Made by a program: the position numbers and the translations under genes | The notes under the pieces: model-generated | What the model saw: only the letters and a program-made list of their open reading frames with translations | What the model was told of the DNA's origin: nothing | Databases searched by the model: none | Virus record (IMG/VR): IMGVR_UViG_3300045980_000063 | Coordinates: 1-32,566 of that record | Strand: one strand, 5' to 3' | DNA from: a virus | Lineage: Duplodnaviria; Caudoviricetes | Length of the DNA stretch: 32,566 nucleotides | Part shown: positions 1 through 32,566 of the stretch, piece by piece | Numbering within the stretch: position 1 is the first letter of the stretch | How the letters are laid out: the number at the start of each line of letters is the position of its first letter

Positions 1-408
1 ATGATCCAGCGTACCCTCGCCCCGAGCTCGCTCTACATGCGGGGCTTCAACAACGCGATCCCCTCCGCATTGACTATCCGCCGCGACGCTCGGGTGTGGC
101 TGATCGAGGAGACCGAGACCGGGTTCGGCGGCGTCCACCGACGCATGACCTGGACGGACCGTCACCCCCACACGATGCCCGGCGGAACGCCTTTCATGGG
201 CGAGGCGGGCGCGCTCGGGCAGGTCGGGGACGTCTCCTACCGCCTCATCGGGACCGGCACGGTGGAGACGGTTGTCCACCAGCAGGTGCAGCAGACGGTG
301 CGCGACGAGTACGGCGACCCGGTCTGGGAAGACACCGCCGATGGGGTGGAAGAGGTCACCGAGCCTGTGTGGGTCCGCACCGGTCGCATCACGGTGGTCG
401 AGGCGTGA
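1..408 (+). CDS. Hypothetical protein, probably 5'-truncated by the window edge
   Basis: Open frame from base 1. Its TGA (406-408) overlaps the GTG start (405) of the recombinase (GTGA coupling). Confidence 0.6.
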   Translation: MIQRTLAPSSLYMRGFNNAIPSALTIRRDARVWLIEETETGFGGVHRRMTWTDRHPHTMPGGTPFMGEAGALGQVGDVSYRLIGTGTVETVVHQQVQQTVRDEYGDPVWEDTADGVEEVTEPVWVRTGRITVVEA

Positions 409-1475
409 AGCGTCAGAGCTTCCGGGGACGGCGCAGCAGCGCCGCCCCGCGGTTCCAGCCCTCCCCAGAGCCGGTACTCGCTCCCGTACCCGACCAGGGC
501 GCCGAGACGACCCCAGCCGCGGAGAGTGCGGCACCGCTCCCCGAGAAGAGCCGGGGACGACGGGCATCGACAGCGCGCGTCGAGCACCCGTGGGTGACCG
601 CCTACCTCGCTCCCTACGCGGGCCGCACAACCGAGAACTACCTCTATGCCCTCGCCCGCTGGTCCGCGCGGTGTGAGGCGGCGGGCATCCGCATCGAGGA
701 CGCCACGCGCCAAGACATCGAGTCCTGGCGCGCAGAGATGACCGAGGCCGGGTGTGGCCCGCGCACGATCCGCTCGATACTGACCCCCGTGCGCGGCCTC
801 TACCGGTACGCGATCGAGGAAGGCTACCTGGATCGCGACCCCTCCGCGCTCGTGCGCCTGCCGCGCACACCACGCACCTCTGCCCGCTCCTGGCTGCATC
901 CCGACGACCTGCTGCAACTACTGGACTACGCCAGCGCGCACGCCGACCCTGCAACCAGTGCGATGCTCCACCTGCACGGCCTGTGCGGCACACGCCCCGG
1001 AGAGACCCGCCGCATCGACGTCAGGGACATCGCCGGGTACGGGTCCCGGACGGCCCTCGCGCTCCGCCACCGGAAAGAGGGGGCCTCCGACCGCATCACC
1101 GTCTCGCCGCGCGTGGCCGGCGAGCTCGCCCGCGCGATCGCCGACCGCCGTACCGGGCCGCTGCTGCTCAACGCCGCCGGCGACCGGATCGACAAGAGCC
1201 AGGCCCGCGAGCGCGTGCAGAAGATCGTCCGAGCCTCCGGTGTCCCGCACGTCACCCCCTACGGTCTCCGCACCGGGTTCATCATCATCGCGCTATCCGC
1301 GGGCGTGCCCGAACGCGAGGTCATGCACTACGTCGGCCACACCACGAGCTCGCAGACGGCATACTATGACCGCCTCCGCACCACGATCGACTCCGCGGCC
1401 AGCAGCACTGTCGCCGACCACATCGCCGCCGGCACGTCGCGGTACGATCAGACCGCCCGGCCGACGCCGGGATGA
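405..1475 (+). CDS. Tyrosine recombinase/integrase (XerC/D-like)
   Basis: SAM-like N-terminal region (RTTENYLYALARW...RGLYRYAIEEGYLDRDP). Catalytic motifs GTRPGE (R), HRKEG (K), TPYGLR (HxxR with H replaced by Y), VGH...TAYY (H, Y). Start reassigned to the GTG at 405. Confidence 0.88.
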   Translation: MKRQSFRGRRSSAAPRFQPSPEPVLAPVPDQGAETTPAAESAAPLPEKSRGRRASTARVEHPWVTAYLAPYAGRTTENYLYALARWSARCEAAGIRIEDATRQDIESWRAEMTEAGCGPRTIRSILTPVRGLYRYAIEEGYLDRDPSALVRLPRTPRTSARSWLHPDDLLQLLDYASAHADPATSAMLHLHGLCGTRPGETRRIDVRDIAGYGSRTALALRHRKEGASDRITVSPRVAGELARAIADRRTGPLLLNAAGDRIDKSQARERVQKIVRASGVPHVTPYGLRTGFIIIALSAGVPEREVMHYVGHTTSSQTAYYDRLRTTIDSAASSTVADHIAAGTSRYDQTARPTPG

Positions 1476-1541
1476 TCCGAGTGTGGCGTACGGTTCCGCT
1501 GCGCGCCGGTCAGCTCCCCGCTCCCGCGCGGGGATGATCCC
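1451..1541 (+). CRISPR. Candidate type I-E-like CRISPR mini-array (repeat, 31-nt spacer, repeat), no cas genes in window
   Basis: R1 1451-1479 GACCG-CCCGGC-CGAC-GCCGGG-ATGATCCG (29 nt). Spacer 1480-1510. R2 1511-1541 CAGCT-CCCCGC-TCCCGC-GCGGGG-ATGATCCC. Both follow the I-E repeat layout of 5 nt, 6-bp stem, loop, 8-nt handle. Confidence 0.6.
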
Positions 1542-1565
1542 ACCGTCACGCGCGTGCACGACGAA

Positions 1566-1627
1566 ACCGCCCCTCCCGGGGAGCTCGCCGCCATGATGGC
1601 GTCGGAAGCTCACCCAGGAGGGGCGGT
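1566..1627. terminator. Long inverted repeat between convergent genes, probable bidirectional terminator
   Basis: ACCGCCCCTCC (1566-1576) pairs with GGAGGGGCGGT (1617-1627), with further internal pairing. Confidence 0.6.
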
Positions 1628-1632
1628 AGTGA

Positions 1633-3549
1633 TCAGGCTGGGACCGTGATGATGAGGTCGTCCACCTCGTAGTTGGCCGACGCGCCGACCGCGAAGGCGG
1701 CGAACCCGGGCGCCTCGTTCACGGCAGCGGCCGTACCGATGATCTCGCCGTTCTTCAGCCACTCCACCAGGTCACCGAGCACGCGATACCCGATGCGGTC
1801 GCCGGGCACCCATGTCCCACCGATGTTGAGGGTCCCGTCGGGGTTGATCACCAGAGGGTTCCCGGTTCCACCGCTGATCGCCGAGCGCCGAGCTATGACC
1901 TGGATGGATCCGCCAGTGACGCTCAGCACCCTCACCGAGAGACCGTAGTCCGGTTGGGGCATGGGGATGCCGAGGACGCCTGACGCGCCGCCCGAGGACC
2001 GGGACAGGCGACCTTCGGCGATGTTCCAGTAGGAGGAGAACGGCGAGGTGGGGACGGCCGAAGCCGTTCCGCCGAGAGCGTTGTTCAGCGTCCGACCGAC
2101 CGCGGTTCCGTCAGGCGGGGAGAAGTCGTCAGACGCCCAAACCACCCAGTCCGGCTCCACCGGGGGCGAACCCTCTGGCCACTCGGCCCAGCCGAACTCG
2201 ACCAGGCGCTCCATGACGAACCGCGCAACGAGCTGGCTCCCTACGGGGTTGAGATGCACGTTGTCGGTGCGGAGCGAAGTGGGAACCGTGTCCGCAGCGA
2301 TGTCCGTCTGGTCCTGCGCGGTCGGGGTGATGCCAGCCACCGCCAGACCGTAGTCGATCAGAGCCCGGCGCACGTTGACGAATCGGCGCCCGTAGAGGGC
2401 AGCCTGCCTGGCCTCCAGCGCCAGCACAGACGTGTGAGCCGACGTCCCGGCACCCTCGTTCAGGGCATTGACCACGCCGAGCACAAGGTAGCGAGGCTTC
2501 GCCGGGGCGAGAGCTCCGATCGCAGACTGGACGTCCTCCATGATGCGATCGGTCTGAGCGAGGTTGTTCCGTCCCAGCCAGAAGATCGACGTCCAGTTCC
2601 CGTACACCTCACGAGCCGCCGGGATCAGCGGCACGGGGTAGAGCGGGGCCGGAACGGCGGTACCGGGCACCGAGCGAGTGAACACGTACCGAGAGGATGC
2701 GGCAGACCAGGAGAACGTGCCCTGGACGCCGAGAACGATCGCAGGGTTCATGCCCCTGTTGCCCTGCTTCATCAACGTCGAAGTCTCCACGCCGCCGGAA
2801 GTGCGCGGCGTGACGAACACTGGCCCCGATGCGGGAATCTGGCCACCATCGAAGGACAGCAGGATAGGGTTGCCGCCCTGCCGGGCCGCGATGTCGTACG
2901 ACCTCTCGCCACCCACGCCCGCCCCGTACACGTTGAGACCGCTCAGGTCCGCCAGTGCAGCCGGGTACGCGGAGGCCGTCATCGAGTCGCCCCAGCAGAC
3001 CACATCGGAGGAGGAATCGATGGAGGCCTGCACCTCGACAACCGCGTGTTCCGCACGGACCGCTGCCGCCTCGGCGGCGAGCCGATCCTCGCTGGACACC
3101 ACGACCGTCACGCCAGGTGCCGGGTTCGTGGGAACGAGCTTGGCGAGGTCGACGGTGTCCCCGTTGGGAACATCGAACGTCGGAAGCACCGGCTGCTGCT
3201 CGACGCCTTCGAGCTTGACGATCGCCTTGTACTGCGCTCGGTTCGGCTCAGCGTGCGGCTGCTCGGTTGCAGGCACCCACACGCCGGGCGTCGGCGGCAG
3301 ATTGTCCCGAGTGGTGCCCGGCGGGTAGATGTCGCCGTCGATGATCGGGCACACGTGCCGCCCGGCGACAGCAGTGCGCGGCTTCGTGATCCCGGGGTAT
3401 CGCACGACGGGCTGCGTGGACATGATCGTGATGGTGCCCTGCAGCGGCACCTCGTCGGGGCGGTTGCCGGGGTCGGGACCGTCAGCGATGTCGGAGACGA
3501 AGAACCCAACGATACGACCCGCCCCGACCTCAGCGGGAACGTCAGCCAT
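1633..3549 (-). CDS. Tail-associated protein with SGNH/GDSL hydrolase domain and a C-terminal beta-sandwich-like region
   Basis: SGNH blocks CWGDSMT, GVGG, GRNN, DNVH. N-terminus resembles actinophage minor tail anchor regions. Confidence 0.75.
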   Translation of the reverse strand: MADVPAEVGAGRIVGFFVSDIADGPDPGNRPDEVPLQGTITIMSTQPVVRYPGITKPRTAVAGRHVCPIIDGDIYPPGTTRDNLPPTPGVWVPATEQPHAEPNRAQYKAIVKLEGVEQQPVLPTFDVPNGDTVDLAKLVPTNPAPGVTVVVSSEDRLAAEAAAVRAEHAVVEVQASIDSSSDVVCWGDSMTASAYPAALADLSGLNVYGAGVGGERSYDIAARQGGNPILLSFDGGQIPASGPVFVTPRTSGGVETSTLMKQGNRGMNPAIVLGVQGTFSWSAASSRYVFTRSVPGTAVPAPLYPVPLIPAAREVYGNWTSIFWLGRNNLAQTDRIMEDVQSAIGALAPAKPRYLVLGVVNALNEGAGTSAHTSVLALEARQAALYGRRFVNVRRALIDYGLAVAGITPTAQDQTDIAADTVPTSLRTDNVHLNPVGSQLVARFVMERLVEFGWAEWPEGSPPVEPDWVVWASDDFSPPDGTAVGRTLNNALGGTASAVPTSPFSSYWNIAEGRLSRSSGGASGVLGIPMPQPDYGLSVRVLSVTGGSIQVIARRSAISGGTGNPLVINPDGTLNIGGTWVPGDRIGYRVLGDLVEWLKNGEIIGTAAAVNEAPGFAAFAVGASANYEVDDLIITVPA

Positions 3550-3835
3550 CGGTGCTCGCCGACTCGGCGGTGGGCGTACTGCGTGGTGCGGATCCGAAGC
3601 CGATGCGCTTGAGCCAGCGGTCCACGGTCGGGATCGCGATGAGCCGGGTCAGAGCCGTGTTGATCGCGACGGCCTGCACGCCGATCGCGGTCAGCCATCC
3701 GGCCGACCACTCGTCCTGGATGATCGCGATGACCTGCGGCACGAGCGGCAGCAGAGTCAGCAGCGTCGTCAAGGCCGTGCGGAGGGCGCGCTGGCCCTTG
3801 AACCAGATCTCACCGCTGGCAATGGTGCGGGGCAT
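3542..3835 (-). CDS. Holin-like membrane protein
   Basis: MPRTIASGEIWFKGQRALRTALTTLLTLLPLVP..., two hydrophobic segments, in the lysis cassette. AAGGA RBS upstream of the ATG at 3835. Confidence 0.7.
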   Translation of the reverse strand: MPRTIASGEIWFKGQRALRTALTTLLTLLPLVPQVIAIIQDEWSAGWLTAIGVQAVAINTALTRLIAIPTVDRWLKRIGFGSAPRSTPTAESASTDG

Positions 3836-3848
3836 AGTTAGTCCTTTC

Positions 3849-4208
3849 TCAGATGATGTCGGAGATGCCGGTTGGCGGGTCCGGGATTGGCGCGTCGGGC
3901 GCGTGGCGGCGATGGGAGTCGATGAGCCGTCGGATGTACGCGACCAGCGACCACGACCGCTGTTCCTCATCGCGGAGCTTCTGCTCCACGGTGGTGAGGC
4001 GCTCGCGGGCGTCGGTGAGGTCGTCGCGCACCGACTTCAGCTCCGTACGAAGCGGCTCGATCAGCTCCGTGGCGGTGTTCGTGAGGGACGCGGCCGCTTC
4101 TGCGCGAGACTTCCCGCGCCCAGAGAACGCGGTGATGACTGCGGCGATGCCGGCGAGCCCGGTGAGGATCGCGCCGAGAGCGAGCAGGATCGGCGCGATA
4201 TCCATCAC
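3849..4208 (-). CDS. Membrane-anchored coiled-coil lysis-cassette protein
   Basis: N-terminal TM (ILLALGAILTGLAGIAAVI) followed by a heptad coiled coil. Confidence 0.7.
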   Translation of the reverse strand: MMDIAPILLALGAILTGLAGIAAVITAFSGRGKSRAEAAASLTNTATELIEPLRTELKSVRDDLTDARERLTTVEQKLRDEEQRSWSLVAYIRRLIDSHRRHAPDAPIPDPPTGISDII

Positions 4209-4624
4209 GTGCGACCTCGCTTCGCTTTGCGAGCCGCCCGGATCAGCAGGAGCGCGTCACGCGCGATGATGTACACGGTCGCCAAGATCAGGCCCGCGAA
4301 GATCACGCCCGTGAACGTGCCGGGTCCGAACGCGATCGCCATCGACACCCAGTACGCCGACAGCGCGCCGAGCACCGATGACGTGCCAGCGATGCGCAGC
4401 CATGCCCCGACCCACTGGTCGCGCCACCAGACCCCGCACGCGGCGACCGCGGGGCCGGCGACGAGCATCACTACCCACGCCTGGTGGAAGCCCTCGCCGA
4501 GCGCGTCGCGCACCGAGCTGGGGACGCTGCCGATCATCGTCAGGCCCCCAACCAGGTACGACACGAGCACGATCAGCTCGACGGGATGCTGCACCTGCGC
4601 CCACAGGCGCCGTGCGGTGCGCAT
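4205..4624 (-). CDS. Four-TM membrane protein (holin-like)
   Basis: Start MRTARRLW overlaps the upstream stop (TGATG). About four hydrophobic helices. Confidence 0.7.
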   Translation of the reverse strand: MRTARRLWAQVQHPVELIVLVSYLVGGLTMIGSVPSSVRDALGEGFHQAWVVMLVAGPAVAACGVWWRDQWVGAWLRIAGTSSVLGALSAYWVSMAIAFGPGTFTGVIFAGLILATVYIIARDALLLIRAARKAKRGRT

Positions 4625-5959
4625 CAGCGGGCGTAGAGCTTGCGGTAACCGGCCGAGAGGACGCGGAGGCCGTCGTGATGCGCCTCGACCTCGACACGGG
4701 CGCGGACGTTGGGACCGAACCAGTAGATGTCGGAGTACTGGAAAGGCTCCTCGCCGGTCAGCGCGGGGATCTTGATGCCCTTGCGGGTCCCGATCCGGTG
4801 CCACTTGCCGCCGCGCTTCTCCTCGAAGAACGCGCGGATGCGGCCCGCGGTGCCGGTGGCGCGATCACCATTCGGGCCGCCGGCGAGGGTCACCTCGACG
4901 ATGATGAAGCCGGATTCGCGCTGGCCGCCGCCGGTCATCGCGAACTCGTGGACGGGCTTCTTGGTCGTGCCGTTGAGGCGGATGGGGAAGTACTTCCCCT
5001 TGCCGAGGTTCTGCGGGGAACCGTAGAAGCCCTCTTCCTCCTTATAGGCCATGGTGTCGTCCTTCCCGGCAGGCGCGTTCGGCCCGCCACCGTTGATCGA
5101 TTCGCCCGGGTCGTCCGGGCTGATGCTGTGCGGCTTCCCGCGACCGAGGAACGGGTCCGCGATGGCGAGCTGCTCGACGTGCCACGGCTCGCGGAAGTTC
5201 TTCCCCGTGTGGGTGAAGTTGAACCGGCCGAGGTTCGCCGAGAGCAGCCGGTTGCGTGTTGAACGACGACGCGACACCGGGATCGGGGCCGTCGTCGCGC
5301 AGGTCCAGGCTGCGGCCGGTCTCGTGGTTCGACGAGCCGGGCGCTGCGACCGTGCCGGCCGCGGACACGCGATACCACGGCACGCCCTGCCAGTAGCGGA
5401 CGTCGTAGACGCGCCGCCCGCCCGGAGTGCGGGTGTACCGCTGCCGGAAGATCGCTTCCTGCTCCGCGTAGGTGCGGATGCCGGACGAGACGATCAGGTT
5501 GAAGCCCGTCGCCTGCTTGAACCACGCCTTCAGCGCGAGGAGGTCGGGGACGATCCCGATCGCGACCGGCCATCCGTCGATCCGCGCGAAGGGGCGCCGG
5601 ATCGCGGCGGCGGCCGTGCCGGGCGTGTTTGAGAGCGTGACCGCGGACGCGAGAGCCGGCCCGAGCGCGGGCTTCGGCTCGTCGTCCTCGCTCTCTTCGA
5701 CGGGCAGGGGGCCGCCGAGCTCGGGGACATCCACCTCGCCCGCGTCGTCATGCGCGGCCGTGGAGTCGGCGAGCGTCGCGCCGGAGACCACGGCCAGGCC
5801 GCCGAAGCTGTCGAGGCCGACGAAGTCCGGCACGCCGTCCCCGTCGACGTCGCCGTAGATCGGGATGAGCGGGCGCTGCTCGCCGGCGTCCCGCCACGCG
5901 AGCAGCGCGGCCAGCAGCTCGGCGCGCTCGTCGGCGGCGAGGTTGTCGAGGTCGATCAC
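4624..5959 (-). pseudogene. M15-family (VanY-like) zinc peptidase endolysin split by a frameshift near 5255-5260
   Basis: ORF 5042-5959 carries SGIRTYAEQ...AAPGSSNHETGRSLD. The final zinc-ligand motif EPWH lies in the other frame (ORF 4624-5277). Confidence 0.75.
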
Positions 5960-6237
5960 GGGGTGCCTCCCTCCGGAACGGAAGAAGCCGCCCCCTCGTC
6001 GGGTGCGGCTTCGGTGTCGGTGTCGGTGTCGGGTTGGCCGGGCGGTGACTCGATCGGTTCCAGCGTGAGCCGGTATCGCTCGACCATGTCGGTCGGGCCG
6101 TTGGGGCCCCAGAGGGTGAGCGAGTAGATCGCTTCGGTGTCGCTGGTGCGCTCGACGCCGATCTGCTTGCCGGGCACGTCGCCGTTGAAGCCGCCGTGGA
6201 GCGAGCTGATGATGTTGAGCACGTCTCGTGCGGTCAT
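5956..6237 (-). CDS. Hypothetical protein
   Basis: 93 aa ORF with AAGGAG RBS. Its stop overlaps the endolysin start. Confidence 0.65.
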   Translation of the reverse strand: MTARDVLNIISSLHGGFNGDVPGKQIGVERTSDTEAIYSLTLWGPNGPTDMVERYRLTLEPIESPPGQPDTDTDTEAAPDEGAASSVPEGGTP

Positions 6238-6250
6238 GGGTTTCTCCTTG

Positions 6251-6907
6251 TCACGCGGCGGGGTAGGTGAATTCCAGGGTCATGCTGTCGCCGACGGCCC
6301 ACACCATGGGCACGGGCGTTCCGCCGTCACCCCGGACGAAGACCACCCGCACGTTTGCTTCGCTGGACCCGCTTCGGAATGTGCGGGGTGATGCGTAGCC
6401 GTCGAGCACGAACACGTTCCCGGAGAACCGGTCGCCCGCGGACACGTCGAGCACGGTGCAGACGTTGCTGTAGACCACCCCGGCCACGGGGGATACCGGG
6501 TGAGGCAGATAGAAGGTGATGATGCCGTTGTGCGTCGTGGTGCTGCCGGCGACGAACACGATGCTGGCTGTCACCTTGCCGTCGGACATCCACCATGAGC
6601 CGGTGAGCGTGCCGTTGCCGAGGACGATCCCGGACCGGATCGACGGGGTGAACGATCGGGGCGGGACGGTCCACAGTTTCCAGCTGGTGCCGTCGTGCCG
6701 GTATGTGCACCCGTCGGTCGTGTCGAACCACTCGAGGCCGCGGCGCGCCCACTCGTACGCGGTGCGGGCGGTGGTCGGGCCGATCAGCCGCGTGCCGACC
6801 ATGGCCGCGAACTCCGCGACCTGGGTCGGGTTCACGGCGAGGTCGGGGGCGTCGGTGTCGGCGAAGCGGGGCGCGCCGGTCACCGGGTCGCGGGAGCTGA
6901 ATGCCAT
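6251..6907 (-). CDS. Minor tail protein
   Basis: Start MAFSSRDPVTG after GAAAGG. Contains the motif GLEWFDTTDG...YRHDGTSW and a beta-rich C-terminus. Confidence 0.7.
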   Translation of the reverse strand: MAFSSRDPVTGAPRFADTDAPDLAVNPTQVAEFAAMVGTRLIGPTTARTAYEWARRGLEWFDTTDGCTYRHDGTSWKLWTVPPRSFTPSIRSGIVLGNGTLTGSWWMSDGKVTASIVFVAGSTTTHNGIITFYLPHPVSPVAGVVYSNVCTVLDVSAGDRFSGNVFVLDGYASPRTFRSGSSEANVRVVFVRGDGGTPVPMVWAVGDSMTLEFTYPAA

Positions 6908-6917
6908 GAGGTGCCTT

Positions 6918-7772
6918 TCATCTGGTGCCTTGGAGGCGAAGCTGGCCGGAGGCGGGGTCGGAGCGCACCGACGCCCAGGTCGTCGGGGTAGGGGCATCGG
7001 AGACGACGCCGAGTCCATAGCCGCCCGCGGCGAGCACGGGAAGCCACCCCGTCGGCAGCAGTTGCCAGCCGCCTCCGGGAAGCGTGGTGAGGTTCGTGAT
7101 CGATGGCGGCCCGGCGGGGATGTCCGCGCCGGCAGCGAGACCGACCTGCACGGGGCCGCCGGCCGCGTCGAGGGGGAAGAACGCTTCCAGCGCGGTGAGG
7201 GCCGTGGCTCCCTGGAGGGCGTCGCGGATGCGGGTGCCGTACGCCCACATGCCAGAGTTCCCGGCCCCGGCCCAGGGCTCCGCACCCCACCAGTCCGTGC
7301 GGTACCGGCCGGAGTCGGTGGCGCGCACGTTGACGTCGAACGTCTCCGGCGGCGGCATGGGAGGCGGGATCGGCGTGGGGACCGGCAGCGTCGTGGACAG
7401 GGCGCCTGCGCATACCGGGCCACGCTCGGTCCACACGACCAGTGCCTGCGCGCCCGTGGCTGGTGCGGCGCCCGTGTGCGGGGCGCTGATCGTCTGCCCG
7501 CCGGTGGCGAGCGTCGCGACCCCGGAGGACACGGACACGACCGTCCACACCGCTGGGCGGGGCTGGGCGGGGCCGATGACGAGGCCGCGCCCGCCGAGCC
7601 ATGCGACCTGCACGCTCTCCCCGACCTGCGGGGCGGTGTCGGCGACGACGGGCAGGGCGACGGCGGTCGCGCCGACGAGCACGCGACCGTCACCGAGCCA
7701 CGTGCCCGTCTCGGTCGCGACGGTCGGAGCTTTCGCGGCGCGTTCGATGAGGAGGTCGTCGGCGTCGTTCAT
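6918..7772 (-). CDS. Minor tail protein
   Basis: Position in tail module, coupled to neighbours, Pro-rich linker then beta domain. Confidence 0.7.
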   Translation of the reverse strand: MNDADDLLIERAAKAPTVATETGTWLGDGRVLVGATAVALPVVADTAPQVGESVQVAWLGGRGLVIGPAQPRPAVWTVVSVSSGVATLATGGQTISAPHTGAAPATGAQALVVWTERGPVCAGALSTTLPVPTPIPPPMPPPETFDVNVRATDSGRYRTDWWGAEPWAGAGNSGMWAYGTRIRDALQGATALTALEAFFPLDAAGGPVQVGLAAGADIPAGPPSITNLTTLPGGGWQLLPTGWLPVLAAGGYGLGVVSDAPTPTTWASVRSDPASGQLRLQGTR

Positions 7773-8872
7773 GCGATCTCCCTCCGGATGCGGATGGTGA
7801 TGTCCATGAGCGCGTCCCCGGACAGGCCCGCTCGGATCACGCGGCCCGTCATCTCCCGGTCGGTGGTCACGGTGACCACGTCGCCCACCTCGATGAGCGG
7901 GTGGAAGTGGCAGCGGATCGGGATGTCGATGACCTGCGGCCCCGACAGCCGCTCCAGCTCGGCGAGGGTGAGCGCGTCGGCTTCCTGCTTGGACGAGACC
8001 TGGCCGGACAGGTACGCGGTGCGGCGTCCGAAGTGCCCGGTGATCGACAGGGGGCCTGCAGTGATGCGCGCCACGGTCTGCACCTGCCCGCGATCACCGA
8101 GCTCGAAGCTCCCGACGACTTCGTTGCGGATCTCGGTCGTGTCGATGTCGTCCTCGAAGGACACGACGGTGCCGCCCTCGCCGACGTGCAGCTGCGCGAC
8201 CGGGGCGCCGAGCTCGTCGGGCACGACCGTGAGCGACCCGGCGGAATCAACGACGGCGACACCGCCGAGCACTCCGGCGAGGCCCTGCACCGCCGCCAGC
8301 CGCGTGCCCTCCGCCGCCTCCCACACCAGGCCGGCCGGGACCGGCTTGTCCGGCACCGACCGCGCCACGGGCAGGCCGCTGAGACGCTGGATCTCCGCCC
8401 AGCACGACGAGCCCCGCGGGGACTCCGCCGACGTGAACCCGTGTCCGCGGATCGCGTTGTCAAGGGAGAGGAAGTCGACCTCCACCCGTGCAGCGACCGC
8501 GAACGTGCCGTGGCCGGGGAGCGTGGCGGTGTACTCGGTCGCCTTCGCGCGGGTCACATCGAACCGGCCCAGGGACACGACTTCAGACCATGCGCCCGCG
8601 CTGATCGTCACGATGGGCTCCACTGAAGCCAGGAACGGGCTGAGGAGCCCGGTGACGCCGTCAGGCTTGACCGTCTCGCCGAGCAGCGACTCGACGATCA
8701 GCGTCGCCGACCCCGCCTGCTTCACCTCCGCGAGGAGGTCGCCTGTGGCCGACCACGACTCGGCCCGCAAGCCCCGCTTCATGCGGAGATGACCGTGCCA
8801 CACGTCGAACGCGATCTCACGAGTGAAGCTGCCGGTGAGCACGTCGACGAGAGCCGCCGATCCTGTCCGCAT
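7769..8872 (-). CDS. Minor tail / baseplate hub-like protein
   Basis: Start MRTGSAAL overlaps the upstream stop. C-terminal HPLIEVGDVVTV motif is typical of hub proteins. Confidence 0.72.
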   Translation of the reverse strand: MRTGSAALVDVLTGSFTREIAFDVWHGHLRMKRGLRAESWSATGDLLAEVKQAGSATLIVESLLGETVKPDGVTGLLSPFLASVEPIVTISAGAWSEVVSLGRFDVTRAKATEYTATLPGHGTFAVAARVEVDFLSLDNAIRGHGFTSAESPRGSSCWAEIQRLSGLPVARSVPDKPVPAGLVWEAAEGTRLAAVQGLAGVLGGVAVVDSAGSLTVVPDELGAPVAQLHVGEGGTVVSFEDDIDTTEIRNEVVGSFELGDRGQVQTVARITAGPLSITGHFGRRTAYLSGQVSSKQEADALTLAELERLSGPQVIDIPIRCHFHPLIEVGDVVTVTTDREMTGRVIRAGLSGDALMDITIRIRREIA

Positions 8873-10233
8873 CACCCACCCCCGATGCTGTAGACCTCGT
8901 TCAGCGACACGGCATCGACGTACGTCGTGAATAGCGGGTCCGTGGCGGATCCTCCCGTGCCGACGGCGAGCACCACGTTCGTTACTCCTGCGGGGAGTGT
9001 GAACTCGACCGACAGCCGATGCGTACCGGGGACGTTCGGAGCCTGGGGGCCGTGGGTCTCCACCCACGCGCCGCCACCGATGCGCCAGGCCACGAACAGC
9101 CGCCGCTGGCGGTTCGCCGTGGTCGGTGACGAGTGAGCGGCGGGGAGGTGGATCGTCGCCTCGAACCGATACCGCCGGTCGGGCATGATGCCCCAGGGCA
9201 TCGCATCCGCCGCGCGGATATCGCCGAAGCTGCCGCCGGAGGCGTTCACGGCGCGAGCGGACGCGACCCCATCAGCGGCCCAGTCCGTCGACCGTGTGAA
9301 CGAAGCCCCAGCGCCGCCCGACCCGAGACCGCTCGATGTCCACCCGGCCGTGTTCAGCTCGAACGACGGGTTCGGGCACAGGTTCGGGCCGTACATCCGA
9401 CCGCCCGCTCCCGCCCCGGCGAGGTCATAGCGGCGGTTCACGTCCGCGTTGCTCGCGTGCGCGGCCTTGATCGCGGCGTTGGTCGCGAACATGGCGTTGA
9501 GGTCCGCGTTCGTCAGCAGCGGCACCGCGAGCCCCGGCACCGGCGGGTTCGCTTCCATCCCGGACATCTCCTGGCGGGTCATGCCGAGACCGGCCATGAC
9601 CGACACGTCGACCTCGAGGATGTTCGCCACGCCGAGGTAGAGCGGCCGGGGCACTCGCATGAGGGCATCGCGGCTTCCCACGCGGATGCAGATCACCGGC
9701 GGCATGTGCCGCCCCGCCGTGCCCAGCAGCGCTTGCACCTTCGCGGCCGTGTCCGCGTCGTCGGCGCGCACGTCGAAGTTCAGCCCGTCGAGACCGCCGC
9801 GCGGTTCCGACAGGGCCACCGCGAAGCGGCCACCGAGCGGACGGGAGAACGTCACGGTCGCCGGCCGAGACAAGGTCTGCGCGGCCGTCGCCATCGCGGC
9901 GGCCGCGACAGCTCCCTGCGGATGCAGGGGGTTGTGCAGCCACGTCTCGGCGACGTCGAGCACGACCGGCGCGGACGACTCGTAGCCGATGGTCGCGCCG
10001 GCCGCGTCGACGTACTCGGCCTGGTAGACCACAGGCACCCCGAAGGGGACCTCGTGATCCATCCGAGACAGGGCACCGGCGGTGACCGCGCCCACCGCGC
10101 CGCGGACGACACGGGAAGTGCCATCCGCGGTGCGGTGGATCGTCACCGTCGCCGTGCCCGCGGGCATCGAGGACACGTAGACCTCGGCCCGCGGGCACGG
10201 CGAGGCGTCGAGCATCGGGGTGACCTGGATCAT
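8872..10233 (-). CDS. Distal tail-like protein with C-terminal carbohydrate-binding-like domain
   Basis: Immediately follows the tape measure gene. NLCPNPSFE...GW...YVDAVSL is a CBM4/9-like signature. Confidence 0.7.
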   Translation of the reverse strand: MIQVTPMLDASPCPRAEVYVSSMPAGTATVTIHRTADGTSRVVRGAVGAVTAGALSRMDHEVPFGVPVVYQAEYVDAAGATIGYESSAPVVLDVAETWLHNPLHPQGAVAAAAMATAAQTLSRPATVTFSRPLGGRFAVALSEPRGGLDGLNFDVRADDADTAAKVQALLGTAGRHMPPVICIRVGSRDALMRVPRPLYLGVANILEVDVSVMAGLGMTRQEMSGMEANPPVPGLAVPLLTNADLNAMFATNAAIKAAHASNADVNRRYDLAGAGAGGRMYGPNLCPNPSFELNTAGWTSSGLGSGGAGASFTRSTDWAADGVASARAVNASGGSFGDIRAADAMPWGIMPDRRYRFEATIHLPAAHSSPTTANRQRRLFVAWRIGGGAWVETHGPQAPNVPGTHRLSVEFTLPAGVTNVVLAVGTGGSATDPLFTTYVDAVSLNEVYSIGGG

Positions 10234-13200
10234 CGAACCTGCCTCCCCTGCACCACGCGACGCCGCCGCCGCTCCTCCTGCTCCGAGACCACCCCGGAAG
10301 CTTCCTGCCTGATCACGCCCCGAAGGGTCTCCCCGGAATCGAGCACGAGCTCGAACTTCTCCGGGAAGATCGCTGGAGGAGCCTCGACCGCGACCTGCAC
10401 GGGCTGAGCTGCCTGAGCAGCGCCCACCGGCACGCGCACCATCGGGCCGTCCCCGCGGAGACCGACAGCGGGGCTGTCGAGAAGCCGACGGAGCGTTCCG
10501 TCGGCCATGGCCGCGCGGATCTTGTAGACGTTCTCGTGCCCGCCGGCGCCCTGCACCTCGCTGGCCGCGTTCATGTGCTCATCGTTCGACGCCCACAGAG
10601 GCACCAGGTCAGACCTGGGGCCGCCGGGCCCGATGATCGGGCCACCGAAGGCCCGCTTCACGACTCCGACGTTCACCTTCGGGAGGGTGACCTTCGGAGA
10701 GTTGTTCCCGGCGTTCAGCTTCGGCTTGCTCACGACCGGCGGCTCGTTGCCGACCTTCACCTCGACCTTGAACTCCATGTCCCAGGGGTTCTTCAGGGCC
10801 TTGGTGATCGCGTTGACGACACGGTCCGTCTCGGCCTTCAGCTTCCGCTGGATCGCGGCGGCGTCGTTCTGAGCGGCCCGGATCTGCCGGTCGCCCTCGT
10901 TCTTCGCCGCACGGATTGCCCGGTCGCCTTCGATCGTTGCCTTCCGGATCGCCCGGTCGCCCTCGATCGTTGCCTTCCGCACGCGGCGGTCGCCTTCCTG
11001 CTTCGCGACCCACACGGCCCGGTCGCCCTCTTGCTTCGCGACCCAGACCGCCCGGTTGCCGCGCTGCTCGGCGGCGCGGATCTGCCGATCCCCTTCCGCC
11101 TTCGCGGTGTTGATCTGCCACTGGCCCCACTTCTCCGCGTTGGAGATGATCCGGGACGCCTGCTTCTCCGCGTTCGCGATGGCCTTCTCAGCCTTCGCCT
11201 CCGTCGCGGCGAGCTGCTTCTCCGCTGTGGTGATCGACTGCGCGTAGTAGCGGTCCGCGATCTGGTTGCCCGTCGACGCGGCGGCCTGGTTGATCGTCTT
11301 GTGCAGCGAGTTCACGTCGGCGACGTCGGCCTTGCTCATCGTGAGCAATGCATCGATCATCGGCTCGGCCTGATCGATGCCGAGCGCCATCACCTCACGG
11401 ATGAACGAGGCCGTGAAGCCCATCTGCCCGAGCCGCTTGATCTTCGACGCCAAGGCCTTCGCGGACTTCGCCTGCCCCCACAGCCCCGACTTGATCGAGG
11501 CCTTCGTGACCGGCACCGTCTCATCGACCTCGCGCTGCGACGTCGACGACAGCGACGTGCCGCCCACCGACTGCGACGACTTCTCAGTGATCGTGCGGGT
11601 GCGCGTCGTCGCCGTCGCGAGCACGCCCAGGTCGAACTTCGACCGGATCGTGCCCGCCACAGCGGACGCCATCGAATCCGATGCCGCGCGCAGGTCGTCG
11701 AGCTTCGCCGACGCCTTCTCGACGGCGGCGTTCCACTTCGACGTGACCTTCTCGACGAGCGCGTCCGCACGCTCCGTCGCGGACTTCACCCGCGCAGCGG
11801 CGCGCACCTCGGCCGCGTCGACGAGCTTCGTCTTCACCCGCTCCGCGGACTCTACGAGCTTCGACTTCTCCTTCTCCGCCGCCTTGACCGCCGCGGCGCG
11901 ACGCGCCTCGGCAGCGGCGACGAGCTTCGAACGCTCGCGCTCGGCCTTGTCGACGGCGGAGGACTTCTCCTCCTCCGCCTTCCTCACCCGCGCGGTCTTC
12001 GCCGTCTCGGCCTCGTCGACGAGCTTCGACTTGCGGTCCTCGGCGGCGCTGATCGCCGTCTCGGCCTGCTTAGCCTGCTTCTCCAGGCGCAGGAAGCTCG
12101 TCTCCGAGTCGCGGGCGATCTTCATCAGCCGGTCCCCGGACTTCCCGCCGGTGTCCTCGGCGGTCTGCATGAGCTTGTCGACGAGCTGGAGCCCGCCGCC
12201 GTTCATGCCCTGCTGCTGCGGCTTCCCGCGACGCAGATCCGTGAACCAGTCCTGCTGCGTGCCGACGAGGCGATCCGTCTCGGACTTCAGAGCCGACGCG
12301 AGCTGCTCACGCTCACGCTTCGCGTCCTCCCACTTCGACTTCCACTCCTTGTCGAGATCCTGAAGCCACTCCGCCTTCGGGTCCGCCGCGGCGCGGTGGG
12401 CGACCTCCTGCCACTGCTTCCAGACCGAGTACTCCTTCTCCACGGCCGCACTGTGCTGACGCTGCGTGTCCAGGATCCCGCCGTTCGCGAACGCGCGCGG
12501 CGGACCGCCCAGCGCCGTCGGGTCGAACGAAGCGAACCCGCCCAAGCGACGCACCGCTTCCGCGGCGATCGCCCGGTTCCGCTTCTCCTGGCCCGCCTTC
12601 CCGGAGATGTACGCTTCCCAGCGCGTCTCCATCTCGGCGAACTTGTGGATCGCCTGCGGGCGCCCCTTGTAGATCGCCGGCTGGAGACCGCGGTGGACGA
12701 CCGCACCGTTGGCGAACGCCAGCGCGCTCCCACCCGCGAAAAGGTTCCCGTTCGCGCTGCCGGGGAGGAGCGGGGTCCCCTGGTGCTGCGGGGCCGGAGC
12801 GATCCGCTCGACGATCTCGCGCATGCGCGTCGTGATCGTCATCGTGCGGTCTTGGATCTGACTGTGGAGATGGGAGAGTGCGCCGATGGCGGTCTGCACG
12901 CTGCCGTCGTCAACGACTACCGTCCCGTCAGGGAGGGTCTCCGTCTTGTACCCGAGCGCCTCGAGCGCCGCCATCAGGCCGGGGATGTCATCCTCGGTGA
13001 CGTTGAACTCGCCATCCGGCGTTGCGAGGATCTGGGTCGCAAGGTTGATCAGGCGGAGCTTGTTCGCGTCGACCGTGCCCGAGTCGTCCACCGCGAAGGC
13101 GACGACCTCGGGTGTGGAGAGCATGGTTGTGATGAGTCCGTCGACGGCCTCATCGGCGACTCCCGCGCCGGCCGCGGCTTCCCGCAGCTGGCCCTCGTAG

Positions 13201-15800
13201 CGGCTGTAGATCTCACGCGCGGCCTCGACGGACACGCCCGTCTCGCCTCGCGCCTTCGCCGCGGCGTCGGCCGCGATCACCTCGTCGAGGTAGGCGTCGT
13301 TCAGCGCGGTCACCTGGTCGAACAGTGCCCGGCCGGCCTGGGTGGTCGTGTCGATCGAGCCCGACTGGTCGATGAGTCCCTTGGCGAGGTTCTCGCCGGC
13401 GTCGTTCGTCTTCTCGAACGCGTCAGCGAGGTTCTCGACCTGCTCGTGGTAGTCGCGGAGAGCCTGCTCCTGCGACTTCGCGCCACCGTTGAGCTCGTTC
13501 AGCACCGACTTCAGCGCCGACAGCTTGGACGCAGCATCCGACGACGTGTCCCGCAGGATCGCGAGAGCATCATCGATGCGCTGCGCCGACCGTGCCGCCT
13601 CGCCCATCTCCTCCTGCGCGCCGCGGAGCGCTTCACGGTACTGCTGCGCCTGGTCCTGCGCCTCCGCGAGCACCGCCGCCTGCTCGTCGAGGTAGCCGAC
13701 GAGGTCACCGGCCGCGGTCCCGGCACCTTCCGTGTCCCGCTGGAGCTCCTGGAACCGCTGCGCGAGGTGGACGGACGACTCGCCGCCCCGATCGATCGCG
13801 AGGATGACCTCCTCATACTCGGCCTTCGAACCGCGCAGAGCCGCGCCCATGGTGGCATGGGAGACGCCGAGCCGCTCCGCGAGAGCGGTCGACCGGGTGA
13901 GCACCTCCTCTTCCTCGGAGTGCGCCTGGATGTTGGACTGGAGCTCCTGACGCACCATCGCGATGGCGGCCTGGTTGCCCATGAGCGCGTCCGTGAACCG
14001 CTGCGACGAGATGCCGACCTCGTCGAGCTTCTCAATCCAGCCGTCGTCGACGAGTGCCTGAGCGAACACCTCGCGCGTCGCCGCCGTCGCCGCGCCGGTC
14101 ACGTCGTCGAGCGTGCCCTTCAGCGAGGCGACGCCCTCCTCGTACTCGCGAGTCTTCTCCTGCGCAGCTGCCATCGCGGCCGTCACAGCAGCCACAGCCA
14201 CAGAGATCCCGGTGAGGGCGATGCCAATCGGGTTCGACATGAACGCGTTCTTCATCGCCAGGCTGAGACCAGAGATCTTCGCACTCGCCGCGCCGGCCGC
14301 GGCTCCGAAGAAACCAACCTGGCGGCTCGTCGCACCGAGCTCGCCGCCCGTGGCGGCTGCGATGCCCCGCTGGAGAGCCATCTGCTCGCCGAAGCGCTGC
14401 AGTGCGGTCGACACTCCGCCCATGTTCGTGCGGAGCGCGAGGAACGCGACCGCCGCGGCGAGCACGGGGGTTGGAACCTGGCCGAGGATGCCAACCAGCG
14501 GCGACGCGACCGCGGTAATAGCCCCGATGCCGGCGGCTACAAGCGGGAGGGCGCTACCGAGACCGCTCGCGAGGAGCTTGGCGAGGTCGCCCGCGACCGA
14601 CATCATGGGGCCGAATGCGCCAGACAGTTCCATCAGCGCGCCGCGCACCTCCGGCGACGCGAGTGCCACGGCGCCCAGTGCGCCCGTCAGCGGGTTGAGA
14701 GCGCCGACGAAGCTGCCGATGATAGGGATTCCACCGAGCATCGAGCTCGCCCAGCCGGTGACCGCGCCGCCGAGCGCGGCGATGGCGGGCGCGTAGACCT
14801 CGGCGTGGTTCAGGAACGACTCCAGCTGCGACGAGTCCCACGCGCTGATGACGACGCGGGCCTTGTCGAGACCGGTCGTGATGCCCGCGAAGGCGGGAGC
14901 GAGGCGTTCGGTCATGATCGACACGACCGGCTGGGTGTGCTTCAGCACGGCGCGGAGCACGTCGGCGTACTGGTTCGCCCAGGTGATCGCCATGCCGCCG
15001 CCCTGCTGGGAGATGAACGGCTCCGCGAGCGAAGCGCCAATCTCGCGGTTCGCGGCGGTGATCCGGTCAACAGCGCCCGACCACGTCTCCTTGACGTTCG
15101 CGGCGGCCCCGCCGAACTTCTCGGACATCTGCTCGGTGAGCACGTCGACGGCGCGGCCGGCGTCGATGGTGCCCTTGGTGATCGACTCGCGGATCTCCGA
15201 AGCGCTCTGGCCGAAGCCTTCCCCGAGGAGGGTCGCGGCGTCGAGTCCCCGCTCGCCGAGCATGTTGAGGTCTTCGGCTGTGATCTTCCCCGACGAGGAG
15301 ATCTTCGCGAAGATGCTGACGATCTCGCTGATCTGCTGGTTCGCTCCGCCCACGGCGGCGGTTGCGTCCTGCACGGCCGAGAGGATCGGGATGACCTTGC
15401 CGGCTTCGATGCCGAAGCCGAGCAGCTGCTGCTGCGCCTGCAGGAACGTCGACTTCGAGAACGGGCTGTTGCGGGCGAAGTCGTCGAGCTGAGCCATCTG
15501 GTCGTTGACGGCCTCGGTGGAGCCGAGGATCGTCTTCAGCGCGGCGCGGGAGGTCTGCTGCAGCGTGTTGTACGCGGCGCCCGTCTTGAACAGGGACGTG
15601 ACGTAGGCGGTGGCGGCGACCGTGGTCGCGGTGATCGAGCCGGCGGCGATGTTCATGCCGCCCTTGATGAGCCCGCCGACCTTCTGCCCGGCCTGCCCAG
15701 CCCTCGAGAGGGAATCTCCCGCGGACTGGGCGTCGCTACGGAACTTGTCGACGCCGTCGAGTCGGATGGTTGCGACGAGCTCGCCAGCGTTGAACGCCAC
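10230..15800 (-). CDS. Tape measure protein
   Basis: 1856 aa, Ala-rich helical. Tape-measure motif (FARNSPFS...GKITAEDLNML), hydrophobic middle region, 11-aa repeats. Confidence 0.95.
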   Translation of the reverse strand: MAFNAGELVATIRLDGVDKFRSDAQSAGDSLSRAGQAGQKVGGLIKGGMNIAAGSITATTVAATAYVTSLFKTGAAYNTLQQTSRAALKTILGSTEAVNDQMAQLDDFARNSPFSKSTFLQAQQQLLGFGIEAGKVIPILSAVQDATAAVGGANQQISEIVSIFAKISSSGKITAEDLNMLGERGLDAATLLGEGFGQSASEIRESITKGTIDAGRAVDVLTEQMSEKFGGAAANVKETWSGAVDRITAANREIGASLAEPFISQQGGGMAITWANQYADVLRAVLKHTQPVVSIMTERLAPAFAGITTGLDKARVVISAWDSSQLESFLNHAEVYAPAIAALGGAVTGWASSMLGGIPIIGSFVGALNPLTGALGAVALASPEVRGALMELSGAFGPMMSVAGDLAKLLASGLGSALPLVAAGIGAITAVASPLVGILGQVPTPVLAAAVAFLALRTNMGGVSTALQRFGEQMALQRGIAAATGGELGATSRQVGFFGAAAGAASAKISGLSLAMKNAFMSNPIGIALTGISVAVAAVTAAMAAAQEKTREYEEGVASLKGTLDDVTGAATAATREVFAQALVDDGWIEKLDEVGISSQRFTDALMGNQAAIAMVRQELQSNIQAHSEEEEVLTRSTALAERLGVSHATMGAALRGSKAEYEEVILAIDRGGESSVHLAQRFQELQRDTEGAGTAAGDLVGYLDEQAAVLAEAQDQAQQYREALRGAQEEMGEAARSAQRIDDALAILRDTSSDAASKLSALKSVLNELNGGAKSQEQALRDYHEQVENLADAFEKTNDAGENLAKGLIDQSGSIDTTTQAGRALFDQVTALNDAYLDEVIAADAAAKARGETGVSVEAAREIYSRYEGQLREAAAGAGVADEAVDGLITTMLSTPEVVAFAVDDSGTVDANKLRLINLATQILATPDGEFNVTEDDIPGLMAALEALGYKTETLPDGTVVVDDGSVQTAIGALSHLHSQIQDRTMTITTRMREIVERIAPAPQHQGTPLLPGSANGNLFAGGSALAFANGAVVHRGLQPAIYKGRPQAIHKFAEMETRWEAYISGKAGQEKRNRAIAAEAVRRLGGFASFDPTALGGPPRAFANGGILDTQRQHSAAVEKEYSVWKQWQEVAHRAAADPKAEWLQDLDKEWKSKWEDAKREREQLASALKSETDRLVGTQQDWFTDLRRGKPQQQGMNGGGLQLVDKLMQTAEDTGGKSGDRLMKIARDSETSFLRLEKQAKQAETAISAAEDRKSKLVDEAETAKTARVRKAEEEKSSAVDKAERERSKLVAAAEARRAAAVKAAEKEKSKLVESAERVKTKLVDAAEVRAAARVKSATERADALVEKVTSKWNAAVEKASAKLDDLRAASDSMASAVAGTIRSKFDLGVLATATTRTRTITEKSSQSVGGTSLSSTSQREVDETVPVTKASIKSGLWGQAKSAKALASKIKRLGQMGFTASFIREVMALGIDQAEPMIDALLTMSKADVADVNSLHKTINQAAASTGNQIADRYYAQSITTAEKQLAATEAKAEKAIANAEKQASRIISNAEKWGQWQINTAKAEGDRQIRAAEQRGNRAVWVAKQEGDRAVWVAKQEGDRRVRKATIEGDRAIRKATIEGDRAIRAAKNEGDRQIRAAQNDAAAIQRKLKAETDRVVNAITKALKNPWDMEFKVEVKVGNEPPVVSKPKLNAGNNSPKVTLPKVNVGVVKRAFGGPIIGPGGPRSDLVPLWASNDEHMNAASEVQGAGGHENVYKIRAAMADGTLRRLLDSPAVGLRGDGPMVRVPVGAAQAAQPVQVAVEAPPAIFPEKFELVLDSGETLRGVIRQEASGVVSEQEERRRRRVVQGRQVR
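10880..11110 (-). repeat. 33-bp (11-aa) tandem repeats in the tape measure C-terminus
   Basis: AKAEGDRQIRA / AKQEGDRAVWV / KATIEGDRAIR x2 / AKNEGDRQIRA. Boundaries approximate. Confidence 0.8.
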
Positions 15801-15875
15801 GGTGCCTCCTCAGATCAGGACGCACCCGGGCGGGTGCTGAGATGGGTGCCGCGGCGCGGCGACGCCGTCAGGGCG

Positions 15876-16346
15876 TCATTCGGAAGGGGAGTCGGCGGTC
15901 TGCGGCGGCGCGGTGAGGCCCGCCATGAGGTCTGCGGTCATGGCCTCGAAGGAGGCCTTCTGGACGGCGTACATTGCGTACAGGCCGGTGTCCTTGAGGT
16001 ACTTCTCGTGCGCGGCTTCCAGGCCGTTCGCGAGGTACTCGTCGACGAACTCGATGCCGCCGCCGCCGATGTTCCAGAGGATCGCCGCGTTGGCGACGAC
16101 GTTCGACTCGGCGGAACGCAGCACGTCGAGATCGTCGAAGGCGTCGCCGAGCGCCTTCTTGGCAAGAGCCGTGCCGAGCGCTGTCGCGTCTTCGGGTTCC
16201 TGGCTCTCGAACTTCACCTCGACCCACAGAGCGAACAGCTCGCCGCCCTCCTTGTGCGGGAGCGGGGGGACGCGGATGGCGATGGAGTCTTCCTCGTCGC
16301 CGATGGTGAAGACGAGGTGGCGGCCCTTCTCGGCTGCGGTGATCAT
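15876..16346 (-). CDS. Tail assembly chaperone (G-like), paralog of 16368-17057
   Basis: Lies between major tail and tape measure. GAAGGAG RBS. N-terminus aligns with the upstream gene. Confidence 0.75.
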   Translation of the reverse strand: MITAAEKGRHLVFTIGDEEDSIAIRVPPLPHKEGGELFALWVEVKFESQEPEDATALGTALAKKALGDAFDDLDVLRSAESNVVANAAILWNIGGGGIEFVDEYLANGLEAAHEKYLKDTGLYAMYAVQKASFEAMTADLMAGLTAPPQTADSPSE

Positions 16347-16367
16347 GGGGTTCTCCTTCAGGTGGGA

Positions 16368-17057
16368 TCAGTCGGGTTTCTTCGCCGTGGCCCAGCTGCT
16401 CAGGCGCGTGGGGCGCGGCGAGGTGAGGAGGCCGTCGATGAGGCCTCGGAGCCACCACCAGGGGCGGTGATGAAGGTCGAAGAGGTCGACGTGGAAGACC
16501 TCGCGGAGGTCGCAGAGCGTGTCGGTGTCCCACGTGTCGAGCACGTGCACCCAGAGGTCGCGGGTGCTGACGCCCTTGGACTCCGATTCGCGGCTCGCGC
16601 CGTGCTGCTGGATCTCCTTGCGGAACCAGGCCGGGTAGACGTAGCGGGGGTAGCGGCCCGTGACGGGGTCAGGGTCGCCAACACCGAACTCGGCGAGATC
16701 CTCGATGGTCGCTTCGGCCGCTGACCGCCCCGACTTCAGGCGGCCGGGCTTCTCTTCCGGCGTCTCGGCCAAGTGGGTGTCCAGGCCCCGGTTGCCGAAC
16801 GCGTTCCAGTAGGAAGCGGCCCTCACGAGCCCCGCGAACTCAGGCCCGCGGAGCACCTGCGCCTTCTCGTGGACCTCGGCGCCCAGCGCGATCAGGGCGA
16901 GGCTGCGCTCGCCTTCCAGCGCCGTGATGCCAAGCAGTGCGCGCAGGAGCACGAGCCCGTCGTCGGCGCTCACCGGGGGGACGACGAAGGTGAGCGAGCC
17001 TTCGTCGTCCCCGATGGTGACGTGCAGCCGACGGTCCTTCTCGACTGCGGTGATCAC
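16368..17057 (-). CDS. Tail assembly chaperone, G-like N-terminus fused in frame to a T-like C-terminus
   Basis: C-terminal DLREVFHVDL...PWWWLRGLIDGL resembles actinophage post-frameshift (T) chaperone segments. Confidence 0.7.
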   Translation of the reverse strand: MITAVEKDRRLHVTIGDDEGSLTFVVPPVSADDGLVLLRALLGITALEGERSLALIALGAEVHEKAQVLRGPEFAGLVRAASYWNAFGNRGLDTHLAETPEEKPGRLKSGRSAAEATIEDLAEFGVGDPDPVTGRYPRYVYPAWFRKEIQQHGASRESESKGVSTRDLWVHVLDTWDTDTLCDLREVFHVDLFDLHHRPWWWLRGLIDGLLTSPRPTRLSSWATAKKPD

Positions 17058-17060
17058 GCG

Positions 17061-17558
17061 CTACGGCGTTGCGAGCGCCGGGTTGGTGATCTTCTTCCGG
17101 TCGCCCTGGCCGGTGAACTCGAACTGGAACCACTCCAGGTCGTCGTTGCCGGTGTTCACGCGGGACCAGTTCACGGCCGCGGTGCCCTCGTAGGCCAGCG
17201 CGGCGGACGTGGCGTGGTAGTAGCGGTAGCCGATGACGTTCTCGCCGCCGATGGCGTCGGCCGCCTCGATGAGGGCGATGAGCTCCGGCTGGAACTCGCC
17301 CTGCGCGTCCTTCACGCCCTTCACCTGAACCTGCATGGTGAAGTCCTCGCCGGTCTTGCTCTGGCTCGTCTGGCCCTTGTTGGCGTAGGTCGAACCGTCC
17401 TTCAGCTTCGGGGCCGGAGTGGGCGTGAGGCCAGTGATGTCGGGCACGTTGAGGTAGACCTTGGGGTCTGCGGTGATGTCCGCGCAGATGTCCCAGATCC
17501 ACTCGAACGAAGATGCTGCCGAGCCCTGCGTAGGCGCGACGTCGTCGAACTGCGTCAT
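17061..17558 (-). CDS. Major tail protein
   Basis: Position, GAAAGGA RBS, tail-tube-like sequence (DGSTYANKG...AYEGTAAV...FEFTGQG). Confidence 0.85.
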   Translation of the reverse strand: MTQFDDVAPTQGSAASSFEWIWDICADITADPKVYLNVPDITGLTPTPAPKLKDGSTYANKGQTSQSKTGEDFTMQVQVKGVKDAQGEFQPELIALIEAADAIGGENVIGYRYYHATSAALAYEGTAAVNWSRVNTGNDDLEWFQFEFTGQGDRKKITNPALATP

Positions 17559-17586
17559 GGGGTGTTTCCTTTCCGAGAAACGCGAA

Positions 17587-17610
17587 AGCCCTCACCGGTC
17601 GGTGAGGGCT
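17587..17610 (-). terminator. Hairpin upstream of the major tail gene (terminator or mRNA stabiliser)
   Basis: AGCCCTCACC-N4-GGTGAGGGCT followed on the minus strand by TTCGCGTTT. Confidence 0.55.
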
Positions 17611-17643
17611 GGGTGACTGCGCCTGGCAGCCGGGATGAGGGGG

Positions 17644-18072
17644 TCAGATGGCTTCGAGCGCGCTCAACTGCCAGTTCGACGTGAACGACCAGCGGTCGTT
17701 GGCGTCCTGTCCCATGGGGGAGAAGCTGAGGTACTTCCCGAGCGCTTGCACCGGACCGAGCGTGAGCTGCTGGCGGTGGATGAGGGCGCGCAGCCGGTCG
17801 AACGTCTCGATGCCGTCCAGCGGGTTCCCCGCCTGTCGCCACCGGACTTGGAGGCGGGTGGCGGTGAGCTGTCGCTTAGCGGTGGGGGAGAAGCCGGTGT
17901 ACTCGGGCGCGTAGATCGCGACCGAGAGGATCTCGCGCGGTGTCTCCGGGAACGCGGCGATGACGATGCCGCGCTCGTCGGGCTGGTAGACGCCCGACTC
18001 CCGGTAGACGCCGAAGTCGTTCGCGCCGAGAAGTTCGGCCGCGCCTCGGAGGATGTCGGTGTGGTGCGTCAT
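17644..18072 (-). CDS. Tail terminator
   Basis: Position before major tail. Motifs LQVRWR and PMGQDANDRW...NW. Confidence 0.75.
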   Translation of the reverse strand: MTHHTDILRGAAELLGANDFGVYRESGVYQPDERGIVIAAFPETPREILSVAIYAPEYTGFSPTAKRQLTATRLQVRWRQAGNPLDGIETFDRLRALIHRQQLTLGPVQALGKYLSFSPMGQDANDRWSFTSNWQLSALEAI

Positions 18073-18082
18073 GGGTCTCCGT

Positions 18083-18457
18083 TCAGCTGCCGAGCGCCCG
18101 CTGGATCTCCATGGCGACGACGCCCATCAGCTCGCCTTCCATCTCGACCGCGGGGCCTTCGAGGTACTTCGCGCCGGCGCGCGGGTTGTGCGCCGTCTGG
18201 AAGTTCATGTGCGTTCCCTCGTGCACGGCGATGCCGTACGGGAAGCCGCGGTTCGAGGCGTTGTAGGCGACGGCCGCGACGAGACTGCCGGCGTTGGCGT
18301 CGTGGGTCGCGCCCGAGGCGCGCAGGTCGCCGCTGTCGACGGGCACGCGCGCCTGCGACTCGGCGAGCAGCGCACGGGCGGCCTTGTTCAGCCCGAGCGC
18401 CGCAGCATCGCCGACGCGTGCGGCAGCCTCGTCGCCGTTCCATCGGAAACTGGACAT
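18083..18457 (-). CDS. HK97 gp10-like neck protein
   Basis: VPVDSGDLRAS...YGIAVHE...AKYLE motif. Confidence 0.8.
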   Translation of the reverse strand: MSSFRWNGDEAAARVGDAAALGLNKAARALLAESQARVPVDSGDLRASGATHDANAGSLVAAVAYNASNRGFPYGIAVHEGTHMNFQTAHNPRAGAKYLEGPAVEMEGELMGVVAMEIQRALGS

Positions 18458-18459
18458 GG

Positions 18460-18792
18460 CTACTCCAATGCGAGCTCGGTGAACCGCGGCAGCCGGGGGA
18501 AGTCGGCGAGGGAGACGACGATGACCTTCGACTCCCGCTGCCGGGCGGTGCCGCGCCAGATCGTGACGAGCGACCCCTCCGGCACGTCGTGGTCCGGGTA
18601 GTCGAGCGCTACGCGCGCTTCAGCGACAACCTCGCGGCTATCACGCGCGCGAACGAGCTTCCGCTTGTCGTCGATCAAGGCGCGCTCGCACACGACCTCG
18701 GGGCCGTAGACGGGCCCGTAGGCTCCCTCGCCGACCTTCGGCTTGTAGGACACGAGCTCGCGGTGCGGCATCATCCGAGCGGGCAAGCGCAT
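18460..18792 (-). CDS. Head-to-tail stopper
   Basis: GEGAYGPVYG...KRKLVRARDSREVV motif and position. Confidence 0.75.
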   Translation of the reverse strand: MRLPARMMPHRELVSYKPKVGEGAYGPVYGPEVVCERALIDDKRKLVRARDSREVVAEARVALDYPDHDVPEGSLVTIWRGTARQRESKVIVVSLADFPRLPRFTELALE

Positions 18793-19184
18793 CAGTACTG
18801 CACCTCCCAGTCGATGCCGGGACAGCCACGGAGGATCTCTGAGACCTCCGGCGAGACGCGCGCCTCCTGCTTCGTGCGAGCGTCGACGACGCCCGAGCCA
18901 CCGGGGAGCGAGACAGAGAGGATCGAGCCTCCCCCAGACTGTGCGCCAGCGCCGTTCTCATCTCCGGTGTCCGCCCAGAACTTCAACTGCGCGATCGTCG
19001 CGTCCTGGACCGCCTCGACGACGTCGCTGCTGGTGGGGCGCCCGTCGGCGTCCACGTCGAACCGGGCGGTCTTGAGCTCGGTGCTCACGCGGCGGCTCGC
19101 GGATCGGATCGCGCGCGGCAAGTCGTCGAACGATGCGCCCACGGTCTCCGGGACCTCCGCCTCGTCGATGAAGGGGAACCACAC
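18792..19184 (-). CDS. Head-to-tail adaptor
   Basis: GTG start after GAGGAG. AIRSASRRV...VQDATIAQ motif. Confidence 0.72.
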   Translation of the reverse strand: MWFPFIDEAEVPETVGASFDDLPRAIRSASRRVSTELKTARFDVDADGRPTSSDVVEAVQDATIAQLKFWADTGDENGAGAQSGGGSILSVSLPGGSGVVDARTKQEARVSPEVSEILRGCPGIDWEVQY

Positions 19185-19186
19185 GG

Positions 19187-19489
19187 CTACTCCTCGTCGA
19201 CGGCGCGCGCCGACTCGAGCGCGCCGATGATGTCGGCCTTCCTCGCCCGAGCGGGCACGTCGATGCCCTCGGTCTCCGCGATATCGCGCAGGTCGGGCAC
19301 GTTGAGCGTCTGCAGGTCGACCTGCGCGGGTGCCGCGGCGTCGCCATCGGCGATGGTCGCGCCGACGACCTCGAAGTAGCGGCGAGTGCTCGACGCGAGG
19401 CGCTCGACGGTAGCTGTGCCGCCCGTGAAGCGGATGCCAGCGAGCACTCGGTCGCCGGCAAGACGAGCGGGAAGTGAGATGGTGACCAT
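19187..19489 (-). CDS. Small protein with C-terminal Rho-N/HeH-like helical domain
   Basis: LNVPDLRDIAETEGIDVPARARKADII. Confidence 0.65.
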   Translation of the reverse strand: MVTISLPARLAGDRVLAGIRFTGGTATVERLASSTRRYFEVVGATIADGDAAAPAQVDLQTLNVPDLRDIAETEGIDVPARARKADIIGALESARAVDEE

Positions 19490-19546
19490 GATGACCTCCA
19501 GAGGGTGAGGGTGGTCGGCGTGCGAACACGCCGACCACCTGCCGAG

Positions 19547-19948
19547 CTACTCGGCGGACTTGGTGAGAACCGCGACCTTCTCGGCCTTGTTGGTGTTGGC
19601 GGGGAACTTGGTGCCCCGTTCGGCGGCGTACGCGTCGAGCTGCTCGTGCGTCCACTCGACGGTCGGGGCAGGAGCGGCATCGTCGAGGGTGTGCTCGCGT
19701 TCGACGCCATCGGCGGGCGCGTCGACAGCGTCCTTCTGGTCGCCGTCGCTGGTCTGGGCCTGACCCGAACCACCGTCGCCGGTGGGGTTCTCGGCGGCGC
19801 GCGCTGCGGCGGCGAGCTCCTCGTCGGACGGGGACGGGGTGGCGGGGACCGGAACCTGTCGCCATCGGGCGAGCACGGCGAGGTCGGGGCGCGGGTCGTC
19901 GCTGATGACGACCTGGCCGGACGAGACGTTCTGATAGGCGGGTGCCAT
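19547..19948 (-). CDS. Small acidic protein with C-terminal HeH/LEM-like domain
   Basis: WTHEQLDAYAAERGTKFPANTNKAEKV. GAAGGAG RBS before MAPAYQ. Confidence 0.65.
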   Translation of the reverse strand: MAPAYQNVSSGQVVISDDPRPDLAVLARWRQVPVPATPSPSDEELAAAARAAENPTGDGGSGQAQTSDGDQKDAVDAPADGVEREHTLDDAAPAPTVEWTHEQLDAYAAERGTKFPANTNKAEKVAVLTKSAE

Positions 19949-19969
19949 GATCTTGCTCTCCTTCGTGAC

Positions 19970-20003
19970 GGAAGGCCGCCCAGCCAAAGCCGGGCGGCCT
20001 TCC
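19970..20003 (-). terminator. Hairpin downstream of the capsid gene
   Basis: GGAAGGCCGCCC...GGGCGGCCTTCC 12-bp inverted repeat. Confidence 0.6.
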
Positions 20004-20010
20004 TGGCGGG

Positions 20011-20922
20011 TCAGGCCGCGTCCGCGCCCTTGATGAGAACCGCGCGGTTCGGGTCGAGCGTCTTCACGCCGTACAGGACGTCGAGGGAGACGACGTCCTT
20101 CTTGAGCTTGATGTCGTAGTCGAAGACGACGCGGATGCCGAAGCCCTTGTAGCCCTCGATCGCCGCGTCCTGCGCGCCGTACGGGAGCTCGAGCTGGCGA
20201 GTGACGAGCGCCGCGGCCGTGCGGTGGAACGCCACGGACACCTCGGTGGTCGGCGCGCCGGGCGCGGGCTCCGCGGCCGGCTGACCGATGTTCTGCGACA
20301 TGTAGGCGTCGAAGCCGAACACGTCGGAACCGATCGAGCCCTGGCGCAGGCCAGCGGTGCTGCCGGAACGGTCAGCGCGCTTCAGCAGGTCGTTCGCGAG
20401 CCACTTACCGCGCGTGCGGGGACCGGTGATCACGCGGCGGTCGACCTGCGGGACGTTGTTCACGTCCAGCTCGACGCCCGCCTGGATCAGCGCCTCGGGC
20501 TCGTCCCAGAGGGAACCAGCCTCCGTGCCGACCTCGGTCGTGATGTCGCTGCGGAAGGCGAGCACGTCGCGGTCGATCTTCTGCGAGATCGCCTCCAGCG
20601 CCGGGTTGAGGAGCTGCTCGCGGAAGTCCTCCAGTTCCAGCGTGCGCTGGCGGGAGGTGATCGCGAACGACACGTCGGCGTGGTGGTTCAGCTTCACCGG
20701 GATGCCGTTCTCAGTGGCGTCCTGGATGTTGATGCCGGTGACGGGATCGAACTCCTCCGCCTCGAACACCGCGGGCTCGCGGATGGTGATGGTGTCACCG
20801 ACCGCTCCGACGAACTCGGACGAGTAGTCACGGTGCACGAGCTGCGCGGCGACCGTGTTCTCGTAGAGGGTCGCGAGCGCGGCGCGGGCGATGCGACTCG
20901 GGGTGAGCAGGGTGTTTGCCAT
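20011..20922 (-). CDS. Major capsid protein (P22 coat-like family)
   Basis: MANTLLTP...VHRDYSSEF..GDTITIR, and C-terminal SLDVLYGVKTLDP. Confidence 0.92.
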   Translation of the reverse strand: MANTLLTPSRIARAALATLYENTVAAQLVHRDYSSEFVGAVGDTITIREPAVFEAEEFDPVTGINIQDATENGIPVKLNHHADVSFAITSRQRTLELEDFREQLLNPALEAISQKIDRDVLAFRSDITTEVGTEAGSLWDEPEALIQAGVELDVNNVPQVDRRVITGPRTRGKWLANDLLKRADRSGSTAGLRQGSIGSDVFGFDAYMSQNIGQPAAEPAPGAPTTEVSVAFHRTAAALVTRQLELPYGAQDAAIEGYKGFGIRVVFDYDIKLKKDVVSLDVLYGVKTLDPNRAVLIKGADAA

Positions 20923-20943
20923 GAAGGTGGCCCTTTCTGTTGA

Positions 20944-21702
20944 TCAGTCCTGCCCGCGCGACTTTCGGTACGACGCGCGCAGGGAATCGATGTCGTCCGG
21001 GTCGGCGGAAGTGCCGCCGGACGGTGCGGGATTGCCGTTGCTGGATCGGGGGGCCACCTGGACCTTCCGGGCGAACGGGTTCTGCTCGACCGCTTCCTTC
21101 ACGGTGCGCTCCACCTCGGAGGCGTAGTTGTCGGCGGTCGGATCAAGGGTCGCGAGGGCGGCCTTGACGTCTTCGAGGCGCAGGAGGATACCGGCGTCGG
21201 CACCGAGCGCATCAGCGTGGCGGAGCACGGCGTTCTCGGTGCGGAGAGCGAGATTCTCAGCCTGCGCGGCGGTCAGAGTGGAGTCCTTCGCCTGCAGCGC
21301 GGAGGTGAGGCCGTCGACCGTGGGCGGCTCGTCGTCCTTGACGACACCGAGCTGCTTCCCGAACTCGCGGTACGCCTCTTCCTTCGCGCGCTGCGCAGCA
21401 GCAGCCTCGGCGTCCTGCACCGCCTTGTCGCGCTTCGCGCGCTCGGCGTCGAGGTCGGCCTTCTGCGCCTGGATCTTCCGCCAGGCGCGCTCCTGGTCGA
21501 AGTCCTCGGCCTTCCACGGCGGGGTGTCCTCGACGGGCTTCTCTTCCGCGGGGTTTGGTGCGGAAGCGGGGGCCGGTTCCTCGGCGGGAGGCGTCTCGAC
21601 GGGCCCGCCGCCCTCGCCCTCCACGGGCGCGAAGTAGCGCAGGAACGGGCGGTGCCACGCGGGCGCAGGGAGGCTGCCGAGGTGCGGACGAACGATGGAC
21701 AT
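20944..21702 (-). CDS. Scaffolding protein
   Basis: Acidic/Pro-rich N-terminus plus coiled coil, directly before capsid. GAAGGAG RBS before MSIVRP. Confidence 0.8.
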   Translation of the reverse strand: MSIVRPHLGSLPAPAWHRPFLRYFAPVEGEGGGPVETPPAEEPAPASAPNPAEEKPVEDTPPWKAEDFDQERAWRKIQAQKADLDAERAKRDKAVQDAEAAAAQRAKEEAYREFGKQLGVVKDDEPPTVDGLTSALQAKDSTLTAAQAENLALRTENAVLRHADALGADAGILLRLEDVKAALATLDPTADNYASEVERTVKEAVEQNPFARKVQVAPRSSNGNPAPSGGTSADPDDIDSLRASYRKSRGQD

Positions 21703-21856
21703 GGGTGTCTCCTTCACACCGGCCGCCTGGGCCGGATCGGTGGTTCTCGCCGACGCGGCGAGAGGGCTGGAACCGCGCGAGCTGGCGCGGTATGATGGGC
21801 GGTGAAGGCGGCAGGCAGTTCACATTTCGGACAGCCCAGCCGCCTTCGCCGTGCGG

Positions 21857-23449
21857 TCAGCGGGTCAGCCGCGTGACGGTGCCGTCGCGAGCGATGTGGA
21901 TCAGCCCGACGAACCACGGGAACGCCGCGAATCGGCGGCGCAGCTCGTCGAGTACTGCCGTGTCGTCGAGCGGCGTGCGGGAGTTGTCGATGACGACCCG
22001 GTGCGCGCCCTGCTCCTTCGCGCGGTGCAGCTGGTTCGAGATGGTGCTCTTGCCGGCGCCCTGTGGGCTCTTGATCTCCCACAGCTCGCTGTCGATCGTC
22101 ACGTCGATGTTCTTGACGTGCTGTCCGTTGACCAACTCCCGGAACCGCACGCGCAGGCCTACGTCAGCGAGGCGTTCAGCGGAGCGGATCTCGTGGTCGT
22201 GCACGACCATCCCGTCCGGCACGAACGGCGCGACTCGCGCCGGACCTGGCACGCGCGGCAGGACCGTGTCACGGAAGCCGCCACCTTCAGGCCCGCGACC
22301 GTCAGCGAAGTGCACCTGCGCGCGCTCGTACCGGCGGGTCTGTCCGGACTCGCGGACGTGCTGGCGGGTCTCGGCCTGGATGTCGAGGATGCGGCGGCGC
22401 TGGCGGCGCGCTTTCTCATCGTCGCCGGCGGCGTCAGCGATGAGCAGCTTCCGCTTCGCGTCCCGCTCCCGCACCTCCAGCTCGCGGAGCCGGTCGCGGG
22501 CGGCGTGCGCTGCCGGGTCGTAGCCGGATGCCGCGGTCGGGATGGAGAAGCCGGGCAAGTACTCGACGACGGTGCATGTGCAGTTCGGGTGGCCCGCGCC
22601 GGAGGCTCGCCAGTCGTCGAGCGTCCCGGCGACGTCAACGGTGATTATCTCGTCACGGAACGAGTGCGGCACCTGCCGAGGCCCAGTTGGCCCAGACGTG
22701 GCGATGATCTTCCCGAACCACGGAGCGCAGTGGTCGCACGCGTTCCGGCCCCCGAGGATCGAGAACAGGTCGATGCCCAACTGCTGCGCGCGGTGCACCT
22801 TCGCGTCCGTGTAGGCGCGGGACACGGCCGTGCGGGTCGCCATCTCGGCGTAGGTGCCGATCCGCCAGCGCCGGCCGGCGATATCGGTGAACCCGGTGAC
22901 GCCGCGCTCGAGGAATCGCTGCAGGGCGAGCTTGCGGGCGTCGCGCGTAGACGAGCCGAGCGGCACCATCGGCGCGGTGTCCGCAATGACCTGCTGGTAC
23001 ACGTCGCCGCCGACGATGAACTCGCCCATCGCGTCCCGCGGGTAGCGGAGGATCCGCGCGCGCATGTCCGTGAACCGGTTCCCCAGGTCGTAGGCCATGA
23101 GCGACGCGGCCAGCACATGCTGGTCGGTGAGCATCGTTACCGGCGGGACGGACGGCAGCGCCACGACGGCCGCGGCGCCCTCCCGAGCGGCGCGCGCGAT
23201 GACCTCCTCCGCCCACTCGCGGTTCATGCCCGCTGTGAGCTCCGCGGCGTGCGCTTCCAGCTCCCGGACGATGCTGAGCAGCGCCGTGAGGTCCGCATTG
23301 TCCGGCAGTTCCCGGATGAGGCGGCGGGCGATCTCCGCGACGAGCCGAGACTCGGCCTCCTGGAAGACACCCGCCACCTGCATCCCGATGCGGTACAGCA
23401 GCGCCTCGACGTCGTCGTGCTCGGGAACGAAGGGGCGAGGCATGGTCAC
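21857..23449 (-). CDS. MuF-type minor head protein with C-terminal PD-(D/E)xK nuclease (CdiA-CT tRNase-like) domain
   Basis: N-terminal GRRWRIGTYAEMATRT...C..C.PW.GKI...HPNC.C. C-terminal HEIRSA..LA..G...KNIDVTIDSELWEIKSP...RAKEQ..RVVID. Confidence 0.85.
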   Translation of the reverse strand: MTMPRPFVPEHDDVEALLYRIGMQVAGVFQEAESRLVAEIARRLIRELPDNADLTALLSIVRELEAHAAELTAGMNREWAEEVIARAAREGAAAVVALPSVPPVTMLTDQHVLAASLMAYDLGNRFTDMRARILRYPRDAMGEFIVGGDVYQQVIADTAPMVPLGSSTRDARKLALQRFLERGVTGFTDIAGRRWRIGTYAEMATRTAVSRAYTDAKVHRAQQLGIDLFSILGGRNACDHCAPWFGKIIATSGPTGPRQVPHSFRDEIITVDVAGTLDDWRASGAGHPNCTCTVVEYLPGFSIPTAASGYDPAAHAARDRLRELEVRERDAKRKLLIADAAGDDEKARRQRRRILDIQAETRQHVRESGQTRRYERAQVHFADGRGPEGGGFRDTVLPRVPGPARVAPFVPDGMVVHDHEIRSAERLADVGLRVRFRELVNGQHVKNIDVTIDSELWEIKSPQGAGKSTISNQLHRAKEQGAHRVVIDNSRTPLDDTAVLDELRRRFAAFPWFVGLIHIARDGTVTRLTR

Positions 23450-23456
23450 CTCCTGC

Positions 23457-25094
23457 TCAGGCGTCGTCCTCGTCGGGCTCGTCTGCCTGGCCGCGAGCCA
23501 TGCGCTCCCGCATCCGGTCGATGTCTGCCTGTGTCGGCGTCGTGGCGTCGTTCACCGTGCCGACCGCGGTCGGGTCCGCGGCCTGCCCGATGCCGTACTC
23601 GTGCTTGATGCGTTCGACCTCAGAATTGACGGTCTCGCCGTCCCACTCGGGGTGCTGTGCTCGCACGCGTGTCTCGATCGACGCGGACTGCGCCGCGAAG
23701 AGCATCTGGTTCGTGCGGGCCATCGACTCCTGATCCGCCTGCGCCTCGGCCGGGAAACGGAACTCGGGGGCCTCCTGAGGTGGCGTGCCGCCGTAGAGCT
23801 GGGCGTCGAGTTGCAGCCACGTGAGGAAGAACTCGCTGAGCGCGCCCTTCCAGTAGTTCGCCTTCTTGTCGCGTGTGCGCTCGCTCAGGCGCTCGTCGGC
23901 CTTGATCTCCGTCGCGGTGCGCATCCCGGACGCTTCGCCGCCGGCGGAACCGGGCGTCCACCCGGCCGTCCGCATCGCCTGGTCGCGCAGCTCCTTGACC
24001 GTCGCGGCGTGCTCCTCGACGCGGATCTCGAACTGGTGAGCGTGGAACCCGAACGGTTCGCCGCTCGGGCCGGTGAGCGCCTTCACGCCCTCGTAGACCT
24101 CGCGGTCGTAGTCGAAGCTCGCGCCGCCGCCGAACCCGTTCGACTGGAGATACTCCTGGGCGACGACGATGCGTGCCTTCGCCAGCCGGATATCCCGCAT
24201 CCACGACGACCACGCCTCGTCGATCGCGTCGAACAGTTGCACGATGTCCGCGAAGTCGGACTGGCCGAGCATCGTCAGCGCCGGATCCTTCCGGAACCGC
24301 TTGTTCGGACGCATGTTCGGGATGTACGCGGCCGTGAGACCCTCCACACCCGTCGGCAGACCCGACTCCGCGTCGACGAGCCCAGCAAGCCATTCCGTCT
24401 CCGGGCGCTCATCGAGCGGCACGCGCCGGCCGAGCTTCGCCGCGGTGCCCTCGTAGAGACCGTGCTCGATCCGACCCCGCGTGTGCAGCTCCAGGTGCCG
24501 GAACACGACGCCGTCGTTCTCACCCTTGTACTCGGTGAAGAACGTCACCTCGTGGAGGTCGCCGTAGCGGAACGAGGGGATGCCGGCATCGGCGTGCACC
24601 GCCTCGGCGCGGACCTCCTTCAGGTCTTCCTGCGACCAGACGAGGCGGAGGAACGTGCCGCCGAGTGCCGACGACACCTCACCGGATTCAAGCAGCAGGG
24701 AGTGGAAGCGGGGCGTGTTGATGATCTTCTCGACGCGCTCCTGCATCTTGTCGCGGGGGCTGTCACCGTTCTTGCTGCGCTCGCCGGGCAGCACGACGCG
24801 AGGCGCTTCACCGAACAGCATGTCAGCGGAGAGCGTGGCGATGTCGGCGGGCAGCGGGATGTGCATGCGCGCGCGGTTCTCGCCGCCGCGCTGCGGCTTG
24901 CCAAGCCAGGCGCGGGCACCGAACCCGACGAGCCCACCGTTGAGCTGCGCGGGGTGCGAGATCGGCTTGTTCGCGTACGTCGAGGTCAGCTTGTCGACGT
25001 CGCCGACGTACCAGTCGTCGAACACGGACAGCGCATCGAAGTACGGCTCGAAGGCCTTGACGGGCCAGTCGATGTTCCGGTCGGGGAGCGGCAC
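23457..25094 (-). CDS. Portal protein
   Basis: 545 aa. HIPLPADIATLSADMLFGE, YIPNMRP, LGQSDF and RTATEI motifs of SPP1/A118-like portals. Confidence 0.92.
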   Translation of the reverse strand: MPLPDRNIDWPVKAFEPYFDALSVFDDWYVGDVDKLTSTYANKPISHPAQLNGGLVGFGARAWLGKPQRGGENRARMHIPLPADIATLSADMLFGEAPRVVLPGERSKNGDSPRDKMQERVEKIINTPRFHSLLLESGEVSSALGGTFLRLVWSQEDLKEVRAEAVHADAGIPSFRYGDLHEVTFFTEYKGENDGVVFRHLELHTRGRIEHGLYEGTAAKLGRRVPLDERPETEWLAGLVDAESGLPTGVEGLTAAYIPNMRPNKRFRKDPALTMLGQSDFADIVQLFDAIDEAWSSWMRDIRLAKARIVVAQEYLQSNGFGGGASFDYDREVYEGVKALTGPSGEPFGFHAHQFEIRVEEHAATVKELRDQAMRTAGWTPGSAGGEASGMRTATEIKADERLSERTRDKKANYWKGALSEFFLTWLQLDAQLYGGTPPQEAPEFRFPAEAQADQESMARTNQMLFAAQSASIETRVRAQHPEWDGETVNSEVERIKHEYGIGQAADPTAVGTVNDATTPTQADIDRMRERMARGQADEPDEDDA

Positions 25095-25097
25095 GGT

Positions 25098-25196
25098 TCA
25101 CTCCCTTCCGGAGGTGGGGTCGTAGCCGGGGTCACAACACAGCGCCGCGGCGAGCGGATGGGAGTACTGGGAGCCGCAGTTCTCGCACGCGTGCAT
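25098..25196 (-). CDS. 32-aa micro zinc-finger-like peptide (absent from ORF track)
   Basis: GAAGGAG RBS, then MHACENCGSQYSHPLAAALCCDPGYDPTSGRE*. Ends 3 nt before the portal start. Confidence 0.6.
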   Translation of the reverse strand: MHACENCGSQYSHPLAAALCCDPGYDPTSGRE

Positions 25197-25424
25197 GGCG
25201 GCTCCTTCGAGGTAGAGGAGGGGCGCAGGTCTGCCTGGGGTGGAGATCCGACACCCGCCGTAGGGCGGCAGCCTTCGCGGCGTGGGGACGCGTTGACGCC
25301 CCTCCTGGTCTGGTTGGGGAGGACGGGCGGCGGCATCGCCGGCAGCGCCCGTCCTCCGGTGCGCCGTGTTCGTCTTCTCGGGGCGGCGCGCCCCTCACCT
25401 GGGCCGGAGCGAGCCCTGGACGTT

Positions 25425-25676
25425 CTACAGGCCGCTGTCGTCGGACGAGTCCAAGACGTACGTCGTCAGGTCGGCGTCCGCGACAGCGTTCGCGATGGTG
25501 AGTAGGCCCTGAGAGACGACGAACGTCTGCCCTGGTGCGCAGATGACGCCGATCCTCTGCTCGCCGTCGTCATCGATCCACTGCACGACGCCGTACATGC
25601 CGGTGACCATCCCGCCGAGCTCAGCCCCGAGGAGAGCGGTGACCTTCTCGCCGGCGTCCGGCATGTGGAGCGCCAT
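25425..25676 (-). CDS. Hypothetical protein
   Basis: Start MALHMPDAG overlaps the upstream stop (TGATG). Confidence 0.6.
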   Translation of the reverse strand: MALHMPDAGEKVTALLGAELGGMVTGMYGVVQWIDDDGEQRIGVICAPGQTFVVSQGLLTIANAVADADLTTYVLDSSDDSGL

Positions 25677-26236
25677 CAGGCCGCGCCTTCCGGGACGCGG
25701 AGCGCCTTCTCGACGGCGAGCCGCACGGCCTTCTCGTTGGGCGCCGGCGTCATCACGTACACGGTGCCGAGCACGGGCCCCGTCAGATCGTCGCCATCCG
25801 GGATCACCTTCACCAGCACCGTCGCGGTAGCGCGCGGCGCGGTGTCGGTAGGCTCGTACGTCGCCTCGAAGATGTCCGGCTTGCACGGGTAGAACTCGCC
25901 CTGCACACCCCGGATGATCCAGTCGCCCGGGTTCGCGCGGTGCGGACCTCCCAACGTCTCGATCACGAGGAACGCTGGCGCATCCTTCGCCACAGCGCGG
26001 ACGCCCCGCAACCGATCGGGCGACGCGGGGCCGTGCCGATACAGCTCATCGGCATAGCGGAGTGGGTGATCCTCTCCGCTATTCACGTACCGCGCGGTGC
26101 CGTCGTGCGACAGCACCCAATCGATGACCTTCGTCGCGCAGAGCGCTGGCACGTCATGGTTCGACGTGAGGCCGCTGGTCCACTGCATCGCCTCGATCTC
26201 GACCGGCTTCTTCCGGAACCGTTGCGGGGCGCTCAT
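25676..26236 (-). CDS. PGDYG-like phage protein
   Basis: FRKKPVEIEAMQW...IETLGG...PGDWIIRGVQGEFYPCKPDIFEATYE, a widespread phage family motif. Confidence 0.75.
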   Translation of the reverse strand: MSAPQRFRKKPVEIEAMQWTSGLTSNHDVPALCATKVIDWVLSHDGTARYVNSGEDHPLRYADELYRHGPASPDRLRGVRAVAKDAPAFLVIETLGGPHRANPGDWIIRGVQGEFYPCKPDIFEATYEPTDTAPRATATVLVKVIPDGDDLTGPVLGTVYVMTPAPNEKAVRLAVEKALRVPEGAA

Positions 26237-26667
26237 GCGTTAGTCTCCTCGATCTGCCAGCCCTCGGCCTCGATCCGCTCGGCGAGGCGAGCGAGCGCCG
26301 CGTCCGCTCGGGACGCTTCCGCGGCCAGCTCGACGCGCTCGCCGCTGCTGAGACGGCCATCGAGCGTCGCCTCCCACACGGAGACCTGATCCTCGCCCCG
26401 TGCCGCGTACGTGGCGGCGTAGCGGGGCTGGACGCTGATGTCCTCACGACGCACCGTGGTGCGCTGCGGCGGCTTCTCAGGGCGCTCGCCGTTTGCGAAC
26501 TCGCCCCATGCGTCGCGGGTGATCGCGAGGTCGAGATGAACCTTCACACGCACGCGGTTGGAGTCCTCTAAGTGCGGAAGAATCTCGATCCGCTCGTCGA
26601 CTCGGCAGTCCTCGAAGCGGTCGCCGAGCTGGTCGAAGAGGGCGCGGAGGCCCGACGGCGCGGTCAT
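26233..26667 (-). CDS. Hypothetical protein
   Basis: Start MTAPSGLR, ATGA-coupled on both sides. Confidence 0.6.
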   Translation of the reverse strand: MTAPSGLRALFDQLGDRFEDCRVDERIEILPHLEDSNRVRVKVHLDLAITRDAWGEFANGERPEKPPQRTTVRREDISVQPRYAATYAARGEDQVSVWEATLDGRLSSGERVELAAEASRADAALARLAERIEAEGWQIEETNA

Positions 26668-27065
26668 CGTGCGCCTCCCGGGGTTGCGGCGACGATCACG
26701 GGGAACCAGGACAGGAATCCGTTGCGCCAGCCGATGGTCGTCAGCTCGTACGTCTGCCCCTCCTCCAGCGAGGAGAACAGGTCGGCGCTGTTGAACTGGA
26801 ACCGCAGCGGAACGTCTTCGACGCGGAGCACGCCGCACTCGGCGGTCTGCACGCGGTACTCGCTGCTCGACTGCCCCGAGCCGTTGGTGACCTGGATGCT
26901 CGTGGCCCAGTCGGTGCCGGTGACGGTGCAGGTCTGCGTGCGCTCGGTGCCGTAGGCGTAGAAGACGGCCCAGCCGAAGCCGAGCACAGCGATGACGAGG
27001 AACGCCGCCACCGCGGCGAGGCGCGTCCGGCTGCGCGAATGCGCGAGCGCGGTCCGCCTGCTCAT
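26664..27065 (-). CDS. Single-TM exported phage protein
   Basis: TM segment then TCTVTGTD...YRVQTAECGV...FNSADLF..LEEGQTY...GWRNGFLSWFP. Confidence 0.7.
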   Translation of the reverse strand: MSRRTALAHSRSRTRLAAVAAFLVIAVLGFGWAVFYAYGTERTQTCTVTGTDWATSIQVTNGSGQSSSEYRVQTAECGVLRVEDVPLRFQFNSADLFSSLEEGQTYELTTIGWRNGFLSWFPVIVAATPGGAR

Positions 27066-27322
27066 GCGCCCGGCCTGCCGTCGGCGAAGATCGCGCGGTT
27101 CGCGCGCATCGACACGTCCTCGAGGGCCGTGAGCGCGAGCGACTGGTTCCGGCTCGCCGGCGTCAGCTGCTCGATGAGGACGGCGAGCTCGACGACCGCC
27201 TCGTTGATCGTGCGCACGGCGGTGCGCTGCTCGTCGGTCGGCGGCTGGCCGTTCGACGCGGTGAAGAAGCGCGCGCGGGCGCGGTCGTCGGCGGTCGGCT
27301 GGGGGAGCGGGGTGTTCGTCAT
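27062..27322 (-). CDS. Acb2/Tad1-like helical-hairpin protein, putative immune-signal sponge
   Basis: 86 aa. PTDEQ..., and TPASRNQSLALTALEDVSMRANRAI matches the R-x-x-SLA-x-T-x-LE-x-x-x-M-x-AN-x-AI pattern. GAAGGAG RBS. Confidence 0.65.
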   Translation of the reverse strand: MTNTPLPQPTADDRARARFFTASNGQPPTDEQRTAVRTINEAVVELAVLIEQLTPASRNQSLALTALEDVSMRANRAIFADGRPGA

Positions 27323-27392
27323 GGTGATCTCCTTCAGGATGGGGAGGTGGCCCGGCGGGCGCCGGGACGTGGGTTGTCGCTACGCTGAGCGC

Positions 27393-27770
27393 ATGCGTCG
27401 TCTTGCTGCCCCTGTCGTTGTCCTCGCCGCCGTGCTCGCGCTCGCGGGGTGCTCCGACGGCGGCTCGTCCGAACCGACACCGACCCCGACGCTCACCGTC
27501 GGGCCGGCTGAGACGCTCGACGATGCGGCCACGCTCGACGAGGTCGTGGACTACGTGCTTGCGCAGGACCAGGGCTCGATGAGTAGTGATGAGGTCGCGG
27601 ACGCCGCATCGAAGCTGAACGGGATGGCCGCGGACCTCTACTCGGACGCGAAGTATGGCGAGCTGAAGGCCGACTTCAACGTGCTCACGATCAACGCGGT
27701 GCAGCACCCGGACGAGGAGTGGCAGCCGCAGCTCATCGAACTCACCAAGCAGGTTCGCGAGCTCGACTGA
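27393..27770 (+). CDS. Lipoprotein on the opposite strand (moron-like), probably leaderless
   Basis: MRRLAAPVVVLAAVLALAG-C lipobox. TACGCT -10-like hexamer (27381-27386) lies 6 nt before the ATG. Confidence 0.8.
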   Translation: MRRLAAPVVVLAAVLALAGCSDGGSSEPTPTPTLTVGPAETLDDAATLDEVVDYVLAQDQGSMSSDEVADAASKLNGMAADLYSDAKYGELKADFNVLTINAVQHPDEEWQPQLIELTKQVRELD

Positions 27771-27774
27771 GCCG

Positions 27775-29115
27775 TCACGCTGCGAGGGCGACGTCCCAGC
27801 GCAGCATCGGCCGCCAGATGTTCTCCGTCGTGGCGATCGCGTACCGGCCGCCGTCGAGCGAGTGGTCGTTGACCTTCACCGGCACGTCGTGGCCCTGCAG
27901 CGCTTGCTTGCTGTCCCACGCGTAGCCGGGAGCCTCGGTGATAAACCCCTGGCACCGGTCAGCGACCATGAGTTGTTCCTCGGCCATGAGCGACGCGACC
28001 GTGCTGATGCCGTACGAGACGTTATTCAGGCCGCCCGACGTGGGGATGCCGGCGAGGTTCAGCTCGCGCTGGAAGTGCAGCGCGGCCGGGTCGACGATCA
28101 CGAACTCGGGGCGCAGAGCCGACTCGTACGGCAGGTGGTCGCTGTGCAGCCAGTCCTTGAACAGGCCGGCCTGTTGCGACGGGGACAGGAACGCCGCCTC
28201 GGACGTGCGGGCGTCGTGCCGCCACTCGTCGATCAGCCACAGGCGGGAGCCGTAGCCGCGGGTGTCGCGCTTTTCCTTCGACAGGCCCAGCAGTAGACCC
28301 GTGCTCGGATTGTTTGTCCCGAAGTCGACGCCGACGGCCAGGAGGCGGTGCATCTGCGGCAGCGACGCCCACGGGCGCACATGCCGCGCCGGGTCCCACA
28401 TGCCGTAGATCGCGCCCTCAGCGCTGACCCACTCGCCCAAGATCTGACGGCGATACCAGAGGCCCGTGTACTGCGACCGGAGACGAGCCTTCACCGCCGC
28501 CGACAGGGACGGGTTGTCGTCCATCATGAAGTGGTAGCGACGCCAGTCCGGCAGCTTCCGCATCCGGTCGATGAAGTCGACCTTCAGCCAGTGCGCCGGG
28601 CTGTCCGGGTTCGTCGTCGCGAACAGCTTCGACTCGTCCAGCGACATGCGGTTCAGCACCTGCTTGAACGCCGTCTCCTCAATGACCGTCGCCTCGTCGA
28701 CGTACACGAGCAGCACGGTCATGCCTCGGATCTTGCCCTCAGCGCGAGAGTCGTTGATGCCGATGACCTGCACCTCGCGGCCGAAGATGTGCGCCGTCGG
28801 GGCGTTCTGCCGGTACTTCACCACGGACCGGAACGCGCGCAGGCCTGTCGACGTCTCGATCGTCTGGAAGAAGTTGCGGTAGATGGAGCCGAGATTCTTC
28901 CCCACGATGAGCAGCTGACCGTCAAGCTCACCATCGCCGAGCTCCGCGACCGCCATGAGGAACGCCAGCACGGAGACGTAGGTCTTGCCCGCGCGGATGC
29001 TTCCTTCCCACAGGTTGAACGTCGCACCCGGCCGCAGGCACGCATGAAGGGAACGGGCCTGGTTACGACCCAGGCTCGCTGTCGCTTGGAACGTCCTCGG
29101 CGCTGGGGGAGTCAT
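27775..29115 (-). CDS. terL: Terminase large subunit
   Basis: Walker A GSIRAGKT, Walker B VYVDEA, TTNP, nuclease motifs GVDFG and DHSLDGGRY. Confidence 0.95.
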   Translation of the reverse strand: MTPPAPRTFQATASLGRNQARSLHACLRPGATFNLWEGSIRAGKTYVSVLAFLMAVAELGDGELDGQLLIVGKNLGSIYRNFFQTIETSTGLRAFRSVVKYRQNAPTAHIFGREVQVIGINDSRAEGKIRGMTVLLVYVDEATVIEETAFKQVLNRMSLDESKLFATTNPDSPAHWLKVDFIDRMRKLPDWRRYHFMMDDNPSLSAAVKARLRSQYTGLWYRRQILGEWVSAEGAIYGMWDPARHVRPWASLPQMHRLLAVGVDFGTNNPSTGLLLGLSKEKRDTRGYGSRLWLIDEWRHDARTSEAAFLSPSQQAGLFKDWLHSDHLPYESALRPEFVIVDPAALHFQRELNLAGIPTSGGLNNVSYGISTVASLMAEEQLMVADRCQGFITEAPGYAWDSKQALQGHDVPVKVNDHSLDGGRYAIATTENIWRPMLRWDVALAA

Positions 29116-29542
29116 CCGTCACCTGCCCGTACGTGTCGTCGGGACCGAACAGGCCCTTGAGGCCAGCAGCGAAGTCGAGGAGCGCGCCGCGCACGTTCGC
29201 GGTCGGGTCTTCGGGCTGCCGGTCGTAGAGGTTCAGGAACTTCGCGCGCTGCTCCATGATCTTCAGCACGCGGTCGACGGCCCAGAGGTCCCCGTCGCGG
29301 GCTTTCTCGTACATGCCGGCGAGCATGTCGTCGAGGCGGGCGAGTTCGAGTTCGACGAGCTCTGTCGCGGATTCTCTGGTGATGTCGGCGATGCCCTGCT
29401 TGACGGCGCGGTGGGCGCTGCCCTTGTTCGCGTAGCCGACCTCGTTGGCGATGTCCTCGAAGGTCCATCCGGCGCGGCGGAGGTCGAGGGCTTGCTTCCG
29501 CTTCTCTGCGGCGGTGGCCTTCGAGTTGGTATCGGATGCCAT
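29063..29542 (-). CDS. terS: Terminase small subunit
   Basis: HTH (ALDLRRAGWTFEDIANEVGY) plus ELARLD...AVDRVLKIMEQRAK, directly upstream of terL. AAAGGAG RBS. Confidence 0.88.
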   Translation of the reverse strand: MASDTNSKATAAEKRKQALDLRRAGWTFEDIANEVGYANKGSAHRAVKQGIADITRESATELVELELARLDDMLAGMYEKARDGDLWAVDRVLKIMEQRAKFLNLYDRQPEDPTANVRGALLDFAAGLKGLFGPDDTYGQVTDDSPSAEDVPSDSEPGS

Positions 29543-29613
29543 GGGGTTGCTCCTTTGGGCTGGTCCGCGCCTGGCGGGTCAGGGGTGTGCTCTCGGCTCC
29601 TGGCCGGGCATGA

Positions 29614-29655
29614 CGGAGCCCCGGGGAGACCTGGTGGTCGATCCCCGGGGCTTCG
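29614..29655 (-). terminator. Hairpin closing the peptide operon
   Basis: CGGAGCCCCGGGGA ... TCCCCGGGGCTTCG near-perfect inverted repeat, 16 nt after the peptide 2 stop. Confidence 0.6.
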
Positions 29656-29671
29656 GTGGTGCAGCGCGGTG

Positions 29672-29824
29672 TCAGCTGCCGCTGGTGCGGCCGGCTCGTG
29701 CGGATGCAGCGCGGCGTGTGCCGGTGGTGCGGCGTCCGGAGAAGCCGGTGCCGCCCATGATGTTCGCGAAGCCTTCGGCGGCGCTGATGCCGCCTCCGAT
29801 GTACTGGCGGAGGGACTGGCGCAT
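29672..29824 (-). CDS. 50-aa Arg/Gly-rich peptide ending RTSGS (absent from ORF track)
   Basis: AGGAAGGA RBS. MRQSLRQYIGGGISAAEGFANIMGGTGFSGRRTTGTRRAASARAGRTSGS*. Confidence 0.75.
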   Translation of the reverse strand: MRQSLRQYIGGGISAAEGFANIMGGTGFSGRRTTGTRRAASARAGRTSGS

Positions 29825-29842
29825 GCAGGGGTTCCTTCCTGG

Positions 29843-29950
29843 TCAGCTTCCGGAGGTGCGGCTGGAGGACGCGGACGAGGCGGTGCGGCGGCGGAAGCCG
29901 CGGGTGACGCGCGCGATGCCGGCGCGGACGCGGGACATGACGTTTCGCAT
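29843..29950 (-). CDS. 35-aa Arg/Ser-rich peptide ending RTSGS (absent from ORF track)
   Basis: Strong SD AGGAGGTGA. MRNVMSRVRAGIARVTRGFRRRTASSASSSRTSGS*. Confidence 0.78.
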   Translation of the reverse strand: MRNVMSRVRAGIARVTRGFRRRTASSASSSRTSGS

Positions 29951-29974
29951 GGGAGGGTTCACCTCCTCTCACGG

Positions 29975-30349
29975 TCAGGACAGGTCGACGCCGAGGCGCT
30001 CGGCGAGTTCGGATCCGGGGAGGTACTTGTCGCCGAGGTCTGCGACGCCGGCGCGCTCCAGGAAGCGGTCCTTCTCCTCGCGGGAGGTGAAGCACACGGC
30101 GACCCAATACTCGGAGTCGGTGGCGCGCTTGAAGCGGTTCGCTTCGGCCTTGGCGCGGTTGCGGTAGCCCTGTTCGAGCGCGGTCATCTCGGTGGCGGCA
30201 TCTTGGGCGAGGTCGCCGGTGTACTCGACTTCGGCGAGCGGATCGGGTTCGGGTGTGGCCTTCTGACGGCGGCCGGAGAGCCCGCCTGTGGAGCGCTTGC
30301 CGCTGCCGGGTCGGCGGGGCCCGGTGAGGCCGGAGGAGTCGCGGGTCAT
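29975..30349 (-). CDS. Partner protein of the PP-loop ATPase, function unknown
   Basis: ATGA-coupled to the ATPase. Basic disordered N-terminus, then DSEYWVAVCFTSREEKDRFL...DKYLPG. Confidence 0.75.
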   Translation of the reverse strand: MTRDSSGLTGPRRPGSGKRSTGGLSGRRQKATPEPDPLAEVEYTGDLAQDAATEMTALEQGYRNRAKAEANRFKRATDSEYWVAVCFTSREEKDRFLERAGVADLGDKYLPGSELAERLGVDLS

Positions 30350-31077
30350 CGGGAAGTCTCCATGTTGGCGCGGAAGAGTTCGAGGTCGGCAAGCGGGAAC
30401 CAGTCGAGGACGCGCTGGAAGTCGGCGGGGAAGTGCTCGCTGATCGGCTTGAGGAAGCGGTGGTCGATGCCATCGAACGATCGGCCGAACAGCTGGTAGT
30501 CGACGGGGAGGGTGATGCCGGCCGCGGCGATGCGGTCGCGGACCTCGGCGACGAGCCAGTCGGCGATGGGGGATACCTTGCGGCTGGTCGGCTTCATCAC
30601 GCCATGCTGGATGAACGATGCTCGGCGGACGATGCTGTCGGCGGCGCGGACGCCATCGGCTACCCAGGTGTCGGCGGGGAGGTCGAGATCCTTCCGGATG
30701 AGCTCCCACATGACGGCATAGTCGGGTGTGGGGAGCTGGGCGGCTTCGATCACCTCGCAGCGCTCGGGAGGCTGGAAGACGAAGTTGTTCAGCCACCGGT
30801 AGAAGCTGGGGTGCGGGTAGCGGTGGATGCTCTTGCCGAGCGCATGCTCCAGGTCGGTGAGGCCCTGCTCCACGAAGTCGAGGGTGTGGCCTGGCTCGCG
30901 GCCGGGGATGTAGTAGAGGTGGGCGAGGATGGTCTCGATGCCCGCATCCTGCAGGGCGAGCTCGGTTGCGATGGCATCCTTCCCACCGGAGAACGCGACG
31001 AGCACGGGGCGGCCCTCGGCGGCGAGGGTGTCGCGGATTTCGGCGGAGGTCGGCTGGCCCTTGATGATGGTCGGCAC
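30346..31077 (-). CDS. PAPS-reductase-fold PP-loop ATP pyrophosphatase (adenine nucleotide alpha hydrolase superfamily)
   Basis: VLVAFSGGKDA PP-loop, DGVRAADSIVRR (GxRxx[DE]SxxR), SPIADW. GTG start 7 nt after AGGAGG. Confidence 0.85.
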   Translation of the reverse strand: MPTIIKGQPTSAEIRDTLAAEGRPVLVAFSGGKDAIATELALQDAGIETILAHLYYIPGREPGHTLDFVEQGLTDLEHALGKSIHRYPHPSFYRWLNNFVFQPPERCEVIEAAQLPTPDYAVMWELIRKDLDLPADTWVADGVRAADSIVRRASFIQHGVMKPTSRKVSPIADWLVAEVRDRIAAAGITLPVDYQLFGRSFDGIDHRFLKPISEHFPADFQRVLDWFPLADLELFRANMETSR

Positions 31078-31079
31078 GG

Positions 31080-31250
31080 TCACGCCTCCTCTCGCGGTGG
31101 CAGGTAGAGGGTGCCCCAGCCCAAACACTCGACGCAGCCGGTGCCAGCGCCTCCGCATTCCGGGCAGTCCTGGGCATGCCACGCCTCGGGGTTGGCGAGC
31201 TGCTCCCAGTGCGGGCGAGGCAGGGCATTTGCCCACGCGGCGGGACTCAC
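31080..31250 (-). CDS. 56-aa DnaJ-type CxxCxGxG zinc-finger peptide (absent from ORF track)
   Basis: GTGA-coupled to the upstream gene. ...DCPECGGAGTGCVECLGWGTLY... Confidence 0.7.
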   Translation of the reverse strand: MSPAAWANALPRPHWEQLANPEAWHAQDCPECGGAGTGCVECLGWGTLYLPPREEA

Positions 31251-31810
31251 CGGATTGCCTCAGCGGTGCGGGCGGCCCATCCTTCAAGCGGCATAACCGA
31301 GACCTGCACTGGGCCATGCGGATCCGACTGGCTTACCGAGAGCGCGATGATCTTGCCATCCTCGATGTCGGCGATGACGCCGAGGTGGTCATCGAGGACC
31401 AAAGGGAATCCGGCATAGGGCATGCCGGGCTCGGGGATGATGAGGTCGACGGTGAGGAACTGGACGCCCTCAGCCTCCCAGAGCGCGAGGTCGATGAGGT
31501 CGCCCTGCTGCGAAGTCACCGGACGCCAGTCCATGCCGACGATGAGGGCTTCCGCGACCAGCCGGGCCTCTCCCGGGCCTGCGGGCTCGGACGAGGTGCG
31601 CCACCAGATAGTGGCGATGTCGCCGCCCTTGGAGCGGACCGCCCAGCCGAGGTCATCGATGTCAGTGATCTCCCAGTCGATGCCTTCGATGAGGAGGTGG
31701 TCACCGACGCTGTAGGTGAGAGCGCGCCGCTTGTGCAGGACGGGGCGGTCCTGTGAGCGGTAGATGACGGTGGGGGAGGGGGTCGAACTGAGGGGCGATG
31801 CGAATGTCAT
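31247..31810 (-). CDS. Hypothetical protein, first (leaderless) gene of the operon
   Basis: 187 aa. ATG lies 6 nt after the -10 hexamer. Confidence 0.7.
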   Translation of the reverse strand: MTFASPLSSTPSPTVIYRSQDRPVLHKRRALTYSVGDHLLIEGIDWEITDIDDLGWAVRSKGGDIATIWWRTSSEPAGPGEARLVAEALIVGMDWRPVTSQQGDLIDLALWEAEGVQFLTVDLIIPEPGMPYAGFPLVLDDHLGVIADIEDGKIIALSVSQSDPHGPVQVSVMPLEGWAARTAEAIR

Positions 31811-31816
31811 AATTGG

Positions 31817-31846
31817 AGTCTACTAAGTAGACGCAATGAATGTCAA
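31817..31846 (-). promoter_or_regulatory. SigA-type promoter TTGACA-N18-TAGACT
   Basis: Minus strand reads TTGACA ttcattgcgtctacttag TAGACT ccaatt ATG. Confidence 0.75.
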
Positions 31847-31879
31847 CTAAGTAGACTGCTGAGTGTGGATGAAGTAGAC
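31818..31879. promoter_or_regulatory. Operator array: two 15-bp palindromes plus a half site
   Basis: GTCTACTAAGTAGAC (31818-31832), GTCAACTAAGTAGAC (31842-31856), AAGTAGAC (31872-31879). Confidence 0.8.
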
Positions 31880-31894
31880 GATAGGCTAGTGGAC

Positions 31895-32074
31895 ATGGCA
31901 TCCGCACTGTCCCAGCTCGCGCGCATCGCGCGCGACACCGCGAAGCGCCCCGACCTCATCGAAAAGGCCCGGGAGGAAGGCGCAACATGGGAACAGATCG
32001 CGAGCGCACTACAGATGAGTCGCGCCGGGGTGATCAAGCTTCACAACAGCGGTCGCAGTTCAAAGGCTGAGTAG
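31895..32074 (+). CDS. Small HTH regulator divergent from the operon (start could also be 31865 or 31889)
   Basis: AREEGATWEQIASALQMSRAGV HTH. TAGGCT -10-like hexamer at 31882-31887, 7 nt before the ATG. Confidence 0.78.
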   Translation: MASALSQLARIARDTAKRPDLIEKAREEGATWEQIASALQMSRAGVIKLHNSGRSSKAE

Positions 32075-32091
32075 GGCGAGGCGTTGAGGCG

Positions 32092-32131
32092 ACGAAGCCC
32101 CGGTCACCTCTCGCGAGGGCCGGGGCTTCGT
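32092..32131. terminator. Bidirectional terminator-like hairpin
   Basis: ACGAAGCCCCGG ... CCGGGGCTTCGT 12-bp inverted repeat between convergent genes. Confidence 0.7.
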
Positions 32132-32235
32132 TCTAGGCGGAGTGCTCCACCATCTGTATCTAGGGTCGCACGTTTCTACACTTTCGCGCATTTTAGTTCG
32201 ACTCTACCGGCGTGTCGCGCCCGTAGGATGCGGAG

Positions 32236-32445
32236 TTATGTTCCCCCACGGGGTCGGCGCGGCCGTCCACGCTTCACAGTCGGCTCGATCCGGAGGACCG
32301 CCTTCGCGAGCACCTCCGTGATGCCGTCCGCGTTCGTGCGCGTCGCGAGGCGGTCCGCGTCGATCCACCGGTAGATCTGGGAGCGGTGCTTCCCGATCAT
32401 CGCGGCGGCGGCCTTCACCGTCACCCATTCGCGAATTTCAGGCAT
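32236..32445 (-). CDS. Excisionase/MerR-like HTH DNA-binding protein
   Basis: WVTVKAAAAMIGKHRSQIYRWI and C-terminal RGRPR (AT-hook-like). GGAGG RBS. Confidence 0.72.
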   Translation of the reverse strand: MPEIREWVTVKAAAAMIGKHRSQIYRWIDADRLATRTNADGITEVLAKAVLRIEPTVKRGRPRRPRGGT

Positions 32446-32566
32446 CGCTCGACCTCCGGTTCTCGTCATCCGCGCCGAACGCCTCGCGGTAGCTCTCCAT
32501 GTCGTGCGTCGACATCCGGACGCGGCGCTTGTACTCGTCGAGCGTGATCGGCTCAGCCCAAGACGC
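32438..32566 (-). CDS. 3' end of a hypothetical phage protein, truncated by the window edge
   Basis: Open frame ...WAEPITLDEYKRRVRMST...SDA* overlapping the next start. Confidence 0.55.
   Translation of the reverse strand, partial: ASWAEPITLDEYKRRVRMSTHDMESYREAFGADDENRRSSDA

Follow-up and report, generated by a model that had tools for sequence, protein, structure and literature searches.

We found that the 3′ end of the integrase gene of an actinobacterial prophage carries a repeat-spacer-repeat unit that, judged from its sequence, is a CRISPR-derived, Cas-less type I-E mini-array. The unit lies near the start of the window, by which we mean the whole stretch of 32,566 nucleotides analysed here; this is an IMG/VR provirus record (IMGVR_UViG_3300045980_000063), the prophage of an ant-associated actinobacterium, with terminase, tape-measure and tail genes. 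The evidence consists of the anatomy of the repeats, their likeness to a cas-linked I-E array, the presence of a homologous copy in an unrelated phage, and which bases are conserved between the two copies. Mini-array, trailer and a terminal hairpin together make up the stretch shared with that second phage (positions 1449 to 1627, + strand), a cassette of ~180 nt that we tentatively regard as portable and as the source of a guide RNA, a reading that we place a little short of probable.

The gene at whose end the unit begins encodes a tyrosine integrase (405 to 1475, + strand), as indicated by matches to Pfam Phage_integrase (8.7e-15) and Phage_int_SAM_1 and to the integrase family phrog_1 (2.2e-34), and by alignment with its protein relatives P0002 (68%), P0003 and P0004. 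Its frame is open from 3 to 1475, with the longest ORF starting at a GTG at 405 and the stop codon TGA at 1473–1475; because relatives begin near residue 57–64, the true start is probably at ~594. Queried with the single protein and with alignment A1, IMG/VR returned only a 28% relative, among GTDB genome contigs the only match was a 21% one from Acholeplasmatales, and the JGI metagenomes held one 35% relative (locus L005), downstream of whose integrase there are no CRISPR-like repeats. Convergent to the integrase gene lies a tail fibre or minor tail protein gene (1633 to 3549, − strand; phrog_11419 tail fiber, 4.5e-72), whose product has tblastn matches to tail proteins of Arthrobacter and Rhodococcus phages. 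The lysin matches are from Microbacterium, at 74–76% identity across 38% of the query, which is a weak hint at the host only, and literature searches for type I-E systems in Microbacterium returned nothing relevant. None of the 30 window ORFs scanned matched a Cas model in PADLOC, in agreement with the preliminary description of the unit as Cas-less; the sole PADLOC match among these ORFs was a weak one to mad1, in a helix-turn-helix ORF. ORF1 had no match in PDB, Pfam, PHROG or PADLOC, ARAGORN found no tRNAs, and no Rfam family reached its gathering threshold. Among GenBank phages, neither megablast of positions 1–4000 nor blastn of 1440–1640 gave a match.

The first repeat, R1 (1451 to 1479, + strand), is 29 nt long and reads GACCG CCCGGC CGAC GCCGGG ATGATCCG, with a 6-bp stem CCCGGC/GCCGGG, the 4-nt loop CGAC and an 8-nt tail. 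It overlaps the final 8 codons of the integrase gene and the stop codon, which falls inside the tail ATGATCCG. The spacer (1480 to 1510, + strand) is the 31-nt sequence AGTGTGGCGTACGGTTCCGCTGCGCGCCGGT, which starts with AGTGTGGC and has AGTGTGGCG at positions 1–9, and the second repeat, R2 (1511 to 1541, + strand), reads CAGCT CCCCGC TCCCGC GCGGGG ATGATCCC. The form of R1, the spacer length, the compensatory difference between the two stems and the position of the stop codon within the R1 handle had all been described beforehand and could be read directly. For R2 the earlier account was right about the stem CCCCGC/GCGGGG and the tail; the repeat is 31 nt long with an atypical 6-nt loop, TCCCGC, and so lacks the canonical 29-nt form. 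The stems differ by a swap on both sides of pair 4, which is G-C in R1 and C-G in R2; all 6 stem pairs of R1 are standard, and set against 5 other repeats it departs from them at both bases of pair 4. Across the R1/R2 region runs a 34-nt direct repeat of 71% identity with a spacing of 62, and GGGATGATCC occurs in the window at 1469 and 1531 only, 62 nt apart.

Behind R2 a short trailer (1542 to 1565, + strand), the same as that of the second phage copy save for a 3-nt indel, leads to a long GC-rich hairpin (1566 to 1627, no strand assigned), identified from inverted repeat I1 and from folds, which lies where the integrase and tail-fibre genes converge. The folding energy of 1560–1632 is −49 kcal/mol, and both repeat hairpins and the terminal hairpin are present in the RNA MFE and centroid folds (z = −2.94). 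The preliminary description had called this structure terminator-like; the strong hairpin is there, but the + strand bears no T-run, a TTT follows the hairpin on the − strand, and a consensus terminator scan returned 0 sites. We consider a bidirectional terminator probable.

Searching for a perfect 6-bp hairpin with a loop of 3–7 nt followed directly by ATGAYCC, we found exactly two instances in the window, both in the mini-array. Over 500 dinucleotide-preserving shuffles the average was 0.02, with one instance in 10 shuffles and two in none of the 500, and we therefore conclude that the unit did not arise by chance. A GC stem of ~6–7 bp closes straight onto an 8-nt 3′ tail, the future 5′ handle, as in I-E repeats; actinobacterial I-E arrays have the handle AUGAUCCS, and the repeats of a Streptomyces array linked to cas3 and cse1 likewise end in GCGGGGATGATCCC (CP003276.1). 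The spacing of 62 in the window is close to the period of 61 in this reference array and to the ~61 of I-E arrays (29-nt repeat plus ~32-nt spacer). The repeats are not the uniform, near-identical 29-nt units with 4-nt loops of a regular array, given the length and loop of R2 and the 71% identity between R1 and R2. Stem cells paired in 36 of 36 cases over six in-register repeats, a count that left out R2 and the middle repeat of the second copy (RB), whose loop lengths put both out of register; MAFFT failed to place the loop-length gaps of these two within the loop. The compensatory swap is a single event, attained by 63 of 500 shuffles, and the Rfam match of R2 to CRISPR-DR29 stayed below threshold (14.2 bits, where the gathering score is 39; E = 3.6). 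Neither the exact R1 string nor that of R2 had a match in IMG/VR. The core motif is rare there, at 45 loci among 2.9 million contigs, and at least 20 of these 45 have a partner hairpin 50–70 nt off, from which we take phage-borne I-E mini-arrays to be common.

The best public match to positions 1465–1554 was the I-E array of the Streptomyces hygroscopicus plasmid pSHJG1 (CP003276.1), which lies beside cas3 and cse1. Its 29-nt repeat, GTGCTCCCCGCGCCCGCGGGGATGATCCC, ends in GCGGGGATGATCCC, recurs with a period of 61 and has a duplicated leader-like sequence on its 5′ side; R2 resembles this cas-linked repeat. From the repeat ends, the period and the 5′ leader-like sequence it follows that the + strand of the window is the crRNA sense, in the same direction as the integrase. 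Common to the two loci are the repeat core CTCCCCGC...GCGGGGATGATCCC, their orientation and a period of ~61–62 nt. They differ in that the plasmid locus possesses a leader, cas genes alongside and numerous almost uniform 29-nt repeats, whereas the phage unit has two dissimilar repeats and neither leader nor cas genes. When the Streptomyces array was compared with plasmids, the genera listed were mostly Streptomyces; with 11 more genera unnamed, the listing is uninformative about Microbacterium.

A second copy is present in a 29-kb viral contig (G001), in which positions 26259–26097 match window positions 1465–1626 at 89% identity (E = 4.5e-58). Its order is RA, spacer A, RB, spacer B, RC, trailer and hairpin, one repeat-spacer unit more than in the window, with spacers of 32 and 31 nt; RC, the orthologue of R2, has the canonical 29 nt. 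In alignment A2 the homology begins at the first repeat and stops just past the hairpin, and outside the cassette the contig and the window share only a few weak matches. The G001 cassette is located behind a helix-turn-helix gene with no integrase adjoining it, and tblastn (E <= 1e-3) found no homologue of the window integrase anywhere in the contig. Since the contig is otherwise weakly matching and lacks an integrase homologue, the cassette appears to move or be kept independently of its flanks, and its position behind a helix-turn-helix gene argues that the link to a recombinase is incidental. Each array begins at the upstream gene's stop codon and finishes at the same hairpin, which fits co-transcription. 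Together, the cas-linked pSHJG1 array and this homologous cassette in an otherwise unrelated phage bear out the type I-E-like identity first proposed for the unit.

The hairpin also occurs without CRISPR-like repeats, at 95.5% identity, in two further loci (L051 and L052). In Logan contigs, positions 1455–1502, 1544–1590 and 1597–1627 have ~2x the depth of the flanks and join dissimilar sequence, and the cassette is found in further contexts within the same samples. At least one further cassette variant exists in these samples, the same over 1455–1502 and differing over 1503–1543. Some Logan contigs that contain the region come from RNA libraries; they are uninformative on transcription, RNA ends and strand, and the parts they leave uncovered carry no meaning.

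Comparing window and G001, we found no change in the first 8 spacer positions, the 8-nt handle, the 11-nt 5′ part of R2/RC or the stems, save for a two-sided swap of one stem pair; the loops, the 5′ flank of the first repeat and the distal spacer vary. The window spacer and the second spacer of G001 are identical at 24 of 31 positions (77%), with changes at positions 9, 11, 20, 24, 26, 28 and 31. Seed and stems are thus kept between the homologues and distal spacer and loops have diverged, a contrast that is weak because only two homologous copies were compared; by our own calculation, 7 changes in 31 positions would spare the first 8 by chance in ~9% of cases. Recent transfer, and not selection, may also account for the 89% identity. 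The predicted mature RNA would lack the 5′ flank of the first repeat and retain the 11-nt 5′ part of R2/RC. The preliminary description had proposed three functions, a guide against competing elements, a repressor of cas genes or a decoy; the conservation pattern leans towards a cas-repressor or anti-CRISPR function.

We infer a pathway in which the cassette would form the 3′ end of the transcript of the upstream gene (here the integrase) and host Cas6e would cut after each repeat hairpin, releasing a crRNA-like RNA of ~62 nt in which AUGAUCCG precedes the 31-nt spacer and 23 nt of R2. It would enter host Cascade, where the guide, most likely a viral regulatory or anti-CRISPR RNA of the 'viral mini-array' or Cracr type, would compete with host crRNAs and repress the host cas operon through seed-proximal pairing. 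Such a reading expects host I-E arrays whose repeats end in GCGGGGATGATCC. Several observations count against it: no target was found in the sequences searched, the spacer is 31 nt long as opposed to 21–24 nt in validated I-E Cracrs, R2 has a 6-nt loop, R1 and R2 are 71% identical, there is no promoter-like site in 1100–1800, and Rfam gave no significant CRISPR-DR match. A role in self-regulation, with the spacer acting on the phage's own promoters, was considered and rejected, there being no seed-anchored match in the window, G001, L051 or L052. An 8-position seed match adjoining the array in the Streptomyces plasmid is at chance level (~0.4 expected by our own estimate).

Several other explanations have to be weighed against a regulatory guide. 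The prophage might use the mini-array offensively, directing host I-E Cascade and Cas3 to destroy a competing phage or plasmid and so exclude superinfection. Such use in conflict between elements has reportedly been demonstrated for the mini-arrays of the archaeal viruses SPV1 and SPV2. The normal spacer lengths in both copies would suit this role, as would the extra, unrelated spacer at the upstream end of the G001 array, where leader-end acquisition would be expected to place it, and according to a review (PMC11656645) and to PMC10120712 most viral mini-array spacers target related viruses. The spacer check suggested in the preliminary description, however, came back empty: we found no protospacer in the window, G001 or the other collected loci, and IMG/VR gave 0 matches and the spacer itself only (patterns of the first 23–24 spacer bases with every sixth free and few mismatches tolerated), searches in which the host's own virome is barely sampled, while the best GenBank phage match had E = 0.3 and lacked the seed. 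The repeats, moreover, differ in loop and 5′ flank, unlike newly acquired units, and the same spacer, diverged, is kept in two unrelated phages, so that we judge an offensive array unlikely. Alternatively, the element could be a target-less decoy of the Racr type, its repeat hairpins soaking up Cas6e and Cascade subunits into dead-end complexes with the spacer irrelevant. Racrs have been validated, two I-E ones among them (PMC10651486); here hairpins and handle are the best-kept parts, and the spacer is the fastest-evolving long element, at 77% identity against ~95% or more for trailer and hairpin. Two repeats at array spacing, and three in G001, nevertheless sit poorly with a Racr, defined as solitary by SRUFinder in the same source, as does a spacer unchanged over its first 8 positions, and a decoy seems to us very improbable.

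The cassette might instead be an inert relic, the trailer end of a host array acquired by recombination and hitch-hiking with a useful terminator hairpin. Degenerate repeats (71% identity, the 6-nt loop of R2), the recurrence of the hairpin alone as a module in L051 and L052 and the failure to find a target or promoter would all agree with decay. Against a relic speak the stems, handle and seed, which are kept, with one compensated stem pair, while the loops drift, and the maintenance of the cassette in two phages that are unrelated as well as in other contexts within these samples; we regard it as quite improbable. Nor does a recombination function fare well, whether as attP or integrase binding sites or as a homology patch for recombining into host arrays. 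The unit does sit right at the 3′ end of the integrase gene, with GGGATGATCC present twice at its 62-nt interval, an att core would give the ~2x Logan depth and the joins to dissimilar sequence, and PMC10651486 raises the possibility that viral repeats serve integration into arrays. Yet the G001 cassette has no adjoining integrase and no relative of the window's in 29 kb, and the linkage is absent at L005, where the distant integrase relative lacks such repeats downstream. The extra Logan contexts are accounted for by the cassette and hairpin being shared modules (G001, L051, L052), integrase and tail-fibre gene run uninterrupted across the site in the window, and the repeats fit CRISPR anatomy in detail; a recombination site is extremely improbable.

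The regulatory-guide reading has close parallels among known systems. According to Shmakov et al. 2023 (PMC10120712), regulatory mini-arrays of prophages occur in unrelated prophages, keep their stems while the stem sequence varies, and show seed identity followed by downstream divergence. Liu et al. (bioRxiv 10.1101/2024.10.29.618823) describe a prophage I-E 'Cracr array' whose processing depends on Cas proteins and which represses casA, list candidates against Actinomycetota systems, give validated I-E Cracr spacers of 21–24 nt and report a case in which a 1-nt loop change impaired Cas6 processing. Like the elements in these accounts, the window cassette is a Cas-less repeat-spacer-repeat unit of a prophage with degenerate repeats and a counterpart in an unrelated phage; stems and spacer-proximal bases are kept while stem/loop sequence varies and the distal spacer diverges, and its repeats flank the spacer in a provirus outside any cas locus. 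Multi-spacer versions, to which G001 may be compared, type I-E examples and Actinomycetota-targeting candidates are also reported there. Cracrs are defined by a match to a host cas promoter or CreR/CreA (seed-proximal 9–10 bp or more, with a PAM), which for the window cassette is a prediction. The cassette also has a longer spacer than the validated cases, is fused to a probable terminator hairpin, abuts an upstream stop codon and has no recognised acr gene nearby.

Interviral mini-arrays (Medvedeva et al. 2019, PMC6858448; PMC11656645) share with the window cassette the one or two spacers, the cas-less virus and the need for host Cas proteins. Their repeats are identical to the host's and their spacers match related viruses, whereas here the repeats diverge from each other and no viral protospacer was found. 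Racrs (Camara-Wilpert et al. 2023, PMC10651486) are likewise phage-encoded mimics of CRISPR repeats, type I-E included, with Cas6 and Cas7-type proteins as their predicted binding partners. By the SRUFinder rule, a candidate must stand alone, with nothing repeat-like inside 100 bp; the window has two repeats 62 nt apart with a conserved spacer, and G001 has three.

Taking the regulatory guide a step further, the cassette could be a self-contained, horizontally mobile RNA 'moron', an idea that we consider rather doubtful. On that account, the ~180-nt cassette would jump among unrelated actinobacterial prophages and attach 3′ of any upstream gene, the Cas6e cut would free the guide and also trim the host mRNA, and the spacer would diversify distal to the seed, following variants of the host I-E cas promoter. 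If true, the cassette would act as a plug-in RNA anti-CRISPR in hosts resembling Microbacterium; we know of no RNA anti-CRISPR described for a Microbacterium-like lineage.

Phage-encoded CRISPR-RNA mimics are a recently recognised form of counter-defence, and the tested cases are mostly from Proteobacteria. The strategy itself has already been described in other phages; the element found here is a real further member, with a putative function, and would extend such mimics to prophages of high-GC Actinomycetota from a community associated with insects. Were the host to lack a type I-E system, the cassette would still be a useful example of a decaying, hitch-hiking array fragment. The cassette also offers a compact natural I-E guide scaffold with tolerated variants in the stem (C-G replaced by G-C) and in the loop (3, 4 and 6 nt), which could inform the rules of Cas6e recognition. 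A putative guide and a probable terminator combined as a portable cassette in unrelated phages would bear on how anti-defence RNAs spread.

Direct reading of the sequence bore out three elements of the preliminary description, namely a first repeat (R1, 1451-1479, + strand), a 31-nt spacer (1480-1510) and a base-pair swap between the repeat stems, and the integrase stop codon indeed falls within the R1 tail when sequence and ORF are read together. The second repeat (R2, 1511-1541) is also present, with a length of 31 nt and a 6-nt loop. The site comprises the last codons of a tyrosine integrase gene (+ strand, ending at 1475) and the 157 nt separating it from a convergent tail-fibre gene that ends at 1633. 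Beyond a trailer (1542-1565), the feature called a terminator-like hairpin is a hairpin at 1566-1627 (-49 kcal/mol for the fold of 1560-1632); it lacks a + strand T-run, is not picked up by a consensus terminator scan, and on the - strand is followed by TTT. RNA folding recovers the R1, R2 and terminal hairpins in both the MFE and the centroid structure. The window contains exactly two perfect 6-bp hairpins with ATGAYCC immediately behind them, both in the mini-array, while 500 dinucleotide-preserving shuffles gave one such unit in 10 cases and two in none. The label ‘Cas-less’ holds for the window, where 0 of 30 ORFs matched Cas models in PADLOC.

Outside viral metagenomes, the sole significant public match to 1440-1640 was the Streptomyces hygroscopicus plasmid pSHJG1, at a long CRISPR array directly adjoining cas3 and cse1. 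The repeat of this array, GTGCTCCCCGCGCCCGCGGGGATGATCCC, recurs every 61 nt, and leader-like sequence is duplicated 5′ of the array; R2 differs from the plasmid repeat at the initial two bases and in the loop (TCCCGC in R2, GCCC in the plasmid). With a cas3/cse1-linked array as best public match, the proposed type I-E CRISPR-like identity is upheld, and we consider it very probable that the unit is a CRISPR-derived mini-array cassette. By the orientation of the pSHJG1 array, the window + strand, which is also the direction of the integrase, is the crRNA sense. Rfam alone was insufficient to reveal a CRISPR origin, because the CRISPR-DR29 match of R2 reached only 14.2 bits, far under the gathering score of 39. 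A pSHJG1 site (locus L059, 10273), 18 nt upstream of a CRISPR repeat and preceded by GAA, matches the first nine spacer bases with the sixth base left free; by our own estimate (about 0.4 expected) this is chance level, and the plasmid is not the host's.

In IMG/VR, 45 loci matched a degenerate I-E pattern made up of a stem, a loop of 4-6 and ATGATCC. Among them, L049, part of the 29,323-nt viral contig G001, continues beyond its second repeat into sequence clearly homologous to the window spacer. Three repeats lie on the - strand of G001: RA (CATAG CCCCGC CCCT GCGGGG ATGATCCA) precedes a 32-nt spacer, RB (TGACT CCCCGC CCC GCGGGG ATGATCCG) precedes a 31-nt spacer, and RC (CAGCT CCCCGC CTCT GCGGGG ATGACCCC) is followed by trailer and hairpin as in the window. 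Window 1465-1626 is 89% identical to this cassette (E = 4.5e-58), with homology that starts at the first shared repeat and ends just past the hairpin; the rest of the window has little in common with G001: two stretches of 68-69% nucleotide identity, one 114-nt stretch of 100% identity and a few tblastx matches. The recombinase link drawn in the preliminary description is incidental, since G001 has no homologue of the window integrase and its array lies behind a gene for an XRE-type helix-turn-helix (HTH) protein. What both contigs keep is the layout: upstream gene end, mini-array, hairpin, convergent late genes. Upstream in G001 (L049 1524-2557, -), a 122-aa protein with no family match and the 221-aa XRE-type HTH protein precede the mini-array, an arrangement that, speculatively, resembles acr-aca operons. 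The 114-nt identity (window 32453-32566, G001 212-325) is surrounded by unrelated DNA and lies at the right end of the window, in an HTH / MerR- or excisionase-like ORF that the record end truncates; it stems either from a very recent mosaic exchange or from a flank common to both.

Alignment of the window and G001 cassettes (A2) showed that the 8-nt handle behind R1 and RB is identical, as is the 11-nt 5′ part of R2 and RC, CAGCTCCCCGC, which would stay in the mature crRNA; the sequence flanking the first repeat on its 5′ side, expected to be outside the mature RNA, differs. All stems pair, and the loops are unlike in both pairs of repeats (CGAC in R1 vs CCC in RB, TCCCGC in R2 vs CTCT in RC). 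One stem pair is G-C in R1 and C-G in RB and all other repeats. Pairing held in 36 of 36 cells with this one pair changed on both sides (R2 and RB rows omitted for register), and the change is a single event without statistical weight, the observed value being attained by 63 of 500 shuffles. The window spacer and the second G001 spacer are identical at 24 of 31 positions, with changes at 9, 11, 20, 24, 26, 28 and 31 and none at positions 1-8. Trailer and hairpin differ by one 3-nt indel and two substitutions across 86 nt.

The hairpin (window 1561-1627) is GC-rich and separates convergent genes; two IMG/VR contigs, L051 (2995-3060) and L052 (3000-3065), contain it at 95.5% identity, without CRISPR-like repeats and with the loop GGTT where the window has ATGA. 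Its occurrence without repeats suggests that the mini-array is an optional insert ahead of a common terminator, and the long hairpin appears to be a bidirectional terminator that this phage group carries as a portable module. Logan contigs from four runs break the region into 1455-1502, 1544-1590 and 1597-1627, with X1 depths of 24.4, 25.9 and 24.5, about twice those of the flanks (11-12.6), and some contigs with cassette pieces run on into unlike sequence: the overlap with the window is only 48 nt in X3 record 20 (1438 nt) and 30 nt in X1 record 7 (9176 nt), and X4 record 28 (341 nt) covers 1455-1627 between flanks foreign on both sides. An att core was considered as the cause of the doubled depth and unlike joins; shared modules fit better, given G001, L051 and L052. 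The loop variant at 1593-1596 in Logan contigs is that of L051 and L052, and one Logan variant agrees with the window across R1 and spacer positions 1-23 but not across 1503-1543, and is therefore neither the window nor G001. RNA-library Logan contigs also contain the region, such contigs being uninformative on transcription or RNA ends.

The window spans an entire IMG/VR record of the provirus class (32,566 nt; CheckV completeness 48%; G+C about 70%) with tape-measure, tail, VanY-type lysin and large terminase genes, nearly all on the - strand, and the public runs holding its sequence are labelled ant metagenome. The lysin's closest named relatives, from Microbacterium and its phages (74-76% identity across 38% of the query), give a weak hint that Microbacterium may be the host; a 119,233-nt contig with the exact lysin is presumably the parent contig of the provirus. 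The initial ~60 residues of the longest integrase ORF are missing from every relative, which puts the probable integrase start near 594 and makes 408-594 a possible promoter region. The stop of ORF1 (1-408, 135 aa) overlaps the longest integrase ORF at GTGA, and ORF1 had no match in Pfam, PHROGs, PADLOC or PDB sequences. Among the early genes adjoining the terminase region is a phosphoadenosine-phosphosulfate-reductase-like gene (30346-31317, -; phrog_2302, 7.5e-28). Several families of direct repeats with a 33-nt period (D1, D3, D5, D13) in the tape-measure gene (10873-12058, -) presumably encode 11-residue repeats of the protein.

With too little space for a separate array promoter, and none predicted within 1100-1800, transcription would come from upstream: the array would form the 3′ end of the integrase mRNA and, in G001, of the mRNA of the HTH gene. 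Host Cas6e would then cut behind each hairpin, and the RNA set free, composed of AUGAUCCG, the 31-nt spacer and 23 nt from R2, would load into host Cascade. We favor a regulatory or anti-CRISPR role, in which the RNA would pair seed-proximally at a host cas promoter and also compete with host crRNAs, because the same spacer persists in unrelated phages, because its drift is confined to the distal part and spares the seed, and because the repeats are degenerate and not recent duplicates. The full mechanism, anti-CRISPR direction included, is a tentative proposal that we place slightly short of an even chance; transcription, Cas6e cutting and Cascade loading are all inferred steps. Against it, the 6-nt R2 loop may hinder Cas6e, by analogy with a published I-E Cracr case in which a 1-nt loop change hindered Cas6 processing (bioRxiv 10.1101/2024.10.29.618823), and the similarity of the only two copies compared may reflect recent transfer, not selection. 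No protospacer was found in the window, G001, the other loci compared, IMG/VR (patterns over the first 23-24 spacer bases) or GenBank phages; these searches tolerated few mismatches and the virome is thinly sampled, so its absence speaks neither for nor against a guide that targets competitors.

According to Shmakov et al. (PMC10120712), prophage regulatory mini-arrays have conserved stem-loops with varying nucleotide identity inside them, and spacers with an identical seed and divergent downstream part; the window and G001 cassette fits that description in the same terms of stems and seed/downstream pattern. Liu et al. (bioRxiv 10.1101/2024.10.29.618823) report a prophage I-E ‘Cracr array’ that is processed Cas-dependently, represses casA and reduces phage-targeting crRNA, and list candidate Cracrs against Actinomycetota systems; validated I-E Cracr spacers there measure 21-24 nt, whereas the window spacer has an ordinary 31 nt, a further point against the proposed mechanism. 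Solitary-repeat Racrs, I-E ones included, were validated by Camara-Wilpert et al., who require that no second repeat lie within 100 bp (PMC10651486); R2 places the window unit outside that definition. In three different viral contigs (L011, L023, L045), an I-E-like repeat is followed by a mutually similar ‘spacer’ of ~26 nt (...TGTTTCA......GGTTGA) and a second hairpin without the usual 5′ part; these appear to be another family of conserved, crRNA-like elements with a possible regulatory role. A partner hairpin lies 50-70 nt from the motif at no fewer than 20 of the 45 IMG/VR loci. Phage-borne I-E mini-arrays are common, and the window cassette is therefore a further case of an already known kind, of modest interest for its portable array-plus-terminator form, its Actinomycetota and insect-microbiome setting, and its natural stem and loop variants.
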